From the sequence record PV340851.1: a DNA stretch of 64,000 bases; one strand, 5' to 3'. The position numbers were made by a program, and so were the translations under genes. Numbering within the stretch: the first letter of the stretch is position 1; every line of letters begins with the position of its first letter. Below, in pieces: positions 1-64,000 of this stretch. The notes under the pieces are model-generated. The model was given only the letters and a program-made list of their open reading frames with translations, was not told where the DNA came from and did not search any database.

Positions 1-2
1 TA

Positions 3-197
3 CCAGTATTCGAGGAACAAGATGATGCTGAAAGATACTACTACATGTTAGAAGATCAATCAGAATCAGACGTTCCTCTCAACATTGTAGAGATAGACAG
101 AGATGTATTTCTTGACGCATGCAATGACAGAGAGCAAAAGTATGCTATAATTACCCCAGACGACCTGCTCATACCCCCAGATAATGTAGTTCTATGA
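3..197 (+). CDS. 5'-truncated hypothetical protein preceding gp46
   Basis: Open frame PVFEEQDDAERYYYML...PPDNVVL* read manually; its TGA overlaps the gp46 ATG (ATGA). Confidence 0.6.
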   Translation, partial: PVFEEQDDAERYYYMLEDQSESDVPLNIVEIDRDVFLDACNDREQKYAIITPDDLLIPPDNVVL

Positions 198-1924
198 TCA
201 TCTTTAAAAAGATTCGTTGGAAGAACTTCCTCTCCACGGGGAACACTTTCACCGAAGTGGACATCACCACAAACAAGACTAACTTGATTGTAGGTGAGAA
301 CGGAGCAGGTAAGTCTACCATCCTGGATGCCCTAACATTTTCTTTGTTTGGGAAACCATTCCGTAAGATCAACAAACCGATGCTGGTGAACAGTATCAAC
401 GAAAAAGACTGCATGACTGAAATAGAATTCAGCATCGGTAAGAATGAATTCAAAGTCATTCGTGGTATCAAACCTAATAAGTTTGAGATCTATTGTAACG
501 ATCAACTCTGGAATCAAGAGAGTACGGTAGTAGATCAACAGAAAAACCTTGAGCAAAACGTGCTCAAGATGAACTATAAATCATTTACACAAATTGTAGT
601 GCTGGGTTCATCGACGTTCGTTCCGTTCATGCGTCTACCTGTTGCACAACGCCGTGAGATCATTGAGGATATTCTGGACATTCAGATCTTCTCTACGATG
701 AACGTCCTGTTAAAGGACAAGATTCGTGAGAACAATGAAGAACTCAAAGAGTTTGATTATCAATTGGATCTAATCAAAGAGAAGATCGAACTCCAGAAAA
801 ATTATCTGCTTGATCTTGATAAAAAGAACAAGGCAGACATTGTTAAGAAAGAAGAAAAGATTGCTTCTCTCTTGGAAGATGAGAACAAACATCATCTTTC
901 AATTGAAAAGACGAATCTTGAAATAGAAAGTCTTAACACACAAATAGAAGAATACTCAACTTCTTCACATAAACTTAAGAAACTTAATACATTTCTTATT
1001 AAACTAAGTTCTAAATTACAGACATGTCAAAAAGAACATGACTTCTTTGAAAAAAATCATGTGTGTCCTACATGCACACAAGATCTTTCTGAAGAATTTA
1101 GAACTGACAAACTCTCATCTGGTAAGAGTAAACTAGATGAGATGACAATAGGATACAATGATCTCCTGTCTCATATCGGTGAGGAAGAGAAACGTTTTAA
1201 TTTCTGGAACGATCTATCTACTAAGGTTACTGAATTAAACAACAGCAACTCTCAGGCAAACTTTGCAATCACACAGATTCGTAAAGCAATTCTTGACATC
1301 GAGAAGGAGATCAAAGACCTAGAGTCTGGTGGCGGGGACAAGAAAGAAGCATATACTAAACTGGAAACTCAAGTCGGTGATAAAAAAGAAATCGTCTCGC
1401 GTTTGACAGAATCCAAAAAAGATAAGGACACACTTAGTGTTGCTTCTCAACTTCTTAAAGACAATGGCATCAAGAGCAGAATCATTAAGAAGTATCTGCC
1501 CATTATGAATAAACTGATCAATCAGTATCTTCAGGGCATGGACTTCTATGTGAACTTCACTCTCGATGAGAATTTTGAAGAAACTATCAAGTCCCGATTT
1601 AGAGATCAGTTCTCCTATGCATCCTTCAGTGAAGGTGAGAAGGCACGAATTGATATCGCACTTCTTCTTACTTGGAGATCAGTTGCAAAACTGAAGAACA
1701 GTGTTGATACTAACCTATTGATTCTAGATGAGATCTTCGATGGGTCTCTAGACCAAACAGGATCATCTGACCTGGGATGGATCTTGAGAAACTTCGACGA
1801 GTCAAACAGAGTCTTCGTCATTTCCCACAAGGAGAGTATGAACGACAAGTACGAACGAACGCTTAACGTAGAGAAGGTCAAGAACTTCTCTGTGATCCGA
1901 GAGACAGTTTCGGAACTGGACTAG
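194..1924 (+). CDS. gp46: Recombination endonuclease ATPase subunit (SbcC/Rad50-like)
   Basis: Walker A GENGAGKS, zinc hook CPTC within coiled coil, signature FSEGE, Walker B LILDE, VISH. Confidence 0.97.
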   Translation: MIIFKKIRWKNFLSTGNTFTEVDITTNKTNLIVGENGAGKSTILDALTFSLFGKPFRKINKPMLVNSINEKDCMTEIEFSIGKNEFKVIRGIKPNKFEIYCNDQLWNQESTVVDQQKNLEQNVLKMNYKSFTQIVVLGSSTFVPFMRLPVAQRREIIEDILDIQIFSTMNVLLKDKIRENNEELKEFDYQLDLIKEKIELQKNYLLDLDKKNKADIVKKEEKIASLLEDENKHHLSIEKTNLEIESLNTQIEEYSTSSHKLKKLNTFLIKLSSKLQTCQKEHDFFEKNHVCPTCTQDLSEEFRTDKLSSGKSKLDEMTIGYNDLLSHIGEEEKRFNFWNDLSTKVTELNNSNSQANFAITQIRKAILDIEKEIKDLESGGGDKKEAYTKLETQVGDKKEIVSRLTESKKDKDTLSVASQLLKDNGIKSRIIKKYLPIMNKLINQYLQGMDFYVNFTLDENFEETIKSRFRDQFSYASFSEGEKARIDIALLLTWRSVAKLKNSVDTNLLILDEIFDGSLDQTGSSDLGWILRNFDESNRVFVISHKESMNDKYERTLNVEKVKNFSVIRETVSELD

Positions 1925-1958
1925 GGGACCTACGGGTCCCTTTTTTTGTGTATATAAT
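1905..1958 (+). promoter_or_regulatory. Cyanophage early-type promoter (two palindromes, T-tract, -10 box); the hairpin may also act as gp46 terminator
   Basis: CAGTT-TCGG-AACTG (1905-1918), GGGACC-TACG-GGTCCC (1925-1940), T7, TATAAT (1953-1958); same layout at 4572-4626. Confidence 0.75.
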
Positions 1959-1981
1959 AAGGGCATCAACGAACGAACGCC

Positions 1982-4057
1982 ATGTTTACACAGGAGATCA
2001 AAGGCAACCTTGCCAAGCTGCTTGCTACTGAGAACCTGTTGGTTGAGCATCGCAACTGCTCTACTGCATCGTTCGACGTTGATCGTCGTGTCTTGACCCT
2101 GCCCAAATGGGATAAAGCATCCTCTACTGTATATGACCTGCTTGTGGGACATGAGGTAGGACACGCTCTATACACACCAAAGTGGGACAACTTCGATTGT
2201 CCCCGTGACTATGTTAATGTGACCGAGGACGCTCGCATCGAAAAACTGATGAAGCGTCGTTACCCTGGTCTTCGCAAGTCATTCTTTGGTGGTTACTCAG
2301 AACTGCATGAACAAGACTTCTTCGGTATTGAAAATGAAGATCTTGATACATTCAAACTGATTGACCGTATCAACTTGTACTTTAAGATTGGTGTCACTGA
2401 CACCATCATTCCTTTCTCACCTGAGGAAAAACTGCTGGTCCAAGAGACCGAAGATGCAGAAACATTTGACGAAGCTGTTGCTGTCGCCGAAAAGATCTGG
2501 GAGTTTGCGAAAGCAGAACAAAAGAAACTTGAAGAACTGGCAAACGTTCCTCAGTCTGGCGGCGATGGTGGTTCTTCTCCATCTCAAACTAGCGATGAAG
2601 AAGAAAGCGAGCAGCAAGAAGGTGAGTCCATGACGTATGAAAAAAGTGATGACGGAGAGATTGACGATGAAGAAACCCCAGTCTCAGGCGGTGCTGGAGA
2701 CATCAACACATCTGACACACAACAAAGTTTTGACAACTCTACCAAAGATCTCAACCGTCCAGACGGCAGTGGACGTACAACTTATGTCAACATTCCTGTC
2801 CCTGATCCTGCCGACTTTATTGTTGACTGGACTGTCATTCATGATTGGATTAATTCTAACGTTGCTGATCATGCAGATTTTGAATGGGTAGACTCCCAGT
2901 ACGCCGAATTCAAGAAGACTATTGTCAAGGAAGTCAACTACCTTGTCAAAGAATTTGAATGCAAGAAAGCAGCAGATGCATACTCTCGCTCTATGACTTC
3001 TCGCACTGGTATGCTTGCAACTGATTGTCTTCACAAGTACAAGTTTAGTGATGATCTGTTCAAGAAAGTTACCATCCTACCTGAAGGTAAGAACCATGGT
3101 ATGCTGTTCCTGGTGGACTGGTCTGGTTCTATGTCATACGAACTGCTTCCTACTATGAAGCAACTAATCATTCTTACTAACTTCTGTAAGAAAGTCGGCA
3201 TTCCTTTTGAAGTCTATGCATTCACTAACGAGTGGATCATTGCTGAACGTGCAATTGCTAACGACAACACTGTCCAACCGCGTGAGGTAGCAACTGAAGG
3301 AGAGATGATGGTGAGCAAGCAATACTTCCGTCTGATGAACATTCTTTCGTCTCGTTCATCTGGCAAGAAGTATGAGATGCAGTGCAAGAACATGTTCCGT
3401 GAGGTGTTTGGTATGCTGTACTATGTCAGTTATACCACCACCCCTGGTATGTCATTGTCTGGCACACCATTAAATGAGGCAATTGTTGCAATGTCATCTG
3501 TCATTCCTCAATTCCAAAAGACTTCTGGTTGTCAGAAAGTTAACCTTTGCATCTTGACTGATGGTGATGCATGTATGTCTTCGTTCGGTCACAAGATCGA
3601 ACAGTATGATGTAGAACGCATTGTCAGTCGTCGCATGGATAACTGGGGCATAGTTCTTCGTGATCCTAAGACTGGTATGATGTACAAGGATGGTCAGGAT
3701 ATCACTAACATCTTGATCAGCAATCTCAAGGCACGTAATCCTGGTTGTAATGTGATCGGATTCCGTCTCCTCGCTTCCTCTGGACTGTCTACTTTCTACA
3801 ATCGCTATTGTGAAGGTGGAGAATTTGAGCAAGTCCAGAAGCAATGGAAGAAGGAGAAGTCTGCTATCTTGCCTAAACCATCTACATTCGATGCACTCTA
3901 TGTTATCTCTGCTAAGACAATCAATGTCGAAGAAGCAGAGATGGATGTAGATGCAGGAGCAACTAAAACTCAGGTACGTTCTGCTTTCAAGAAGATGTTG
4001 AACAAGAAGAAGTCAAACAAGAAAATCTTGAACTCCTTCATTGCCCACGTTTCTTGA
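1982..4057 (+). CDS. Metallopeptidase-motif plus VWA domain protein (CobT-like partner of CobS/MoxR)
   Basis: HEVGH (HExxH) near N-terminus, acidic linker, MIDAS-type DWSGSM, GTPL, ILTDGD; next to cobS. Confidence 0.85.
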   Translation: MFTQEIKGNLAKLLATENLLVEHRNCSTASFDVDRRVLTLPKWDKASSTVYDLLVGHEVGHALYTPKWDNFDCPRDYVNVTEDARIEKLMKRRYPGLRKSFFGGYSELHEQDFFGIENEDLDTFKLIDRINLYFKIGVTDTIIPFSPEEKLLVQETEDAETFDEAVAVAEKIWEFAKAEQKKLEELANVPQSGGDGGSSPSQTSDEEESEQQEGESMTYEKSDDGEIDDEETPVSGGAGDINTSDTQQSFDNSTKDLNRPDGSGRTTYVNIPVPDPADFIVDWTVIHDWINSNVADHADFEWVDSQYAEFKKTIVKEVNYLVKEFECKKAADAYSRSMTSRTGMLATDCLHKYKFSDDLFKKVTILPEGKNHGMLFLVDWSGSMSYELLPTMKQLIILTNFCKKVGIPFEVYAFTNEWIIAERAIANDNTVQPREVATEGEMMVSKQYFRLMNILSSRSSGKKYEMQCKNMFREVFGMLYYVSYTTTPGMSLSGTPLNEAIVAMSSVIPQFQKTSGCQKVNLCILTDGDACMSSFGHKIEQYDVERIVSRRMDNWGIVLRDPKTGMMYKDGQDITNILISNLKARNPGCNVIGFRLLASSGLSTFYNRYCEGGEFEQVQKQWKKEKSAILPKPSTFDALYVISAKTINVEEAEMDVDAGATKTQVRSAFKKMLNKKKSNKKILNSFIAHVS

Positions 4058-4082
4058 CAAACGGAACTATATACTCTATAAT
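4054..4082 (+). promoter_or_regulatory. Sigma70-type promoter
   Basis: Perfect TTGACA-N17-TATAAT upstream of the 4119 ORF. Confidence 0.85.
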
Positions 4083-4118
4083 TAACACATCCACATTAAT
4101 CGCATTTTAGTAAAAATC

Positions 4119-4580
4119 ATGGATCGAGTCAGCAACAAACTGCGAGAAACAAACAAAGACTTTTCAAATGTAAATCGAGATAAAACATACAGCTCGATTT
4201 TGATGCTTGCTATGACCTCTCAGGCGAAGCGTAACCCTAAGTCGAAGAAACTTATGGGCATCAAGAAGGTCATCCGTTCCAAGTATCCTCAAATGACCAC
4301 TCGCGAAGTGGAAAGAGTTCAGGATAATATTTCCGACTGGTTGTCCACCCACAAACATGAACCCATGTTTGATACTTTCCGAGAAAAGTTGCCTAACATC
4401 TTCCATGGCACCCCCGATCCTGTGGACATGGGTATGGACCTGCCTTTCGATGTTGCACCTGCTAACCCCATCATCGAAGAACCTGCATACGAAGAAGATC
4501 AGACCATCGTCTTCGTTCGCCAGTTGCGAGACATGGGTGTGAAGTCGTTCAAAGACGATCACGTCGAAGTCCAGTTCTAA
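4119..4580 (+). CDS. Hypothetical protein (153 aa)
   Basis: ORF fills the gap between two promoters; no recognised motif. Confidence 0.75.
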   Translation: MDRVSNKLRETNKDFSNVNRDKTYSSILMLAMTSQAKRNPKSKKLMGIKKVIRSKYPQMTTREVERVQDNISDWLSTHKHEPMFDTFREKLPNIFHGTPDPVDMGMDLPFDVAPANPIIEEPAYEEDQTIVFVRQLRDMGVKSFKDDHVEVQF

Positions 4581-4626
4581 AACTGTCCCACTCACCTCCC
4601 CCACGGGAGGTTTTTTTGTATATAAT
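4572..4626 (+). promoter_or_regulatory. Cyanophage early-type promoter upstream of cobS
   Basis: CAGTT-CTAA-AACTG, ACCTCCC-CCAC-GGGAGGT, T-tract, TATAAT (4621-4626), then AAGTGCATCAACGAA matching the sequence after 1958. Confidence 0.75.
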
Positions 4627-4650
4627 AAGTGCATCAACGAAACACAGACC

Positions 4651-5724
4651 ATGAAGTCCGAACTGACTACTGACCAAATCGCTTCCTATCTCCAAGAGAC
4701 CTACGGCAACGACATTACTGCTGGTCAAATTCGTTCTGCTGCTCAACACTTCGGCGTTTCATATCCTACTGCTGTCAAACGTATGGAGCAGTATAAGTCT
4801 GGTTATGGTAAGTGGAGTCTGACTGTTCAGGAACGTCTTGAGCAAACCTATCAGGCACCTTCTGCTTCTCCTGCAATCAGTCTTGTTCCTGAAAAAAATA
4901 ATACCTTTGTCCCGTTTGGTAACTTCACTGATGTGAAGAAGATTATCAACTCTGGAATCTTCTACCCTGTGTTCATCACTGGTATGTCAGGCAATGGTAA
5001 GACTCTTTCTGTAGAGCAGGCATGTGCTGCCCTAAATAGAGAACTGATTCGTGTCAATATCACCATTGAAACTGACGAGGACGATCTTATTGGTGGGTTC
5101 CGTCTGGTTAACGGTGAAACTGTTTGGCATAATGGTCCAGTCATCGAAGCTCTGGAACGTGGAGCTGTACTTCTTCTAGACGAAGTTGATCTTGCATCTA
5201 ATAAGATCCTTTGTTTGCAATCTGTCCTTGAAGGTAAGGGTCTGTTCCTGAAGAAGACTGGACGTTACGTACAACCTAAGGAGGGGTTTAATGTTATTGC
5301 AACTGCAAATACTAAAGGCAAAGGCAGTGATGACGGTCGCTTTATTGGAACCAATGTTCTCAATGAGGCATTCCTTGAACGCTTTGCCCTGACTTTCGAG
5401 CAAGAGTACCCCACAGTAAAAGTAGAAACCAAGATCCTTGAGCGTCTTTGTGAGAATGTTGGGGTGACAGATCTTGAATTCTGTGGTAAACTTGCAGACT
5501 GGGCAGATGTTATTCGTAAGACTTTCAATGACGGTGGCATCGATGAGGTTATTTCTACCCGTCGCTTGTCTCACATCATCAGTGCATATGCAATCTGGGG
5601 TGATCGTCTGAAAGCAATTAAGGTCTGCACCAATCGCTTCGATGAAGAGACTAAGACTCTGTTCACCGATCTCTATGGAAAACTTGATGCCGATGTCAAC
5701 ACCGAGGAGAGCGAAGATGCTTGA
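4651..5724 (+). CDS. cobS: CobS-like MoxR-family AAA+ ATPase
   Basis: Walker A GMSGNGKT, Walker B LLLDEVD, TANTKG, NEAFLERF, ISTRRL. Confidence 0.92.
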   Translation: MKSELTTDQIASYLQETYGNDITAGQIRSAAQHFGVSYPTAVKRMEQYKSGYGKWSLTVQERLEQTYQAPSASPAISLVPEKNNTFVPFGNFTDVKKIINSGIFYPVFITGMSGNGKTLSVEQACAALNRELIRVNITIETDEDDLIGGFRLVNGETVWHNGPVIEALERGAVLLLDEVDLASNKILCLQSVLEGKGLFLKKTGRYVQPKEGFNVIATANTKGKGSDDGRFIGTNVLNEAFLERFALTFEQEYPTVKVETKILERLCENVGVTDLEFCGKLADWADVIRKTFNDGGIDEVISTRRLSHIISAYAIWGDRLKAIKVCTNRFDEETKTLFTDLYGKLDADVNTEESEDA

Positions 5725-5887
5725 GAAGAAAGAATTCCATGGATACATTGGTCAGGTTGCCATCCTTAAAGATGAGCGATCTGCCAAGATCCTTGGAGGT
5801 AAAGGTTTAAAACTTAAAATGCAATCGGTTGACGGTAACATTTTTGAGTGCTATCATGACAAGATAAAGTACATTTGGGATTCATGA
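5717..5887 (+). CDS. Small hypothetical protein (56 aa)
   Basis: ATG overlaps cobS end; fills the gap in the operon. Confidence 0.6.
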   Translation: MLEKKEFHGYIGQVAILKDERSAKILGGKGLKLKMQSVDGNIFECYHDKIKYIWDS

Positions 5888-5891
5888 CTTT

Positions 5892-6176
5892 ATGAACAAA
5901 TATAATGAAGAAGCTCTATTGAAAGAGCTGCGTGACTACATCACTGGAACATATGGACAACATTACTCTGCTGGTAACGACAGCATTCAAACGTTAGACC
6001 TGATTGAAGCATGTGGTGATGCAGAGGCATTCTGTCGCTCCAACATCCTCAAGTATGCTTCTCGCTACGATAAGAAAGGAACTGCACGACGTGACATCAT
6101 CAAGATCCTTCACTATGCACTGCTGCTTCTCTACTTCAGCGACAAGACCTCCGTTACCGAACACTATCCTCAATGA
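5892..6176 (+). CDS. DUF3310-like protein (T7 gp1.7-type nucleotide kinase-like family)
   Basis: HY...IQTLD...AF...NILKY..R...K....D..K..HY pattern. Confidence 0.7.
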   Translation: MNKYNEEALLKELRDYITGTYGQHYSAGNDSIQTLDLIEACGDAEAFCRSNILKYASRYDKKGTARRDIIKILHYALLLLYFSDKTSVTEHYPQ

Positions 6177-6838
6177 GCAAAGTTATTCTTTCCAATCAAA
6201 CGCTTCAGGTTCTTAAGAACTATTCAACAATCAACAGTTCTATCCTCTTTCGAGAGGGCAGTGAACTGAAAACAATCAGTGTTGGGGAGAACGCTATTGC
6301 ACAGTATACATGTGAAGAATCGTTCCCTCAAACCTTTGGTATCTATGACCTCAACCAGTTCCTTGCTGGACTTTCTCTTTTCGAGAATCCTACTCTTGAG
6401 TTCGACAACAGTGACTACGTTTATATTCGTGGTCGTGGACGTGCTGCTAAGTATTACTTCTCCGATCCTGAGATCACGCTGAAGTCTGCACCACAGAAGA
6501 ACATCAACTTTCCTGGTGCTGACATTCAGTTCAACATCACATGGGAAGATCTTATGGGTCTGCAGAAAGCAGCATCTGTATACAGTCTGACTGATCTGGT
6601 ATTCAGTTCAGTAGATGGAAAGATCACTCTCAAACTTCTGGATTCTGAAAACGATACCAGCAATGACTACGAGCAAGTAGTACAGGGTGAGACTACAGGT
6701 GACTACAACCTGACACTAAAGGTTGATCACATCCGCTTGCTTCCAGGAGACTATACTGTTAAAGTCTCTAAGCATCTGGTCTCCGAATGGCAGCACCAGA
6801 ACCTTGACCTGACCTATTACATCGCACTCGAACCTTGA
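6173..6838 (+). CDS. gp45: Sliding clamp
   Basis: LKNYSTINSSI, FGIYDLNQFL, YYIALEP; canonical gp45-gp44-gp62-regA order. Confidence 0.95.
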   Translation: MSKVILSNQTLQVLKNYSTINSSILFREGSELKTISVGENAIAQYTCEESFPQTFGIYDLNQFLAGLSLFENPTLEFDNSDYVYIRGRGRAAKYYFSDPEITLKSAPQKNINFPGADIQFNITWEDLMGLQKAASVYSLTDLVFSSVDGKITLKLLDSENDTSNDYEQVVQGETTGDYNLTLKVDHIRLLPGDYTVKVSKHLVSEWQHQNLDLTYYIALEP

Positions 6839-7782
6839 ACGACAAAAAATTCCTTTGGGTTGAGCAGTACCGTCCACACACTGTTGACGACTGCATCCTT
6901 CCTTCTAATCTTAAAGATGTCTTCAAAGGTTTTGTAGAACAAGGTGAGATCCCTAACCTGCTGCTGACTGGCACAGCAGGAGTTGGTAAGACAACCGTTG
7001 CCAAAGCGTTGTGTGAGGATATTGGTGCCTCTTACATCGTCATCAACGGATCCGACGAGGGTCGCTTCCTTGACACTGTTCGCAACCGTGTCCGAACCTT
7101 TGCCACTACCGTCTCATTGACTGCTAGCGCCGCCCACAAGGTCGTTATCATCGATGAGGCAGACAACACCACCCATGACGTTCAACTGTCCCTGAGAACC
7201 GCCGTAGAGGAGTTCCACACAAACTGTAGATTCATCTTTACGTGCAACTTCTCTAACAAGATTATTGATCCACTGCACTCCCGTTGTACTGTTGTTGACT
7301 TCCGAGTCAAGAACGATGTGAAGATGGAACTGCAAGGTAAGTTCTTTCAACGCCTCAAGCAGATCCTAGATGACAACGGAGTCAAGTATGAAGATAAGAT
7401 CATCGCCAAACTTATCCAGAGATATTATCCTGATTGGCGTCGCCTTATCAATGAGTGTCAGCGTCATGCTGCAAGTGGAGATCTTGGCGCTCATGTTCTT
7501 GCTGATGTATCTGATGTTAATCTGGACCAGTTGATTCGCTCCTTGAAGAACAAAGAGTTCACTACTGTTCGTAAGTGGGTTGTGGATAACATTGATAATG
7601 ATCCTAACATTATCATGCGAAAGATCTATGACACGTTGTACGAAAGCATCAAACCTAAGCACATCCCTGAGGCAGTTTTGGTGATTGCCAAGTATCAATA
7701 TCAGATTGCGTTCGTTGCTGACCAAGAGGTAAACCTCCTGGCATGTCTGACCGAGATCATGATGTCATGTGAGTTTAAATAA
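6835..7782 (+). CDS. gp44: Clamp loader large subunit
   Basis: LWVEQYRP, GTAGVGKTT, IIDEAD, SRC motif; TTG start overlapping the gp45 stop. Confidence 0.96.
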   Translation: MNDKKFLWVEQYRPHTVDDCILPSNLKDVFKGFVEQGEIPNLLLTGTAGVGKTTVAKALCEDIGASYIVINGSDEGRFLDTVRNRVRTFATTVSLTASAAHKVVIIDEADNTTHDVQLSLRTAVEEFHTNCRFIFTCNFSNKIIDPLHSRCTVVDFRVKNDVKMELQGKFFQRLKQILDDNGVKYEDKIIAKLIQRYYPDWRRLINECQRHAASGDLGAHVLADVSDVNLDQLIRSLKNKEFTTVRKWVVDNIDNDPNIIMRKIYDTLYESIKPKHIPEAVLVIAKYQYQIAFVADQEVNLLACLTEIMMSCEFK

Positions 7783-7797
7783 TAATTAAAATTTGCC

Positions 7798-8001
7798 ATG
7801 AAAGTATCGCGTTCAGAAATGATTCATCATAAAATACAAGCAGCAATGAGAGAACACTGCTTTATGGATGACGATCTAATGTATCTGGGATTCAATGAAG
7901 ACAAAGGAGAACATGAGTACAAAATCAACGGACAGCACATCGTCGTTGCTTCCCAACTCGAAGGTTTCGACCGAATCGACGAGGGTGAAGACGACACCTA
8001 A
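7798..8001 (+). CDS. Hypothetical protein (67 aa)
   Basis: ORF in operon orientation between gp44 and dam. Confidence 0.65.
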   Translation: MKVSRSEMIHHKIQAAMREHCFMDDDLMYLGFNEDKGEHEYKINGQHIVVASQLEGFDRIDEGEDDT

Positions 8002-8176
8002 GAACGTCCAAGAAGCAAACGAAGCATTGTTTCGTGCTACAATGAACCTTCCTGCTGCTGCACGTCACTGTGGAATGACAGAGCGTGAGATGAAGCACAT
8101 TTTTTATGAATACCTGAAGTACAATGCCCCAGACTTTGAAATCCCTGAAGACACCCCTGCGCTATCCAGGGGGTAA
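7985..8176 (+). CDS. Small hypothetical protein (possible HTH-like)
   Basis: GTG start at 7985 gives KTTPKNVQEANEALFRATMNLPAAARHCGMT... Confidence 0.6.
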   Translation: MKTTPKNVQEANEALFRATMNLPAAARHCGMTEREMKHIFYEYLKYNAPDFEIPEDTPALSRG

Positions 8177-8969
8177 GAGTCGTGCCCTGAGTAAACTATT
8201 TCAGTACATCCCTGATCTCAAGGAATACACTGACTACCACGAACCTTTCCTTGGTGGTGGTTCAGTAGCATTGGAAATTGGTAAACGATATCCACACCTA
8301 AACATCTGGGTCAATGATCTGTATGAGCCACTATATAACTTTTGGCGTGTGCTACAGGATCATGGGCATGATCTTAAGAATATTCTATTGCAACTTAAAC
8401 AGCGACATCCAGATCCAACTTCTGCCAAGGGTCTATTTCTGGATGCTAAGGACTACCTCGCCAAGGATGTTAAAGACACTGAGGACATTCATCGTGCTGT
8501 GTCTTTTTACGTTGTCAATAAGTGCAGTTTCTCAGGTCTCACAGAGTCATCATCATTCTCCAAGCAAGCAAGTGATAGCAACTTCTCTTTGAATGGCATT
8601 CAAAAGTTGACTGACTACCAGGCATTGATTGGTAACTGGAAAATTACTAACCATTCTTATGAACAACTCCTTAGCGATCACAAGCAGACCTTCATCTACC
8701 TTGATCCCCCCTACGAGATCGGAAGTAATCTTTACGGTCGAAGGGGATCTATGCACAAAGGATTTGACCACGATGCCTTTGCTGGTGATTGTGATCGTTT
8801 TGTCAGTCCTCAACTTATATCTTACAATTCGTCGCAACTGATCCGAGATCGATTCCAGGGGTGGACAGCTGCTGAATTTGCACACACTTACACCATGCGC
8901 TCCGTGGGGAGTTATAATACAGATCAAGCGTCTCGCAAGGAACTGGTCCTGACTAACTATGAAGTGTGA
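8124..8969 (+). CDS. dam: DNA adenine methyltransferase (Dam/D12 class)
   Basis: PLRYPGGKS, EPFLGGGSV, catalytic YLDPPY. Confidence 0.93.
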   Translation: MPQTLKSLKTPLRYPGGKSRALSKLFQYIPDLKEYTDYHEPFLGGGSVALEIGKRYPHLNIWVNDLYEPLYNFWRVLQDHGHDLKNILLQLKQRHPDPTSAKGLFLDAKDYLAKDVKDTEDIHRAVSFYVVNKCSFSGLTESSSFSKQASDSNFSLNGIQKLTDYQALIGNWKITNHSYEQLLSDHKQTFIYLDPPYEIGSNLYGRRGSMHKGFDHDAFAGDCDRFVSPQLISYNSSQLIRDRFQGWTAAEFAHTYTMRSVGSYNTDQASRKELVLTNYEV

Positions 8970-9099
8970 AGTAAGACTCTACGTTGCAGGTCGTATGTTC
9001 TCCGAGGAAGTGTACGCTCGCAACTATCAAGAAGCAAGGGAGGTTGCCCTTGCTCGCAACCCTAATGCTACTGTGATGGGCGTAACCGCCAAACTATGA
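8959..9099 (+). CDS. Small hypothetical protein (46 aa), not in ORF track
   Basis: MKCEVRLYVAGRMFSEEVYARNYQEAREVALARNPNATVMGVTAKL; overlaps both neighbours. Confidence 0.7.
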   Translation: MKCEVRLYVAGRMFSEEVYARNYQEAREVALARNPNATVMGVTAKL

Positions 9100-9479
9100 A
9101 ACCAGAACTAAAAGATTACCTATACAGCATCAATCAATCTAAGCAATCAGTCATCGTAGATGCTGAGGCAGAGAAAGCATACCCACCTTTCATTGTCAAT
9201 AAGTGCTTGTCTTCTTTCGTGGATAGCATCTTGTATGCTAATGAAATGAACAAGTGTACTCACTTAGATAAGAAGTTACAATATGACTTCTATATAAATA
9301 GTTTGAAGCCGAGGAAGAGATTCAGTCCTTGGTTGCGTAAAGATACAGTTGAGAATATTGATTTGGTGAAACGTTATTATGGATACAACCATAGTAAAGC
9401 AGTCGCCGCTCTTAGAATTCTTACTACGGCTGATCTTGAGCAGATCAAACGAATATTAGATAAAGGCGGTACACGATGA
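9096..9479 (+). CDS. gp62: Clamp loader small subunit
   Basis: YPPFIVNKCLS, LQYDFYINSLKPRKRFSPW; position before regA. Confidence 0.92.
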   Translation: MKPELKDYLYSINQSKQSVIVDAEAEKAYPPFIVNKCLSSFVDSILYANEMNKCTHLDKKLQYDFYINSLKPRKRFSPWLRKDTVENIDLVKRYYGYNHSKAVAALRILTTADLEQIKRILDKGGTR

Positions 9480-9898
9480 CAACTGAAATTGTAATTGATT
9501 GGAAACCATCTGACATGGTGGAAGTAGTTCTAAATGAACCAGATGATTTTCTAAAAGTGAGGGAGACGCTAACAAGAATTGGTGTAGCATCTCGTAAGGA
9601 CCGTAAGTTGTATCAGTCCTGTCACATCTTGCATAAGCAAGGGAAGTATTATATTGTCCACTTCAAGGAACTGTTTGCCTTGGACGGTAAGAATACTAAT
9701 CTCTCTGCTAATGATGTACAAAGACGTAATCGTATTGCACAACTTCTATCGGACTGGGGTCTGATTAGTGTATGTGATAAGTCATACATTCAAGATGTTG
9801 CTCCTTTGAATCAGATCAAAGTGCTATCGTACAAGGATAAGGGTGAGTGGATCCTAGAGTCGAAATATAACATTGGCAGAAAGAAACCTGAGGCATAA
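9476..9898 (+). CDS. regA: Translational repressor RegA
   Basis: DDFLKVRETLTRIG, LYQSCHILHKQG, YIVHFKELFALDG. Confidence 0.96.
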   Translation: MTTEIVIDWKPSDMVEVVLNEPDDFLKVRETLTRIGVASRKDRKLYQSCHILHKQGKYYIVHFKELFALDGKNTNLSANDVQRRNRIAQLLSDWGLISVCDKSYIQDVAPLNQIKVLSYKDKGEWILESKYNIGRKKPEA

Positions 9899-9906
9899 AT
9901 AACAGT

Positions 9907-9981
9907 GAGTCTTTCGTGCAGACTCTACGAATGTCGGAACACCCTACAAAGTGATGCGGTTTATACCACATCACTTTTTTT
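9907..9981 (+). ncRNA. Candidate short structured late RNA ending in an intrinsic terminator
   Basis: Late-promoter ATAAATA at 9895-9901; hairpin GAGTCT/AGACTC (9907-9925); terminator AAAGTGATG...CATCACTTT plus T-run (9948-9981). Confidence 0.45.
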
Positions 9982-10058
9982 GTGTCTTGATTAAATAATA
10001 ATGGATGCCTTCGGGGTCCATACAACCAATGTCTCGCTTAAATAAAGGAGCTATTCAA

Positions 10059-10466
10059 ATGACAAATACTTGGGATATCTATCTCCCCCACGCTGTAGGT
10101 CTGAGTGATATGTTTCACAGACTGGATTCGATGACCAGTCACAACACGAACTATCCTCCGTATAACCTAATCAAACATGACTCCAGTAATTACGAAATTC
10201 AAGTCGCTCTCGCAGGATTTAAAAGAGAGGAGATTGAAGTATCTACTGAATCAAACATTCTCAAAGTTGCCACGAAGACTGCAGGAACGGATCCTAAAGT
10301 TGAGTATCTGCACAAGGGAGTGTCGAAAAGATCATTTGCATTTACTAAGCAACTCAGTGACGATGTTAGAGTTGTGGACGTAGCATTTGAAGATGGTCTG
10401 TTGATTATTAGTTTAGAAAAAATTATTCCAGACCACATGAAACGAACCACATACGAAGTCAAATAA
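10059..10466 (+). CDS. hsp20: Small heat-shock protein (Hsp20/IbpA-like)
   Basis: YPPYNL, VALAGF, YLHKG...RSF, FEDGLL; SD AAGGAG before ATG 10059. Confidence 0.93.
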   Translation: MTNTWDIYLPHAVGLSDMFHRLDSMTSHNTNYPPYNLIKHDSSNYEIQVALAGFKREEIEVSTESNILKVATKTAGTDPKVEYLHKGVSKRSFAFTKQLSDDVRVVDVAFEDGLLIISLEKIIPDHMKRTTYEVK

Positions 10467-10477
10467 ATATCTGGCAT

Positions 10478-10514
10478 AGGGGGCATTGCCCCCTTTCTCA
10501 TTTTGTGTTATACT
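10478..10514 (+). promoter_or_regulatory. Hairpin overlapping a sigma70-type promoter
   Basis: AGGGGGC-ATT-GCCCCCT hairpin; TTGCCC(10486)-N17-TATACT(10509). Confidence 0.55.
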
Positions 10515-10534
10515 AGTAGAAACGTAGGAGATCT

Positions 10535-11011
10535 ATGTCCGAACAGATTATTGTGTTTAAGAATGGCGAGCGCGTCATCACTGAACTGAAGGAAGTGTTT
10601 GAAGGTGAGGGTGATGATCGTAAAGGCGTGTGCCTTATGATGAATCATCCTTACATTCTTGAACTGATTGAAGTTAATGATGGTGGTGCCCGTGACCTTC
10701 AAGTTAAGTTCAGCAAGTGGTGCCCATATTCCGTTGACTACCAGTTCCGTGTCCCCTATGACACCGTACTGGCACTAGGCGAACCCGACCAGGGACTCGC
10801 TGCAGCATACCGCCAGAAGGTAGAGGCAATGGAAGCAACAGCAACTGGTGACGTTCCTGAAGCGCCCCCAGCACCCACTGAGGTAGAAGACCTGGGGTGG
10901 ACTGAGGGTGAGACCAACCCCAATATGGAGCAGCAGAAGGCAGACATTGATGCTGCTGTAAATGGTTTCTCTGGTAATGGAGCACCTGCTGACGCTAGTG
11001 TTGGAGCATGA
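10535..11011 (+). CDS. Hypothetical protein upstream of gp43
   Basis: SD AGGAG; KWCPYS motif; acidic Pro/Ala-rich tail. Confidence 0.8.
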   Translation: MSEQIIVFKNGERVITELKEVFEGEGDDRKGVCLMMNHPYILELIEVNDGGARDLQVKFSKWCPYSVDYQFRVPYDTVLALGEPDQGLAAAYRQKVEAMEATATGDVPEAPPAPTEVEDLGWTEGETNPNMEQQKADIDAAVNGFSGNGAPADASVGA

Positions 11012-11262
11012 TTAAACTTTTGAAATTCGACGGGCATTGGCTCGTCGCTGAAGTTGAAGAAATTGAAGGTGCTGAGTTGGGTGACCCTGATTGTGTGCTA
11101 AAATATGCCTGCGAGGTGAACGAGGATGGGGCAGTGCCCTTTCCTCCCTACAGCGAAGACACCGAGTTGGTAGTGCGTTCAGAAAACATCATGATCATTT
11201 CTGAACCATCTGCAATGTACTCGGCACTATACTATGACTTGAAAGACAAACGAGGCGAATGA
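11008..11262 (+). CDS. Hypothetical protein (84 aa)
   Basis: ATGA overlaps with both neighbours. Confidence 0.75.
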   Translation: MIKLLKFDGHWLVAEVEEIEGAELGDPDCVLKYACEVNEDGAVPFPPYSEDTELVVRSENIMIISEPSAMYSALYYDLKDKRGE

Positions 11263-13751
11263 AGTTTTACACCAGCGTACAACAAGCAGGTAATTACATC
11301 CATGTTCGTGGATATCAAAACGGAGTACAGTTCAGTGATAGAGTTCCTTTCAACCCTACGCTGTATCTGCCCACACAACAACCTTCACGCTGGAAGACTC
11401 TAGACGGAAAGAATGTTCGACCCGTACAGCAAGGCACGATTCGTGATGCAAAGAAATTTGTAGAAGATCACAAAGAGATTCCTGACTTTGAGATTTGTGG
11501 TCAGACTCGATACCTGAATCAGTATATCTCCGAGGAGTATCCTGAAGATCAGATTGAGTTTGACTCTAGTCAGATTCGTGTCTTCACCCTTGACATCGAG
11601 ACTGCTGCAGAGAATGGTTTCCCTGACATCGAGACTGCTGACCAGGAGATCCTGCTGATCTCACTGAAGGACAGTCACACAGGACGCATCCAGGTGTTCG
11701 GACGCTATGAGTTCGACAACACCCACAAGGATGTGGACTACATGCACTTCAGTACAGAAGTAGGAATGCTCAAGGCATTCTTGCACTACTGGGTATCCAA
11801 CTTCCCTGATGTGATCACAGGTTGGAACGTGCAGTTGTTCGATATGACATACATCAGCAAACGCATTGAGCGTGTTGTTGGTGAACGTGAGGCAAAGATG
11901 ATGTCTCCATGGAAATCAACTCTGTGTCGTGAGATTTATATCAAAGGTCGTAAGCAGATTGCCTATGACATCTCAGGTATTGCCACACTGGACTACCTTG
12001 AGTTGTATCGCAAGTTTACTTACACCAACCAAGAATCATACAAACTAGATCACATTGCTAGTGTTGAACTAGATACCAAGAAACTGGATCACAGTGAGTA
12101 TGACACCTTCAAAGAGTTCTATACCAAGGACTGGCAGAAGTTCGTAGAGTACAACATCATTGACGTTCGTCTGGTTGACCAGCTGGATGACAAGATGAAA
12201 CTACTCGAACTGGCATTCACCATGGCATATGACGCCAAGGTGAACTACGAGGATGTATTTTCTCAAGTTCGTATGTGGGATAACTATATCTACATCGAAC
12301 TACTCAAACGTAATATTGCAATTCCACCAAAGAAGGAGGCACGTAAAGATGCAAAATATGCTGGAGCGTATGTTAAAGAACCTAAGCCAGGTTTTTATGA
12401 CTGGGTGGTCAGTTTTGACCTCAACTCCCTATACCCTCACCTCATTATGCAGTACAACCTCTCACCCGAGACTTTGTTACCGCACCGTCATGGTACAGCG
12501 ACAGTCGATCGATTACTAGACAAAGAGATTGATACTAGTGATCTGTGTGGACAGACACTGGCAGCGAACGGAACCTTCTATGACACATCTAAGCAGGGTT
12601 TCCTGCCCATGATGATGCAGAAGATGTATGACAGTCGTGTCATCTTCAAGAAGAAGATGCTTGCTGCCAAGCAACAGTATGAGAAGACACCTACTATTGA
12701 ACTAAAGAAAGAGATTGCCCGCTGTAATAACATTCAGATGGCAAAGAAGATCTCTCTCAACTCTGCTTATGGTGCTATCGGTAATGAACACTTCCGATAC
12801 TTCCGACTAGAGATCGCTGAGGCAATCACATTATCTGGTCAACTCTCAATCCGTTGGATTGAGAATAAGATGAATGAATATTTGAACAAGATACTTAAAT
12901 CTGATGGAGTAGATTATGTTATTGCTAGTGATACTGATAGTATCTACCTTAACCTTGGTCCTCTTGTGGAGAAGATATACTCCAACAGAGAGAAAGATGA
13001 TAAGAGCATTGTTGGGTTCCTTGACAAGGTGTGTCAGTTGGAACTTGAGAAGTATATTGAAAGTTCTTACGAGGAGCTCGCCATTTATATGAACGCATAC
13101 CAGCAGAAGATGCAGATGAAGCGCGAGAACATCGCGAACCGTGGCATCTGGACTGCTAAGAAGCGTTACATCCTCAACGTATGGAACAGCGAGGGTGTTC
13201 AATATGCCGAACCCAAGATGAAGATCATGGGTCTGGAGACTGCTCGCTCATCTACACCTGCTTACTATCGTGACAAACTGAAGAAAGCATTCAAGATTAT
13301 CTTGACACAAACCAATGAAGATCTGATAGAATTCATTGAGCATGTGAAACAGGACACACGTAAGCAAGACTATGCCGATATTGCATTCCCCCGTGGTTGT
13401 AATGGTCTAGACAAGTACAAGTGTGGTCATGACATCTACAAGAAAGGAACACCTATTCATGTTCGTGGTTCTTTGTTGTATAATTACCATGTGCGTCAAC
13501 ACAAGTTGACCTATAAGTATCCACTGATTCAGGAGGGTGAGAAGATCAAGTTCATCTATCTCAAGACCCCCAACCCCATGCAGGAGAACTGTATTTCTTT
13601 CTTCAGCGATATCCCGAAAGAGTTGCGAGTGGACAACTATATCGATTACCAGAAGCAATTTGAGAAGTCATTCCTTGACCCTCTCAAGAATGTGCTCGGT
13701 TGTATCGAGTGGGATTACGAAAAGAAAGTTTCTCTATTATCATTTTTCTAA
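11259..13751 (+). CDS. gp43: Family B DNA polymerase
   Basis: Exo[27 protein letters not shown]; uninterrupted 830 aa. Confidence 0.98.
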
Positions 13752-13753
13752 TT

Positions 13754-14779
13754 ATGAGTTTCCTAAATTCTGTTATTAAGGACAGCAAGAATGAGTACGC
13801 TAGTTTTGTTAGCGACGGGGTTGCTGCTGGCGACGTTGAATCTTTTGTTGATACTGGCAGTTATATCTTTAACGCCGTTGTTAGCGGTTCTATTTTTGGA
13901 GGTATCCCTTCCAATAAGATTACTGCCCTGGCAGGAGAATCAGGCACGGGCAAGACTTTCTTTTGTCTTTCTGTCGTTAAGCATTTCCTTGACACTGATC
14001 CTGATGCTGGAGTCATTTATTTTGAAACTGAGTCTGCCATTAGTAAGCAGATGATCGAAAGTCGTGGTATCGATTCTCAACGTATGGTTATCTTCCCTGT
14101 GGATACCATCGAAGAGTTCCGTACCCAGGCAGTTCGCATCTGTGACAAATTCTTGGAACAACCTAAAGATCAACGCAAACCACTGATGTTCGTGTTAGAC
14201 TCTCTGGGTATGCTAGCGACCAACAAAGAGGTTCAGGACGCCACTGACGACAAGCAAGTTCGTGACATGACCAAGGCACAACTTATCAAGTCTTGTTTTA
14301 GAATCCTGACACTCAAACTTGGCAAAGCTAATATACCTATGTTAGTTACCAATCACACTTATGATGTTGTCGGCGCGTATGTCCCTACAAAAGAGATGGG
14401 GGGAGGCAGTGGACTCAAGTATTCTGCTAGTACAATCGTTTATCTCGGAAAGAAAAAAGAAAAAGATGGAACGACTCTCATCGGAAACATTATCAAATGC
14501 GAGGCTAAGAAGTCTCGTCTGACCCGCGAAGGTTCCAAGGTAGAGACCAGATTATTTTTTGACCACCGTGGTCTAGACAAATACTATGGTCTGCTAGAAT
14601 TGGGAGAGCGAGCAGGGATGTGGAAAAACGTTGCTGGTCGCTATGAAATCGATGGGAAGAAAGTCTATGCTAAAGCAATCCTCAAAGATCCAGATGCATA
14701 CTTTACTCAAGAAGTTCTAGAAGAACTAGACAAACAGGCACAGAAAGAATTTTTGTACGGAGCATCTGATGACGAGTGA
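13754..14779 (+). CDS. uvsX: RecA-like recombinase
   Basis: [24 protein letters not shown]; likely start ATG 13754. Confidence 0.96.
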
Positions 14780-16163
14780 GAAACTGGAGACCACTATACT
14801 GCGAAACTTACTTGCCAGCGAGGAGTTCTATCGCAAAGTGGTTCCATTTCTGAAACCTGATTATTTCGAGGAGATGTCAGACCGAGTAGTCTATGAAGAA
14901 ATTCAAGACTTCTCGGGTAAGTATGACAAAGTGCCAACGTCAGAAATTATTATCTTACAACTGCAGCAAAGAAATGACCTCACCGAAGAAACTTATCAAG
15001 AAGCTGTTAAACAAATTAAGGCGTACACAGACGAATACGTTGACTGCGCCTGGCTCACAGATGCTACCGAACGTTGGTGTCAAGAACGAGCCATTTATAA
15101 CGCCCTCCTCCTATCGATCAAAGTCGCAGATGGAGGCGATAAGACTCTCACACGCGATGCGATTCCAGGAATACTCCAAGAAGCCTTGGCAGTATCATTC
15201 GATGAATACATCGGGCATGATTATATCGAAAATGTAACAGAACGATATGATTTCTACCACAAAGATGAGGCGAAGATTCCTTTCGACCTTGAGAAGTTCA
15301 ATGCCATCACCAAAGGAGGTCTCCCCAATAAGACACTTAATATTGCTCTCGCTGGTACTGGGGTGGGCAAGTCTCTTTTTATGTGTCACTCTGCCGCTGC
15401 GTGTCTTTCGCAAGGGAAGAACGTTTTGTACATCACATGTGAGATGGCTGAGGAAAAGATTGCAGAAAGAATTGACGCTAATCTCCTCAATGTCAACATA
15501 CGGGACATCGCTGCATTACCAGAGCAGATATTCACTTCGAGAATATCTGAGATTGGAAGAAAGACACAAGGTAAGATCGTTATTAAAGAATACCCTACAG
15601 CAAGCGCACATGTTGGGCATTTTAAATCGCTCCTCAACGAACTCTCGTTGAAAAGATCTTTTAAACCTGACATCATTTTCATTGACTACCTAAATATTTG
15701 TGCGTCGTCAAGATACAAAGGACACATCGTAAACAGTTACACATACGTGAAGGCAATCGCTGAGGAACTGCGTGGTCTTGCTTGTGAACATGATGTACCT
15801 ATTGTCTCTGCCACACAGACTACCCGAAATGGATTCGGCAATAGTGATGTAGAGCTTACTGACACTTCTGAATCTTTCGGTCTGCCTGCTACTGCTGATC
15901 TTATGTTTGCTCTAATCTCTACGGAGGAACTGGAGCAGTCTGGTCGCATCATGGTTAAGCAGTTGAAGAACAGATACAATGATCTAACTACGTATCGCCG
16001 CTTCACTGTCGGTATTGACAGATCAAAAATGAAGTTGTATAATGTTGATGATGAACCAACAGATCTTTCTACCGTAACAGAGCAAGAAGATCCTTCCGAT
16101 TCTTTCGAGGACATCTCCAAGCGCCAGTCACGACTGGACAAATTTAATTCCTTTATTATCTAA
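14769..16163 (+). CDS. gp41: Replicative DNA helicase
   Basis: [36 protein letters not shown]. Confidence 0.96.
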
Positions 16164-16165
16164 CA

Positions 16166-16573
16166 ATGTCTAAAGTAAATTTTGATCGTTATCAAGAATT
16201 TGTGTCTGAAGTTACTAGCGAAGCTAGTACAAATTTTGTTGATTTTGCTGACCGTATTGGTGATCTCGATCGACAAGGTGCCAATATTGAGAGACTTCTT
16301 ACTAGTGGTGTTGGAATTAATGCTGAGGGCGGTGAGTTCCTTGAGATCATTAAAAAAATGGTCTTCCAAGGAAAACCGTGGAACGAAGATAATCGTGAGC
16401 ATCTTATCATTGAGTTGGGTGATATCATGTGGTATGTTGCTCAAGCATGTATGGCACTTGAAGTATCTTTCGACGATGTAATCGAAACTAATGTCAACAA
16501 ACTCAAGAAACGTTATCCAGGAGGAGAATTCGATGTCTTCAAATCCGAAAACCGTGCATCAGACGACCGATAA
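16166..16573 (+). CDS. mazG: MazG-like nucleotide pyrophosphohydrolase
   Basis: EGGEFLEIIKK, ELGDIMWY, NVNKLKKRYP. Confidence 0.93.
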   Translation: MSKVNFDRYQEFVSEVTSEASTNFVDFADRIGDLDRQGANIERLLTSGVGINAEGGEFLEIIKKMVFQGKPWNEDNREHLIIELGDIMWYVAQACMALEVSFDDVIETNVNKLKKRYPGGEFDVFKSENRASDDR

Positions 16574-16574
16574 G

Positions 16575-16709
16575 ATGTATCACATCTATGACGACAACGG
16601 AGTCGTCATACATTCTTTGCAAGAGGAGGACTTCGACCTCCTCTATGATGCTACGAGGCATGAGTACGAAGAATGTATTATTGTCAAGAACGAAGAGGCA
16701 TCTTATTAG
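16575..16709 (+). CDS. Small hypothetical protein (44 aa)
   Basis: ATG at 16575 directly after the mazG stop. Confidence 0.5.
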   Translation: MYHIYDDNGVVIHSLQEEDFDLLYDATRHEYEECIIVKNEEASY

Positions 16710-17360
16710 ATGACATTTGATTATGCTGGGTTGATCCGACGACCTGCTGAATACATTCCTGGTGCATTTGATCCAGGACTTGTGACCATAGAAGATATTG
16801 AAAACTATCTAAATGATCACAAGTATGCTCATAAAGAACTGGAATGTATTCACCCTGACACAGGGTTAAAACTAAACTACGAGACGCACCATGGTCCATG
16901 GAGAGGCACCTATGACCCCGATGTCATAGAGAATCTATGGAACATCGGTGCGTCTTTTATTTTGCAGACACCTTATGTTAATTCTAAGGTCAAGCAAATG
17001 GTCAAAGCAATTGAAGAATCTAATCATGTCTCATGTGACGCACACATATACCATGGTAAGAAAAACAGTTCTTCTTTTAAACCACATTGCGATAATAGCA
17101 TTAATTTGGTGGTGCAATGCAAGGGACACTGCAGATGGAAGGTGTGGAGTATAATTAATAATAGTGTAGATACGTACCCAGACCTAAGGGAGAGACCAGC
17201 ACTGGAGGTTGTCATGAACCCAGGTGATGCTATCATCGTACCTAAGGGACAGATCCATCATGCTCAACCCCTCACCGATAGAATCAGTGTTAGTTTCGCT
17301 TTCTCCCCAGGACCAAAGACAATCCAACGAAATATTAGTCTGGATTGGGACTCTAAATAG
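16710..17360 (+). CDS. JmjC/cupin-type 2OG-Fe(II) oxygenase
   Basis: PHCD (HxD), QCKG..RWKVW, PGDAIIVPKGQIHHA. Confidence 0.75.
   Translation: MTFDYAGLIRRPAEYIPGAFDPGLVTIEDIENYLNDHKYAHKELECIHPDTGLKLNYETHHGPWRGTYDPDVIENLWNIGASFILQTPYVNSKVKQMVKAIEESNHVSCDAHIYHGKKNSSSFKPHCDNSINLVVQCKGHCRWKVWSIINNSVDTYPDLRERPALEVVMNPGDAIIVPKGQIHHAQPLTDRISVSFAFSPGPKTIQRNISLDWDSK
17353..17359 (+). promoter_or_regulatory. T4-like late promoter
   Basis: CTAAATA just upstream of the 17383 cluster. Confidence 0.55.
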
Positions 17361-17382
17361 TTGTGTAGACTAGGGTCTTAGC

Positions 17383-18618
17383 ATGAAAGCAGGAGACTTT
17401 GCCAGAAACGGAGGCAAATACCTAGACCGAATCGATACTTTCTTCGATAAAGCACTAGGTAGAAATGGAAAGGAGAATAGATTCCTCACTGACGTTGGCG
17501 TCGTAGAGGTTTCAGGTTTCCAAGTGACTCAGAAGCAGGGAAAGAAGTATAAGAAGTCTAAGTTTATAGACCTGCATGGCATGAAAAGAACTGCTGAGTC
17601 AGAAGCAAAGCAACTGTTCCAATCAATCTGTCTAGCAGGTTTTCGTGGACAGAATAATATAGAATTTACATGTAATTTTCCTGCTGGACCAGATACACCA
17701 AGAGCAATCAGCAGTAGAGACTTTGAATTAGAACTAGCAGACTTTGAAAAGACTGGTGAGTTTGGTGGTCAGGTCAAGGGTGGCAAGAAAGTCAACATGG
17801 GTAATCAATATGAAGACGATCTTACTGAATCATTGATCGCATACTGCTCTGGTGAACCAGTCAAGAAGTACAAAGATCATGTAGATCAGATTATTGGTGC
17901 TCTCACGGCAGCATATGGTGAGGGACCAACCAAAGCAATAGGAGAGGGTGGTTTTAACAAAGCACGACCTCTTAAGAAGAGAGGAAGCAACATTATTATC
18001 TCTGCGGGTGGTGCAGATACCCTAAACATCGGGTCTACACTCACAGATATCACACTAGAAATTGCTGGCAAACCTGTATATCTCTCCGTAAAGTTTGGCA
18101 GCACACTCTCATTCTTTAACTGTGGCGTCAAAGGTGGTGGCACTGGTAAACTATCTTTGTTCCCTGAGCAGAAATTGAAGTCAGGTGAGATTCCTGCAGA
18201 CGGTCAACTATACCTTGACATGTTTGGTATCAACCATCAGAAATTCCTGGATGTTTGGGAAAATTATGGTAAAACTGGTGGTCCTACGGTCCCTGGTCAC
18301 ATTGCAGAGACTACTTTGAGTTCTAAAGGTAAGAGAGCACTGGAAGATTTGATCAAAAGTGGTGTGGGGTATGGGTATTGGATGTGTCATTACACTGGAT
18401 CTGCCCTACATTTCTATGAGATCGATAGAAAGTATATGGAAGACGCTGCTACTCTCCTAAGTAATAAGGTAGAAGTAAACTATGGTGGTGTTTCTGGTAC
18501 AGGTAAGCGTATTGATATGATTTTTGAGACGAAGACCTACGAATTCAAATTCAACATCAGAAACAAGCAAGGTGGGGTCTATCCTACCCACAGTAACGGA
18601 GACTATTATAAAAAGTAA
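17383..18618 (+). CDS. Hypothetical protein with possible PD-(D/E)xK-like nuclease core
   Basis: NMGNQYE helix and TDITL...YLSVK pattern; 411 aa. Confidence 0.6.
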   Translation: MKAGDFARNGGKYLDRIDTFFDKALGRNGKENRFLTDVGVVEVSGFQVTQKQGKKYKKSKFIDLHGMKRTAESEAKQLFQSICLAGFRGQNNIEFTCNFPAGPDTPRAISSRDFELELADFEKTGEFGGQVKGGKKVNMGNQYEDDLTESLIAYCSGEPVKKYKDHVDQIIGALTAAYGEGPTKAIGEGGFNKARPLKKRGSNIIISAGGADTLNIGSTLTDITLEIAGKPVYLSVKFGSTLSFFNCGVKGGGTGKLSLFPEQKLKSGEIPADGQLYLDMFGINHQKFLDVWENYGKTGGPTVPGHIAETTLSSKGKRALEDLIKSGVGYGYWMCHYTGSALHFYEIDRKYMEDAATLLSNKVEVNYGGVSGTGKRIDMIFETKTYEFKFNIRNKQGGVYPTHSNGDYYKK

Positions 18619-19820
18619 TGGCAAACGTAACTCAACTCAAGCACTTAGAACACCTAGAAGATGAGATGCTCAACTATGGAGTTGAGGGATGTGTGGCGTC
18701 AGTCAATTTCCTAAAGGAATTGATGAAGATGTTAGGCAAAAAATCTGACGCCAGTGGATTTTTGCAGACAAAATGGGACGGAGCACCATCAGTTATCTGT
18801 GGAACGTCACCTACAACAGGCATGTTCTTTGTTGGAACTAAGTCAGTCTTTAATAAGACTGAACCTAAGACATGTTTTACTGAAGAGCAGATTGATGTCT
18901 GGTATCAGGGTGACTTGGCAACTAAACTGAAGTATGCTCTAAGATATTTTCAAGAACTAGACTTTGATGGTGTCATCCAGGGTGATCTTCTGTTCACTGA
19001 TGACACTCTCGACACTAAAACAGTGGACGGCGAACAGTATTATATGTTCCAACCCAACACTATTACCTATGCTGCCCCTGTAAACAGTCCCTTGGGTAAG
19101 CAACTCAAGGCAGCAAAGATAGGTGTGGTGTTCCATACCCACTACACAGGTGATGTACTAGCAGATATGCAAGCAAGAGCTGGTGCAAAGGGTGTCAAGG
19201 GTAATCAGCATGTTGCTGTCATCCAAAACGACACTCCCATCAATAAAGTAACACTTTCTGTTACAGAGATCTCAGAATTAAATCGACACATCGCTAAAAT
19301 AGAAAGGATGTGTAAAGTATGTGGGGACTTCTTGGATGATCTTGTGTCAAACTTTGGTACTACTGGCGATGCTAAATTTCATATCTCTACTTATCTTAAA
19401 CCATTTTTCAACTCAGAGATTAGAGACAGGCGCAATGTTGGAAACATTGATGAGACTATATACGCTCTGGTAAACTTCTACGATGCCAAGATGCAGAAGG
19501 AGTTGGCGAAGATCAAGACACCTGCTAACAGGGTGAAGAAGTGCAATCTGGTCTATAAGAGTGAGAACTACCTGATCGATAACGTGTACAAGTTCAAGGC
19601 GATGCTTGCATTGTACAAAGAATTCCAGATTATCAAACAAAAGATCATAGATAAATTGGACCACCTTGAACAATTCAAGACGTTTGTCCAGACTGAGAAC
19701 GGATACAAGGTGACTACACCTGAGGGATACGTTCTCCACCAGGACGGCAGCATGATCAAACTGGTCAATAGACTAGAGTTTGCCTACAACAACTTCACCC
19801 TACAGAAACAATGGCGCTAA
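18618..19820 (+). CDS. DUF6267-like protein with ligase/capping-enzyme-type nucleotidyltransferase motifs
   Basis: HLEHLED N-terminus; TKWDG, QGDLLF, PEGYV, IKLV. Confidence 0.7.
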   Translation: MANVTQLKHLEHLEDEMLNYGVEGCVASVNFLKELMKMLGKKSDASGFLQTKWDGAPSVICGTSPTTGMFFVGTKSVFNKTEPKTCFTEEQIDVWYQGDLATKLKYALRYFQELDFDGVIQGDLLFTDDTLDTKTVDGEQYYMFQPNTITYAAPVNSPLGKQLKAAKIGVVFHTHYTGDVLADMQARAGAKGVKGNQHVAVIQNDTPINKVTLSVTEISELNRHIAKIERMCKVCGDFLDDLVSNFGTTGDAKFHISTYLKPFFNSEIRDRRNVGNIDETIYALVNFYDAKMQKELAKIKTPANRVKKCNLVYKSENYLIDNVYKFKAMLALYKEFQIIKQKIIDKLDHLEQFKTFVQTENGYKVTTPEGYVLHQDGSMIKLVNRLEFAYNNFTLQKQWR

Positions 19821-20374
19821 ACTGTATCAAATGCTATTTTACCTTCGGTAGGTTTCAACCACCCACCACAGGTCACAAAGAGAACTTCGATGGGGTGAAA
19901 CGCATCGCGGGTGGGCATGACTATAGGATCTATATTTCTCAGACATTCGATGAGAAGGGCAAGAATCCTTTGCCACCTGACAGGAAACTGTTTTATATGG
20001 AGAAGATGTTCCCAGAACACAAGGGCAAGATCTTTTCTGGACCTAAAGATCCTGTAGCTATCATGCAAGATCTTATGATGGCAGGGTATAATGAGGTTAT
20101 ATTCTTGGTAGGATCTGATAGAGTAAACGCTATGCAGTTCCTTCATAAATACAACGGAAAGGATTTTTCCTTTCGCAAGATTGAAATACGATCTTCAGGT
20201 AGCAGAGATGCTGACGGTGATACGTTTGCTATTTCAGGTACAAAGATGAGACGTGCAGCATTTGCTAACGATTTCAAACTCTTCCGCCAGGGTATACCCA
20301 GGGCATTGAATGATAAAGACTGTAAGATGATGATGGATGAGATTAGAAAAAACCTGCCAGCAAACTTTAAATGA
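19811..20374 (+). CDS. Cytidyltransferase-like (HxGH-type) nucleotidyltransferase
   Basis: FGRFQPPTTGH, VGSDR, ISGTKMR. Confidence 0.85.
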   Translation: MALNCIKCYFTFGRFQPPTTGHKENFDGVKRIAGGHDYRIYISQTFDEKGKNPLPPDRKLFYMEKMFPEHKGKIFSGPKDPVAIMQDLMMAGYNEVIFLVGSDRVNAMQFLHKYNGKDFSFRKIEIRSSGSRDADGDTFAISGTKMRRAAFANDFKLFRQGIPRALNDKDCKMMMDEIRKNLPANFK

Positions 20375-20649
20375 AAAATTTTAAAGAACTAAAGAACAAA
20401 GCGTTCCAAGAAGGTTTTAGACATAAGAAAACATTCTGTGAGGGTGACGTTGTTATGTCTGCTGTCACAGGTGAGAAGGGTAGAATACACAGAGCAGGTG
20501 TCAACTATGCAATCTGTGTAACAGAGTCTGGAACCATGTTTCGCGCATGGGTAAAAGATCTGCGCGAGGTTGCAACAATTGAAACCATAAATAAAGAAAG
20601 GAAAAGCAGTATCTTTACAAATAATGGAAAGGCAAAAACCAATCAATAG
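20371..20649 (+). CDS. Hypothetical protein (92 aa)
   Basis: MKNFKEL start; G.I...GVNY...V...G..FR.W core. Confidence 0.75.
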   Translation: MKNFKELKNKAFQEGFRHKKTFCEGDVVMSAVTGEKGRIHRAGVNYAICVTESGTMFRAWVKDLREVATIETINKERKSSIFTNNGKAKTNQ

Positions 20650-21394
20650 CGTTCAGCATAACGATGAGTTTTCCAAGGCACTCATCGAGTCCTATGGTCG
20701 CTGGATGGGCGGCGCAGGGTTTGGGTGGCACCTTAATGAAGAAGGAATTCCTGCCGAGCAGAAGCAAGGTGAGGAACAACCTACCCGTGAAGGTGGTGCT
20801 GACGCTTCAACATCGATTCCCGATCTTTCTGGTAAGGAGGAGAAGAGTGATGAAGGACCTAAAGATATCAAAGCAAATGCAGGTGCTCCTGATCCTGCTA
20901 CCGATCTTCGCGTCGGTGCAGGTGTCAAACAGTCTCACGGAGCAGAAATTAAAGACACCACGAAGGTGGTTGCAAGGGAGGCAAAAGGTGATTGCTGCTC
21001 TTACTGCGGAGGGGAAGGGTGCTCCCGCTGTCAGAAGGAAGATAAGGAAGTAAAGAAAGAGACTGTTGAGTTTGAACTTAACGGTGAGACATACATCTTT
21101 GAAGCAGAAAAGAAGAAAGGACTTGACGGCAAGGCATGCTGGAAAGGTTATAAGCAGATGGGCACCAAGAAGAAGGGTGGCAAGACTGTTGACAACTGTG
21201 TCAAGGCAGGTTACGAACCCGAAGGTCAAGTGCTTGGTGAAAAGAAACTTGATCCCGTAGGTAAGGAAGACAAGGACATCGATAACGACGGTGACCACGA
21301 TAAGTCTGACAAGTATCTACTTGCTCGCCGTAAGAAAGTTACCAAACTGATCGGCAAGAAAAAGAAGATGAAGGAAGAAGCTGAAAAAAAGTAA
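20624..21394 (+). CDS. Charged low-complexity late protein (putative internal head protein)
   Basis: Late promoter ATAAATA 20587-20593; GKACWKGYK and LDPVGKEDKDIDNDGD motifs; ends at a slippery site. Confidence 0.8.
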   Translation: MERQKPINSVQHNDEFSKALIESYGRWMGGAGFGWHLNEEGIPAEQKQGEEQPTREGGADASTSIPDLSGKEEKSDEGPKDIKANAGAPDPATDLRVGAGVKQSHGAEIKDTTKVVAREAKGDCCSYCGGEGCSRCQKEDKEVKKETVEFELNGETYIFEAEKKKGLDGKACWKGYKQMGTKKKGGKTVDNCVKAGYEPEGQVLGEKKLDPVGKEDKDIDNDGDHDKSDKYLLARRKKVTKLIGKKKKMKEEAEKK

Positions 21395-21489
21395 AGAAGC
21401 CAGTGGTTGAGATCATGCCTGAGATTGACGACGGCGAACAAGATCGTAAACCAATGAAACCTGGCAAACTGAAGAACAAGAATAAATAA
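21385..21489 (+). other. Putative programmed -1 frameshift site and C-terminal extension
   Basis: In-frame A_AAA_AAG (21385-21391) directly before TAA; -1 frame open to TAA 21487-21489. Confidence 0.6.
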
Positions 21490-21511
21490 TCTTGCACCTT
21501 GCTATAAGATC

Positions 21512-21724
21512 ATGCTTGCATTCCTACTACCACTCGCATCGAAGATTGTCGATGCTGCTATTGCTAAGATTCCCGACGATGAGGATCTGGGTGAGAAACT
21601 GATTGAAATCTGCCTACACATTTTGCGTAAGGCAGTATCACTGACCAAAACAGATATTGACGACCAACTACTTGCGGTAGTTGAGAAAGCAATTGCCACC
21701 CGAGAAGAAGCACCAGCTGAGTGA
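21512..21724 (+). CDS. Small hypothetical late protein (70 aa)
   Basis: Preceded by TAAATA 21483-21488; followed by terminator. Confidence 0.75.
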   Translation: MLAFLLPLASKIVDAAIAKIPDDEDLGEKLIEICLHILRKAVSLTKTDIDDQLLAVVEKAIATREEAPAE

Positions 21725-21733
21725 ACATAAATG

Positions 21734-21764
21734 GGGACCTTAACGGTCCCTTTTTTTATAAATA
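21734..21764 (+). terminator. Intrinsic terminator joined to a late promoter
   Basis: GGGACC-TTAAC-GGTCCC plus T7, then TATAAATA (21757-21764). Confidence 0.8.
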
Positions 21765-21795
21765 CATAATAGCAAAAGTAATCTTTGGAGATCCA

Positions 21796-22371
21796 ATGTC
21801 CCTATACGGAAGAACGGACAGCAATGCTAACAAGACCAAAGCTGGTCGTGGAGTGTCTGCATCGTCCCAAGCAAAACAAATTCTATTCATTGACGACACA
21901 GAAGCAGCACTCGCGGAAAACAAAGCACGCGGTCTGAATGCTCCTGGTTGGTGGTCCTACTACACCTATACCGATACGGAAGGTCACACTCGTCATAAGG
22001 CAGAGATGCTGGTAACCATTGCTGGTCCTGATCTCAATGCTAACGAGACCCAGGCAGACGACGCTGCAGCAGCAGATGTTTCTGTTATCATTACCATCAA
22101 TACTCAACCTGCTACTCAGGCAGTTGCTGTTGGTGATCCACTATCCTTGAGCGTTGCTGCTATTTCCACACCTCCTGGTGATGCTTCCACGCTTCAGTAT
22201 CAGTGGCAGAAGAAGTCTGGCAGACGCTGGACAAACATCGGTGCTAATCAACCCACCTATGATGTTGATCCTTATGCTGCTGAGAATGCTGGTGACTACA
22301 GAGTCAAGCTCACCACCACTACTGGTGCTTCTGAAGTAATTTCCGACACCGCTACTGTAACTACTGCCTGA
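21796..22371 (+). CDS. Virion accessory protein with C-terminal Ig-like domain (Hoc-like)
   Basis: MSLYGRTD...APGWW N-domain; LQYQWQK, AGDYRVKL Ig pattern; consensus late promoter. Confidence 0.7.
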   Translation: MSLYGRTDSNANKTKAGRGVSASSQAKQILFIDDTEAALAENKARGLNAPGWWSYYTYTDTEGHTRHKAEMLVTIAGPDLNANETQADDAAAADVSVIITINTQPATQAVAVGDPLSLSVAAISTPPGDASTLQYQWQKKSGRRWTNIGANQPTYDVDPYAAENAGDYRVKLTTTTGASEVISDTATVTTA

Positions 22372-22378
22372 TGAATAA

Positions 22379-22735
22379 ATGATCTTCGATGAATTGACAC
22401 CAGAAAACTGGATGTTCTTTGCTATTAAACATTATGACAATCCAAATTCTGTCACATATAGTGACTTTGAAGAAGATCTAAATAGAATCAGATATATCAA
22501 AAGATTACTTAAAAGATTCGAGACATCAGGTGAACTCAAAACTCACCTGATTCTCAATCATATAATAGTAATGTATAATGTATTTGGTGATGCCGCAACA
22601 CCTTTGTTGTTTTACAAAACCGAAGCAACCCATTGGTCTTATCTTAAAGCGTTTATGCTTTTCTTAGATAGACTACCTGATAGTTTAAACAAGGATGTAA
22701 GTCAAGAATGTCTAAAGCAGTTGAATCTAATCTAA
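22379..22735 (+). CDS. Conserved T4-like hypothetical protein
   Basis: FDEL...FAIKHYDNP...F.EDL.R..YIKRL...LILNHII..YNVFG. Confidence 0.85.
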   Translation: MIFDELTPENWMFFAIKHYDNPNSVTYSDFEEDLNRIRYIKRLLKRFETSGELKTHLILNHIIVMYNVFGDAATPLLFYKTEATHWSYLKAFMLFLDRLPDSLNKDVSQECLKQLNLI

Positions 22736-23415
22736 ATGAAATGATGGCGGGAGACGGATCAGGTCTCGCGCTACCTCCTGCTTTTGTCTTTGTTAATACA
22801 AAGGCAGGTCGTAAGACTAAGAAGAAATCTGATAAGGTTGATGGTCGTACAAGCGGTGCTAAACAGATGCTCTCTCGTATCAATAAAAGAAGTAAAATGA
22901 AAGAAGAATTAGAAACACAACTTTCTGAAGCTGCTCCCTCAGAAACTGAGAGAGCACAGAAACAGATTCAGCAACAAAAGAAACTGAATCGTTCTAAGGA
23001 TCTGCAAAAGAAGCGCGAAGAAGCGAAGAAAAAAATGCAGTCCAAGACAAAAGAAATGGACACACTTATGAAGGCACGTCTTTCTGACTTTAAAAAGAAA
23101 GCAAGTGACCAGACTAAGAAACTTAAGAAAGAAGAAACTGAATTGACTACCGACATGATTAAAGAAAATTCTGACGCACTTGAAGTTGCACTCGATGTTG
23201 CAACTCAGGAACTCGATCCTCGTGGTGAAACTAACTTCGCGAAGATCACATTTAATGATGGTTCTCAGCAGAACCTAGATAACTTCTCGGCGAAGAGAAT
23301 TGCTGCTGCCTATGCACAATTGGATGAACCCAAGCAACTGCAGTATCGTTACATGCTGAACAAGGACGCTTCTACATTCCAATCCGCCCTAGACTTCGCA
23401 ATTAAAAACGTTTAG
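22708..23415 (+). CDS. Coiled-coil hypothetical late protein (start uncertain)
   Basis: Long K/E/Q-rich helix; several L/I-x-E sites. Confidence 0.75.
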   Translation: MSKAVESNLNEMMAGDGSGLALPPAFVFVNTKAGRKTKKKSDKVDGRTSGAKQMLSRINKRSKMKEELETQLSEAAPSETERAQKQIQQQKKLNRSKDLQKKREEAKKKMQSKTKEMDTLMKARLSDFKKKASDQTKKLKKEETELTTDMIKENSDALEVALDVATQELDPRGETNFAKITFNDGSQQNLDNFSAKRIAAAYAQLDEPKQLQYRYMLNKDASTFQSALDFAIKNV

Positions 23416-23425
23416 CAATACTAAG

Positions 23426-23860
23426 ATGGCATTCGGTCTAGGTAGATTAGCGGTCCTTGAATCAAAGCTCGACATTTATGAAGACCTATCACAACAAATG
23501 CTCGACAAGCTTGAAAAAGCAGTAGGGACTATCTCAGAAAATAGCAACAGAGTTGCTATCATTTTGGAGCGTCATGAAAACAGACTGGATGAAAGCGAGA
23601 GGGCAGATAAATTGATTATCGGTATGTTGGAAGAGATGAAAGAGAGGCACGAAAAGGATAATGAAACTATCCACAACAGAGTGTCTACTCTTCAAAAGAA
23701 AGTAGATACTAATGCTAAGTTTGTGATCGGTGCTGGTGCTGTTCTTGCTACTATTGTGACAGTGTTACAAGTGGTCCCACCTCTGGTCAAGATGTTGACA
23801 CCCACTGCTAATGGTGCTATCATGGGCACAGCGACACCATTACTCAGTGAGTTATCTTGA
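23426..23860 (+). CDS. Coiled-coil protein with C-terminal hydrophobic helix
   Basis: Heptad-rich body, then FVIGAGAVLATIVTVLQV. Confidence 0.75.
   Translation: MAFGLGRLAVLESKLDIYEDLSQQMLDKLEKAVGTISENSNRVAIILERHENRLDESERADKLIIGMLEEMKERHEKDNETIHNRVSTLQKKVDTNAKFVIGAGAVLATIVTVLQVVPPLVKMLTPTANGAIMGTATPLLSELS
23795..23823 (+). promoter_or_regulatory. Sigma70-type promoter for primase
   Basis: TTGACA-N17-TATCAT with TG extension. Confidence 0.7.
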
Positions 23861-24836
23861 TACTAAGTATATTAATCTAGTATCACCACAACTGAATAAG
23901 TTTACGCGAAAGAACGACAGAACGTATAACTTTCGTTGTCCATATTGTGGTGACTCTAAGAAGCATACTAATAAAGCTCGTGGATACTTTTTCAAAGTTA
24001 AGAATGACTTTGTATATAAGTGTCACAATTGTGGTGTTGGGCGTACATTTACTAATTTTCTGAAGGATCAGTGTCCTCATCTCCATGATCAGTATGTCAT
24101 GGAAAGATATAAAGAAGGACTGACAGGTAAGGGATCTCAGACAGCAAATCCCAAGTTTAATTTCAAACAACCTGTCTTTAAAACATCAAAAGTAATAGAT
24201 CTTACAGTTGTCTCGGAACTAAATAAAGAACATCCTGCAAGGCAATACTTACAGAACCGAAAAATTGAAGATCTAGACTCATTTTACTACTGTCCTAAAT
24301 TTAAGGACTGGACTAACAAGCAAAAGAAAACGTTTGATACCTTAAGGCAGGATAGTCCTAGAATTATTATCCCATTGCGGGACAAAGATGGAACCATGTT
24401 TGGTTTCCAAGGGAGATCTCTTGCTCCAAAAGCAAAGATCAGATACATCACAATCATGCTTGACGAATCTAAACCCAAGGTGTATGGGTTAGATCGTATT
24501 GACCAATCGCAACCTGTATATGTCACCGAAGGACCCTTCGACAGTCATTTCATTAGAAATGCTATTGCTATGTGTGGTAGCGATGTTAACCTCAGCACTC
24601 TGGATTGTGAGTTTGTATACACCTACGACAACGAACCAAGAAACCGAGAGATCATTGCTAAGATTGAGAAATCAATTAAGGCAGGATCTAAGGTAGTAAT
24701 ATTTCCCAAGAGCATCAAAGAAAAGGACCTGAATGATATGGTTCTTGCTGGACACAATGTACAAAATCTGGTAGAATCAAACACTTACCAGGGACTCGAA
24801 GCAACCCTTAAACTGAACGAATGGAAAAAAGTATGA
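23847..24836 (+). CDS. gp61: DNA primase
   Basis: Zn finger CPYCGD...CHNC, TOPRIM EGPFDS, YDNE, KDLND; GTG start 23847 fits the promoter. Confidence 0.95.
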   Translation: MSYLDTKYINLVSPQLNKFTRKNDRTYNFRCPYCGDSKKHTNKARGYFFKVKNDFVYKCHNCGVGRTFTNFLKDQCPHLHDQYVMERYKEGLTGKGSQTANPKFNFKQPVFKTSKVIDLTVVSELNKEHPARQYLQNRKIEDLDSFYYCPKFKDWTNKQKKTFDTLRQDSPRIIIPLRDKDGTMFGFQGRSLAPKAKIRYITIMLDESKPKVYGLDRIDQSQPVYVTEGPFDSHFIRNAIAMCGSDVNLSTLDCEFVYTYDNEPRNREIIAKIEKSIKAGSKVVIFPKSIKEKDLNDMVLAGHNVQNLVESNTYQGLEATLKLNEWKKV

Positions 24837-27145
24837 GCAATGGTATCAAGGTCGTAAAGCGTGATGGTTCTATTGAACCGCTCAACTTGGATAAACTGCA
24901 TAAGATGGTAGATGAGGCATGCGAGGGTCTCTCAGGGGTCTCTGCAAGTCAGGTAGAGATGAACTCTGGCATCCAGTTTCATGACGGCATCACCACCGAT
25001 CAGATCCAGGAGATCTTAATCCGTTCTGCTAGTGATTTGATCAGTTTGGATTCTCCTAACTATCAGTTTGTTGCTGCTCGTCTGCTTCTGTTTAGTCTTC
25101 GTAAGTCTGTCTTCAATAAGGCAGTGTGGATCGATGGTATGCCTACTGCATACGATGTTGCACTGTATAACACAACTGTAAATAAAGTCTACGATGAAGA
25201 TATCCTAGATAAGTATAGCGAAGAAGACTGGGTTAAGATTAATACTTGGATCGATCATGGTCGTGACTTCTTGTTTACATACGCAGGTCTGCGTCAAGTC
25301 GTAGATAAGTATCTCGTACAAGATCGCAGCACTGGTGAAGTCTTTGAGACTCCACAGTACATGTATCTGTTCATCGCGATGACTCTCTTCGCAGACTACC
25401 CTCTCGCTACGAGACTCGATTATGTCCGAAGATACTACAACGCAATCAGCAAGCACAAAATCAACATTCCCACACCTATCATGGGAGGGGTGCGAACTCC
25501 ACTTCGACAATTTGCTAGCTGTGTGCTTGTTGATATCGATGACACCCTCGATAGTATCTTTACTAGCGATATGGCTATTGGCAAATACGTTGCACAACGT
25601 GCGGGAATCGGTATCAACGCAGGCAGAATCCGTGGGGTCAACAGTAAGATCCGAGGCGGAGAGGTTCAACACACAGGTGTGGTCCCCTTCCTCAAAAAGT
25701 TTGAGTCAACTGTCAGATGTTGCACTCAAAACGGGATCCGAGGTGGGTCAGCGACTGTCCACTTTCCTATCTGGCATCAAGAAATAGAGGACATTCTTGT
25801 ACTCAAGAACAACAAAGGAACCGAGGATAACCGTGTCAGAAAACTTGACTACAGCATCCAAATCAGTAAGATCTTCTACGAAAGATTCATCCAAAATGGA
25901 GACATCACCTTATTCTCACCTCACGATGTCCCAGGTTTGTACGATGCTTTTGGCACTGACGACTTTGATGATCTCTATCAACGTTATGAATCTGATGGAA
26001 GCATTCCAAAGAAGACTATCGGTGCTCAAGAACTATTTCTCAACCTCCTAAAGGAGAGAGCAGAGACTGGTCGCCTTTATATCATGAATATCGACCACTG
26101 CAACTCACATTCATCCTTCAAGGACAAGGTGAACATGAGCAATCTGTGTCAGGAAATCACCCTTCCTACAGATCCACTGCAGCATATTGATGGTCAAGGA
26201 GAAATTGCTCTCTGTATCTTGTCTGCTATCAACGTCGGTAAGATTAATAAATTAGAGGACATGGAAGATCTATGTGATCTTGCTGTTCGTGGTCTGGAAG
26301 AACTGATTGACTATCAGAACTACCCTGTTAAGGCAGCAGAGATCAGTACAAAGTCACGACGTTCCCTTGGTATTGGTTATATTGGTCTAGCACACTACCT
26401 AGCAAAACAAGGAGAACACTATGACGATCCAACCGCATGGAAACTTGTCCATGACCTCACTGAATCTTTCCAGTTCTATCTGCTCAAAGCAAGCAACGCC
26501 GTTGCGAAGGAAAAAGGGAAGTGTGGATATTTCCATCGCACCAAGTATGCAGACGGTCTGCTCCCAATCGACACTTACAAGCGTGAGGTCGATGAAATCT
26601 GTGGAGGAGAACTGAATCATGATTGGGAATCTCTTAGAACATCTATCAATGAGTTTGGATTGCGACACAGCACACTGTCCGCACAGATGCCATCGGAGAG
26701 TAGCTCCATTGTGTCAAACGAAACCAACGGAATCGAACCACCTAGAGACTACTTGTCCATTAAAAAATCAAAGAAAGGACCTCTTAAGCAGATTGTTCCA
26801 CAATACAACACCCTGAAGAACAACTACACATTGCTTTGGGAAATGAAAGACAACACTGGTTACATCAATACTGTAGCAGTGATGCAAAAGTTCTTTGATC
26901 AAGCAATTTCAGGCAACTGGAGTTACAACCCAGAGAACTATCCTAACAACGAAGTCCCTGTCTCTGTTATGGCACAAGATCTTCTAAACACATACAAGTT
27001 TGGATGGAAGACAAGTTACTATCAGAATACATATGATAGTAAGAAGGATGACTTAGAAGATACAAAAGAAGAATCAAATATCGATCAATTACTTTCACAA
27101 ATCCAAGAAGCGGAGGAAGAAGCCTGTGACAGCTGCACAATTTAG
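24833..27145 (+). CDS. nrdA: Ribonucleotide reductase class Ia alpha subunit
   Basis: ATP cone VVKRDG, QFASC, SNLCQEI, LCILS, C-terminal CDSC. Confidence 0.98.
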   Translation: MSNGIKVVKRDGSIEPLNLDKLHKMVDEACEGLSGVSASQVEMNSGIQFHDGITTDQIQEILIRSASDLISLDSPNYQFVAARLLLFSLRKSVFNKAVWIDGMPTAYDVALYNTTVNKVYDEDILDKYSEEDWVKINTWIDHGRDFLFTYAGLRQVVDKYLVQDRSTGEVFETPQYMYLFIAMTLFADYPLATRLDYVRRYYNAISKHKINIPTPIMGGVRTPLRQFASCVLVDIDDTLDSIFTSDMAIGKYVAQRAGIGINAGRIRGVNSKIRGGEVQHTGVVPFLKKFESTVRCCTQNGIRGGSATVHFPIWHQEIEDILVLKNNKGTEDNRVRKLDYSIQISKIFYERFIQNGDITLFSPHDVPGLYDAFGTDDFDDLYQRYESDGSIPKKTIGAQELFLNLLKERAETGRLYIMNIDHCNSHSSFKDKVNMSNLCQEITLPTDPLQHIDGQGEIALCILSAINVGKINKLEDMEDLCDLAVRGLEELIDYQNYPVKAAEISTKSRRSLGIGYIGLAHYLAKQGEHYDDPTAWKLVHDLTESFQFYLLKASNAVAKEKGKCGYFHRTKYADGLLPIDTYKREVDEICGGELNHDWESLRTSINEFGLRHSTLSAQMPSESSSIVSNETNGIEPPRDYLSIKKSKKGPLKQIVPQYNTLKNNYTLLWEMKDNTGYINTVAVMQKFFDQAISGNWSYNPENYPNNEVPVSVMAQDLLNTYKFGWKTSYYQNTYDSKKDDLEDTKEESNIDQLLSQIQEAEEEACDSCTI

Positions 27146-28307
27146 AGTGGGACCAGAGAAGAAAAGCATCGAAGGTATGACAGTTTTTAATAAGAATACC
27201 GTAGATACTACCAAGCAAACTATGTTCTTTGGACAACCACTTGGTGTCCAACGTTATGATAACTTCAAGTATCCTGTGTTTGATAAACTTACACAGACAC
27301 AACTAGGATATTTTTGGAGACCTGAGGAAGTTTCACTACAAAAAGATCGTGCAGATTATCAGCAACTTCGCCCAGAACAAAAGCATATTTTTACATCCAA
27401 CCTCAAGTATCAAATTATGCTTGACTCCGTACAAGGGCGTGGTCCTGGGATGGCTTTTATGCCATACTGCTCACTACCTGAACTTGAGTCTGCAATGAGT
27501 ATCTGGCAGACCATGGAGATGGTCCATAGCAGATCGTATACACACATCATTAAGAACGTCTATCCTGACCCCTCTGTGGTCTTCGATGAGATCATTACTG
27601 ATGAACGTATCTTAGAACGTGCTGCGACCGTTACAGAGGCATATGATGACTTCCTACAGGCAGCTCATCTGTATGATACAGGTAACATGTGGAAGGGTGA
27701 TTGGAAAGATTCACCTACTGCTCAGTGGGAACTAAAAGAACTGAAGCGTAAACTATATCGTGCTGTTGCCAACGTCTATATACTAGAGGGCATTCGTTTT
27801 TACGTATCATTTGCATGCTCCTTTGCGTTTGGTGAAAATAAACTGATGGAAGGCAATGCTAAGATCATCTCTCTCATCGCTAGAGATGAATCACAGCACA
27901 TGACCATCACTCAGAACATTCTTAACAAGTGGAAAGCAGGTGACGATCCCGAAATGGTTGAGATTGTAAAGGAAGAAGAGCAGAACGTCTACAAGATGTT
28001 TGAGAAGTGTGTTGAGGAAGAAGTTATCTGGGCAGATTATCTGTTCAAAGACGGTAGCATGATCGGACTCAACGCTAAACTACTGCAGAAGTATGTTGAA
28101 TGGACAGCAAACAAACGCATGAAGTCTATTGGTATGAAACCAACCTTCGATGCTCCTCTTAACAACAATCCACTACCATGGACGCAACATTGGTTGTCTT
28201 CTAGAGGATTGCAGGTGGCACCCCAAGAGACGGAAGTCGAATCATATGTTATTGGGGGCATTAAACAAGATGTTGAGGAAAATACTTTCGCAGGTTTTCA
28301 ACTATGA
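27126..28307 (+). CDS. nrdB: Ribonucleotide reductase class Ia beta subunit
   Basis: FWRPEE, DSVQG, HSRSY, LEGIRFY, RDESQH, APQETE. Confidence 0.98.
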   Translation: MTAAQFRVGPEKKSIEGMTVFNKNTVDTTKQTMFFGQPLGVQRYDNFKYPVFDKLTQTQLGYFWRPEEVSLQKDRADYQQLRPEQKHIFTSNLKYQIMLDSVQGRGPGMAFMPYCSLPELESAMSIWQTMEMVHSRSYTHIIKNVYPDPSVVFDEIITDERILERAATVTEAYDDFLQAAHLYDTGNMWKGDWKDSPTAQWELKELKRKLYRAVANVYILEGIRFYVSFACSFAFGENKLMEGNAKIISLIARDESQHMTITQNILNKWKAGDDPEMVEIVKEEEQNVYKMFEKCVEEEVIWADYLFKDGSMIGLNAKLLQKYVEWTANKRMKSIGMKPTFDAPLNNNPLPWTQHWLSSRGLQVAPQETEVESYVIGGIKQDVEENTFAGFQL

Positions 28308-28486
28308 CAAAAGAACTCCCAGAGTGGAAGCGCAGAGCACTGGCAGATCCGAATCTGCCAGACAGTCATTGGACGATCTTGAGGTTGGGTCCGACGAGTC
28401 TAGCAGAAGCGTTCATTCTGGGGGCGATGAAGATCAAGTACACACTTTCCCAGACCCATGGGACGGGGACTGGAACGACGCGGTAA
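28304..28486 (+). CDS. Small hypothetical protein
   Basis: ATGA overlap with nrdB; 60 aa. Confidence 0.55.
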   Translation: MTKELPEWKRRALADPNLPDSHWTILRLGPTSLAEAFILGAMKIKYTLSQTHGTGTGTTR

Positions 28487-28504
28487 TTAATTGGGCATAC
28501 TGGC

Positions 28505-28837
28505 ATGAAAACACAAAGCGCCAAGGCAAAGGGGAGAAACCTCCAGAAGTGGGTGAGGCAGAAACTGATTGAGATGCTCGATGTTCATCCTGAGGACATC
28601 GAGTCTAGGTCTATGGGTGCTGGTGGTGAAGATCTCATCATGGCACGGGCAGCAAGACAGAAGTTTCCACACTCAATTGAATGTAAGAACGTAGAAAGGT
28701 TGAACGTTTGGGATGCCTATGAGCAAGCTTGCGAGAATTCTGGTGACTATGAACCTATTGTAGTCATGAAAAAGAATAGGAAGAAACCACTGGTTGTTGT
28801 GGATGCAGAATATTTTATCAACCTTTTTAATAAATAA
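28505..28837 (+). CDS. PD-(D/E)xK endonuclease/resolvase-like protein
   Basis: AKAKGR, GGEDL, SIECKN. Confidence 0.7.
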   Translation: MKTQSAKAKGRNLQKWVRQKLIEMLDVHPEDIESRSMGAGGEDLIMARAARQKFPHSIECKNVERLNVWDAYEQACENSGDYEPIVVMKKNRKKPLVVVDAEYFINLFNK

Positions 28838-28858
28838 AGATGCATTGCTTTTTTTACT

Positions 28859-29134
28859 ATGGAGTCAAATCCAAAGAAGAAAGAGGATGCCAAGCAGAAC
28901 AAATTTGAGTGGGCTGATGAAGGGGTGTCTACCCTGGTGCGTGTTATTATTTTAGGATGGTCAGCAGCAATTCTGACCCTTAATTATGTAACTGTTCCTG
29001 GCATTCCTCAAAAAAATATCGATCCAACTTTTATCGCCTCCGTTTTTACTGGCACTTTAGCTACGTTCGGGGTTGTTCCTGCTAAGAAGAAGGAAGAAAA
29101 GTCTGAAGAAAAGAAAGATGAAAAAATTTCTTAG
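28859..29134 (+). CDS. Small two-TM membrane protein
   Basis: Two hydrophobic segments; IDPTFIASVF motif; late promoter 28830-28836. Confidence 0.75.
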   Translation: MESNPKKKEDAKQNKFEWADEGVSTLVRVIILGWSAAILTLNYVTVPGIPQKNIDPTFIASVFTGTLATFGVVPAKKKEEKSEEKKDEKIS

Positions 29135-29450
29135 CGCCATCGTTTTACTAGCAACAATCTTTTTCGCTGCCCCTGTATGGGCAGTGGATGTTCAAATGGG
29201 TTCCAATGGAAACCTAGTATTCGACCCAGCAGAGGTTACTATTTCTGCTGGTGAGTCTGTCCATTTTGTCAATAACATGCTTCCCCCACACAATGTTGTG
29301 GTAGAGGATCACCCTGAACTTACCCACGAAGCACTAGCAATGCTCCCTGGTGAAGAATTCGACGTTACCTTCCCTGAGGCAGGTGACTATACATACTGGT
29401 GTGCTCCTCATAAGGGTGCGGGTATGATTGGCACTGTCCACGTCGAATAA
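29118..29450 (+). CDS. petE: Plastocyanin
   Basis: Signal peptide; copper ligands PHNV and YWCAPHKGAGM. Confidence 0.96.
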   Translation: MKKFLSAIVLLATIFFAAPVWAVDVQMGSNGNLVFDPAEVTISAGESVHFVNNMLPPHNVVVEDHPELTHEALAMLPGEEFDVTFPEAGDYTYWCAPHKGAGMIGTVHVE

Positions 29451-29456
29451 AGTATC

Positions 29457-29738
29457 ATGCAAAAACTAATTAATGTAGTTGCACTGCTCTCTGGTCTGAC
29501 CTCATTGGGTCTGATTGGGGGTGGTGCTTATTTGTATCTAAACAAGGATGTCTTGATTGAAGATGCAAGGGCAAAGGTAACTAAAGCAGTAACTGAAGCA
29601 GCAGTTGAAGCTGTATCTGGTGCTCTACCTGGCATGTTGGATTCAGCAATGCCTGAGTTGCCTGATGTAACTGGTCCTGCTGTACCAACATCAAAAGGTA
29701 GTAATGTAACTGGTCCTGCTCTACCCACAATGCCATGA
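29457..29738 (+). CDS. Membrane-anchored Pro-rich hypothetical protein
   Basis: N-terminal TM; duplicated VTGPAxPT (17-bp direct repeat 29665/29704). Confidence 0.75.
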   Translation: MQKLINVVALLSGLTSLGLIGGGAYLYLNKDVLIEDARAKVTKAVTEAAVEAVSGALPGMLDSAMPELPDVTGPAVPTSKGSNVTGPALPTMP

Positions 29739-30310
29739 ATAATCTCAAGATCGCTGCCATTTCGGTTGGTGGTGTAGTTGCTTTTGCACATATTGGTTTG
29801 CTTGGATATGTATTCCACAGACCAAAGCAACCTGAAATTCCTCAGGTCCCTACTATCAACATTCCAAACGGAACGCCTTATTCTTCATATAAAATTGAAG
29901 CAAATAAGGAAGGTTATAGTATTGAATACAAAGCAAACGATCCTGCCATCTTGGAATCACATAAATCTCTAAACCTGGACAAGGAGAAGAGAGGATTGTT
30001 TGGTGGCGGTCGTGAGAAACGTACTGAAACTAGGTATGATCAATACACTATGGAAGGCACCCGTAATATGGGAGGTGCGACTACAGATGAGGGAAAGTCT
30101 GCAAAAGACATAGAGTGCATCGTGGCGGACGCTGGAGCACGGTCACAAGGTGCAATGGCAGGTAGTGCTATTGCTGCTGGAGTTGCTGTTCCTGCCGTTG
30201 CTAGCATCCCCTACGTGGGTTGGTTAGCAGGTGGTTGGGCATTGCTACTAGGACAGAAAGCAGGTTCTGAATTGGGTTCACAAGTTGGAACAGTATTTAA
30301 TGATTGCTAA
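29735..30310 (+). CDS. Membrane protein with glycine-zipper-like C-terminus
   Basis: N-terminal hydrophobic helix; GAMAGSAIAAG...GQKAGSELG. Confidence 0.75.
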   Translation: MNNLKIAAISVGGVVAFAHIGLLGYVFHRPKQPEIPQVPTINIPNGTPYSSYKIEANKEGYSIEYKANDPAILESHKSLNLDKEKRGLFGGGREKRTETRYDQYTMEGTRNMGGATTDEGKSAKDIECIVADAGARSQGAMAGSAIAAGVAVPAVASIPYVGWLAGGWALLLGQKAGSELGSQVGTVFNDC

Positions 30311-31116
30311 TGGAAATACCTGATATTAGAATTAGAAACAGTGAAATTAATATCGAAGATATTAGAATCCCTAGTATCCCAGACTACCTTACAACTACAC
30401 CTCCAATAACAAATTACGTCATACCTCCTGTTGTTCAGGAGGTAGGCGTTCCTATTGTAAATGTTCCTGGTTGTGTGGAAGCACATCCATCGAACGAAGG
30501 TAAAAGTAATAACCTGAATGAGGATGACCCTAAGGGCACCCTCACATTTTGTGATGCAGGTGTGCCAGCTTTTAGTCCGCTGGATTATAACAAAGAGAAG
30601 CTGCAATTTACTAAAGAAGCACCTGTACCACCAGTAAAATCACCAGAAGCACCAGAGACACCTGAGGTAAAACCACCTACAACATCAGAACCACCTGTCA
30701 AGTCAGCTGTTGTTGATTGTCCCACTAGAGAACAAGAATTAAAAAACCCCATAGGAAAAATCCTACAGGGTAATGAAAAAATTATAGGTTATGAGTTAGT
30801 TGGAAAGGAATGTTTGATGGTAACAGAACAACTTAGCGTTCCTGATCAGATTATTGGTAACATTCCTAACGCTGGCAAGGTTACAACTACTGCTGGGATT
30901 GCTGTAATTGCGACGACTTCTGCACTGCTTGCAAAACCTTTTGCTGATCTTTTGTTAAAAGTGGTGAAGCCGACTGTGCAGAAGGTGATGAAGAAGATTG
31001 CGACCCTGAGGGGGAAAACGGTTCCACAGTTAAGCGTAAAGGAGCGCCGAGATCTGCAGCGCGAGAGGACTGAAGCGATTCGTCAGTTGCGCTCGACCTT
31101 GAAACCGAAGGGATAG
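30310..31116 (+). CDS. Hypothetical Pro-rich protein with Cys pairs and a hydrophobic segment
   Basis: PGCVEAH, FCDAGVP, VDCP...C; 268 aa. Confidence 0.75.
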   Translation: MEIPDIRIRNSEINIEDIRIPSIPDYLTTTPPITNYVIPPVVQEVGVPIVNVPGCVEAHPSNEGKSNNLNEDDPKGTLTFCDAGVPAFSPLDYNKEKLQFTKEAPVPPVKSPEAPETPEVKPPTTSEPPVKSAVVDCPTREQELKNPIGKILQGNEKIIGYELVGKECLMVTEQLSVPDQIIGNIPNAGKVTTTAGIAVIATTSALLAKPFADLLLKVVKPTVQKVMKKIATLRGKTVPQLSVKERRDLQRERTEAIRQLRSTLKPKG

Positions 31117-31894
31117 CATGGACGTGTGGATGATCGTGTCCTGGTGGGTTGTTTACTATCACATCTGCACATATTTTGTACATAGGACTCTTGGGATGGA
31201 AACGAATTCCACGCAACATCAAATCGCCACAGTTTTTGAGTCTCGCAATCTCAAAATCTAATCGCTTGTTAGCAGTTAACTGTTGTTGTAGTGCGATCTG
31301 TGTTGCTGCTGCTTCTTTACACTGATCTTGTAACTTTTGATCTATTGGTCTAGACCATGTAGCAGAGAAACCTACTGACAAATTATAATTATCTTTTTGT
31401 CCAGTACGTGTTGGAACATTGTAGAGAATCGAGCCAGGATTATCAGGTGCTCCGTCCTCATCGAGATCTCTCATGTCATATACAGGAGAGTCATAGTAAT
31501 CTTGGTATGGTTTTGATGCTGATGCACTACCTGTTACATAGGGAGTGATGTTTAGCGTCGGTCCTTGACACTGAATTCCTCCTCCATATGTGTTGGTGAT
31601 ATATGGACCTTGTAAAACCTGGATAGCTTGGTTGGTAACCGAGCCAGAGCTATTTGCTACTGGAGCTGCAGTAGCAGAAACACCACCAACAGTTTCTGCA
31701 TTGACAGGTGAGCAAGTTAGAGTGGTAATTACTGCGAGAAGATACTTGTAGTGTCCGTTACGCTTGTCACCTCGGTTGTTCTTTGAATAATTGTATGATT
31801 TTGAAGCCCAGGTCCAGAATAAGTCTCGGTAAACTGAAATGCTGCGCCTGGATTTGTCTGAACGAATGATGGTTTGCTGGTCACACCTGTCCAT
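30887..31894 (-). CDS. Putative exported protein (true start unclear)
   Basis: Signal-peptide-like KYLLAVITTLTCSPVNA then ETVGGVSATAAPVANSSGSVTNQAIQ; only in-frame ATG is about 150 nt upstream. Confidence 0.7.
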   Translation of the reverse strand: MDRCDQQTIIRSDKSRRSISVYRDLFWTWASKSYNYSKNNRGDKRNGHYKYLLAVITTLTCSPVNAETVGGVSATAAPVANSSGSVTNQAIQVLQGPYITNTYGGGIQCQGPTLNITPYVTGSASASKPYQDYYDSPVYDMRDLDEDGAPDNPGSILYNVPTRTGQKDNYNLSVGFSATWSRPIDQKLQDQCKEAAATQIALQQQLTANKRLDFEIARLKNCGDLMLRGIRFHPKSPMYKICADVIVNNPPGHDHPHVHAIPSVSRSSATDESLQSSRAADLGAPLRLTVEPFSPSGSQSSSSPSAQSASPLLTKDQQKVLQAVQKSSQLQQSQQ

Positions 31895-32145
31895 GTCGAA
31901 TTCACTCCGTTAATAGTTACATTATTTGTTCCTGTCCCTGGTGATAAGTTACCAGAAGCAGTTACTCCACTTCCTGTAGCAGAATATTGGTAACCTGTAC
32001 TATAATCCATTGAATTAATAGTTTCGGTTATCTTTTGTGTAGTCTCTGTGTGGCTCGTCATGGAGCCTTGTGTAAAGTTAGGCACCACGGGGACCGCCAT
32101 AGCAGGCGATCCCATAATAAATGCCAACAGAAGTAATCTTTTCAT
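31729..32145 (-). CDS. Putative exported Thr/Ser-rich protein
   Basis: Signal peptide MKRLLLLAFIMGSPAMA; VPVVPNF motif. Confidence 0.8.
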   Translation of the reverse strand: MKRLLLLAFIMGSPAMAVPVVPNFTQGSMTSHTETTQKITETINSMDYSTGYQYSATGSGVTASGNLSPGTGTNNVTINGVNSTWTGVTSKPSFVQTNPGAAFQFTETYSGPGLQNHTIIQRTTEVTSVTDTTSIFSQ

Positions 32146-32153
32146 GATTAACC

Positions 32154-32648
32154 TCAGTCGATAACGGTGATCTCCGAAACGAATTGTCCGATACCACTTG
32201 TACCCGCACCACCAGCAGTCACGGTTAGTACACCTGCACTGGTTACAGTACCAGCTAGTGAACCAGCAGTTCCTGCTGTATAACTTGTAGTGTTGGAGAA
32301 GTTAGGTACAGCACCTACAGTTGGAGCAGCAGTTGGAACTGCATCACCTTGAGTATATGATTGACTAAAGGAGAATGCTGCACCTGCAGTGTCTTGGGTC
32401 GCTTCAATAGTTCCTGGTGCATAGATACCAGAAGTAATAGTACCAGCAGAAACTGTGCCTGCAGTTGACCCGTCCGTAGTATCAATATTTGAACCTGAAA
32501 TACTGAACGAGGAACCAATTCTGGTTGCTTGGGTTCTAGCAGCATCAACAGTGAGTTGAACACTAGAGGCATGTTTGGATACAATTCCGCCTGCATTAGC
32601 AGCAGTAGCGGTCATCAGTAACATAGCAAATGGTAGTAGTTTTTTCAT
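32154..32648 (-). CDS. Putative exported Gly/Ala/Ser/Thr-rich protein
   Basis: Signal peptide MKKLLPFAMLLMTATAANA; minus-strand late promoter ATAAATA at 32681-32687. Confidence 0.8.
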   Translation of the reverse strand: MKKLLPFAMLLMTATAANAGGIVSKHASSVQLTVDAARTQATRIGSSFSISGSNIDTTDGSTAGTVSAGTITSGIYAPGTIEATQDTAGAAFSFSQSYTQGDAVPTAAPTVGAVPNFSNTTSYTAGTAGSLAGTVTSAGVLTVTAGGAGTSGIGQFVSEITVID

Positions 32649-32679
32649 AACCATTCGGAATTTAATTGGGTCCGTGTAA

Positions 32680-32901
32680 TTATTTATCCTTGTTAAAGCT
32701 TTCTCCCTCGAAAGTATACTCAGTCAGCATAGCAAACAGTCTAGTTTTTAGTATATGTAAGTATTCTTGCTCTTCTACTGGTCTTCTGGGACTACCTGGC
32801 CATGTTTCGATAGCGTAACATATGTGACTATAAAGAACCCTAACTTCGTCGATGCCCATGTGCATCTCTATTCCCCATTCTTCTTCAAACGAGGGTTCCA
32901 T
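32680..32901 (-). CDS. Small hypothetical protein
   Basis: GGAGA SD before ATG 32901 (MEPSFEEEW...WPGSPRRP). Confidence 0.6.
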   Translation of the reverse strand: MEPSFEEEWGIEMHMGIDEVRVLYSHICYAIETWPGSPRRPVEEQEYLHILKTRLFAMLTEYTFEGESFNKDK

Positions 32902-33343
32902 GCTGTCTCCTGATCTCCCTAAGTTCTTCAAAGTTCTTTTGTTTAGTTCCTCCATCATATGCCCATGCATATCCTTCTTCAATCATCATTTCATTCAATG
33001 AAACTTCTGCATCTCCAATATATAACCAACCAAGAAGGCGACCGTACTTACCCATACCGCCAACCAACTCAGTTCTAACAGAAAGTTCGTCGTCTCCATT
33101 GATTGCTCCTTCCAACTTATCTTTCATCCAGTTGGTTGCATGAATACCTAACTCTTTTTCTTCAAGATCTCTAGTGCGTTTCTCTGGGGTGTCCACACCA
33201 GCAATTCTAACTCTTTCTTTCTTATAAAGATCGAATCCCAAATCAATAGTTACGTCAATGGTATCACCATCAAGGACTCTGTTGATCTCCACTACTCGAA
33301 AGTTGTAGCAGCTCTTCCTGCTCGGTGGGGTCATGGCTCCCAT
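32885..33343 (-). CDS. Thermonuclease (SNase-like) family nuclease
   Basis: RVLDGDT, RVRIAGVDTPE, KYGRLLG, MIEEGYA. Confidence 0.88.
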   Translation of the reverse strand: MGAMTPPSRKSCYNFRVVEINRVLDGDTIDVTIDLGFDLYKKERVRIAGVDTPEKRTRDLEEKELGIHATNWMKDKLEGAINGDDELSVRTELVGGMGKYGRLLGWLYIGDAEVSLNEMMIEEGYAWAYDGGTKQKNFEELREIRRQHGTLV

Positions 33344-33482
33344 GATCTTGTGCCTCTCTAGTATCAACTATTAGTATATATCTGATCACCCAACAGACTC
33401 CTGCAAGGAGGATGAGGATGCTAATGATCACACTCCACACAGGGTCATTTACATTATCCAGTGGTCTCAGTAATAAATTCAT
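33270..33482 (-). CDS. Small membrane protein
   Basis: Single TM WSVIISILILLAGVCWVI. Confidence 0.6.
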   Translation of the reverse strand: MNLLLRPLDNVNDPVWSVIISILILLAGVCWVIRYILIVDTREAQDHGSHDPTEQEELLQLSSSGDQQSP

Positions 33483-33483
33483 T

Positions 33484-33687
33484 TTATAATGTTATCTGGA
33501 GCCATGGTAATAGTGGTGGAATAACACCAATTAATCGGAGAAGACCTTCAGCAAATAAAGCAAGAACCATCCAACCAACACACATAGAAATAATCCCTGC
33601 ATTGCGGTTGTGGCGTCTGATTGCATCGTCTATCATCTCCTGTACTTCTTGTTTTGTAATTAGATGTTCAGGTTTAATTTCATTCAT
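33484..33687 (-). CDS. Small membrane protein
   Basis: HNRNAGIIS...EGLLRL; hydrophobic C-half. Confidence 0.7.
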   Translation of the reverse strand: MNEIKPEHLITKQEVQEMIDDAIRRHNRNAGIISMCVGWMVLALFAEGLLRLIGVIPPLLPWLQITL

Positions 33688-33830
33688 GGGTTCTTAGGAT
33701 CAATACCTAAACTTTTAAGATACTCTGTCCACCAGTCTGGATCTCTATTTTGTTTCCAATTAGGAACTGGCAATCCATGAAGCGAATAGTATTCATTAAT
33801 CGCTTCATCTATAATCTGTGCGATCTCCAT
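33684..33830 (-). CDS. Small hypothetical protein (48 aa)
   Basis: GAGGAG SD before ATG 33830. Confidence 0.6.
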   Translation of the reverse strand: MEIAQIIDEAINEYYSLHGLPVPNWKQNRDPDWWTEYLKSLGIDPKNP

Positions 33831-34014
33831 ACTCCTCTTCCTCTGCATCAACGTCCTCATATGGATTCTCCAAGAAGGGTCCTCGTTTTCGTAGAGGTTC
33901 TTTTCTGACATAATCCTGTTCTGCATTAACTGCTTCGATCCAAACAGCAAGTTTCATCACAATAAAAATGATGATGAGAGGTGTGAAACAACCGACTAGT
34001 ATAACTGGATTCAT
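33805..34014 (-). CDS. Small membrane protein
   Basis: N-terminal TM followed by acidic tail. Confidence 0.65.
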   Translation of the reverse strand: MNPVILVGCFTPLIIIFIVMKLAVWIEAVNAEQDYVRKEPLRKRGPFLENPYEDVDAEEEEYGDRTDYR

Positions 34015-34160
34015 TTGTGACTTCTATCGAAAGGTTCCCAATGCTCCCATCCATATTTATGGACAAGATGCATTCCTATGATAGGAACGAACACAAGAAA
34101 GAATCCCATGACACCAAGACACCAGGAGGTTTGCATTGTATGTCTAATGAATAAGATCAT
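34011..34160 (-). CDS. Small membrane protein (49 aa), not in ORF track
   Basis: MILFIRHTMQTSWCLGVMGFFLVFVPIIGMHLVHKYGWEHWEPFDRSHK; abuts both neighbours. Confidence 0.6.
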   Translation of the reverse strand: MILFIRHTMQTSWCLGVMGFFLVFVPIIGMHLVHKYGWEHWEPFDRSHK

Positions 34161-34240
34161 TATCTCTTAGGTAATGGCCATGTAATGTGTAACGTGTAGC
34201 ATAGTAAGGTTATAAAACCAAAAACAAATAAAGCACTCAT
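34160..34240 (-). CDS. Very small hydrophobic peptide (26 aa), not in ORF track
   Basis: MSALFVFGFITLLCYTLHITWPLPKR; ATG overlaps the zwf stop. Confidence 0.45.
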   Translation of the reverse strand: MSALFVFGFITLLCYTLHITWPLPKR

Positions 34241-35577
34241 GCTGGGTAATCCCAATCAGTAATTAGATCTACTTTGTGCCATGGTCCCCAACTACCTAGG
34301 TATAGGTAGGGAGCAGTACGTATAGGACATGCCTCACCTACGCATAGCAGATCGGTGACAATACGCCAAGACTCTAGAACTTCTTCTGCATGTACAAAGT
34401 GTGATTGATCACCATTTATAGCATCGTACAGAAGTTTTTCATAACCATCAATTGCTCTGTCTTGTGGGTAGTCATATGTTAATGTAGCAAGTTCAACACC
34501 ATCTGTCAGTCCTGGTGTCTTCATATCCATACGAATATCAAGATGAGGATTTGGTTGTAGACGCATAACGATACGATCACCAGTCTCTCCCTCATACAAT
34601 GCAAGAGGGGGAGTCTTTAGTTTGATCACTACTTCTACACAACCATGAGGCATCTTCTTTCCTGTCAAGAAGTGGAAAGGTACACCTTGCCAACGCCAGT
34701 TATCAATATAGATATCACCTGCAACGAATGTAGGAGTAGATGAGTTAGGATCAACTCCTTCTTCCTGGCGGTAGTCTTCATACTGTCCACAGATTAACTT
34801 GCTACCTAGTCTGGTAGCAGCAAGAACCTTAGTCTTCTCACGTCGAATCTCTGTAGCATTCATCTTGCAAGGAGGTTCCATTGCAATTAGTGCTAGAACC
34901 TGTAGCATATGGTTCTGTAGCATGTCACGTACAGCACCAGCAGTCTCATAGTATTGTGAGCGACCTTCGCAACCGATAGTTTCAGTTGCAAAGATCTGAA
35001 CCTCATCTATGTACTGACGATTCCAAAGTGGTTCCAGCAGAATATTACTAAACCTAGTAGTAAGTATGTTATTAACAGTATCTTTGCCAAGATAATGGTC
35101 AATGCGATATACTTGCTTCTCGCGTAGATGTCGCTCCACCACAGACTGTAGATTATCAGCAGATTGATAATCGTACCCAAAGGGTTTCTCAATAACCACG
35201 CGGGAGTGGTCGGGGTCATCGAGTCTACCTGTCTCTTTAAGATTGATAATTGCGTTAGCATACCTCTCGGGAGGAACAGATAAGAAGTAAGTAGTATCGT
35301 CAAGGTAATCAGGAAGGTGACCGAGAGTATCAACATTGTCTAAGTCTGCCGAAACGTAGTCTAGATGATTTAAAAATTCTTCTGGATATTCACCAAGAGA
35401 TTCTTTCCATTGTGCTGCTGTAGGTGCTCTTCTAGCACATCCTGTAATCAAAAAGTTTTCTGGGAGAAGTTTTTTCTCCCAGAGTTTATGTAGTGCAGGG
35501 ATTAGTTTCTTTTTGCATAGGTCTCCCGTTGCTCCGAAGATAACAATGCCTTTACTAGTGTGCGGTTCCGTTTCCAT
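34237..35577 (-). CDS. zwf: Glucose-6-phosphate dehydrogenase
   Basis: GATGDL, IEKPFG, RIDHYLGKD, RDMLQNH; start at 35577 or 35586. Confidence 0.97.
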   Translation of the reverse strand: METEPHTSKGIVIFGATGDLCKKKLIPALHKLWEKKLLPENFLITGCARRAPTAAQWKESLGEYPEEFLNHLDYVSADLDNVDTLGHLPDYLDDTTYFLSVPPERYANAIINLKETGRLDDPDHSRVVIEKPFGYDYQSADNLQSVVERHLREKQVYRIDHYLGKDTVNNILTTRFSNILLEPLWNRQYIDEVQIFATETIGCEGRSQYYETAGAVRDMLQNHMLQVLALIAMEPPCKMNATEIRREKTKVLAATRLGSKLICGQYEDYRQEEGVDPNSSTPTFVAGDIYIDNWRWQGVPFHFLTGKKMPHGCVEVVIKLKTPPLALYEGETGDRIVMRLQPNPHLDIRMDMKTPGLTDGVELATLTYDYPQDRAIDGYEKLLYDAINGDQSHFVHAEEVLESWRIVTDLLCVGEACPIRTAPYLYLGSWGPWHKVDLITDWDYPA

Positions 35578-35686
35578 CGTAGTCATCTGATTCGTAGTAA
35601 TTGTTTTCACCTTTATATCTTCCAAATGCGATGGTGGCACATACAAAAGGTAGTGCTGCCCAAAGTAAGACATCAGCGAACGTCAT
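35555..35686 (-). CDS. Small membrane peptide (43 aa) bridging gnd and zwf, not in ORF track
   Basis: MTFADVLLWAALPFVCATIAFGRYKGENNYYESDDYDGNGTAH. Confidence 0.6.
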   Translation of the reverse strand: MTFADVLLWAALPFVCATIAFGRYKGENNYYESDDYDGNGTAH

Positions 35687-36707
35687 GACCACCAAACATA
35701 GCTCTCATTCCATTCAAAACCTTGGCTGTGAAAGCACCAAGACGGCGCGACTCAAAACGTGCCCACAACGCACTGCTGATGACAGGAGCGGGTACGCCAA
35801 GATCCACAGCAGCGTGAACAGTCCAACGACCCTCACCACTGTCTGATACGCCCCCATCGAACTTGCTAAGCTCTCGATCGCTGCGTAGTACATCAGCGGT
35901 AAGATCAAGTAACCAACTGCCAACCACGCTACCGCGACGCCAACACTCAGCAACCTCAGCAACGTCAATATCATACTGATAGTCCCTTGGATTATCCATA
36001 GGAGCGACCTCAGCATCGCCCTCCTTAACGTACTTCGACCCAGCATTTGCTTCATGCAGGATATTAAATCCTTCTGCATATGCTTGCATGATTCCATATT
36101 CGATTCCATTATGAACCATCTTTACAAAGTGACCTGCCCCAGCTGGTCCACAGTGTAACCAACCACGTTCAGCAGGTGACTCCCAGCTTCTCTCATCGGT
36201 TCTAGGGGCGGCATCGATTCCTGGTGCGAGCGCATTAAATATACGCGAACAAGCGGAGACTGCAGTATCTCCGCCCCCAACCATAAGACAGTATCCACGA
36301 TCCAAGCCGTAGACACCACCGCTAGTACCACAGTCAATATATTGGATACCCAATTTTGCAAGACGTTCTGCTCTTTGCCTACTGTCTTTAAAATTGCTAT
36401 TGCCATGATCAATAATAATATCTCCTTCACTACAATATCGTAGTAAGTCATTGATAGTGTCCTCCACTAGTTCAGCTGGGATAACTAATTGAAAAATAGC
36501 AGGAACTCTACCTGCAGAACCGCCATTGTGTAGCACTTCTGCTAGTTGCTCTAGACCATAAGCAATGCCATAGACATATCCTTTTTCATATGCTTCTTCT
36601 GCCTTCTTGAGGTTACGTCTGTAACCCCATGTCTCGATCCCTGCTGCCATCATACGGCGAGACATGCCCTCACCCATACGACCGAGACCTATAATACCAA
36701 CCTTCAT
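35673..36707 (-). CDS. gnd: 6-phosphogluconate dehydrogenase
   Basis: MKVGIIGLGRMG, IDHGNS, DCGTSGG, GHFVKMVHNGIEY. Confidence 0.97.
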   Translation of the reverse strand: MKVGIIGLGRMGEGMSRRMMAAGIETWGYRRNLKKAEEAYEKGYVYGIAYGLEQLAEVLHNGGSAGRVPAIFQLVIPAELVEDTINDLLRYCSEGDIIIDHGNSNFKDSRQRAERLAKLGIQYIDCGTSGGVYGLDRGYCLMVGGGDTAVSACSRIFNALAPGIDAAPRTDERSWESPAERGWLHCGPAGAGHFVKMVHNGIEYGIMQAYAEGFNILHEANAGSKYVKEGDAEVAPMDNPRDYQYDIDVAEVAECWRRGSVVGSWLLDLTADVLRSDRELSKFDGGVSDSGEGRWTVHAAVDLGVPAPVISSALWARFESRRLGAFTAKVLNGMRAMFGGHDVR

Positions 36708-36708
36708 C

Positions 36709-36849
36709 TTAGGTTCGGTCGGATTCGTTTCTAAATCTGTCTGCAAGTCTTCCATAGTGTCTGAATTGTTTATCTCCTGCAATAAAGCAGCGTTGTCTTT
36801 TTTCAAGTGCTTCTACGATCATCTCGTATTCTCTAGATGTTAATTCCAT
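36709..36849 (-). CDS. Small hypothetical protein (46 aa)
   Basis: MELTSREYEMIVEAL...; ends just before the gnd ATG. Confidence 0.5.
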   Translation of the reverse strand: MELTSREYEMIVEALEKRQRCFIAGDKQFRHYGRLADRFRNESDRT

Positions 36850-36938
36850 ATTACTGTGCTGATGGATAAGCGTTGTGTAAACTCCACACAACTAAACTAG
36901 TTATAACACTAAAAATAGTGAAAGTTGAGAACACTAAA

Positions 36939-37106
36939 TTAATGCTTTTCATTAGATTCAACTTCTAGATTTTGATCTCGGTAGAGATTTAATTTAGATT
37001 GCAGTTCATCATAAATGTCCCACAAATATTCTGATCCTGTTTTATCTTTGTAGCATTCCACTGCTCGGATGCAGCGAAGAATATCGTCTTCGTTTAGGTG
37101 GTACAT
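36939..37106 (-). CDS. Small hypothetical protein (55 aa), not in ORF track
   Basis: MYHLNEDDILRCIRAVECYKDKTGSEYLWDIYDEL...; minus-strand CTAAATA upstream. Confidence 0.6.
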   Translation of the reverse strand: MYHLNEDDILRCIRAVECYKDKTGSEYLWDIYDELQSKLNLYRDQNLEVESNEKH

Positions 37107-37147
37107 TCGTTCGGCCGTGGTCCAAAATATTTAGTGTCACACTCCAC

Positions 37148-37176
37148 TTGACACCTCTCCAATGTGGTGATATACT
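37148..37176 (+). promoter_or_regulatory. Sigma70-type promoter
   Basis: TTGACA-N17-TATACT. Confidence 0.8.
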
Positions 37177-37205
37177 AGTATAGTACAGTCATTTGAGAAA
37201 TCTTA

Positions 37206-37697
37206 ATGATCGTTGCAGAATTGCCCCCCATCCCTATTGAGCAGGTGGTTTGCAAGGACTGTAATTACAACGAAAAGTTTACATTGTCCTTCCTCCAGAA
37301 GCGTGGAATCACCAACCAGTATGCTCTTGCTACTGTGATGGGTAACATCAAACAGGAGTCACGATTCCATACCAATATCTGTGAAGGTGGTGCTCGCGTA
37401 CCATATCATCAATGCTATAGTGGTGGGTATGGTCTTATTCAATGGACTAGCATCAACCGCTATCGTGGTCTTGGTGCTTTCTGTGCTAAATATGGTCTGG
37501 ATCCCAGCGGTATCGATGGTCAACTGCGTTACATGGTTAACGAATCTCAGTGGACTAAATATGAATTGGTACTGAAGGGCAAAGGATTTTCTATCGAGCA
37601 CTTCATGAACCATGCCTATCCTTGGTTGGGTTGGGGTATCCATGGGAATCGTACAATGTATTCCTATGAGTATCTTGACAAGTTTACTTTCTCCTAG
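37206..37697 (+). CDS. Phage-tail-lysozyme-like cell wall hydrolase
   Basis: VMGNIKQES, GYGLIQWT, QLRYM. Confidence 0.75.
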   Translation: MIVAELPPIPIEQVVCKDCNYNEKFTLSFLQKRGITNQYALATVMGNIKQESRFHTNICEGGARVPYHQCYSGGYGLIQWTSINRYRGLGAFCAKYGLDPSGIDGQLRYMVNESQWTKYELVLKGKGFSIEHFMNHAYPWLGWGIHGNRTMYSYEYLDKFTFS

Positions 37698-37703
37698 TAT
37701 AAT
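37675..37703 (+). promoter_or_regulatory. Sigma70-type promoter for the tRNA cluster
   Basis: Perfect TTGACA-N17-TATAAT overlapping the end of the upstream ORF. Confidence 0.85.
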
Positions 37704-37735
37704 TACAGGGTCGAGAGGCAGTCCGCCTCTCACAT

Positions 37736-37809
<74 letters not shown>

Positions 37810-37813
37810 CCTC

Positions 37814-37885
37814 GCTTGCTTAGCTCAGCGGTAGAGCATCTCGTTTACACCGAGGCGGTCGGCGGTTCGATCCCGTCAGCAAGCA
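37814..37885 (+). tRNA. trnV: tRNA-Val(UAC)
   Basis: Acceptor GCTTGCT/AGCAAGC, anticodon loop TTTACAC, T-loop GTTCGAT; no encoded CCA. Confidence 0.95.
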
Positions 37886-37901
37886 TTGTCTACTACATAC
37901 T

Positions 37902-38078
37902 ATGGACAAGAAAAAAATTAAAGAAGAACTGCAAGAAATTAAATTAGAGTTGGCATACATTAGAGGTATGCTAACTAATTTAGAACGTGAGGTGAGTCCT
38001 AAACCACCTCGCGTTGAGTACGAGCATCCATGGTATGCGTATAAACGTGACCTTGTAAATAGTGTTTCCGAGGACTAG
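37902..38078 (+). CDS. Small hypothetical protein (58 aa), not in ORF track
   Basis: MDKKKIKEELQEIKLELAYIRGML...YEHPWY. Confidence 0.6.
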   Translation: MDKKKIKEELQEIKLELAYIRGMLTNLEREVSPKPPRVEYEHPWYAYKRDLVNSVSED

Positions 38079-38107
38079 ACCTCGATTGAAAGTTATTATC
38101 AAAACTA

Positions 38108-38755
38108 ATGAAAATTTTTCTCGATACAGCTGACTATGATGCCATTGCCGAGCGTTATGCTACTGGTTTGGTTGATGGCATCACTACAAATCCTACACTA
38201 GTTCGTAAGTCTGGTGTGGACTACCTAGAGTTCATCCAGACACTGGCAAATAACTTTGCCTTTGAAAGTATCTCTGCTGAAGTCAATGGCGACACAGCAG
38301 ATGAGATGCTTCGTGATGCTGCAAAGTATATCGAAGTAGGTTCTAACGTCACGATCAAACTTCCCCTCACTAAGGAGGGTCTGATCGCCTGTAAGGAACT
38401 GACTGATGATGGAGTGGAGACTAACGTCACCCTCTGCTTCAGCGCCGCACAAGCAGTCATGGCAGCGAAAGCAGGTGCCACATACATCTCACCTTTTGTG
38501 GGACGTATGAATGACAACTCCTTCAGTGGTGTTGAACTGGTTCGTGCTATCACTGGTTTGTATTGTGCTCAGGGTGCCAAGACTAAGGTTCTTGCTGCAT
38601 CCCTGCGTGATGTCCACCACGTCTCCCGTTGCCTGATGTATGGTGCCAATGTTGTAACATTGCCCCCAACAGTCTTCGATAAGATGTATAATCACGTACT
38701 GACAGACTCAGGTCTGGCAATTTTTGCAAAAGATTTTAAAGAGATCAATGGTTGA
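38108..38755 (+). CDS. talC: Transaldolase (TalC type)
   Basis: MKIFLDTAD, GITTNPTL, IKLP, TNVTLCFS, YISPFVGR, LAASLR. Confidence 0.97.
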   Translation: MKIFLDTADYDAIAERYATGLVDGITTNPTLVRKSGVDYLEFIQTLANNFAFESISAEVNGDTADEMLRDAAKYIEVGSNVTIKLPLTKEGLIACKELTDDGVETNVTLCFSAAQAVMAAKAGATYISPFVGRMNDNSFSGVELVRAITGLYCAQGAKTKVLAASLRDVHHVSRCLMYGANVVTLPPTVFDKMYNHVLTDSGLAIFAKDFKEING

Positions 38756-38960
38756 ATTGAGTATTGTAGAATTCGAGAAAGACTTTGATGCATACATGGA
38801 TCGCATTGAAGCAGGTGAATCATTCATCATTCGCCAACCAGATGGTCGTGGCGTAGTTGCCTGTCCTGCTGGTGAGATTGAAGAAATCTGTGATAAACTT
38901 GGTGTGGAAGATGTTGATGAACTAGTTGACATTCATTCAAATCATGATGAAGCTTGTTAA
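38748..38960 (+). CDS. Phd/YefM antitoxin-like small protein
   Basis: SIVEFEKDFDAYMDRIEAGESFII pattern. Confidence 0.55.
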   Translation: MVELSIVEFEKDFDAYMDRIEAGESFIIRQPDGRGVVACPAGEIEEICDKLGVEDVDELVDIHSNHDEAC

Positions 38961-39282
38961 GTTATTAGCAAAGATACCAGAAAGACATTACTTTCCTATC
39001 TTTATTATTCTCTCGCTGTATTTTGTTGTTCCTTACAGTGAGTTTGTAGTAACACTGACGGCACCTCTCTACTTTGTTTTTGAGATGCCTATCCGTAGTG
39101 CAATTGGGAAACTGTCACTCCCTCCCTTGCTTACCTATGCAGGAAGCACTATATTCTTTCTGGTCATGATCGATGACACACTGTTCTACGTTGCATTGAT
39201 CGTCCTAGCATTCTGGTGCTCAAGGCAGTTGCCAAAGTACAGAGAGAGTGCTACAATTGATAAGTCAGCAAGCGACCCATGA
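38944..39282 (+). CDS. Multi-pass small membrane protein
   Basis: Several hydrophobic helices; VPYSEF and MIDD motifs. Confidence 0.65.
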   Translation: MMKLVKLLAKIPERHYFPIFIILSLYFVVPYSEFVVTLTAPLYFVFEMPIRSAIGKLSLPPLLTYAGSTIFFLVMIDDTLFYVALIVLAFWCSRQLPKYRESATIDKSASDP

Positions 39283-39557
39283 ACGATCTAGACCCCAAGT
39301 CTGTTGCATCAACAAAGACTACTGTAATCCACGAACGATATCCATATCGTTATGTACAAAAGGGTTACATCAAACTCAATGGTAAACCTGACCTGCGTCT
39401 CCAGAAAGCAGATGAGTATACTAAAAAGTATACTGACATCTATCTCTTTGACAACGCTGATCAATGCTTCCTTGCCATTGAAGACTTCGAGTATGCCAAG
39501 TGGTTAGACCCCGAAGGTGTTCCTTGCTATATTAAAGATACTGTTTCCAACAACTGA
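39279..39557 (+). CDS. Hypothetical protein (92 aa)
   Basis: YPYRYVQKG...NGKPD.R.QK. Confidence 0.75.
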   Translation: MNDLDPKSVASTKTTVIHERYPYRYVQKGYIKLNGKPDLRLQKADEYTKKYTDIYLFDNADQCFLAIEDFEYAKWLDPEGVPCYIKDTVSNN

Positions 39558-39564
39558 GGTTATT

Positions 39565-39846
39565 ATGTGCAACTCAAGTTCCGATCTAGATTTCATGCGC
39601 GACGTACTTGTTCGTGCCTTTGAAGAACGTCGCGATAATCTTATCAGCGACCTGTTCAATCTCTATGAAGAAGTGCGAGAAAGTGTTGGTGAAGAAGAGA
39701 CTTCTAGTGCTGAGTTCCTGACTGAGAACCTGGGCAACATCACTATCCAGACACAGCAAGGCGCAGAACCTATTACATTTGGTGCAGCTGCGCCTGTAGA
39801 AACGACCAACTTCTCCTTGGGAGAAGACGTAATTAGTTTTAGTTAA
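39565..39846 (+). CDS. Hypothetical acidic protein
   Basis: ORF coupled to the halogenase start (TAATG). Confidence 0.65.
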   Translation: MCNSSSDLDFMRDVLVRAFEERRDNLISDLFNLYEEVRESVGEEETSSAEFLTENLGNITIQTQQGAEPITFGAAAPVETTNFSLGEDVISFS

Positions 39847-41300
39847 TGAAGATAGTAATTGTTGGTGGTGGTACGATAGGGTGGTTAGCAACGCTATACC
39901 TCTCAAAGGGACACAACGTTGTCAATATATCCACAGATGAGATTCCTATCATCGGTGTGGGTGAAGGTACTACTGGAAAGTTCCTTGACATTTTTAAGGG
40001 CACCAATGTTACTGAGTTGATGATTGCATTTGATGCCTTACCAAAATTAGGTATCAAGTTCAATGGGTGGAGCAGTCATAAAGATACTTTCTTTTCTCCA
40101 TTAGATGGTACTGATACTGCACACTACTACTTAGATTATTCAACATATGCCCAAACATTTGTTGATCATGGTATAGGTACAATCAGTGACTTGTCCATTC
40201 TTGCTCATGCTGGTGCTAGTAATTACTATGCTACCGAGAATGTATTGAATCTAGACTATGCATCGCATGGTCTGCATATTGATGCATACAAAACTGCTGC
40301 AGCATTGAAGGACCAGTGCATTGAAGATAATGTTCTACACTATGACAATAAAGTAGTCAAAGTAAATCGAAAGCAAGGAAAAGTTTCTTCACTTAAACTT
40401 GACGATGGTAGATCTGTCCGAGCAGATTTGTACATTGATTGTTCTGGATTCTCTAGAGTCCTGAATAATGATATGGGATGGGTAGACTACACTGAATATC
40501 TACCTGTCAATCGTGCTTTGATTTATGATGGCGGTGATGGCAAACGTGCTCCATATACTATTGCTACTGCAAAGAAGTATGGATGGACATGGGAAATTCC
40601 TACCAGAAATAAAATTGGTAGAGGATATGTATACTGTGATAAGTATGCATCTGAGGATGACATTCTAGAAGAACTAGGAGACGTAGAAAAACTCAGATCA
40701 ATTGAGTTTGAATCAGGACGAATCGAACAATTCATCAAGGGCAATGTTATAAGTATTGGTTTGTCCTCTGGTTTCCTAGAACCTCTGCAAGCAACTAGCA
40801 TTCACTGTGCTATAATGCAGATGGAATTGTTGCACTACTCATTCCCAGATGAGGATTTTATTGATAATGAATTATCTGCTGCACGATACAATGAATTGTG
40901 TGGTAGATTGTATGATGACATGAGAGACTTTGTTGCCTTGCATTATACAGGTGGCAAAACAGATAGTGAGTTCTGGAAATCTATGAAGACTCCAGAGCGT
41001 ACTCTCAACCTCATTAGACTTGCCAACACTAGACTGCTCAGATCATTTGATTTTGAACATACATCTGGTACTGTAAAGCAGGAGTCATGGAATCCCATAC
41101 TCCAAGGATTGGGACACCTTAACAAGTGTTCCATCCCTACAGTATTTGATGCAGATGGTGCTAATATGCAATGGTGGATCACCAAAAATGAGGATCGCAT
41201 TGCCCAAGTTCAGTCTGAAGTCTTAGAAAAAAACTACTTGACAACAGACAAACTTAATGATATACTGAAGTCTGTCTCAAACAGTCCCGAAAAGACTTAA
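39846..41300 (+). CDS. prnA: Flavin-dependent halogenase (tryptophan halogenase family)
   Basis: GGGTIG, GVGEGT, KLGIKF, YIDCSGF, WTWEIP, SGFLEPLQATSI. Confidence 0.88.
   Translation: MKIVIVGGGTIGWLATLYLSKGHNVVNISTDEIPIIGVGEGTTGKFLDIFKGTNVTELMIAFDALPKLGIKFNGWSSHKDTFFSPLDGTDTAHYYLDYSTYAQTFVDHGIGTISDLSILAHAGASNYYATENVLNLDYASHGLHIDAYKTAAALKDQCIEDNVLHYDNKVVKVNRKQGKVSSLKLDDGRSVRADLYIDCSGFSRVLNNDMGWVDYTEYLPVNRALIYDGGDGKRAPYTIATAKKYGWTWEIPTRNKIGRGYVYCDKYASEDDILEELGDVEKLRSIEFESGRIEQFIKGNVISIGLSSGFLEPLQATSIHCAIMQMELLHYSFPDEDFIDNELSAARYNELCGRLYDDMRDFVALHYTGGKTDSEFWKSMKTPERTLNLIRLANTRLLRSFDFEHTSGTVKQESWNPILQGLGHLNKCSIPTVFDADGANMQWWITKNEDRIAQVQSEVLEKNYLTTDKLNDILKSVSNSPEKT
41238..41266 (+). promoter_or_regulatory. 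Sigma70-type promoter upstream of the structured ncRNA
   Basis: TTGACA-N17-TATACT with TG extension, inside the halogenase 3' end. Confidence 0.8.
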
Positions 41301-41304
41301 AACT

Positions 41305-41484
41305 TGCTCTGGTCGGGATGGTCTCTTGACCCCCTAGGTTTCTTTGTTCCTAAAACAAAGTGGTGCGGATGGGATACCTCCCGCCAGGTTTCTTATTTCC
41401 TGTCAAAGAATAAGTGGTGGATCCAATTGACCCCTTCCGTGTGGTTGGTTCTTGTTTACAACTAAAACAAACAAGTGGCGAGCA
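41305..41484 (+). ncRNA. Structured RNA of the manA/wcaG motif class, three UGGYG repeat units
   Basis: Closing stem TGCTC/GAGCA; three units of xGG-TTT-stem-loop-stem-TGGYG with loops complementary to the upstream xGG. Confidence 0.65.
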
Positions 41485-41612
41485 TAAACACACACAACTG
41501 TCACAAGGCTGTTTACTTTTGTGACATTTCTGTGCTATATAATGTCCACGTAGACTAGTCGAGTCTACTAAATCTGCGGGTAACCATTCCGCAAGTAACT
41601 AAAGGTATAAAA

Positions 41613-41984
41613 ATGATCAAATCTGTATTCGCAGCAACCGCTGCTCTCTCCATGTCCGCTGGCGCTGCGTTCGCAGGTCCCTACGTTAACGTAGAAGCGA
41701 ACTCTGGTTGGACTGGCTCGAATTATTCGGGTACAACGACAGACGCTCACGTAGGCTACGAAGGTGCTCTGGGTGATTCTGGTTCCTGGTACGTCCAGGG
41801 CGGCGCTAGTTTCGTCTCCCCTGATGGCGGCGAGACCGACACCGTTCCTTCTGGTAAGGCAGGTCTGGGTCTGGGTCTTACCGAGCGCCTGGGTGCTTAT
41901 GGTGAAGTCTCCTTCATTGGTTCTGGCGATGCTGACATCGACCGTGGTTATGGAACTAAGGTAGGTCTGAAGTATAACTTCTGA
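41613..41984 (+). CDS. Small outer-membrane beta-barrel-like protein
   Basis: Signal peptide; alternating beta-strand pattern; C-terminal VGLKYNF. Confidence 0.75.
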   Translation: MIKSVFAATAALSMSAGAAFAGPYVNVEANSGWTGSNYSGTTTDAHVGYEGALGDSGSWYVQGGASFVSPDGGETDTVPSGKAGLGLGLTERLGAYGEVSFIGSGDADIDRGYGTKVGLKYNF

Positions 41985-42007
41985 TTTCTATAAGCAAATC
42001 TAAACAC

Positions 42008-42044
42008 AGAGGGGCTTGACGCCCCTCTTTTTTTGCTATATAAT
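42008..42044 (+). terminator. Terminator with an embedded sigma70 promoter for hli
   Basis: AGAGGGGC-TTGAC-GCCCCTCT plus T-run; TTGACG(42016)-N17-TATAAT(42039). Confidence 0.75.
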
Positions 42045-42071
42045 ATGTAAAGATTCGTAACAAACAAACAA

Positions 42072-42275
42072 ATGACAGTCACCACGAATGAGTTCGGACA
42101 ACAAAACATCTTTGCTAAAGAACCACCAATGGTTGTAGAATCCTACAACAATAAAGGTTTGGATTCGCCCCAACAATACATTGAAAAGTACAATGGTCGT
42201 TGGGCAATGATGGGTATCATTTCTGGTGCTCTGTCCTATGTTATCACTGGCAAATTATTCTTTGGCATTTTTTGA
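42072..42275 (+). CDS. hli: High-light-inducible protein
   Basis: QQNIFAKEP, EKYNGRWAMMG chlorophyll-binding helix, TGKLFFGIF. Confidence 0.9.
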   Translation: MTVTTNEFGQQNIFAKEPPMVVESYNNKGLDSPQQYIEKYNGRWAMMGIISGALSYVITGKLFFGIF

Positions 42276-42512
42276 ATGAAGTTTACACAAGAAGATTTTT
42301 GGGAAACCATGCAAACACTTGGATGGAATCCAATGGATGACATTCACATTGAGATTGGTGGTACTTCTGTCTATGGTATTGATGGGGACGGTTCTAAATG
42401 GGCACCCCTTAAGGGAACTGTTAAATATAACAAGGATGCGTTCATTGTTATCAAGAACAAGTCTCGCTCTCCCGTAGTACCTAGCAATGGCAAACCCGAA
42501 TCAACTGTTTGA
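42276..42512 (+). CDS. Hypothetical protein (78 aa)
   Basis: Abuts the hli stop; EIGG.SVY...G.G.KW.P.KG. Confidence 0.7.
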   Translation: MKFTQEDFWETMQTLGWNPMDDIHIEIGGTSVYGIDGDGSKWAPLKGTVKYNKDAFIVIKNKSRSPVVPSNGKPESTV

Positions 42513-42636
42513 AGACATGCAGAAACTGGATGACATGTACGAAGAACTTCTTTGGCATCCAGATGATGAACTGCAGTTCACTCACGATGGTGAACGAATA
42601 ATCATTTACAACAAAACACTGGAGAAAAAACAATGA
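42487..42636 (+). CDS. Small hypothetical protein (49 aa), not in ORF track
   Basis: MANPNQLFEDMQKLDDMYEELLWHPDDELQFTHDG... Confidence 0.6.
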   Translation: MANPNQLFEDMQKLDDMYEELLWHPDDELQFTHDGERIIIYNKTLEKKQ

Positions 42637-42752
42637 AATTTGGATTCACAGAAGAGGCAGAAATCCTCAACGCACGTCTAGCAATGATTGGATTCGTTGC
42701 AGGTGTAGGTGCATACCTCACCACTGGTCAACTTATCCCTGGCGTCTGGTAA
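42633..42752 (+). CDS. hli: Short high-light-inducible protein (39 aa), not in ORF track
   Basis: AEILNARLAMIGFVAGVGAYLTTGQLIPGVW. Confidence 0.9.
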   Translation: MKFGFTEEAEILNARLAMIGFVAGVGAYLTTGQLIPGVW

Positions 42753-42779
42753 TAAATAAAGTATATCGTCGTCGCACTA

Positions 42780-42817
42780 AAAGACCCCCCTGGCAAAAAC
42801 CAGAAGGGGTCTTTTTT
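42780..42817. terminator. Probable bidirectional terminator between convergent units
   Basis: AAAGACCCC...GGGGTCTTT with A-run and T-run flanks. Confidence 0.7.
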
Positions 42818-42827
42818 ATGTCTTGAA

Positions 42828-45800
42828 TTATGCCTGTGCTTCCGTCCAGGAAATACGGAAGTCAACCGCTCTCCTGTTTGAACCACGACCACCACCGATG
42901 TTCGTTACTTTAACCGCTAGAACTTCAGGACCATCAGGGAAGACACCTGTTGGATTGGGTGCTGTAGTTGCAGCGAGTTGATCGCCACCACCACCAAGGA
43001 TAGAGTTGGAAATTTCTTTCACTCGTCCTAGGTCATAGTCAGCAACACCAGAGTCAGCGTAGAAACCGTAGATAACTTCACCACCAACCAGTTCGTTCGT
43101 AACAGTTGCTGCACCCTGTGTTAGGTCTGCATACTGTGCTAGTGATGTACCACCAACGTTGATCCAGTTGACAGAGTTAGTAATGTTTGGATTCAATACT
43201 AGTTCTACAAAGAAAGGACCGTTCGCCGACACCTCTGCAGTTCTAAGAACCAACTGCATTCTATTGATCAGTTCTCTAGTACCGAATGCACCAGGGATAC
43301 CGTTATCAACAGAAGGTGATGTACGAATAGCAAGCAACGCTTTCGTGTCGCCAGAGTTAATCTCACGACCAGTTCTGGTTCCGACCGTGTATACATATGC
43401 TCGGTCATCGTCGTATAGACCTTCCATGATGACCGATGAACCCCAGTGACTAATCTGTGGAACAGATGTAGAACCTACTAGTTCAACACTAATTGGTTGT
43501 GTTGCACTGTAAGTAAATGTCTGTGCTGCTGCAGATCCAAGAGGTGAGAAGATAACACCAGTTGGGTTAGCAGAGAACACTGCTTTGCTCAACTGAATGG
43601 TTGTTCCACTAATGCTGTGGACAATAGTATCAGAAGGAATGCCATCGCCAATTACATACTGACCTTTCTGGATACCAGAAGCATTACTTACTGTGCCCTG
43701 AGACGCACCAGAAGCGATTGTGAGGGTGACACTGGTAGCACCTGCCTGTTCTCTAGTCACGCCCGTGAAGACGCCTGAGGAGGCACGGGACAGTGGAGAT
43801 AGTGCAGAACCTGTCTGACTGGTCAAGGTCTTTGCAACAGCAGAAGGACCACTCTGTTCGGAGATTGTGAAACCACCTGTGGTTGTACTTACAACGTAGT
43901 ATACTTTGTTAGCAGCAACGTTAGCAAAGGGAGTGTCAAATGTGACAGTCTGAATGCCACCACCTGCTAGACCAGCAGTGCTAGAAACTTGAATCAGGTT
44001 GTTACCAGAAGTTGTAGCAATAACGTCTTGAGCAAAGACTGTCTTACCTGTATAGTTTACATATTCTTGTGTGCCTGTTGTTGCACCTGTTGTCTGTCTG
44101 ATTCTTAGAGTGCCAGAGTCAGGGAAGTGAGAAGGTGCTTGAGCAACATAAAGACTGCTGTCACCACTACCAATAGTCTTAGTCGATGTGGTATTAGGTG
44201 GCAGTGTATTAACTTCATAACGAGCAGGCAGGTTACCTGATCTCATGTATGCTTCAGTGTTAGCATTGTTGTTAGGAATCTTGTGAGCGTAGATGATGTT
44301 ACCATCTTCTGCACGGAAACCCCAGCGGATGAAACCAGCACCATACCAGGAGTAGTCCATATAGAACATCTGCATTCTGGTTGGGTCAATCGTGTAACCA
44401 GTTTTACCAGTTCCATCACAACGGTCCAAGTTCCAGTCTGCCTGATTCCATTCTGTTTCTACAGTCTTGGTGACTGGTACGTTACCTGCGGATGGTCCAC
44501 GATAATCAGGGAAGATAACCATTTGAGTATCAGAGATGATACCATCAACACGGTAAGAAGAACCACGGATGACAACATAGTCACCAGGCTTCAGTTGCTT
44601 GGAGAACTTAGTGCCCTGTAGGTTAGGACCAGTGTAACTAGAAACTAGGGTGTTGCCGTTGGTTACTGTGACCTTACCAGACAACTGATAGGTAGAAGTT
44701 CTACGAACAACACTGAGGTTGCCACTAGCATAACGGAAGAACAGACCATTTTGTTGGTCCATCATACCGATCTCTAGTTTAGTACCATAACCACCGACAG
44801 GAGTTACAGTGTACTCACCTGTCGCTTCAGTTTCAGTTGGAGCAACAGGTACTGTATACTCAAAAGTATATGGATCAACAACGTTGGTTACCTCATACTG
44901 TCCGTTGTATGTGTTATCACCAACACCACGGACATCAATAACTGCACTTCTAGTTACGTTGTGAGCAACAGCAGATACAACAGTTACAGTTGTACCAGAT
45001 GCAGTGATGCTATCTAAGTTTTCGATAGCAGGTTCTAGGATAGAACCAGTTGAGAATGATACGCCTTTACCAGACTGATAACGGAAGTAACGTTTGGTCT
45101 GTCTGATTGCCTGTTGGTTTTTAGAGTGTGAGTTAGTAGAGAACTTAACACCACCATCAAATGCTCTGTGTACAGAAGAACCTTGTGGTCTTGGGTATAG
45201 TTTGATAGTACCAGATGCAACACCACCACTAGGAGCAGCAGTTGGGAAGTAGAAGAATGTGTTTGGATCCTGTACTCTAGCAACAACCCAAGATCCATTA
45301 ACGTTAGAACCATTAGATCCAGCAACTGCGATTTCATTACCAACTTCTAGACCGTGTGCTTGTGATGTAGTTACTTGAACAGAACCAGACATACTACCAC
45401 TACCAGATGCTAGTGTAATTGTGCCACCAATAGAAGAATTCGTGTAGTGAATGCCCTGATATACAGCAGTTCTAGCAGAGTCATAGATGTTAGTTTGACC
45501 TGCAGTCCACTCGTATGTACCAGTATACTTGAATGATGTGGAGTCTGCACTATCAACAATGAAGACACCGTTAGCACCAGGGAAGGTAGTATCTTGTACG
45601 TAGATAGCACTACCTGCTGCTGGTGGACTTGCTGCAGAAACTTCAAACTCTCTCAGGTTATTACTGTTAGCACCAGCTTGAATTTCTGTAATGGCAATTA
45701 CATCCTCAGACTTATATGCAAATGGGTTGTTGTTGATCATCGTCAACGATTCCCACTTCGTACCCTGAGTACCATACTCAAAGTCAGTATCAATCTGTGA

Positions 45801-46145
45801 CTGAGGGTTAGACACCCTCATCTTGTTTACGGAGTCATGATATGCTTCGGCAGGTTCAATTCTTTCCTCAAAGTCATCCACAATAATCTGCAACTTGTCT
45901 GTGTCAGACATCGTTGTAGTGTCATACGCTAGGGTTACCCTAGTCGTAGTAACGTTTCGGATATCAGTAGCGATGGTGTATGCTGTCGCAGTTAGTTCTG
46001 GATCCGAGAAGTTGTAGATAACTTTGTTATCAGTAACGTTGGTAATTAGAATCAACTGCTCTCTTTGAACACCACCAGGAATCACTACCTGTCTTTCCGA
46101 AGCATCAAACAGATAATAATTACTTAGGATAGTTTTTCTTGCCAT
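42828..46145 (-). CDS. Large virion structural protein (tail/baseplate-associated, 1105 aa)
   Basis: Gly/Thr/Ser-rich beta character; repeated TT..AHGL/AHNV modules; minus-strand late promoter ATAAATA 46178-46184. Confidence 0.75.
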   Translation of the reverse strand: MARKTILSNYYLFDASERQVVIPGGVQREQLILITNVTDNKVIYNFSDPELTATAYTIATDIRNVTTTRVTLAYDTTTMSDTDKLQIIVDDFEERIEPAEAYHDSVNKMRVSNPQSQIDTDFEYGTQGTKWESLTMINNNPFAYKSEDVIAITEIQAGANSNNLREFEVSAASPPAAGSAIYVQDTTFPGANGVFIVDSADSTSFKYTGTYEWTAGQTNIYDSARTAVYQGIHYTNSSIGGTITLASGSGSMSGSVQVTTSQAHGLEVGNEIAVAGSNGSNVNGSWVVARVQDPNTFFYFPTAAPSGGVASGTIKLYPRPQGSSVHRAFDGGVKFSTNSHSKNQQAIRQTKRYFRYQSGKGVSFSTGSILEPAIENLDSITASGTTVTVVSAVAHNVTRSAVIDVRGVGDNTYNGQYEVTNVVDPYTFEYTVPVAPTETEATGEYTVTPVGGYGTKLEIGMMDQQNGLFFRYASGNLSVVRRTSTYQLSGKVTVTNGNTLVSSYTGPNLQGTKFSKQLKPGDYVVIRGSSYRVDGIISDTQMVIFPDYRGPSAGNVPVTKTVETEWNQADWNLDRCDGTGKTGYTIDPTRMQMFYMDYSWYGAGFIRWGFRAEDGNIIYAHKIPNNNANTEAYMRSGNLPARYEVNTLPPNTTSTKTIGSGDSSLYVAQAPSHFPDSGTLRIRQTTGATTGTQEYVNYTGKTVFAQDVIATTSGNNLIQVSSTAGLAGGGIQTVTFDTPFANVAANKVYYVVSTTTGGFTISEQSGPSAVAKTLTSQTGSALSPLSRASSGVFTGVTREQAGATSVTLTIASGASQGTVSNASGIQKGQYVIGDGIPSDTIVHSISGTTIQLSKAVFSANPTGVIFSPLGSAAAQTFTYSATQPISVELVGSTSVPQISHWGSSVIMEGLYDDDRAYVYTVGTRTGREINSGDTKALLAIRTSPSVDNGIPGAFGTRELINRMQLVLRTAEVSANGPFFVELVLNPNITNSVNWINVGGTSLAQYADLTQGAATVTNELVGGEVIYGFYADSGVADYDLGRVKEISNSILGGGGDQLAATTAPNPTGVFPDGPEVLAVKVTNIGGGRGSNRRAVDFRISWTEAQA

Positions 46146-46183
46146 TACAGACTGCCGTAGATATTCTTTGCTTTATCTATTTA

Positions 46184-49100
46184 TCAGACACCGTACTTGC
46201 CACGGGTAGCATTGAAGTTCTGGGATACTTCTGCTGCTGTTAGAACTTTACTATACATTTGAACTTCACCACACTCCATAGGTTTGTATTGTGCTAAAGC
46301 ACTATCAAGTCTACCACCAATTACCATGGGGTATCTTGTATTGCCATCCAAAGATCCAACTGTTCCAGTGTTAGTTGCTGTTCCAGCATTAGCACCATTT
46401 CTGTATGGTGTTAGAGTTTGTGTTGAAACATCCCAAGTGAAAGCATCACAAGTCCACTCATCAACTGTTGGGAAAGTGTATTGGAAAGCAACATTATTAT
46501 TGCTGGAATCTCTAACAGCAGCAGACCAATTGTTAGTTCCTCCTTGACCTAATACCCATCCACTGAAAGGAGAAGAAGCTGCTCTCTCAAACAAACCACC
46601 TCTACCACCAGTGCCAGTAATCTTATACCAAAAGACAACACTAAAGTCTGCTGATCCAGGTGCCATTACACTACTTGATTGGATGTAATCATTTGTTCCA
46701 TCAAACTCAAAATACCCAGCAGGATTGAATGTAGCTCCGTTGATTGTGCCAGGGAAAGAATTACTTGAGAGGTTCTTTACTGTGGTTGGTGCTCCAACTG
46801 AGGTAGCATATGTTGGAACATAATTTCCAGCAGTAGATGCTTTTTCAATTTGTGGTCCCCAAATATAGAGTGCCTTATCTAATTCTCTAACAATAACTGG
46901 ATAAGCATTAGCTTGATTTTGAGGTGTGAAAGTCCAAGTAAATCTTTGCCACTTATCAGTAGCAGTAAAATCAGATGGGTTTTGTGTTGGAGAAAATAAA
47001 TTCATAGCGAAAGTAGTTGTCTCTCCATCTGCTGCTCTAACCCACACAGACATAGTATGAGTTTCTGTTCCCATGGCACCAATACCATCATAGATGTATT
47101 GTGTTAATGTAGTAGTTGGTTGCCATTTAGTAGCAGTATAATCTCCAACTGGCGAAAGAACATCAGTTGTATTAGTCGTTACACCATTCGGACCCTGTAA
47201 ATTCCAATTGGAACTACCATAATTTGTGCTGTTATCATATAAGTTATGTGCTCGATTATAAGTCGCTCTGTTTCCAAAGTCATAGTTCAGAAGCAAGTTG
47301 CTATCAGTTACAATACCAGGACCAATCCTAGGTGCTGTGTCAGGTGCTTCGTTGATATACTTAGACTTGGTGGCGTTGTAGTTTTGGAATACTTGTTCTG
47401 CTCTTAGAGCTTTTGGATAGATACGAACTTCACCAACTTGACCATCAAAATATCTACTAGCTAGAACGAACCCTCTGCCAAGTATAAGGTTTCTGATTTC
47501 TCCATACCAAGTATTACCAGCGGTTCCATTTTGACCACCTGTTCCTACAAATTCTCCGTTGATATAAGCAGATCCATCTGATCCCAAAGGACCAGCGATA
47601 GAAAGAACAGCGTGATTCCATACGCCTGTGGTGATTTCCGCACCTGGCGATGGAAAGTTTCTATTGTTATCATCTAATGGAGCACCCCAATACCACGAGC
47701 AATTACCACTAGCATTAATTTCAAGTCGTGGTCCTATGTTTCCTGATTGTGTGGTGCCAGTAGCATTATTTACATGGTAGTTACAGTCAATAGGATTCTG
47801 CCAGTTGCTGAGAGTATCTGATTTAAACCAGATCTCTACAGTCATTTCACTAAAGTCTCCTGGAATCTCACCGATCTGTAAGATTTCTGATTGATCAAAG
47901 TTATAAGCACCACTAACTATGTCAGGAGCATGTTCAGTTCCAGCAGCATTTTCTGGAGTGTTGTTTGCGTTGTTAGTATAGTATCGTAATGGATTAGGAC
48001 CATCTACAAGTTGAGCTCCCCAGAGATACCATAGGTCTCCTGTCTCATTATTCTCGTTGTATCCACCGATAGCACCACTTCCTGTATTGTTAGCAGTGAA
48101 CGTCCACACTACTCTATGCCATTCAGTATCTGTTGGTTTGTAAACAGTGCTGGAAGAAACATTTTCTAAAATATTTCCATCACGATCAGCAAAACTAATA
48201 GTGCTATTGCTAGCTCCAGCATATAATACTTGGAAATTCCACTGAGCGTTTGTAGTAATTGCTTTCATCCACCAAGAGTAGGTGTATGTTTGTCCTGCTA
48301 CAAAAACTCCAGCTGGAACACCATACTCAAGTCTTCTGCCACTAGTAGCACTGATATTATATTTCTCTGCTCGGACGCCGACACCAAGAGGATTGGCAAT
48401 ATCATTAGCAGTAATATTTACATTAGTAGATTGTCTAGTCCATGTATTATTTGGTGTTGGTGAAGTATTAGTTGAGGCAGGTGACAGCGATTCCGAAAGA
48501 CCGATATAGTTTTTCTGTGGTGGAACTCCATACTCATCAGTAGTATATTCTCTAGTTTCAAAATCAGCAGGTCTAATAGCAGGACTGCCACTGTATTGAA
48601 TGACACCAGCGTCTTTGATATTAACTTTCTTCTTAGTTACTTGTGTAGCATAGTCATCAAAGATAATATGATTAGCAGAGAAGGGAGTCTTTCTTAGATC
48701 ACTGCTATCAAATCGTACAGAACCATCATCTAGTCTGCCGATTTTGTCTGTGATATTTAAGATTTCATATCCCTGATTGATGCCAGTGCCATCAGGATAT
48801 TGGAATGCACCTAGACCATTACCAGATGTACTTACTTTACCAAAGACATATCCTTCGGGTGTGTTAGTGATAGAGATTCTATCTTCATCAACAAATGCTA
48901 GGTAGTAGAATGATGAATCAGCATCTAGTACAGGATTATCAACGAAAGAAGATGAGTCACTGATCAATGATCTTCTCCATAGCAAGGTTCCATTCTTGGA
49001 ATACTTACTTAGAGCTGCACCATCCTCAGTTGTGTTGGACCAGTAACCTAGGACAATGACTTGCTCTGTTTGATTGTCTGCAAAGACACGACGATGACTC

Positions 49101-50050
49101 ATGTGTGTGCCAGCACCATTGTTTGATTCTCTTTGCCAGATTAGATTACCTTCCGCACTATATTTTCCAATCCATCCAGTCCTATCACTACCTCTAAAGA
49201 AACCAAAGGTAGATTGAATATGACCTACAACATATATTTGATCTTTATCATCAATGTGTATACCATCAAGTCTTGTTTGATGATCGAAGGATGATGTTTC
49301 TATGTCTGCTTGTAGAGATTTGTCCCATAGAAATTCACCGCTAGTGGTAAACTTGATCATGTAACCTTTGGTTTGATCAAGGTCTACGATATCACCAACA
49401 GCAACTAGTTGTCCTCTACTATTACAAGCAATGCCAAACAATTGTATTTTGTTTGAACTTCCACCAACAGTAGAAACTTTCTTACCCCATAGAGGGTTGC
49501 CATTTAGATCATACTTTTCTACAACTGCTTCGCCAGTAAGTCCACTATATCCACATGCATAGTATCCAGTGCTGTCAGATGTAACACTACGATAGTTTAT
49601 ACCACCTTGGTTACTAGTAGACTGCCATTGGACAACGCCTGTTGAATAACTATACTTGCCAATCCATGGTGTTGTTCCATTAACGTTACCACATACAATT
49701 AGATCACCATTAGAATCAACGTGAAGGTTTTCTAGAAATGCAAAATTAATGGCAGCATTATTGTCAGTAGAAACAATTCTTGTCTCGTAGTCTAGAGTTG
49801 TTGTTGTGGTTTCTTGATTGTAGTCTCTTTTATCAAAGAAACCATAACTAACCAAGTTTAAGTTTCTACCAGACCCAGCAATGACATACTTTTCATCAGA
49901 TTCAATGTATCTAATTTGTTCTACATCAATGTAACCATCACCTGTACCATTATCTTTATCAATATACTTGAAGAAGTTCTGGGCAACCTGCTGCCCCGAG
50001 GAACCTAAAAGAAATAGGTTCCTTGCTGCGCTGTTATATGAAACTGGCAT
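46184..50050 (-). CDS. Adhesin/tail-fibre-associated protein: beta-propeller plus duplicated CBM-like/LamG modules (1288 aa)
   Basis: G..xW repeats in the N-half; two LamG-like blocks ending QNYNATKSKY and QNFNATRGKY. Confidence 0.75.
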   Translation of the reverse strand: MPVSYNSAARNLFLLGSSGQQVAQNFFKYIDKDNGTGDGYIDVEQIRYIESDEKYVIAGSGRNLNLVSYGFFDKRDYNQETTTTTLDYETRIVSTDNNAAINFAFLENLHVDSNGDLIVCGNVNGTTPWIGKYSYSTGVVQWQSTSNQGGINYRSVTSDSTGYYACGYSGLTGEAVVEKYDLNGNPLWGKKVSTVGGSSNKIQLFGIACNSRGQLVAVGDIVDLDQTKGYMIKFTTSGEFLWDKSLQADIETSSFDHQTRLDGIHIDDKDQIYVVGHIQSTFGFFRGSDRTGWIGKYSAEGNLIWQRESNNGAGTHMSHRRVFADNQTEQVIVLGYWSNTTEDGAALSKYSKNGTLLWRRSLISDSSSFVDNPVLDADSSFYYLAFVDEDRISITNTPEGYVFGKVSTSGNGLGAFQYPDGTGINQGYEILNITDKIGRLDDGSVRFDSSDLRKTPFSANHIIFDDYATQVTKKKVNIKDAGVIQYSGSPAIRPADFETREYTTDEYGVPPQKNYIGLSESLSPASTNTSPTPNNTWTRQSTNVNITANDIANPLGVGVRAEKYNISATSGRRLEYGVPAGVFVAGQTYTYSWWMKAITTNAQWNFQVLYAGASNSTISFADRDGNILENVSSSTVYKPTDTEWHRVVWTFTANNTGSGAIGGYNENNETGDLWYLWGAQLVDGPNPLRYYTNNANNTPENAAGTEHAPDIVSGAYNFDQSEILQIGEIPGDFSEMTVEIWFKSDTLSNWQNPIDCNYHVNNATGTTQSGNIGPRLEINASGNCSWYWGAPLDDNNRNFPSPGAEITTGVWNHAVLSIAGPLGSDGSAYINGEFVGTGGQNGTAGNTWYGEIRNLILGRGFVLASRYFDGQVGEVRIYPKALRAEQVFQNYNATKSKYINEAPDTAPRIGPGIVTDSNLLLNYDFGNRATYNRAHNLYDNSTNYGSSNWNLQGPNGVTTNTTDVLSPVGDYTATKWQPTTTLTQYIYDGIGAMGTETHTMSVWVRAADGETTTFAMNLFSPTQNPSDFTATDKWQRFTWTFTPQNQANAYPVIVRELDKALYIWGPQIEKASTAGNYVPTYATSVGAPTTVKNLSSNSFPGTINGATFNPAGYFEFDGTNDYIQSSSVMAPGSADFSVVFWYKITGTGGRGGLFERAASSPFSGWVLGQGGTNNWSAAVRDSSNNNVAFQYTFPTVDEWTCDAFTWDVSTQTLTPYRNGANAGTATNTGTVGSLDGNTRYPMVIGGRLDSALAQYKPMECGEVQMYSKVLTAAEVSQNFNATRGKYGV

Positions 50051-50062
50051 TAGTTGTTATCC

Positions 50063-53000
50063 TCAGCTGAAGTCTGTGTTGCCTTGTCCGAATACTTTGG
50101 TTACACCAGAGTTATCCTTAACGATGATAAAGGTTAAGATGTCAGTGTTAGATGTAGCAGTTGGTGGTGAACCACCAGACCATTGTACGCCAGTGCTGAT
50201 GTCTACTCCATCAACACTACAATCATCACCATATGTAGCAGCAGTATTACCTGCAAGAATCAGAGACAGTGTAATCGATTCGCCGTTGCTCAAACTTACA
50301 CTAGTGAACGCCCACTTATTAATAGCAGTAGAAGCAGGTGTACCCAGAATGGTGTTAGCACCAGCAGTATTAATAGTTAGTGTATTAGATGAAGGAGTGA
50401 GGGAAGTATTGTAACTAAAGAATACTTTTTCTTTGACTCTACCACCTAGTCTGATGGCACCATCAACATCCAATCCAGTTAGTGTACCAACAGATGTCAG
50501 CGAAGAGTTGACAACTGATGTACCTAGGTCTGTGCTGCTGATTAGTAGTTGGTTAGCAATAGAGATCTGCTTACCTGCTTGCAGTTCCAAACTCTCGGAG
50601 AAAGTCCAGTATTTGATGGATCTAGTTCCATCATAAATCATGCTCTTATCAGTGGTTCCCTTCAGGATCAAACCACCACCAGTTGCTGCCAGGTCAGAAG
50701 GACCATTAGCAACAATGGATGCAGTACCGTTACCAGTTACAGTGTTAGAAAGGACTGCTTGGTTGCCACTAATAGAAACGATAGTACAATTGGTTCCTAG
50801 TTCAATACCATCAGTGATGGAAGTTACTTCCATGCCAGGAATCAGACCAGCAGTAGGTGTGATGTTTGTGATGGTTGTAGAACCAGTTGTGGTTGTTGCT
50901 GTGACAGTTACAGTAGAGACAGCAGCAAGTTCGACTGCTTTGTCATCGACCGATATGACGTTGGAGTTAATAGTTGTGGTCGTACCGTTGACTACCAACG
51001 ATCCGTTCAGGATAGTATCACCGTCAACAGTAAGATCATTTGGTACAGTAACATTGAAGCTGCTATTACCTCTAATCCATGCCTCAGTAGAAGAACCAAT
51101 TACCAACTGGTTGTTACCAGTCAGGTTAGGTGGTGCATAGGTAGCGTTGGTTGCGTTCTCATCAGGAGAAGCACCGATCAGGACGTTACCAGAACCAAGG
51201 CAGTTGAAACCTGCATAGTGACCGATACAAACGTTGTCATTACCTACAGTATTATTTTGCAATGAGTTCATACCCAATGCACAGTTACGTAGTCCATCCT
51301 CATTGAGAGTCATGGAACCAGCACCGATCGCAACGTTCTTCTCACCATCACTGTTGATCTTCAGTGCCTGGTAACCAAATGCAGTGTTGTTGTCTGAGTC
51401 GTTAACAAATAGTGCTTCATAACCAAACGCAGTACAGTTACCACCAGCATTGTTTGCTTGTAGTGCCTTGTTACCCATCGCAGTGTTAGTTGCAACAGAA
51501 CCACCACCACGACCGACAATCATCGGTACAGTGTCACCGCCACGGATAGAGATGTCAGAATTTTCGGAGTTAAGAATACCGTTGATAGTAATAGTATCAG
51601 CAACAGAAGTACCAACGGTCAGATCTTTTTCTACAACCAAATCACCATTGATTGTGGTAGTACCACTGGAGTTACCCATATTCAGGGTAGTAGCAGCAGT
51701 ACCAAAGTTCAGGTTTGTTACACCACTTACCAAGCAATCAAATGCTGTGGACGTGGTGACAATACTGGTCAGGAAGATAGGAGACTGTTGGAATACTACA
51801 CTACCAGTACCAGTTGTGTCTGTGATAAGACCACGCAACTGAGTAGAGGTTGTAGATGAGAATGATGCCAGAGTGTCAGACTTATATGCAACCTCACCAC
51901 CCAGTCTGAAGTTAATATTAATCTGCTGGGAGTTGTTATCACTAGTGAACTGAAGGTCACGTTTGAATTCAACCTGTTTTGTATCTGCAATCGTTAGTGT
52001 GGAGTTAGCAGATTGAGATAGTGCGATACCATTAATGGTAGTGCAAGTTGCATTACCTAGTATAGGTGAAGTCAGTGTGGGTGATGTTAGACTCTTGTTA
52101 GTTAGAGTCTGTGTCTCTGTCTCTGTGACCAGTCTGTTTGTAATCGAACCGTCGAAGGATCTCCAGTAACCACCTGCTTCATACCATGCTAGTTGAATAA
52201 AGCTGGTTACAGATTCATCAGCATTGGTTGTTCTGTTGACTTGAATACCACCGTCAGCACCAACGATACTAGAACCTTTTCTTAGTTCGATGATGTTGTC
52301 TTCTACACGTAGAGTGGTGGTGTCCAGAGTAGTCTGGGAACCAGATACTACGAGGTCACCAGTAACAGTAACAGTAGAACCGTCGTCAGTGATGATGCTG
52401 TTTGCTAGTTGAGAGTTACCAGAGTCCCACTTGAGTAGGGTGTTGGCACCAAAGTTATTATTATTCTTGAGTTCAAAGTTGAAGTTGTTCTTCAGAACAC
52501 CACCGTTAGCAGTAAATGATGCACCTGTGTCATCGTTAGCAGATGTAATTTCAAATGTGGTAACACCACCTACGGTGTTCTGTGCAATACTTGCAGCACC
52601 TGCTGTAGTAAATCTAAAGTTACCTGATGATAGGGAGTTACTACCAGATGCTAGTTGAGTAATAGTATTAGTATCAGTTGATGAAACCTCGATGGTTGCA
52701 CCGCTTTGAGATACAGTTACGTTGTTACCACCAGTGACAGTGATGTCGCCTGAAGTTAGTGATCCAGTGTTACCACCTTTCAGTCTGGTGATAGTATCCA
52801 CAGAGCTAACAGTGATCTCTTCTTCACCTGTTCCAACATTTAATGATTGTGTAAGTGTAGTAGCACCACCCTGGAGGAAGGTAAACTTACCTGACTTGAG
52901 AGTCTGACCAGTACCAGCACGAACTTCTGTTACCGTGTCAACGTTAGAACCTGTGATTGTAATTGTGTTGCCAGACTGACTGACAGATGCAAATCCAGCA

Positions 53001-53587
53001 GCATCAATGATGACAGATCCACTTACTGCAGAACCACCTACGGCAGATTCAATGGTGGTAACAGTGTCTGTATCAGTAAAGCTGGAGGAGAAAGTGATAA
53101 CGTCACCGATCCTGGCAACGCTCATGTTTGTTCCTGCTTCCAGTGTAACATCATCAGTGTTGGAAGAGGAGTCAGTCAGACGGATGATTTTCTGTCCACC
53201 AGTGCTTCCGTCTTGTGCTGAAATGCTGTATGTTGTATCCGTGTTGGAGATAGTAGTCGATCCACCAAGAGCCACTTGCGCTCCGTTGATGGATATGCTA
53301 CTATTAACCAGTGCAGCATTCGGGATGGCGGACATAATGTTCGTCGCGCCAGAAATGGTACAGTCCTGGAATGTTTTGTTCGATACAACCTGTGAAGCGG
53401 TGGTGTACACATCACCTGGGTACGCCCACTCTAGTGTACTGCCGTTGCTCTTCAGGTACTGATCAGATAGACCTGTACTTCCTGAAATTGCTACGCCATT
53501 TCCTGTTAAGTCTAGGTTGTCACCTGCTACCAGTTCTTCGATCTTCCTGGAAGATGCATTAACGATAAGTGGAAAACGATCTGCCAT
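50063..53587 (-). CDS. Tail fibre protein (1174 aa)
   Basis: About 40-aa DT(I/V)T repeats; YadA-head-like N.A.G..AL repeats; TATAAATA late promoter. Confidence 0.8.
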   Translation of the reverse strand: MADRFPLIVNASSRKIEELVAGDNLDLTGNGVAISGSTGLSDQYLKSNGSTLEWAYPGDVYTTASQVVSNKTFQDCTISGATNIMSAIPNAALVNSSISINGAQVALGGSTTISNTDTTYSISAQDGSTGGQKIIRLTDSSSNTDDVTLEAGTNMSVARIGDVITFSSSFTDTDTVTTIESAVGGSAVSGSVIIDAAGFASVSQSGNTITITGSNVDTVTEVRAGTGQTLKSGKFTFLQGGATTLTQSLNVGTGEEEITVSSVDTITRLKGGNTGSLTSGDITVTGGNNVTVSQSGATIEVSSTDTNTITQLASGSNSLSSGNFRFTTAGAASIAQNTVGGVTTFEITSANDDTGASFTANGGVLKNNFNFELKNNNNFGANTLLKWDSGNSQLANSIITDDGSTVTVTGDLVVSGSQTTLDTTTLRVEDNIIELRKGSSIVGADGGIQVNRTTNADESVTSFIQLAWYEAGGYWRSFDGSITNRLVTETETQTLTNKSLTSPTLTSPILGNATCTTINGIALSQSANSTLTIADTKQVEFKRDLQFTSDNNSQQININFRLGGEVAYKSDTLASFSSTTSTQLRGLITDTTGTGSVVFQQSPIFLTSIVTTSTAFDCLVSGVTNLNFGTAATTLNMGNSSGTTTINGDLVVEKDLTVGTSVADTITINGILNSENSDISIRGGDTVPMIVGRGGGSVATNTAMGNKALQANNAGGNCTAFGYEALFVNDSDNNTAFGYQALKINSDGEKNVAIGAGSMTLNEDGLRNCALGMNSLQNNTVGNDNVCIGHYAGFNCLGSGNVLIGASPDENATNATYAPPNLTGNNQLVIGSSTEAWIRGNSSFNVTVPNDLTVDGDTILNGSLVVNGTTTTINSNVISVDDKAVELAAVSTVTVTATTTTGSTTITNITPTAGLIPGMEVTSITDGIELGTNCTIVSISGNQAVLSNTVTGNGTASIVANGPSDLAATGGGLILKGTTDKSMIYDGTRSIKYWTFSESLELQAGKQISIANQLLISSTDLGTSVVNSSLTSVGTLTGLDVDGAIRLGGRVKEKVFFSYNTSLTPSSNTLTINTAGANTILGTPASTAINKWAFTSVSLSNGESITLSLILAGNTAATYGDDCSVDGVDISTGVQWSGGSPPTATSNTDILTFIIVKDNSGVTKVFGQGNTDFS

Positions 53588-53624
53588 TATTGCACTGCCG
53601 CTAGTTGATTTAACTTCTCTCAGT

Positions 53625-53632
53625 TATTTATA
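53625..53632 (-). promoter_or_regulatory. T4-like late promoter for the tail-fibre cluster
   Basis: TATAAATA on the minus strand, about 40 nt upstream of the ATG. Confidence 0.8.
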
Positions 53633-53698
53633 GGGCAGCATATTTATATTATTTGCTGCTTAAACTGAGGTTAGGTACAAACACTCATCTTCTAGGGG

Positions 53699-53732
53699 TT
53701 GACGGAGAACCGAACATCTGATATACTAAATA
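53699..53732 (+). promoter_or_regulatory. Composite sigma70 plus late promoter for psbA
   Basis: TTGACG-N17-TATACT overlapping TAAATA (53727-53732). Confidence 0.75.
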
Positions 53733-53779
53733 CATGAAGCAATGTTAAGCACCTCTAAGGTTCGTAACATGTTTTACTA

Positions 53780-53885
53780 CTGCCGCTACCGAGACTAGGC
53801 AGACAAATCCGTCTCTCATACCCACGATGGAGGGTGTCGTGGGAATATTCTAATCGTCAGTTCCCTGCTGACCTTTCTTACCCTT
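53780..53885 (+). ncRNA. PhotoRC-II-like structured psbA leader
   Basis: CTGCC/GGCAG stem with GAGAC/GTCTC pseudoknot; CCCACGAT/GTCGTGGG hairpin with GAGGGT loop; upstream of psbA. Confidence 0.7.
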
Positions 53886-53891
53886 TTTCAA

Positions 53892-54974
53892 ATGTCAAGT
53901 ACAACTCTTTCACAACAACAATCACAATCCACCTGGGAACAATTTTGCCAGTGGGTAACTTCTACCAATAACCGCCTCTATGTCGGTTGGTTCGGCGTTC
54001 TGATGATTCCAACTCTGTTGGCAGCAACTATCTGCTTCATCGTCGCCTTCATCGCTGCTCCCCCTGTGGACATCGATGGCATCCGTGAACCTGTCGCTGG
54101 TTCACTCATGTATGGTAACAACATCATCTCTGGTGCAGTTGTTCCCTCTTCCAACGCAATTGGTCTTCACTTCTATCCCATCTGGGAAGCTGCATCACTC
54201 GACGAGTGGTTGTATAATGGTGGTCCTTTCCAACTGGTAATCTTTCACTTTCTCATTGGCATCTTTGCTTATATGGGTCGTGAATGGGAACTTTCTTACC
54301 GTCTTGGTATGCGCCCTTGGATCTGTGTGGCATATTCCGCTCCTGTTGCTGCTGCCTCAGCAGTGTTCCTTGTTTATCCTTTTGGTCAAGGAAGTTTCTC
54401 AGATGCAATGCCTCTCGGAATCTCTGGTACATTTAACTACATGCTTGTCTTCCAAGCAGAGCACAACATCCTCATGCACCCCTTCCACATGCTGGGAGTC
54501 GCAGGTGTCTTCGGTGGTTCTCTGTTCAGTGCAATGCATGGTTCTCTGGTTACCTCTTCGCTGGTCCGTGAGACCACAGAAACTGAGTCCCAGAACTATG
54601 GTTACAAGTTCGGTCAAGAAGAAGAGACCTATAACATTGTCGCCGCTCACGGTTACTTCGGTCGCTTGATCTTCCAGTATGCATCTTTTAACAATTCTAG
54701 AAGCCTGCATTTCTTCCTCGCTGCGTGGCCAGTCGTGGGAATCTGGTTTACCGCCCTCGGCGTCAGCACCATGGCATTCAACCTCAATGGGTTCAACTTC
54801 AATCAATCCATTGTTGAGAGTCAAGGTCGTGTTATCAACACCTGGGCAGACATTCTGAACCGTGCAGGTCTCGGGATGGAAGTTATGCATGAGCGTAACG
54901 CACACAACTTCCCTCTGGATCTTGCTGCTGTTGAGTCCACCCCCGTGGCACTCACCGCTCCTTCTATCGGTTGA
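53892..54974 (+). CDS. psbA: Photosystem II D1 protein
   Basis: [40 protein letters not shown]; 360 aa, no intron. Confidence 0.99.
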
Positions 54975-54999
54975 CAAGATAGATACAATCTGATAAACT

Positions 55000-55023
55000 G
55001 AGGGTCTTCGGACCCTCTTTTTT
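55000..55023 (+). terminator. psbA terminator
   Basis: GAGGGTC-TTCG-GACCCTC plus T-run. Confidence 0.85.
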
Positions 55024-55551
55024 ATGATCCTTTGGTACGATGACAATCTTCCATACGAACCAGAGATGTTAGATCTTCTCAAAGATTTTCAACGTGAAGG
55101 TACTGACTATGGAAGATCTAAATACTATAGCAATTACGAAGTAAAAGGTAAACATCTAGAACTAGTTCCTGTTCTTGGTGATTATCTACGAGATTTCTAT
55201 CACGACCACGTAAAAAGAATGACCAAAGACCTTGGCATCTTTGGGCAGTGGCGCTATACTAATGAATACTGGACTCAACTATACTACAAAGGCAGTGATA
55301 CCCATGGTATCCACAGTCACTTTGGTAACGGAGCAGTAGTTTCCTGGGTTCACATTCTACAAGCACCAGAAGATCAAGATTGTTTCTACTTTGTTGACTC
55401 AAAGATGAATAAGATGTATCCTAAACATCAGCGTAGCAATACGTTGTTCTGCTTTCCATCTTGGTCACTACATGCTGTTGATAGATTGAGGGATGAAGGT
55501 GAACGAGTAATTGTAGCAGGCAACATTCTATTCAACAATATTGAAATATGA
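55024..55551 (+). CDS. Putative 2OG-Fe(II) oxygenase
   Basis: HSH, SWVHIL, FPSWSLHAV, RVIVAGN. Confidence 0.75.
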   Translation: MILWYDDNLPYEPEMLDLLKDFQREGTDYGRSKYYSNYEVKGKHLELVPVLGDYLRDFYHDHVKRMTKDLGIFGQWRYTNEYWTQLYYKGSDTHGIHSHFGNGAVVSWVHILQAPEDQDCFYFVDSKMNKMYPKHQRSNTLFCFPSWSLHAVDRLRDEGERVIVAGNILFNNIEI

Positions 55552-55796
55552 ACATTGTAATTTACACACGACCTGGATGTAAGTATTGTAGTCAGGTCAA
55601 AGAGTTGATGGAACGTGCTGAGTTTGAATATGAGGAACGTTACATCACTACCCCAGACCAGCGAGAGCAATTCTTAACGAAACATCCTGATGCAAAAACC
55701 TATCCGTATGTTATAATTGATGGGGAACACACAGGAGGTCTGGTCGAAACTGCCAAACTATTTGTACAAAACGGATGGGTAAGAGCAAAGAACTAG
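55548..55796 (+). CDS. nrdC: Glutaredoxin
   Basis: YTRPGCKYC, TYPYV, TGG. Confidence 0.9.
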   Translation: MNIVIYTRPGCKYCSQVKELMERAEFEYEERYITTPDQREQFLTKHPDAKTYPYVIIDGEHTGGLVETAKLFVQNGWVRAKN

Positions 55797-55819
55797 GAAT
55801 AAATAAAGGCATAGAGCTG

Positions 55820-55939
55820 ATGCTCAGGAGAGAGATCGAGATACCTAAAAAAAGTGGTATCAAATTGGACCATTCATTCAGTCTCCTGGGTAGAACGTTT
55901 CAACTCAAGTTTGAATACACCTGGGAGAAAACAAACTAG
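55820..55939 (+). CDS. Small hypothetical protein (39 aa), not in ORF track
   Basis: MLRREIEIPKKSGIKLDHSFSLLGRTFQLKFEYTWEKTN, after late promoter ATAAATA 55799-55805. Confidence 0.45.
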   Translation: MLRREIEIPKKSGIKLDHSFSLLGRTFQLKFEYTWEKTN

Positions 55940-55956
55940 TAGTTGGAGCACAGGTA

Positions 55957-56190
55957 ATGCAGACTTCAGTAATTCTTTTCTTTTCTGGCGTATTTGGTGT
56001 ACTGTCACTCATTGTTGGTATAATCGCTGGGTGGTATGCTAATGACGTAGTGTTCGCAATAAGAAACCAAGAGACCAATAGGTATACACCCCATCCTGAA
56101 ATGTATGACGAAGAAGGAGTATGGATTAATGAAGAACTCTATTCAGTTAAATTCGTAACGGAGGACGAAGAGGAGGATGATTATCATTGA
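55957..56190 (+). CDS. Small membrane-anchored hypothetical protein
   Basis: N-terminal TM; HPEMYDEEG motif. Confidence 0.75.
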   Translation: MQTSVILFFSGVFGVLSLIVGIIAGWYANDVVFAIRNQETNRYTPHPEMYDEEGVWINEELYSVKFVTEDEEEDDYH

Positions 56191-57040
56191 CATGAATCAG
56201 GTTATGATCAGTAACCTGATGGCTCAATTGAAACATGACCAACTAAATGGCAACTTAGTCAGACACATGGTCTTGAATTCATTGAGATCATATGAAAAAC
56301 AGTACGGGGAGAAGTACGGCGAGATGGTTCTTGCCTATGACTCCAAACAATATTGGAGAAAGGAATACTTCCCGTACTACAAACAAAATAGAAAGAAAGA
56401 TAGAGAACGCTCGGGTCACAACTGGTCTGCAATCTTTGATCTACTCAATGCAATTCGAGATGAGATCCGAGAATTCTTTCCTTACAAAGTAGTAGAAGTT
56501 CTTGGCGCAGAGGCAGACGATGTTATCTCTACCCTGTGTAAAAACAAAGGTCCGAAAGAACTGATACTGATTCTATCTGGCGATAAAGATTTTATCCAAT
56601 TGCAAAAGTATCCAGGAGTACATCAGTACAATCCTATTGCTAAGAAAACTATTGCATACGATAACCCTCATGCTTTCATCAAAGAACATGTTATCAAAGG
56701 GGACAAGTCTGATGGTATTCCTAACTTCCTTTCACCTGATGACTGCTTTGTCTCAGGTTTGAGGCAAAGACCTATCAGTCAGAAGAATCTATCTAAGTGG
56801 GTTGACCAAGAACCATCTAAGTTCTGTATGAATGAGACTCAACTAGCAAACTATCATCGCAATCGTATGCTGATTGACTTTGATTATGTGCCAGATGAAA
56901 TCGAACGCAAAATCTTAGACGAATATGAGTCGCTAAATATAGATGGGAGACAAGTTCCATTAGAATACTTTCAAAAATATCAATTAAATGATATGATGCA
57001 GGAGTATTTCTTTCGTAGTTCAACGCCTTTTAAAAAATGA
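56177..57040 (+). CDS. rnh: T4-type RNase H / 5'-3' exonuclease
   Basis: IDMNQ, YKQNR, EADD, SGDKDF, GDKSDGIPN. Confidence 0.93.
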   Translation: MIIIDMNQVMISNLMAQLKHDQLNGNLVRHMVLNSLRSYEKQYGEKYGEMVLAYDSKQYWRKEYFPYYKQNRKKDRERSGHNWSAIFDLLNAIRDEIREFFPYKVVEVLGAEADDVISTLCKNKGPKELILILSGDKDFIQLQKYPGVHQYNPIAKKTIAYDNPHAFIKEHVIKGDKSDGIPNFLSPDDCFVSGLRQRPISQKNLSKWVDQEPSKFCMNETQLANYHRNRMLIDFDYVPDEIERKILDEYESLNIDGRQVPLEYFQKYQLNDMMQEYFFRSSTPFKK

Positions 57041-57471
57041 AACTGTTAATTTCTGAAGTGCTCCAGAAAGTGAGCAACGCAAAGACAAAAGCACAGAAAA
57101 TCAATCTTCTGCAGCAACACAACACCCCTGCATTAAGATCTATTCTGATCGCTAACTATGATGAAAGCATTATCTCTATGCTTCCTGAAGGTGATGTCCC
57201 CTTCACACCTAACGATGCTCCTAAAGGAACAGAACATACTGTTCTTGAGCAAGAGTACCGTCGCCTGTACTTGTTCTTCAAAGGTGGTTCTTCATCTCTA
57301 AAGCAATCGCAACGTGAGAACCTGTTCGTGCAGATGCTAGAGGGTCTGTGTGAGGAAGAGGCATCTCTGTTGGTGTTGGTCAAAGACAAGGCACTACAGA
57401 AGAAATACAAGATCACCCGTGCTTGTGTTGAGCAAGCATTCCCATCGATCAAGTGGGGCAACCGTGCCTGA
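57037..57471 (+). CDS. Conserved T4-like cyanophage hypothetical protein
   Basis: LISEVLQKV, LPEGDVPF, RENLFVQMLEGL. Confidence 0.85.
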   Translation: MKLLISEVLQKVSNAKTKAQKINLLQQHNTPALRSILIANYDESIISMLPEGDVPFTPNDAPKGTEHTVLEQEYRRLYLFFKGGSSSLKQSQRENLFVQMLEGLCEEEASLLVLVKDKALQKKYKITRACVEQAFPSIKWGNRA

Positions 57472-57722
57472 TGGGTAAAGGTGTTAGAATGCTCCATGAG
57501 GACTGCGATCCTACCCTTGCTGATGATAGATCTTTGCCCTACACAGCATTCCTAGTGGAGTATTTACAAGATGGGATGACCAAGTTTGATATTGTATCTG
57601 CTGGTAAGCAAGTAGATATCTTTGATCATTACTGGGATCATTATCGCAGTGACTTTAAAAACATGACCCAAACTGAGGGTCGAATCAATCCTAAACTCTG
57701 GAATCCGCCTAGCAAATCATGA
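57471..57722 (+). CDS. Hypothetical protein
   Basis: LPYTAFLVEY, DIFDHYWD, NPKLW; TGATG coupling. Confidence 0.75.
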   Translation: MGKGVRMLHEDCDPTLADDRSLPYTAFLVEYLQDGMTKFDIVSAGKQVDIFDHYWDHYRSDFKNMTQTEGRINPKLWNPPSKS

Positions 57723-57982
57723 GCATATCAGGAAGACCTAGCAGCAAAATGAATACATTCTGTATTCAATACTGGCCGTTTGGTAGTGTAGAACAACCAA
57801 AGGTTATGCGTCGTATCAATAAAAATGGTATCGTAATTTCTACCAAGAAATTTTCTGAGGTCTTCATGTATACCTCATTGCAAGATGCATGGGATGATAC
57901 TCAGTGGTTAATGGAACATGGATTTGATGTAAAGGTACGCAAGTGTAACCTGGGTCGCAACGATCACTTCTGGTTAATCTAA
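57719..57982 (+). CDS. Hypothetical protein (87 aa)
   Basis: ATGA overlap; operon orientation. Confidence 0.65.
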   Translation: MSISGRPSSKMNTFCIQYWPFGSVEQPKVMRRINKNGIVISTKKFSEVFMYTSLQDAWDDTQWLMEHGFDVKVRKCNLGRNDHFWLI

Positions 57983-58308
57983 TGGGCGATCACTACTTGT
58001 TAAATCTGTTTGATTGTGATAGATCAAAAGTAAATGATGAAAAATTAATCAGAAAGCTGTTGCATGACGCAGCATACTGTGCTAGAATGACTGTGTTGGA
58101 AATCGTAAGTCACAAGTTCTACCCACAGGGTGTCACTGCTGTCGCATTGCTATCTGAAAGTCACATGAGTATTCATACGTGGCCAGAGCATGGTACTGCA
58201 GCAGTAGATGTTTATACTTGTGGTGATTCAGATCCTAGTCTGGCATGTAGTGTGATCCGCACACAACTGGATGCTAGCGACTGGGACATCCAACACATTA
58301 AGAGATAA
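57982..58308 (+). CDS. speD: S-adenosylmethionine decarboxylase proenzyme
   Basis: PQGVT, LSESHMSIHTWPE self-cleavage motif, DVYTCG. Confidence 0.92.
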   Translation: MGDHYLLNLFDCDRSKVNDEKLIRKLLHDAAYCARMTVLEIVSHKFYPQGVTAVALLSESHMSIHTWPEHGTAAVDVYTCGDSDPSLACSVIRTQLDASDWDIQHIKR

Positions 58309-58331
58309 TGAAATGTATCACATGATACATC

Positions 58332-58360
58332 TTGACATCTCTATATACTAATGGTATACT
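58332..58360 (+). promoter_or_regulatory. Sigma70-type promoter for the riboswitch cassette
   Basis: TTGACA-N17-TATACT with TG extension; predicted start near 58367. Confidence 0.85.
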
Positions 58361-58369
58361 ATACCAGTA

Positions 58370-58603
58370 CGTTCATCTTATGCTCAGCACTCTGCTGGCA
58401 TTGACCCTTGCCCATCATAATGATGCATCACCCTATGGGTGGCACATGAGTTGTGAAAGGTTCCTCCAGAAACGAATTGAAATCCTTATGGATGACAATT
58501 TGGATCGACGTTCTAAATATAATCTACTAGGTTATTTTAGATCGAAGGTTGAAGGTCAATGTGAACAGACCTTAGTATAAGACGCAAGTAAGTCGCGGAA
58601 CGG
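58370..58603 (+). ncRNA. Glutamine-II (Downstream-peptide)-like aptamer 1 with ORF-filled loop
   Basis: CGTTCA...GACGCAA...GGAACGG; P1 CGTTC/GAACG; P2 TCTTATG/TATAAGA. Confidence 0.65.
58380..58580 (+). CDS. Small two-Cys protein nested in aptamer 1 (66 aa)
   Basis: Hydrophobic N-terminus; SC-x12-DDNL-x4-K-x2-L-x4-R-x6-C. Confidence 0.7.
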   Translation: MLSTLLALTLAHHNDASPYGWHMSCERFLQKRIEILMDDNLDRRSKYNLLGYFRSKVEGQCEQTLV

Positions 58604-58605
58604 AG

Positions 58606-58791
58606 CGTTCATCCCATGGTAGAATTACTACTGTACACCACACTCAGTTGCCAACAAACCGATGCTTTGATGCTGAGGATTAAGGCACATGATAACCTTA
58701 GCGATATGCTTAAGGTTGAACTGATCGAGACCGTAAGGGAATCGGCACCAGAATGTGATTGGTACTGGGACGCAAACGACTGAAGGAACGG
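58606..58791 (+). ncRNA. Glutamine-II (Downstream-peptide)-like aptamer 2 with ORF-filled loop
   Basis: CGTTCATCCCA...TGGGACGCAAACGACTGAAGGAACGG; P1 CGTTC/GAACG; P2 TCCCA/TGGGA. Confidence 0.75.
58616..58783 (+). CDS. Small two-Cys protein nested in aptamer 2 (55 aa), not in ORF track
   Basis: MVELLLYTTLSCQQTDALMLRIKAHDNLSDMLKVELIETVRESAPECDWYWDAND; paralogous pattern to the 58380 ORF. Confidence 0.7.
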   Translation: MVELLLYTTLSCQQTDALMLRIKAHDNLSDMLKVELIETVRESAPECDWYWDAND

Positions 58792-58850
58792 ATAAACGGA
58801 TCCACCGTAAGGTGAGAAGGTTAATCATCCATTCTTTTAGGAGACCTACA

Positions 58851-59018
58851 ATGAACACACTCAACCTAATCAAAAAGCAGATCAAGAAAGCATCTGCACT
58901 TCACGACGCACAAGTTCTTCACACCGTTTATCGTGGTGTTAAGTATGATACTAAGTGTGTAGAAAGCAAAGATACTCATGGTGTCTTCTGCTATCGTGGC
59001 AATACTTACGATAAGTGA
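58851..59018 (+). CDS. DUF4278-like small protein
   Basis: SD AGGAG; YRGVKY and YRG motifs. Confidence 0.75.
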   Translation: MNTLNLIKKQIKKASALHDAQVLHTVYRGVKYDTKCVESKDTHGVFCYRGNTYDK

Positions 59019-59046
59019 GAGGCAACTCTTTCTAGCAAGTAAATAA

Positions 59047-59074
59047 GAGGGGCACTTGACATGCCCCTTTTTTT
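59047..59074 (+). terminator. Intrinsic terminator closing the riboswitch operon
   Basis: GGGGCA-CTTGACA-TGCCCC plus T7. Confidence 0.75.
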
Positions 59075-59079
59075 GTATT

Positions 59080-59502
59080 ATGATGTATGAGTATCACTAC
59101 CATGAATGCAACTGGTCTCCTGCATATGGTGACTGGAGAATACATTCATTGAGTGAAGATAACAATTTAATACTACCCATTCAAAAGATAGAACATCTTC
59201 TTACTGAAGATAAATTGCAACTAGTACAGCACAAAGACATAGCATGGAAGGGAAAGCATCTATATCCATTCCATAATCTAGAGAATTGTGTGTGTTGTGA
59301 GGGCAAACGTTATGCATCGTGTGACATAAAGTATCCTGGTATCATTACCGAAGGACACAATCCATACGATAATAAATATCGTATGATAGATGGTAAGCAT
59401 CGAATGCAAAAGATGAGATACCTAGGTATGACACAGAGTCAATACTATCTCATCCCTTTCAACGAACTTATTCCATTCATTATTGAGTCGCCTTATGGAT
59501 AA
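59080..59502 (+). CDS. ParB/Srx-N-like domain protein
   Basis: KYPGII...YRMIDGKHR. Confidence 0.55.
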   Translation: MMYEYHYHECNWSPAYGDWRIHSLSEDNNLILPIQKIEHLLTEDKLQLVQHKDIAWKGKHLYPFHNLENCVCCEGKRYASCDIKYPGIITEGHNPYDNKYRMIDGKHRMQKMRYLGMTQSQYYLIPFNELIPFIIESPYG

Positions 59503-59656
59503 AGACAGATTGAAAATGATCTATAAAAATCTCAAGTCTATTTGCAACGCACTTGAGTCAGAAATTTATTCCGATCCAACTGCATACACAACGTATGTAC
59601 CAGAGGGTCGAGGAAAGTTCCAAGATAGTTACGATGATGATGGAGATCCTGATTAA
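59495..59656 (+). CDS. Small hypothetical protein (53 aa), not in ORF track
   Basis: MDKDRLKMIYKNLKSICNALESEIYSDP... Confidence 0.65.
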   Translation: MDKDRLKMIYKNLKSICNALESEIYSDPTAYTTYVPEGRGKFQDSYDDDGDPD

Positions 59657-59835
59657 TGTACGAAGAACTAAATTGCTTTGAAGAAGCTCTCAAACATTTC
59701 GGCACCCGCGTTGAGATCATCACTGCTATGGAAGTGTCAAGGAGAATCACTCCTGAAGATGCATACCAGATGATCAAAGACGAACTCAAAGAAGTTAAGA
59801 AGTGCCGTAAACTATTCCAAAAGGAGGAATGCTAA
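59656..59835 (+). CDS. Small hypothetical protein (59 aa), not in ORF track
   Basis: MYEELNCFEEALKHFGTRVEIITAME...EDAYQMIK; TAATG couplings. Confidence 0.7.
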   Translation: MYEELNCFEEALKHFGTRVEIITAMEVSRRITPEDAYQMIKDELKEVKKCRKLFQKEEC

Positions 59836-60065
59836 TGTCATCACCACGCCAGAGAGATCCATCCGATCCACTTTATGATCCCAACGATAAATGGAATGAA
59901 TACAAGGTAGATCTTCATTGTAATGAAGAACACCCAGAAGGAGAGTGGGATCCAAAGACTGAAGGTAAGATTGCCGATCCATCGACACGTCATCAAGACA
60001 AAGTATTAGATAAGTTCTGTGATGATCACCCTGGTTCACCTATGTGCAAAGTATTTGATGAATAA
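59835..60065 (+). CDS. CP12-C-terminal-motif protein
   Basis: C-terminal FCDDHPGSPMCKVFDE (CxxxPxxxxC); non-canonical N-terminus. Confidence 0.6.
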   Translation: MSSPRQRDPSDPLYDPNDKWNEYKVDLHCNEEHPEGEWDPKTEGKIADPSTRHQDKVLDKFCDDHPGSPMCKVFDE

Positions 60066-60699
60066 TGTAGAGCTGGTCACGGTTACCCCTGACGCTGAAA
60101 AAACAATCGGGTACATCGCCCGAGTAAGCAACCCAAACAATCAAGATAATCCTAAGGTTGCAGGACTACTACGCTACTGTATTCAACATGGACATTGGTC
60201 TGTGTTCGAGCAAGCACACATGACTTTGGAAATAAATACGACCCGTGCCATCGCAGCTCAAATTTTGAGACACCGATCGTTCACGTTCCAAGAGTTTTCG
60301 CAACGCTATGCAGAAACAAACCTTCTCTCCCAAGAGATTCCTGTCCCAGATCTTCGATCTCAGGATCACAAGAATAGACAGAACTCATTGGATGATATCA
60401 GCCCCGAAAAGAAGTCTGTACTACAGGGGCAGATTCAGAGACATTTTACTGAGAGCCTCGATCTCTATAACGAGCTTCTTCGCCAAGGGATTGCTAAAGA
60501 GTGTGCCCGTTTTGTGCTTCCTCTTGCTGTTCGTACTCGTCTCTTTATGACAGGTAATCTTCGCAGTTGGATGCATTATATTGATCTAAGATCTGCTCAT
60601 GGTACACAGAAAGAGCATATGGATATTGCTCAAGAATGTAAGCAAATCTTTATTGAACAATTCCCTGTGATTGCAGAAGCAAATGGTTACCTGTCATGA
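60058..60699 (+). CDS. thyX: Flavin-dependent thymidylate synthase
   Basis: HWSVFEQ, RHRSFTFQEFSQRY, ECARFVLP. Confidence 0.96.
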   Translation: MNNVELVTVTPDAEKTIGYIARVSNPNNQDNPKVAGLLRYCIQHGHWSVFEQAHMTLEINTTRAIAAQILRHRSFTFQEFSQRYAETNLLSQEIPVPDLRSQDHKNRQNSLDDISPEKKSVLQGQIQRHFTESLDLYNELLRQGIAKECARFVLPLAVRTRLFMTGNLRSWMHYIDLRSAHGTQKEHMDIAQECKQIFIEQFPVIAEANGYLS

Positions 60700-61225
60700 T
60701 GTCGCAAAACTAATCAGTGACCGTAAGATCGTAGCGATCTTTCAAGGACCAGATGAGGCAGGACCGAGAGCACTAGGCAATAGATCTATTCTTTATGATC
60801 CTAGAGACCCTAGTGCTAAGGCAAAGGTCAATAGAGTCAAGCGTAGAGAGTGGTATAGACCCTTCGCAGGGTCTATTATGCTTGAGTATGCTTCGGACTA
60901 CTTTGACATGGCAGGACTCCCTGAGAGTCCATACATGACCTATGCTATGGACGCTAGACCTGAAGTGTATGATATTATTCCTGGTATCCTACATCGTGAC
61001 AAGACCTGTCGCATACAGACAGTCACTGAACAACAGAATTATAATTACTATCATTTAATTGATGCCTTCCGTGAGATCACTGGTGTTCCTGTGCTATTCA
61101 ATACATCATTCAATCTAGGTGGAGAAACTATTGTCCACACAGAAGAGGATGCACTGGATACACTTAGACGATCTGAGATTGATTATGTTTACTTCCCTGA
61201 TAATGCAGAACTATGTACATACTAG
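60683..61225 (+). CDS. Carbamoyltransferase C-terminal domain (NodU/CmcH/TobZ family), stand-alone
   Basis: GPRALGNRSIL, KRREWYRPFA, RIQTV, NTSFNLGGE. Confidence 0.88.
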   Translation: MVTCHDVAKLISDRKIVAIFQGPDEAGPRALGNRSILYDPRDPSAKAKVNRVKRREWYRPFAGSIMLEYASDYFDMAGLPESPYMTYAMDARPEVYDIIPGILHRDKTCRIQTVTEQQNYNYYHLIDAFREITGVPVLFNTSFNLGGETIVHTEEDALDTLRRSEIDYVYFPDNAELCTY

Positions 61226-62310
61226 GCGTCAACATATCCCATCACCCATCATCATGTCTGTTGAAAGATGGTGAAGTACAATACTTTATCGAAGAAGAAC
61301 GACTGAACAAGACAAAGAATTGTCACATCGAAGAGAAGGAAGACCTTCCACAAAAGAATGGTGCTCTCAAGACTTTTCGTAATGGATTCAGTGCTGTTCC
61401 ACCTGTAAAACATATCGATCACATTATCTTTACGTCGTTTGGATCTGTTCATCATGATCCACGAAGGATGGAACTGGTAAAGAAGACACTTGCATCTGCA
61501 GGTATCACTTGGGGTGAGGTACATTACGATCACTTTGAGCATCACATCTATCATGCTGCTAATGCATTTTATATGTCTGGTGTAGATGATGCTGTTGCTA
61601 TCATTAAGGATGGTAGTGGAGCTCTGCAAGACTTCAAAGGTGTAGAGCATATTACTGATCAATACCTTCCCGATGAGGTAGCTTATCGAGAGATAGAATC
61701 CATATACAGTTGTAATTATGATGGCATTAAAGAATTAGAAAAACATTATTCTAATTTTGCTGGTGACTATAAGTATTTTGTCCGAGGGACTAGAACTTTC
61801 ACCTCTCATCTAGCATGTGGGTGGTTGTTCCAGAAAATATGTGCAATGATTGGATTCCATTATCGTGGTGCTGATGCTGGTAAACTAATGGGCATGGCAG
61901 CATACGGTGAGATAGTTCATGACAGACCATGGTACAAAGAACACAATGGATTTCTTCAGTCAGACAATAGAATTGTCTTTGAGGATACACAATCTATTGA
62001 TGCCGATAACTTTGAAACCATAGCAAACTTTGCTGCTAAACTGCAGCAAGAAACATGTGGATATACCATACACACGATTCAAAAAGTGATCGATAAGTAT
62101 AATCCTAAGAACATTGTACTGTCGGGTGGATATTTTATGAACTGTGTAAATAACTATAAGTATGTCAAGGCATTCCCTGACATCAATTTTTTTGTTGACC
62201 CAATTGCATTTGATTGTGGCACTGCCCTTGGTGCTGCGAAACTTTTGTGGTATAATATCAGCAAGTCTCAAACCAAACATCCACATAGCATTTACTTAGG
62301 ACACTACTAA
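61213..62310 (+). CDS. Carbamoyltransferase N-terminal domain, stand-alone
   Basis: ILGVN...H, EEERL.K.K, HH..HAANAF, DG.G, GKLMGMAAYG, SGGYFMNC, D.GTALGA. Confidence 0.88.
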   Translation: MYILGVNISHHPSSCLLKDGEVQYFIEEERLNKTKNCHIEEKEDLPQKNGALKTFRNGFSAVPPVKHIDHIIFTSFGSVHHDPRRMELVKKTLASAGITWGEVHYDHFEHHIYHAANAFYMSGVDDAVAIIKDGSGALQDFKGVEHITDQYLPDEVAYREIESIYSCNYDGIKELEKHYSNFAGDYKYFVRGTRTFTSHLACGWLFQKICAMIGFHYRGADAGKLMGMAAYGEIVHDRPWYKEHNGFLQSDNRIVFEDTQSIDADNFETIANFAAKLQQETCGYTIHTIQKVIDKYNPKNIVLSGGYFMNCVNNYKYVKAFPDINFFVDPIAFDCGTALGAAKLLWYNISKSQTKHPHSIYLGHY

Positions 62311-62549
62311 TGCCTACATATCCCGTAATAAATAAATCTACTGGGGAGACTAAAGAACTCCGCATGACCATGAAAGAATATTGTACCTGGAAGGATGAGA
62401 ATCCTGAATGGGATAAAGACTGGTCCGCTGGCGTTGCTGGCGTCGGTGAGGTTGGTGACCTCAGAAACAAGATGAACAAGACTCACCCTGGTTGGGGTGA
62501 GATTATGAGAAACGTTTCTAAAATGCCTGGTTCTACTGTCGAATGGTGA
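62310..62549 (+). CDS. Small conserved hypothetical protein
   Basis: MPTYPV.N..TGE motif. Confidence 0.75.
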   Translation: MPTYPVINKSTGETKELRMTMKEYCTWKDENPEWDKDWSAGVAGVGEVGDLRNKMNKTHPGWGEIMRNVSKMPGSTVEW

Positions 62550-62555
62550 TTACAT

Positions 62556-63308
62556 ATGCCTAGAGCGAGAAAGAAGATTCAACCCGACATCAATGGGATG
62601 AGTGCAAAACAAAAGAGAAGAAAGAAACCTATCAATGAGGACTATCTTCTTAACGTCGAACCACTCACTGATAATCAAAAAGTATTTTTTGAACAGTGGG
62701 ATGAAGGTAAGAACATCTATTCGTATGGTTGTGCGGGCACTGGTAAAACTTTCATTGCTCTATACTTAGCACTTCGTGATGTACTTAGTGACTACACACC
62801 ATATGAAAAGATCTACATCGTTCGTTCTCTAGTCTCTACTAGAGAGATTGGATTCCTACCTGGAACCCATGAAGATAAAGCATCATTGTATCAGATACCA
62901 TACAAGAACATGGTTCAAAACATGTTCGAGATGCCTGATGATGCATCGTTTGAGATGTTGTATGAGAATCTGAAGGCACAGGAAACTATTTCCTTCTGGT
63001 CTACATCATTCCTTCGTGGTACTACACTGGATAATTCTATCGTTATCATCGATGAGTGTCAGAACCTGAACTTCCATGAGTTAGATAGTATCATCACCCG
63101 TGTTGGACAAGACACTAAGATCATGTTCTGTGGTGATGCTCAACAGTCTGACCTGCAGAAGATGAATGAACGTAGTGGTATCATTGACTTCCAAAAGATT
63201 CTTGCTAGCATGGATGAGTTCTCACTCATTGAGTTTGGCATCGAAGACATCGTTCGTTCTGGTCTTGTCAAGTCCTACCTTATCTCTAAACTTAATCTAG
63301 GATTCTGA
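62556..63308 (+). CDS. phoH: PhoH-family ATPase
   Basis: GCAGTGKT, GFLPG, FLRGTT, IIDECQN, GDAQQSD, DIVRSG. Confidence 0.96.
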   Translation: MPRARKKIQPDINGMSAKQKRRKKPINEDYLLNVEPLTDNQKVFFEQWDEGKNIYSYGCAGTGKTFIALYLALRDVLSDYTPYEKIYIVRSLVSTREIGFLPGTHEDKASLYQIPYKNMVQNMFEMPDDASFEMLYENLKAQETISFWSTSFLRGTTLDNSIVIIDECQNLNFHELDSIITRVGQDTKIMFCGDAQQSDLQKMNERSGIIDFQKILASMDEFSLIEFGIEDIVRSGLVKSYLISKLNLGF

Positions 63309-63309
63309 T

Positions 63310-63996
63310 ATGATCTTTAATCACTTGGGACTACGCCCCATTGAATTATCAACAGTTACAATCGATGGGAAGAGATACTATGTTACCCCCGAAGGTAACA
63401 AGTATCCCTCAGTCACCACAGTGATTGGGAGTAATGCTAAAAAGCAAGCAGGCATTGCTAGATGGAGATCTAAGGTTGGGAAAGAGAAGGCACAAGCAGT
63501 CTCTAACCGTGCTGCAGGACGAGGCACTCGCTACCATAAACTGGTCGAAGACTACATCAACAATGAACTTGATGAGTCAAAGTATAGAGATCAACCCTTG
63601 CCATGGTTGATGTTCCACTCTAGTAAGCATGTTCTAGACCGCATAAATAAAGTATACCTACAAGAAGCAGCATTATATTCTGATCTTTTAAGAATTGCAG
63701 GACGTGTTGACTGCATTGCAGAATATGATGGTGTATTGTCCATCATCGACTTTAAGACTTCTGCCGAGCAGAAGAAAGAGGCGTGGTTGTACGATTATTA
63801 TGTTCAAGAGTGTGCTTACGCCTGTATGTTACAAGAAAGATATCAGTTGTCTGTAAAGCAACTGGTAACGATCGTCGCTTGCGAGAACAGTGACGTTCAA
63901 GTCTCTGTCGTTGAACCAAAGAAAGAATACTTCTTGAGGTTGCAGGAGTACATACAAGAATACGAAGATAAACATGGCAGAAAACTTGGAGGATAA
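63310..63996 (+). CDS. PD-(D/E)xK exonuclease (Cas4-like fold)
   Basis: YPSVTT, RGT..H, AGRVDC, IIDFKTS, Q...YA. Confidence 0.88.
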   Translation: MIFNHLGLRPIELSTVTIDGKRYYVTPEGNKYPSVTTVIGSNAKKQAGIARWRSKVGKEKAQAVSNRAAGRGTRYHKLVEDYINNELDESKYRDQPLPWLMFHSSKHVLDRINKVYLQEAALYSDLLRIAGRVDCIAEYDGVLSIIDFKTSAEQKKEAWLYDYYVQECAYACMLQERYQLSVKQLVTIVACENSDVQVSVVEPKKEYFLRLQEYIQEYEDKHGRKLGG

Positions 63997-64000
63997 ATTT

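Follow-up and report, generated by a model that had tools for sequence, protein, structure and literature searches.

The + strand of a 64-kb window of sequence record PV340851.1 (i.e. the whole stretch of DNA analysed) carries a locus that probably forms both the leader and the coding part of an early cyanophage operon, arranged around one nested, strand-swapped pair of glutamine aptamers. A transcription unit of ~710 nt lies between a promoter at 58332-58360 and a terminator at 59045-59078. It contains two successive copies of the pattern CGUUCA-stem-[ORF]-stem-CGCAA...GGAACGG, followed by a DUF4278-type gene (window positions 58370-59018). Comparison of related elements shows the predicted helices to run between these copies, with the CGUUC of unit 1 pairing with the GAACG of unit 2 and the GAACG of unit 1 pairing with the CGUUC of unit 2. 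Three separate compensatory changes are crosswise and the locus is therefore read as one nested, strand-swapped double aptamer, not as two independent tandem units.

Layout of the locus and its genes

The promoter matches 11 of 12 consensus positions and has a TG extension, in agreement with the strong sigma70 promoter reported in the first-pass annotation of this DNA. Placement of the promoter is kept in relatives, with a distance from the -10 box to C1 of 7-9 nt in 137 of 190 related elements and a TTGACT at 17-nt spacing in at least 83 of the 190, and transcription would start 2-4 nt 5' of the first aptamer strand at 58370. Both elements described in the same annotation were found with all of their listed features, as were the DUF4278-like gene behind a hairpin and Shine-Dalgarno sequence and the terminator that follows it (Table 1). 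The pattern CGCAA-N5-14-GGAACGG had exactly two occurrences in the window as compared to 0.01 expected by chance, and a chance origin of the repeated pattern was rejected. The locus was matched by 415 phage records. A search of cellular genomes with a 14-base junction pattern yielded, among the matches listed, only chance ones in unrelated bacteria.

Table 1. Coordinates of the features of the transcription unit within the window.
Feature	Position	Strand	Remarks
Sigma-70-type early promoter	58332-58360	+	-35 TTGACA 58332-58337, 17-nt spacer, TG-extended -10 TATACT 58355-58360
Unit 1 5' strand, CGUUCA	58370-58375	+	CGUUC pairs with GAACG 58786-58790 (outer P1)
ORF1-closing stem, 5' strand, UCUUAUGCU	58376-58384	+	Contains ORF1 AUG 58380-58382
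ORF1, 66 aa, syn9 gp196 family, phrog_6471	58380-58580	+	In hairpin loop of proposed outer aptamer
ORF1-closing stem, 3' strand, AGUAUAAGA	58574-58582	+	Contains ORF1 stop UAA 58578-58580
3' half of unit 1, CGCAAGTAAGTCGCGGAACGG	58583-58603	+	Sequence pattern
Unit 1 junction, CGCAAGUA	58583-58590	+	CGC corresponds to C17-G18-C19 of the solved glutamine-II core; AAGUA is a glutamine-I E-loop half
P3 5' strand, AGUCG	58591-58595	+	Pairs with CGACU 58777-58781
Inner helix, GGAACGG-AG-CGUUCA	58597-58611	+	GAACG 58598-58602 pairs with CGUUC 58606-58610; second CGTTCA is 58606-58611
GGAG, likely Shine-Dalgarno sequence of ORF2	58602-58605	+	Built from inner helix
ORF2-closing stem, 5' strand, UCCCA	58612-58616	+	Last base is the A of ORF2 AUG; pairs with UGGGA 58766-58770
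ORF2, 55 aa, syn9 gp197 family, phrog_504	58616-58783	+	In hairpin loop of proposed inner aptamer
Unit 2 3' side	58766-58791	+	UGGGA stem, CGCAAA, CGACU 58777-58781 (P3), GAAG 58782-58785, GGAACGG 58785-58791 (outer P1)
GNRA-capped hairpin, CACC-GUAA-GGUG	58803-58814	+	Spacer upstream of ORF3
U/C-rich tract AUCC-A-UUCUUUUAG, then Shine-Dalgarno GGAG 58840-58843	58827-58843	+	Alternative partner of CUGAAGGAAC-GGAU 58780-58793
ORF3, 55 aa, DUF4278-type, syn9 gp198 family, phrog_545	58851-59018	+	Behind GGAG 58840-58843
Intrinsic terminator	59045-59078	+	10-bp stem (59045-59071), then T run; closes the three-gene unit

A 9-bp stem closes over ORF1 and pairs the region of the AUG with the UAA stop, as had been proposed for the unit 1 helix. 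Covariation at pairs 3 and 4 of this stem in the ORF1-bearing subset survived a tree-aware test; on the ORF tree the state changes numbered at least 10 and at least 22, and all 9 independent contrasts agreed. The ORF1 stop codon tracks the bases preceding the AUG (i.e. UAAGA with UCUU, UGAGA with UCUC and UAGGA with UCCU), and in related elements the ORF start codon has a fixed place within the stem, 4 nt downstream of CGUUCA. The stem over ORF2 likewise covaries at pairs 3 and 4 (C-G, U-A, U-G and A-U) across 150-190 nt in 173 ORF2-bearing elements. Examination of unit 2 confirmed that the AUG begins within the 5' strand and that the last codons of ORF2 (W-D-A-N-D-stop) form the 3' half of the aptamer (CGCAAACGACTGAAGGAACGG, 58771-58791). 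Other ORF families in the unit 2 loop also read into the DAND tail; in S-CAM1, ORF2 ends earlier and the aptamer strand is nonetheless conserved, as non-coding sequence. The AG linker of the inner helix, which creates the GGAG sequence, was present in 143 of 173 ORF2-bearing elements as compared to 1 of 21 compact ones.

On the comparative evidence ORF1 and ORF2 are real, conserved genes, being regarded as such because of the coding signature at codon positions and membership of PHROG families, and the complete nested ORFs of the first-pass annotation are accordingly retained. Per-site pairwise differences averaged 0.21/0.15/0.42 at codon positions 1/2/3 in the ORF1 family, and 0.37/0.18/0.51 (55-aa set) and 0.41/0.21/0.56 (53-aa set) in the ORF2 family. 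ORF1 itself is without annotation in GenBank PV340851. Both proteins are predicted helical hairpins with two conserved Cys (AF2 pLDDT of 78.6 for ORF1, which also has a hydrophobic N-terminus, and 82.8 for ORF2). Comparison of these confident models with PDB folds gave no match reaching E<3, neither protein had a Pfam match, their PHROG families carry no functional label and 101/101 homologue clusters were unnamed. A common origin of the gp197-like family and a 64-aa loop family was supported by hhalign (94.8%, partly inflated by the common aptamer-encoded tail), and a common origin of the gp196-like and gp197-like families was without support (21%, hhalign). Both loops held ORFs in 47 of 194 unique elements, with 126 hairpin/ORF, 6 ORF/hairpin and 15 hairpin/hairpin elements making up the remainder, and all four states were found at one and the same site in related cyanophages. 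A short hairpin replaces ORF1 at this position in S-SM2, Syn1 and many contigs.

The sole Pfam match of ORF3 was to DUF4278 (PF14105; E=2e-4, 22 bits as compared to a cut-off of 25.3), and two YRG motifs are present. All ten ORF3 relatives matched DUF4278 and nothing else, three of them above the cut-off. The ORF3 family is the type of gene normally under this riboswitch class, and DUF4278, IF17 and glutamine riboswitches have been linked (PMC6212724). The stem of the spacer hairpin covaries, reading CAGC/GCUG in syn9, CUGC/GCAG in S-SM2 and CUCG/CGAG in L078. Covariation was also observed in a Shine-Dalgarno-proximal helix, where CU[A]AAG occurred with U[U]AG in 80/80 cases and CU[G]AAG was accompanied by C (102 cases), U (57) or A (5). 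This helix (CUGAAG:CUUCAG; UCUUUUAG in the window) flanks GGAACGG and reads better as an alternative, unbound-state helix because it includes A33, A34 and G35 and competes with P3 and GAAG. In RNAfold predictions for a 148-nt construct, a helix between CUGAAGGAAC and the U/C-rich tract replaced outer P1.

Crosswise pairing between the units

The covariation anticipated by the first-pass annotation was observed across cyanophage relatives for the stems over the ORFs, whereas the P1 strands covaried crosswise and not within units. Every one of 66 contigs with GCAACGG in unit 1 carried CGUUGA in unit 2, and the reverse scan gave one uncompensated contig; nine of the 66 also paired CGUUUA (unit 1) with GAAACGG (unit 2). 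Outer P1 (CGUUC:GAACG) was 100% paired in 120 composites, including a double change from C-G to U-A. The linchpin pair, formed by the third junction base of unit 1 and the base after the unit 2 GAACG (C58585:G58791 in the window), was replaced by G:C in 16 unique elements, again crosswise between the units. P3 was 99.5% paired in an alignment of relatives, and two independent scans matched GUC[A] with [U]GAC in 83 cases and GUC[G] with [C]GAC in 191, with one A-C and no G-U combination. The span of this helix takes in the inner unit and ORF2, an atypical arrangement for glutamine-I.

The nested structure was 97.6% paired overall with 12 pairs changed on both sides, a level reached by 0/500 shuffles. 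The tandem structure left 26 unpaired cells (13 + 13) and had no compensation in either CGUUC:GAACG helix. G-U cells exceeded A-C cells in the helices (50 versus 14), which points to + strand RNA. The halves of the E-loop are split between the units, with AAGUA in unit 1 only and GAAG in unit 2 only. With RNAfold, the loop-deleted RNA adopted the nested fold (z -3.05), and the full 429-nt RNA with both ORFs formed outer P1, the 9-bp ORF1 stem and the inner hairpin (z -3.28); outer P1 was contained in the MFE folds of both RNAs.

The outer aptamer is proposed to be glutamine-I-like, with P1 (58370-58374/58786-58790), a hairpin directly 3' of CGUUCA, the junction CGCAAGUA, P3 (AGUCG:CGACU) and the junction GAAG. 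The inner aptamer would be a circular permutation within P3, having a local hairpin (GAACG-GAG-CGUUC) as its P1 together with its own hairpin stem and its own CGC. Small genes would have colonised the variable hairpin loops, a gp196-like one in the outer aptamer and a gp197-like one in the inner; the 5' stem strand contains the start codon, and the stop codon falls within the 3' strand or immediately after it. The inner core is weaker than the outer one. The inner linchpin base varied without compensation in ~10 elements, and a linker of 2 nt may not leave room for an inner linchpin pair.

Glutamine-aptamer identity and known systems

The matches to Rfam glutamine models expected for this DNA were not obtained from the unedited sequence, either at the gathering cut-offs in the whole window (35 bits for RF01739 and 33 bits for RF01704) or at E<=10 in 58300-59100. 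Natural short-loop relatives were scored in place of a loop-deleted window copy. Over the whole nested span, compact relatives at the same site scored 46.4, 43.6, 41.1, 40.3, 39.6, 37.0, 36.9 and 35.6 bits with RF01739. With RF01704, compact relatives scored 25.9-32.1 bits, all below the cut-off. Unit 1 of S-SM2 alone scored 29.8 bits (RF01704) and 28.5 bits (RF01739). The scores favour an element closer to glutamine-I (RF01739) than to glutamine-II (RF01704), the class originally assigned. Recognition of the short-loop relatives by Rfam upholds the other part of that assignment, namely glutamine-riboswitch sequences with an ORF in place of the variable hairpin loop.

All six glutamine-contacting nucleotides (C1, G2, G18, C19, C39 and G40; PMC6698751) were invariant in the outer core, and the inner core differed only at C19, which was kept in at least 90% of elements; the nested phage element presumably binds glutamine. 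The columns of the unit 1 junction CGCAAGUA were invariant in the alignment of relatives, and the Rfam alignment places this segment on ACGGAAGUA of RF01739. The RF01739 trait of a hairpin after CGUUCA with an ACG-N-AAGUA junction is represented by a kept stem of 5-9 bp and the junction ACGCAAGUA, which is one change from ACGGAAGUA. In the unit 2 3' side, GAAGGAACG agrees with the RF01739 3' consensus. The A33:G42 pair of glutamine-II is not kept in the window, where the sequence is GGAACGGA. Interpreting the CGC/GCG of the Rfam alignment as a canonical glutamine-II P2 was rejected, because the compensating change for GUCAC variants lay in unit 2, not in the neighbouring GCG.

Glutamine-I RNAs (glnA RNA, RF01739; e.g. 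the Synechocystis gifB leader, PMC6212724) share with the phage element the CGUUC:GAACG P1, the hairpin after CGUUCA, ACG-N-AAGUA, P3, the GAAG junction, a long-range linchpin pair and a position upstream of a DUF4278/IF17-type gene. In the phage element, P3 instead joins two units and has a second, permuted aptamer inside it, the loops hold 66- and 55-aa genes, the linchpin is C:G as in glutamine-II and the window copy is missed by the covariance model. Glutamine-II (Downstream-peptide, RF01704; PMC6698751) has in common the CGC...GGAACGG sequence with a C19:G41 pair, a downstream DUF4278 gene and a marine picocyanobacterial and phage setting. The glutamine-II crystal contained a domain-swapped dimer, and glutamine was also bound by an RNA in two pieces, indicating that this core tolerates strand exchange and splitting (PMC6698751). 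In the phage element, by contrast, strands are exchanged within one molecule in an arrangement fixed by evolution, and the helix adjoining the Shine-Dalgarno sequence, which takes in A33, A34 and G35, looks like a competitor of the bound core, not a canonical P2.

Tandem glutamine riboswitches (157 doublets and 4 triplets) also place two, sometimes three, aptamer sequences in a row before one gene, and the doublets have been treated as separate riboswitches exerting pseudo-cooperative control (PMC9481103). The phage pair differs in being interlocked, with one common expression platform and genes in the loops; the term 'nested' is absent from that review (PMC9481103). A literature search of limited coverage for embedded-ORF or nested riboswitches found none. 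The tandem glycine riboswitch has two homologous aptamers, inter-aptamer helices or contacts and a single expression platform, but each of its aptamers is self-contained in secondary structure whereas the phage units exchange core helices. Group I introns of T4-like phages are ribozymes with homing-endonuclease ORFs in peripheral loops, and their folding competes with translation of the embedded ORF. They share with the phage leader a conserved RNA fold that tolerates whole ORFs in peripheral hairpin loops. These introns differ in carrying mobile endonuclease genes, whereas the leader is a metabolite-sensor fold with small non-enzymatic proteins and with start and stop codons in the closing stem.

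Proposed regulation, alternatives and implications

With the direction of the ORF3 switch borrowed from the host riboswitches (PMC6212724, PMC6698751), CUGAAGGAAC would at low glutamine pair with the U/C-rich tract abutting the ORF3 Shine-Dalgarno sequence and so dampen translation of the IF17-like gene. At high glutamine, the outer core would take the CUGAAGGAAC strand, release the Shine-Dalgarno sequence and turn ORF3 on. The folded state would bury the ORF1 AUG, the ORF2 Shine-Dalgarno sequence and the ORF2 AUG, and ribosomes on the loop genes would keep the fold open; masking of start codons by folding and melting of the fold by translation would fit the anatomy. As the 5' strand is without a partner until ~420 nt have been transcribed, the loop genes would get the first translation window. 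The net effect would be expected to favour the loop proteins when glutamine is low and the IF17-like protein when it is high, the coupling to the loop genes being inferred from the layout. We tentatively propose, as a possibility, a ribosome-gated riboswitch in which glutamine and ribosomes compete for the same strands and the interlocked double aptamer makes the states mutually exclusive. Such a reciprocal switch would yield two small Cys-pair proteins when glutamine is low or the RNA is new, and an IF17-like candidate inhibitor of host glutamine synthetase once glutamine is high and ribosomes have left the loop genes. Counting against the nested-aptamer explanation, translating ribosomes would hold the long-range helices open for a large part of the time. 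A ribosome that halts at the ORF2 UGA is positioned on CUGAAG and could open the Shine-Dalgarno helix at any glutamine level.

The loop genes could alternatively be hitch-hikers in insertion-tolerant loops behind a strong early promoter, translated constitutively, with the riboswitch controlling the DUF4278 gene only and the stems kept only so that the sensor folds on ribosome-free RNAs. Dispensable loops of varying length, the existence of four occupancy states and the presence of several unrelated or very distant ORF families in the same loop all fit this account, as does the solved structure, in which the hairpin loop makes no ligand contact and was substituted with UUCG for crystallisation (PMC6698751). 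We nevertheless consider it rather unlikely. The start codon has a fixed place in the stem, and the inner helix supplies the ORF2 Shine-Dalgarno sequence, whose occurrence goes with that of the ORF, so that some interference between folding and initiation is hard to avoid; whether this interference serves regulation is the sole difference from the nested-aptamer explanation.

The other explanations concern the fold itself. The first-pass annotation had described two side-by-side glutamine-II aptamers, each pairing its own CGUUCA and GGAACGG around its own ORF. This is permitted by the linear order of motifs, single units score 26-34 bits on RF01704/RF01739, tandem glutamine riboswitches are common, and in RNAfold predictions that take in the Shine-Dalgarno tract the 5' and 3' strands of unit 1 pair with each other. 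Independent aptamers would nevertheless turn the 66/66, 9 and 16 crosswise compensations into mismatches and leave the E-loop halves in separate units, and are very improbable. Loss of glutamine sensing by the gene-bearing fold, which would then be a structural device (e.g. for protection of the 5' end from RNase E/J or as a translation-ratio scaffold), is improbable to a slightly lesser degree. Outer P1 does join the very 5' end of the transcript to a site 415 nt downstream, and sensing at long range over translated ORFs has no known precedent, but ligand-contact bases and the linchpin pair are invariant or covarying in ORF-bearing elements as in compact ones, which would be needless for a pure structure. 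Inverted repeats acting in DNA as recombination or cassette boundaries would account for gain and loss of ORFs at exactly these sites and for differing ORF families between the same flanks. This barely credible option was rejected on the asymmetry of G-U over A-C cells, reaching 57 versus 0 in the Shine-Dalgarno helix and specific to + strand RNA, and on the combination of the helices into a known aptamer fold recognised by Rfam.

Riboswitch aptamers are usually viewed as compact non-coding modules of 5' UTRs, and searches have been built on that view. For the nested double aptamer, selection has kept the sensor helices over 150-430 nt of sequence that is translated, the start and stop codons are themselves part of the sensor, and the sensor dictates the DAND tail of a protein. 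Should glutamine binding have been retained, the RNA would provide a natural example of translation and ligand sensing acting on the same strands. The strand-swapped topology is a natural single-molecule counterpart of the domain-swapped dimer of the glutamine-II crystal, and suggests that other 'tandem' glutamine riboswitches merit re-examination. Only two glutamine riboswitch aptamers were found in a 2017 survey of cyanophage genomes (PMC5473149); the census is changed by the match of this locus to 415 phage records and to viral contigs numbering in the hundreds, where the inserted genes hide most copies from Rfam. The findings point to phage control of the IF17-like protein, and possibly thereby of host glutamine synthetase, by host nitrogen status. 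The nested gene-bearing layout is common in marine cyanophages and could tie three small phage proteins to the nitrogen state of the host.

Organization of the locus

Synechococcus phage Sf-CH3 (PV340851), a T4-like cyanomyovirus, matched the region at 100% identity, and the stretch 58250-59100 was matched by 415 phage records. Immediately downstream of speD, the promoter, CGTTCA motifs, ORFs, 3' halves, GGAG and terminator of the first-pass annotation were all re-read in the sequence. The 3'-half pattern (i.e. the CGCAA...GGAACGG side of each unit) occurred twice in 64 kb as compared to 0.01 expected occurrences. No promoter-like or terminator-like sites were found within the unit.

Features of the locus in the window
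Feature	Position	Strand	Basis
sigma70-type promoter, TTGACA-17-TATACT, TG extension	58332-58360	+	11/12 matches
unit 1 CGTTCA	58370	+	sequence
ORF1, 66 aa	58380-58580	+	inside unit 1
unit 1 3' half CGCAAGTAAGTCGCGGAACGG	58583-58603	+	sequence
unit 2 CGTTCA	58606	+	sequence
ORF2, 55 aa	58616-58783	+	inside unit 2
unit 2 3' half CGCAAACGACTGAAGGAACGG	58771-58791	+	contains ORF2 last five codons and stop
GGAG, Shine-Dalgarno of ORF3	58840	+	sequence
ORF3	58851-59018	+	downstream of GGAG
terminator	59045-59078	+	closes unit

Within 59045-59084, the next promoter-like site (TTGACA-17-TATGAT) has its -35 TTGACA (59056) in the loop of the terminator, so that termination and the next initiation site overlap. 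An Rfam search of the window gave no glutamine riboswitch match at the locus, even at E<=10. Rfam matches elsewhere in the window were a wcaG RNA (41334-41428, 88.6 bits), a PhotoRC-II RNA (53767-53856, 60.8 bits) and a pair of neighbouring tRNA genes (37736-37885), all typical cyanophage RNAs.

Genes within the riboswitch loops

End-to-end PHROG matches were obtained for ORF1 (6471), ORF2 (504) and the downstream ORF3 (545), whose syn9 counterparts are gp196, gp197 and gp198, respectively. Substitutions at codon positions 1/2/3 were 0.21/0.15/0.42 among ORF1 homologues and 0.41/0.21/0.56 among ORF2 homologues, with the third position the most substituted in both sets. By these sequence measures ORF1 and ORF2 are conserved coding genes, upholding the proposal that the inserts are whole protein-coding genes. 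ORF1 is not annotated in GenBank PV340851, nor is the ORF2 homologue in S-CAM1 (HQ634177). AF2 models of both proteins contained a hydrophobic N-terminal helix and then a helical hairpin between two conserved cysteines; none similar was found among solved structures. DUF4278 was the sole Pfam match of ORF3 (22 bits, below the cut-off of 25.3) and of ten relatives (three above the cut-off), in agreement with the predicted DUF4278-like gene. IF17, an inactivating factor of glutamine synthetase, belongs to this family, whose genes are those usually found downstream of glutamine riboswitches of both classes (PMC6212724).

Pattern scans of IMG/VR added about 370 loci. All 194 unique elements had the same promoter upstream and a DUF4278 gene downstream, with the two loops occupied as ORF/ORF in 47 (as in the window), hairpin/ORF in 126, ORF/hairpin in 6 and hairpin/hairpin in 15. 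ORF1 is replaced by UCCCCC-UU-GGGGGA in S-SM2 and by a 30-nt hairpin in Syn1. The compact S-SM2 unit scored 29.8 bits on RF01704 (glutamine-II) and 28.5 bits on RF01739 (glutamine-I), and hairpin/hairpin forms scored 35.6-46.4 bits on RF01739, above the cut-off of 35 bits. The ORF flanks are riboswitch halves, and the ORFs lie in hairpin loops. Assignment to the glutamine riboswitches thus stood, on the compact relatives and Rfam, but the glutamine-II identity first proposed was not supported for the outer core, which is closer to glutamine-I.

Stems closing over ORF1 and ORF2 covaried among homologues, as anticipated. Pairs 1-3 of the ORF1 stem were paired in every ORF1-bearing element (pair 3: C-G 28, U-A 24, U-G 1, mismatch 0), and the stop codon tracked the bases before the AUG (UAAGA/UCUU, UGAGA/UCUC, UAGGA/UCCU). 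On a phylogeny of the ORF interior, pair 3 underwent at least 10 changes of state and pair 4 at least 22, and 9/9 independent contrasts on supported branches were concordant. Pairs 3 and 4 of the ORF2 stem exhibited C-G, U-A, U-G and A-U, with 3/173 mismatches at pair 4. G-U cells outnumbered A-C cells (50 vs 14), indicating pairing in RNA of the + strand.

The ATG of loop ORFs is nearly always 4 nt 3' of CGTTCA. Members of at least three ORF families are found in the second loop, most of them running into a common DAND-stop tail (58767-58783 and homologues). As the invariant aptamer strand GAC GCA AAC GAC UGA encodes this tail in several families, the RNA dictates the protein tail; the residue before DAND (W, K, Q or E) covaries with the non-coding base preceding the AUG. 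In S-CAM1, ORF2 is 15 nt shorter at its 3' end, and the 3' half persists as conserved non-coding sequence.

Nested pairing of the two units

The units had been described as two tandem aptamers. Rfam aligned RF01739 over both (CGUUCA of unit 1, hairpin, CGCAAGUA, AGU, 38-41 nt, ACU, GAAGGAACG of unit 2). In an unbiased scan for altered unit 1 3' strands, GCAACGG was accompanied by CGUUGA in unit 2 in 66/66 contigs. Nine of these contigs carried a second joint exchange, CGUUUA in unit 1 and GAAACGG in unit 2, and scanning in reverse (wild-type 3' strand, altered unit 2 5' strand) yielded one contig only. Across 120 loop-deleted composites, the nested structure was 97.6% paired and both of its CGUUC:GAACG helices (outer P1, unit 1 CGUUC with unit 2 GAACG; inner hairpin, the converse) were 100% paired, with double changes, whereas the side-by-side tandem structure left 26 cells of these helices unpaired without compensation and was rejected. 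The linchpin tertiary pair changed crosswise in 16 elements (unit 1 ACG[G] with unit 2 GAACG[C]), in which unit 2 ACG[C] and unit 1 GAACG[G] were unchanged. Two independent scans of P3 (AGUC[G/A]:[C/U]GACU) gave A-U 83, G-C 191, A-C 1 and G-U 0. The E-loop halves were divided, with AAGUA in unit 1 only and GAAG in unit 2 only. Crosswise covariation and divided E-loop halves indicate a nested element with an outer core and a permuted second core. As read from these alignments, the outer core is a three-way junction of glutamine-I type, and the circularly permuted second core sits at the far end of P3; we hold this architecture as a whole with high confidence. The glutamine-II crystal contains a domain-swapped dimer, of which the phage element is a single-molecule counterpart.

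For the window RNA with its loops deleted, RNAfold returned exactly the nested fold (-27.6 kcal/mol, z -3.05); in the 429-nt RNA with both ORFs, outer P1, the 9-bp ORF1 stem and the inner hairpin were retained (z -3.28). The inner core has a tight 2-nt linker, and its linchpin base varied uncompensated in about 10 elements. Unpaired A6/C17 jointly become G6/U17 (CGUUCG...GGGGUUGCAAG) in L040, L175, L202, L287 and other viral loci. As A-C and G-U are isosteric, the joint change suggests that the viral RNAs retain this contact of the solved core too.

Variants were observed among IMG/VR loci. Three consecutive aptamer units occur in L188 (IMGVR_UViG_3300020370_000097), of which the first is self-contained and the other two form a nested pair bearing a gp196-like ORF. 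L116 is a deletion variant with the unit 1 3' strand fused into mid-ORF2. In a second, seemingly Prochlorococcus-phage-like class (L130, L134, L138 and about 45 further loci), both units contain a local mini-P3 of their own (AG-CCGA-CU) and canonical ACGGAAGUA / GGAACGC; this class likewise shows crosswise linchpin covariation and has ORFs in the second loop.

Translation initiation and the predicted switch

The ORF1 AUG lies within the outer hairpin stem, adjoining the RNA 5' end; the -10 element is 7-9 nt before C1 in 137/190 elements. The GGAG before ORF2, formed by the last two G of GGAACGG and the linker, is likely its Shine-Dalgarno; the linker is AG in 143/173 ORF2-bearing elements vs 1/21 compact ones. 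The inner hairpin stem ends with a pair that includes the A of the ORF2 AUG. With start signals built into stems, folding and initiation would be mutually exclusive, and about 420 nt would have to be made before the 5' strand meets its partner. Such exclusion may be used for reciprocal control or simply tolerated.

CUGAAG shares nucleotides with P3, with the GAAG junction and with the stop codon of ORF2, and its complement CUUCAG (UCUUUUAG in the window) lies immediately 5' of the ORF3 Shine-Dalgarno. This helix covaried (A with U 80/80; G with C 102, U 57 and A 5). When the tail was included, RNAfold paired CUGAAGGAAC-GGAU with AUCC-A-UUCUUUUAG, replacing outer P1. The spacer before ORF3 (58796-58822) contains a GNRA-capped hairpin, CACC-GUAA-GGUG (58803-58814), flanked by conserved AACGGAUC and GAGAAGGUU. 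Relatives show covariation in its stem, and the insert is present in some lineages only. The Shine-Dalgarno-proximal helix is consistent with the proposal for host switches (PMC6212724, PMC6698751) that an inhibitory duplex gives way when glutamine binds, which switches translation on. We infer, switch sign included, that glutamine binding would release the duplex and turn on ORF3 translation in the phage. The Shine-Dalgarno helix would be opened, too, by ribosomes that terminate at the ORF2 UGA, and ORF3 could in this way be coupled to ORF2 regardless of glutamine. The explanation in full, glutamine switch included, is considered somewhat more likely than not.

Glutamine riboswitches and their link to DUF4278 genes (PMC6212724), tandem arrangements (PMC9481103) and occurrence in few cyanophages (PMC5473149) were already known. 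Neither protein genes inside aptamer loops nor a strand-swapped nested aptamer pair was found described in the literature searched, and these two features set the element apart from the glutamine riboswitches described there.

What the first reader, a model, noticed from the sequence alone, without database searches (positions are those of the whole stretch)
58380..58783. The two nested ORFs are paralogous two-cysteine mini-proteins
Seen: both align as SC-x12-(D/H)DNL-x4-K-x2-L-x4-R-x5/6-C after a hydrophobic N-terminus (MSCERFLQKRIEILMDDNLDRRSKYNLLGYFRSKVEGQC vs LSCQQTDALMLRIKAHDNLSDMLKVELIETVRESAPEC). Inference: the aptamer-plus-ORF cassette duplicated as a unit. The products may be disulfide-closed helical hairpins, possibly exported, acting on nitrogen uptake or signalling.
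Basis: partly seen in the sequence, partly recalled or inferred. Interest (0 to 1): 0.65.

Follow-up and report, generated by a model that had tools for sequence, protein, structure and literature searches.

The report
Paralogous mini-proteins nested in riboswitch loops
Two tiny, well-conserved cyanophage genes that lie inside the hairpin loops of two glutamine-sensing RNA switches encode distantly related two-cysteine helical-hairpin proteins of unknown function. I found no description of this arrangement in the literature I could search.

Summary
ORF1 (58380-58580, 66 aa, syn9 gp196 family) and ORF2 (58616-58783, 55 aa, gp197 family) are real genes. Their dN/dS is 0.15 and 0.22, and intact ORFs fill 61/64 and 139/143 loops.

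They are probably homologous.
- The pairwise match is weak (BLASTP E 0.05).
- An ORF1-family profile against a wide ORF2-superfamily profile gives hhalign P 6e-5, with both cysteines in register. None of 200 column shuffles reaches that score.
- AlphaFold2 gives both the same plan: Cys, a 13-residue helix, a 5-residue loop, a second helix, Cys.
- The ORF2 model superposes on an ORF1-family model at 0.8 A over 36 residues.

Each ORF fills the hairpin loop of one of two tandem glutamine-riboswitch-like aptamers. These precede an IF17-like (DUF4278) gene, ORF3.
- Related phages carry compact, ORF-free versions of either aptamer, in all four combinations.
- Other two-cysteine families also occupy these loops.
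- Free-standing relatives without aptamers exist in other marine phages.

"Duplicated as a unit" is therefore not supported, and export is doubtful. Function is unknown. My best guess is cytoplasmic Cys-clasped hairpin regulators whose translation excludes aptamer folding.

The parts
58332..58360 (+). Sigma-70-type promoter (TTGACA, 17 nt, TATACT, with TG before the -10). The predicted start is about 58366-58369, 1-4 nt before the aptamer.
   Evidence: 11 of 12 matches. The same promoter layout stands before the first aptamer in related loci.
58370..58379 (+). Aptamer 1, 5' half: CGUUCA followed by the 5' strand of the hairpin stem. The stem runs on into the ORF1 start codon.
58380..58580 (+). 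ORF1, 66 aa. It belongs to the syn9 gp196 family / phrog_6471 and is a two-Cys (C25, C61) helical-hairpin mini-protein. It fills the loop of aptamer 1.
   Evidence: E 3.7e-37; dN/dS 0.15.
58574..58605 (+). Aptamer 1, 3' half: the 3' strand of the stem (it includes the ORF1 stop codon), then the core CGCAAGUAAGUCGCGGAACG, then the linker GAG. The linker creates a GGAG 10 nt before the ORF2 AUG.
   Evidence: covariation, position 3 C:G 29 / U:A 21; the GAG linker occurs in 35/35 loci with ORF2 against 4/91 without.
58606..58615 (+). Aptamer 2, 5' half (CGUUCAUCCC), immediately before the ORF2 AUG.
58616..58783 (+). ORF2, 55 aa. It belongs to the syn9 gp197 family / phrog_504 and is a two-Cys (C12, C47) helical-hairpin mini-protein. 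It fills the loop of aptamer 2. Its last five codons (WDAND plus stop) are themselves aptamer sequence.
   Evidence: E 6.8e-27; dN/dS 0.22; third-position entropy is near 0 in the last 5 codons.
58766..58791 (+). Aptamer 2, 3' half: UGGGA (3' strand of the stem) and the core CGCAAACGACUGAAGGAACGG. It overlaps the end of ORF2.
58780..58843 (+). Expression platform of ORF3. CUGAAGGAA (58780-58788, shared with the aptamer-2 core) can pair with UUCUUUUAG (58832-58840), which runs into the Shine-Dalgarno AGGAG (58839-58843).
   Evidence: the helix is in the minimum-free-energy fold; covariation A:U 55, A:C 0, G:C 41 plus 56 further loci that by eye also carry C, G:U 20.
58851..59018 (+). ORF3, 55 aa. 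It belongs to the syn9 gp198 family / phrog_545, carries YRG repeats and resembles DUF4278 / IF17. It is the gene downstream of the tandem aptamers.
   Evidence: (PF14105, E 2.2e-4, 22 bits, below the 25.3-bit cut-off). The IF17-like reading comes from PMC6212724.
59045..59071 (+). Intrinsic terminator-like hairpin followed by a T run, closing the three-gene unit.

Best explanation
ORF1 and ORF2 are two diverged members of one phage superfamily of 50-66 aa proteins.

What the proteins look like:
- Each has a short hydrophobic N-terminus.
- A conserved Cys caps a 13-residue helix, followed by a 5-residue turn and a second helix.
- A second conserved Cys follows a few residues later, so the two Cys lie at the open end of a helical hairpin.

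Where they sit:
- In this T4-like cyanophage (Synechococcus phage Sf-CH3), each gene lies in the apical loop of the inner hairpin of one of two tandem glutamine-riboswitch-like aptamers.
- Those aptamers form the leader of an IF17-like (DUF4278) gene.
- The start codon lies in the 5' strand of the hairpin stem.
- For ORF1 the stop codon lies in the 3' strand of the stem. For ORF2 the last five codons and the stop lie in the aptamer core.

Inferred mechanism of expression:
- A ribosome reading a nested ORF must open the hairpin that the aptamer needs.
- A folded, glutamine-bound aptamer buries the nested start codon while freeing the Shine-Dalgarno site of ORF3.
- The mini-proteins and the IF17-like protein would therefore be made under opposite conditions from one early transcript.

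Inferred action of the proteins (weakest step): they are cytoplasmic small binding or regulatory proteins. Their hairpin would be clasped by the Cys pair, either as a redox-sensitive disulfide or as a shared metal site, and they would act on the host's carbon/nitrogen control.

My odds:
- Real proteins: 0.95.
- Homologous: 0.8.
- Translation and aptamer folding are mutually exclusive: 0.5.
- The stated protein function: 0.25.
For: Real genes:
- dN/dS is 0.15 and 0.22, and third-position entropy is 2-3 times that of the second position.
- Length is constant over about 100 clusters each.
- ORFs fill 61/64 and 139/143 loops in loci that were chosen by RNA sequence only.
- A GGAG 10 nt before the ORF2 AUG is present in 35/35 loci with ORF2 but in only 4/91 without it.
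- Metatranscriptome contigs cover the unit (weak).

Homology:
- hhalign gives P 0.0014, 0.0048 and 6.1e-5 as the profiles widen, always with both Cys in register.
- 0 of 200 column shuffles reach the observed score.
- Against 7,921 decoy small ORFs, the best non-self hits of each family's HMM are the other family and other nested ORFs.
- AlphaFold2 secondary structure is congruent: ORF1 H25-37 / H43-54 and ORF2 H12-24 / H30-43.
- In BFVD the ORF2 model finds M4QRY1 at rmsd 0.8 A over 36 columns with Foldseek probability 0.90. M4QRY1 is the S-CAM1 member of the ORF1 family.

Nesting:
- Compact relatives of both aptamers score 22-30 bits on RF01739 and RF01704.
- The stem around ORF1 has 5.5 contiguous pairs, against 3.9 for shuffled partners (maximum 4.63 in 2000 shuffles), with C:G to U:A swaps.
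- The minimum-free-energy fold of the leader contains the long-range aptamer-1 fold, z = -4.1.
- All four compact/nested combinations exist.

ORF3 platform: covariation. A glutamine ON-switch before DUF4278 genes is published (PMC6212724).

Independent protein function: free-standing relatives have an ordinary Shine-Dalgarno site and no aptamer halves.
Against: - Sequence identity between the two ORFs is only 26%, and the pair alone is not significant.
- A two-helix hairpin is a simple fold. Searches of solved structures give nothing above Z 3.7 or E 3, and the BFVD hit has E 0.83.
- Rfam finds no aptamer in the window itself. Even the compact relatives stay below the gathering scores.
- No ligand binding, no folding of an aptamer across a 170-200 nt loop and no translation were shown here.
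- ORF2 has no conserved internal helix to bring its aptamer halves together.
- In ORF1 the second Cys codon lies in a conserved RNA helix, so part of its conservation may be an RNA constraint.
- A ribosome terminating at the ORF2 stop would itself melt the helix that hides the ORF3 ribosome site. Positive coupling rather than opposition is therefore possible.
- Nothing bears directly on what the proteins bind. The complex prediction could not be run.
Confidence: 0.7

Rival explanations
1. The resemblance is convergent. Two unrelated small ORFs were shaped alike by the same constraints: a loop of limited size, ends fixed by the aptamer stem, and a preference for a compact helical hairpin. They would not share ancestry.
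For: - 26% identity and BLASTP E 0.051.
- HH probability is only 2.5-65%.
- The fold is simple.
- Codons at both ends are RNA-constrained.
Against: - The aligned 39 columns lie between the two Cys, not at the RNA-constrained ends, and the DAND tail was trimmed before the tests.
- 0 of 200 shuffles reach the observed score.
- Free-standing relatives without any aptamer keep the same Cys-helix-turn-helix-Cys plan.
- All six family pairs align with both Cys in register.
Confidence: 0.15
2. The ORFs work mainly as translated spacers, in the manner of leader peptides. What matters is that a ribosome passes through the aptamer loop; the peptides themselves would have no function of their own.
For: - Start and stop codons are built into the aptamer stems.
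- The ORF2 stop lies in the strand that pairs with the ORF3 ribosome-site region.
- ORFs are dispensable in many phages.
Against: - Purifying selection acts along the whole length, with many invariant residues: H13 Y19 W21 H22 C25 E26 E34 Y52 in ORF1, and C12 E35 L36 W51 in ORF2.
- The folds are confident.
- Homologues exist outside aptamers.
Confidence: 0.08
3. One reading: the products are exported, disulfide-closed peptides that act in the periplasm or on the membrane, for example on nitrogen uptake.
For: - A hydrophobic N-terminus is present in every family.
- Some loop-borne families have signal-peptide-like starts, for example a Lys followed by a long Leu-rich stretch and an Ala-Gly site.
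- A conserved Cys pair would be stable as a disulfide outside the cytoplasm.
Against: - By inspection, the ORF2 family has only about 8 hydrophobic residues before the first Cys, an acidic residue at position 3 and no basic residue.
- The residue before the Cys is S/T/N/H/Q, which is not a lipobox.
- ORF1 has a 10-residue hydrophobic stretch followed by conserved His, Tyr and Trp that look like part of the folded protein.
- No signal-peptide predictor was available, so this is judgement and not a test.
Confidence: 0.15
4. The stretches are not coding. They would be large structured RNA insertions in the aptamer loops that happen to keep open frames.
For: - The ORF1 RNA has a conserved long-range helix (58396-58406 with 58554-58564).
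- The leader folds well below shuffled controls, z = -4.1.
Against: - Codon-position pattern and dN/dS of 0.15-0.22.
- Indels in multiples of three.
- Frames are intact in about 96% of loci.
- A Shine-Dalgarno-like motif is tied to the presence of ORF2.
- ORF2 has no conserved internal RNA structure.
Confidence: 0.02

Closest known systems
PHROG families phrog_6471 (syn9 gp196-like) and phrog_504 (syn9 gp197-like), both of unknown function
   Same: ORF1 and ORF2 match these profiles over their whole length, E 3.7e-37 and 6.8e-27. The same gene trio gp196-gp197-gp198 is annotated in syn9.
   Different: PHROGs keeps them as two unrelated families with no function and no RNA context. Here they are linked to each other, to further loop-borne families and to free-standing relatives.
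Glutamine riboswitches (Rfam RF01739 glnA type, RF01704 Glutamine-II / Downstream-peptide type) before DUF4278 / IF17-like genes (PMC6212724; PMC2864571)
   Same: - The core sequence is the same: CGUUCA, an inner hairpin, CGCAAG..., GGAACG.
- A tandem arrangement is known for glnA RNAs.
- The downstream gene is DUF4278-like.
- The platform competes with the ribosome site.
   Different: In the published forms the inner hairpin has a short loop and the regulated ORF lies downstream. Here the loop holds a whole 55-66 codon gene, with its start and stop in or next to the stem. I found no mention of this in the papers read.
CP12, a small Cys-pair redox-switch regulator of the Calvin cycle that cyanophages also encode (PMC7760959)
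   Same: It is a small protein of similar size, carried by cyanophages, whose conserved Cys pairs close loops or hairpins and switch binding to metabolic enzymes. This is a possible working analogy.
   Different: There is no sequence relation: no Pfam hit of any kind at E up to 10. CP12 has two Cys pairs with short spacing and is largely disordered when reduced. Here one pair spans a 34-35 residue helical hairpin.
IF7 / IF17, glutamine synthetase inactivating factors
   Same: They are small cyanobacterial regulators of nitrogen assimilation made from a glutamine-riboswitch-controlled mRNA. ORF3 of this unit is the IF17-like member.
   Different: ORF1 and ORF2 have no DUF4278 match and no YRG repeats. 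Their fold is a Cys-bounded helical hairpin.
Z34C, an engineered disulfide-stabilised two-helix mini protein A domain (PDB 1zdc)
   Same: It is a two-helix hairpin of about 34 residues clasped by a disulfide at its open end. It appears among the weak Foldseek rows for ORF1 (E 6.3, rmsd 1.3 over 30 columns).
   Different: It is a designed protein and the match is not significant. It shows only that such a clasp is structurally workable.
Leader peptides and upstream ORFs of attenuators
   Same: These are short ORFs inside a regulatory leader whose translation decides which RNA fold forms.
   Different: Leader peptides are short (about 14-30 codons), poorly conserved outside the regulatory codons, and precede the RNA switch instead of sitting inside a ligand-binding aptamer. 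Here the peptides are folded, conserved proteins.

Membership tests
phrog_6471 (gp196-like) for ORF1 | Full-length match to the family profile | tested here: met
   E 3.7e-37, residues 1-65 on profile positions 1-65 of 66.
phrog_504 (gp197-like) for ORF2 | Full-length match to the family profile | tested here: met
   E 6.8e-27, residues 1-55 on profile positions 1-53 of 53.
One two-Cys hairpin superfamily holding both ORFs (proposed here) | Significant profile-profile similarity with both Cys in register | tested here: met
   P 0.0014, 0.0048 and 6.1e-5; 0 of 200 shuffles reach the observed score. HH probability is at most 65%, so this is likely but not proven.
One two-Cys hairpin superfamily holding both ORFs (proposed here) | Same predicted fold: Cys, helix, turn, helix, Cys | tested here: met
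   helices of 13 and 12-14 residues and a 5-residue turn in both; the ORF2 model on the ORF1-family model M4QRY1, rmsd 0.8 A over 36 columns, E 0.83.
One two-Cys hairpin superfamily holding both ORFs (proposed here) | The Cys pair forms a disulfide or a metal site | not testable with these tools
The redox state needs experiment.
Sec signal peptide or lipoprotein signal (exported peptide) | A basic n-region, a hydrophobic core of about 10-15 residues, and a small residue at -1/-3 or a lipobox L-[AS]-[GA]-C | tested here: not met
   By inspection.
- ORF2 family: no basic residue, Glu/Asp at position 3, about 8 hydrophobic residues, and S/T/N/H/Q before the Cys.
- ORF1: no basic residue and a 10-residue core.
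No predictor was run.
DUF4278 / IF17-like | Pfam PF14105 match, YRG repeats | tested here: not met
   there is no hit for ORF1 or ORF2 at E up to 10. ORF3 hits at E 2.2e-4 (22 bits, cut-off 25.3).
CP12 | Pfam CP12 domain | tested here: not met
   there are no Pfam hits at all for ORF1 or ORF2 at E up to 10.
Glutamine riboswitch (RF01739 / RF01704) for the flanking RNA | Covariance-model score at or above the gathering score | tested here: not met
   there is no hit in the window, because the 170-200 nt loops break the model; compact relatives score 22-30 bits against cut-offs of 33 and 35, E 6e-4 to 0.16.
Glutamine riboswitch (RF01739 / RF01704) for the flanking RNA | Conserved core (CGUUCA ... 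inner hairpin ... CGCAAG ... GGAACG) with a covarying inner stem | tested here: met
   The stem varies as UCCC/GGGA, UCCUCC/GGAGGA, ACCC/GGGU and UCUUAU/AUAAGA. At position 3, C:G occurs 29 times and U:A 21 times.
Glutamine riboswitch (RF01739 / RF01704) for the flanking RNA | Binds L-glutamine and switches expression | not testable with these tools
   This needs in-line probing or ITC, and reporter assays.

The most novel reading that the evidence does not exclude
The apical loop of the glutamine aptamer is a dedicated socket for one protein superfamily, and the aptamer is a two-way switch. When glutamine closes the aptamer, the start codon of the gene inside the loop is buried while the ribosome site of the IF17-like gene downstream is freed. 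When ribosomes read the nested gene, the aptamer cannot form. One RNA sensor would then drive two opposite protein outputs. The two-Cys hairpins would be the low-glutamine counterpart, or antagonist, of the IF17-like glutamine synthetase regulator during infection.
Probability: 0.3. Interest if true: 0.85.

Novelty: new variant of a known kind. Interest (0 to 1): 0.66.

Why it matters
Glutamine riboswitches and their IF17-like targets are the known RNA layer of nitrogen control in cyanobacteria, and cyanophages have copied them.

This finding shows three things.
- The phage versions repeatedly carry members of one small two-cysteine protein superfamily inside the sensing RNA itself.
- The start and stop codons of those genes are part of the aptamer stem.
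- The two genes of this window are diverged relatives, not unrelated fillers.

Consequences:
- About two hundred 'hypothetical protein' clusters (gp196-like and gp197-like) get a common fold and a regulatory context.
- The natural series of aptamers with and without a nested gene is a ready-made experiment on how translation and ligand sensing interfere.
- It gives a concrete candidate for a second, so far unknown, small-protein regulator that phages use on host carbon/nitrogen metabolism.

It would matter less if the proteins prove to be mere translated spacers.

Tried and rejected
- Rfam on the window at gathering and at E up to 10: no glutamine family. The long loops explain this, and compact relatives do match weakly.
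- Pfam: nothing for ORF1 or ORF2.
- Foldseek against PDB and VIA-align wide: only generic helical hairpins, E at least 3 and Z at most 3.7. No function could be drawn from these.
- ESM Atlas: the two window sequences were not held. Stored homologues returned only their own viral clusters.
No verdict.
- The genome search 'own': no whole genome is held. I used the GenBank record via a handle instead.
- Genome-contig scan with the ORF2 family: only three contigs in marine metagenome-assembled genomes, which look like phage DNA, and none in picocyanobacteria. I found no host homologue.
- RNA-level explanation of the Cys pair:
  - For ORF1 the second Cys codon does lie in a conserved helix.
  - ORF2 has no such helix, and free-standing relatives keep both Cys. 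I rejected it as a general cause.
- Lipoprotein or Sec signal reading of the N-termini: rejected by inspection.
- Two long repeat proteins (P0300, P0302) matched the ORF2 profile at E about 6e-6 in four stretches. They are beta-rich secreted repeat proteins, and I take the match as spurious.
- RNAalifold on a plain MAFFT alignment of whole aptamer-1 + ORF1 units kept only the outer pairs. Indels spoil the alignment, so I used equal-length sequences instead.
- Literature: no paper found on syn9 gp197, or on genes nested in glutamine aptamers.
Full report
WHAT IS THERE

The window is Synechococcus phage Sf-CH3, a T4-like cyanomyovirus. The queried stretch (window 58300-58860) is 100% identical to PV340851.1.

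Between speD (57982-58308) and a terminator at 59045-59071 lies one short unit behind a strong sigma-70-type promoter (58332-58360, 11 of 12 matches). It holds three genes:
- ORF1, 58380-58580, 66 aa.
- ORF2, 58616-58783, 55 aa.
- ORF3, 58851-59018, 55 aa.

In syn9 the same trio is annotated gp196, gp197 and gp198. GenBank annotates ORF2 and ORF3 of Sf-CH3 but not ORF1.

The PHROG profiles match all three over their full length: phrog_6471, phrog_504 and phrog_545, all of unknown function. Pfam sees nothing in ORF1 or ORF2 and a sub-threshold DUF4278 in ORF3.

CHECK OF THE OBSERVATION

At family level the shared conserved positions are [S/T]-C, L, K, L, [K/R] and C. The 'DNL' identity is particular to this phage.

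ARE THE ORFs GENES?

Across 23-39 distinct relatives taken from 52 viral contigs, the measures are as follows.

| Gene | Median dN/dS | Codon-position entropy (1 / 2 / 3) |
|---|---|---|
| ORF1 | 0.15 | 0.64 / 0.44 / 1.04 |
| ORF2 | 0.22 | 0.70 / 0.35 / 1.08 |
| ORF3 | 0.17 | not quoted |

Further points:
- Length is constant (66 aa and 53-56 aa) over about 100 clusters at 90% identity each.
- In loci picked only by an RNA motif, an ORF fills 61 of 64 aptamer-1 loops and 139 of 143 aptamer-2 loops. At least one of the four apparent failures merely starts a few bases further on (L063, whose full nested ORF is among the small ORFs listed).
- The condition 'frameshifts and stops frequent' that would refute the finding is therefore not met.
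- Metatranscriptome contigs cover 58320-59011 but hardly the flanks. These are contigs, so this is weak support for transcription.

ARE THEY RELATED?

Sequence tests, from narrowest to widest:

| Comparison | Result |
|---|---|
| The pair alone, BLASTP | E 0.051 |
| Small family profiles, hhalign | P 0.019; 4 of 150 column shuffles as good |
| Larger families, RNA-dictated DAND tail removed | P 0.0014, 39 columns from one Cys to the other |
| Tool alignments A1 vs A2 | P 0.0048 |
| 97 short ORF2-like representatives vs ORF1 family | P 6.1e-5, HH probability 65%, both Cys in register |
| Same, against alignment A1 | P 2e-4, 50 columns |
| Shuffle control, match columns only | observed 22.5; null mean 9.2, sd 2.1, max 16.8; 0 of 200 reach it |

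Notes on these tests:
- The 97 representatives come from an exhaustive HMMER search with the ORF2 family. It returned 127 representatives at 50% identity with E up to 0.001.
- The alignment against A1 also pairs the hydrophobic N-termini. It treats the His-Tyr-Trp-rich 13 residues of ORF1 as an insertion.

Decoy test, against 7,921 distinct small ORFs taken from all six frames of the fetched loci:
- The ORF1 HMM's three best non-self hits are ORF2-family members (E from 0.031).
- The wide ORF2 HMM's best non-self hits are almost all loop-borne ORFs, including more than 20 ORF1-family members.

Structure:
- AlphaFold2 gives ORF1 (pLDDT 83) helices 25-37 and 43-54. It gives ORF2 (pLDDT 85) helices 12-24 and 30-43.
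- In both, the first Cys caps a 13-residue helix, the turn has 5 residues, and the second Cys follows the second helix by 3-6 residues.
- In the viral model library the ORF2 model finds M4QRY1 at rmsd 0.8 A over 36 columns (Foldseek probability 0.90, E 0.83).
- An exact look-up shows M4QRY1 is the S-CAM1 member of the ORF1 family.

I conclude that common ancestry is likely, about 0.8. Each single line is modest, but all agree on one register.

THE SETTING, WHICH EXPLAINS 'NESTED'

Related loci show what the flanks are.
- Where ORF1 is absent, the same place holds a compact hairpin: CGUUCA, a 4-9 bp stem with a short loop, then CGCAAGUAAGUCGCGGAACG.
- These compact forms match both Rfam glutamine-riboswitch models at 22-30 bits, with E from 6e-4 to 0.16. 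That is below the gathering scores of 33 and 35.
- In the window the short loop is replaced by the whole of ORF1. The stem is made by the bases around the start codon (UCUUAUGCU) and around the stop codon (AGUAUAAGA).

Over 52 distinct ORF1-bearing units:
- The stem has on average 5.5 contiguous pairs, against 3.9 when partners are shuffled among loci (maximum 4.63 in 2000 shuffles).
- Sliding the partner by 1-2 bases destroys the pairing.
- Position 3 is C:G in 29 units and U:A in 21.
- The choice of stop codon follows the bases before the AUG.

The minimum-free-energy fold of the 500-nt leader contains this long-range aptamer fold, z = -4.1 against shuffles.

ORF2 lies in the same way between CGUUCAUCCC and UGGGA-CGCAAACGACUGAAGGAACGG. 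Its last five codons (W-D-A-N-D) and its stop are aptamer sequence, and their third positions hardly vary.

Compact forms of this second aptamer are very common in viral contigs: at least 120 stretches, when the scan stopped at its limit.
- They are usually in tandem with the first aptamer.
- In 86 of 98 distinct cases a YRG-repeat ORF3 follows.

All four combinations occur in my biased samples:
- compact/compact: many;
- compact/ORF2: about 88;
- ORF1/ORF2: about 61;
- ORF1/compact: about 15.

Two further observations bear on translation.
- The linker between the aptamers is GAG in 35 of 35 loci found through the ORF2 protein, but in only 4 of 91 loci with a compact second aptamer (GAU in 50). 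The GAG creates a GGAG 10 nt before the ORF2 AUG, which is a ribosome-site signature tied to the presence of ORF2.
- Downstream, CU[A/G]AAGG of the aptamer-2 core pairs with CUU[U/C]AG, which runs into the ORF3 Shine-Dalgarno site. The pairs are A:U 55, A:C 0, G:C 41 (and, by eye, C in 56 more loci that my pattern did not classify), and G:U 20.
- This is the expected expression platform of a glutamine ON-switch before a DUF4278 / IF17-like gene, as shown experimentally for cyanobacteria (PMC6212724).
- Tandem glnA RNAs were noted in 2010 (PMC2864571). Neither paper, nor the others I searched, mentions a gene inside the aptamer.

A WIDER FAMILY

The loops hold more than these two families.
- At aptamer 2 there are at least three further types. 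One begins MLSL..., much like ORF1, and another has a signal-peptide-like start.
- At aptamer 1 there are at least three more. One reads through into the aptamer core and ends GRK.
- All share a hydrophobic start, a Cys, about 35 residues, and a Cys.
- All six pairwise profile comparisons among four families align both Cys, with P from 1.4e-5 to 0.012.

More distant ORF2 relatives lack the DAND tail. Three that I traced lie in other marine phage-like contigs as ordinary genes, with a normal ribosome site and no CGUUCA or GGAACG nearby. No relative was found in picocyanobacterial genomes; the only hits were three phage-like contigs in metagenome-assembled genomes.

The protein family therefore has a life of its own, and members have repeatedly come to lie in aptamer loops. 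This argues against 'cassette duplicated as a unit'. It favours insertion or exchange of ORFs in a pre-existing tandem riboswitch, though I cannot date the events.

HOW IT MOST LIKELY WORKS

Shown:
- The ORFs are real conserved genes with a shared hairpin plan.
- Start and stop codons are built into covarying aptamer stems.
- A Shine-Dalgarno-like motif is tied to ORF2.
- ORF3 has a covarying platform.

Inferred:
- The transcript starts 1-4 nt before the first CGUUCA, so the ORF1 AUG is about 13 nt from the 5' end and can be read before the 3' half of its aptamer exists.
- A ribosome inside a loop keeps that aptamer open.
- A closed, glutamine-bound aptamer hides the nested AUG and frees the ORF3 ribosome site.
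- Mini-proteins and the IF17-like protein would then be alternative outputs.

A caveat works the other way. A ribosome ending at the ORF2 stop (58781-58783) would cover the strand that masks the ORF3 site, so positive coupling is also possible.

What the proteins do is not known. Their N-termini do not meet the usual rules for Sec or lipoprotein signals (inspection only). Solved structures give only generic hairpins. My preferred guess, at about 0.25, is a cytoplasmic small regulator whose hairpin is clasped by the Cys pair, working like CP12 in being redox-switchable and tied to the host's nitrogen state.

NOVELTY

- The two PHROG families are known only as hypothetical proteins.
- Their kinship, the wider superfamily and its recurrent lodging in glutamine-aptamer loops are, as far as my searches reach, undescribed.
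I reached and tested that reading independently (before the look-up).

Noticed in passing
window 58396-58406 with 58554-58564: Inside the ORF1 mRNA, the codons for A7-L8-T9 pair with the codons for G59-Q60-C61. The helix is kept in 25-29 of 29 equal-length relatives, with a few compensatory changes (G:C to C:G three times). It probably zips the two halves of aptamer 1 together, and it puts an RNA constraint on the second Cys codon. ORF2 has no equivalent helix.
   Followed up: partly
window 28407-28474 (+), just downstream of nrdB: A weak Glutamine-II-like match (21 bits, E 5.6e-4 within the phage record). It has CGUUCA ... UGGGACGGGGACUGGAACG, and a frame through it reads PWDGDWND, which recalls the WDAND tail of ORF2. 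In syn9 the gp196-198 trio sits right after nrdB. This may be a decayed copy or a chance match.
   Followed up: no
L044, L045, L042, L172 (between the aptamer-1 core and the 5' half of aptamer 2): An insertion of about 750 nt carrying a homing-endonuclease-like gene sits exactly between GGAACGGAGCG and the next CGUUCAUCC, separating the two aptamers. GenBank relatives annotate an HNH or homing endonuclease at this place (rows H28 and H36).
   Followed up: no
L059, L072, L077, L086, L108, L109 and others (loops of aptamer 1 or 2): At least six further two-Cys mini-protein families occupy the same loops.
- Some end in GRK followed by a stop, encoded by the aptamer-1 core (GGACGCAAGUAA).
- Others end in DAND followed by a stop, encoded by the aptamer-2 core.
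The tail of the protein is thus dictated by which aptamer hosts it.
   Followed up: partly
L301-L306 (marine phage-like contigs): Free-standing relatives of ORF2 have an ordinary ribosome site and no aptamer halves. In two contig types they are followed by a conserved gene of about 67 aa (motif DKWNRGLD). One cluster representative (P0335) is a fusion of the two.
   Followed up: no
window 58615/58767 in run X19: A metatranscriptome contig joins 58615 to 58767 with TTCG in between. This is the compact, ORF-free form of aptamer 2, so compact and ORF-bearing forms co-occur in one sample.
   Followed up: no
window 59045-59084: The terminator hairpin after ORF3 contains in its loop the TTGACA of the next sigma-70-like promoter (TTGACA, 17 nt, TATGAT, 11 of 12 matches). 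Terminator and promoter of neighbouring early units therefore overlap.
   Followed up: no
window 41334-41428, 53767-53856, 37736-37885: Rfam gathering-level hits elsewhere in the window: wcaG RNA (88.6 bits), PhotoRC-II RNA (60.8 bits) and two adjacent tRNAs.
   Followed up: no
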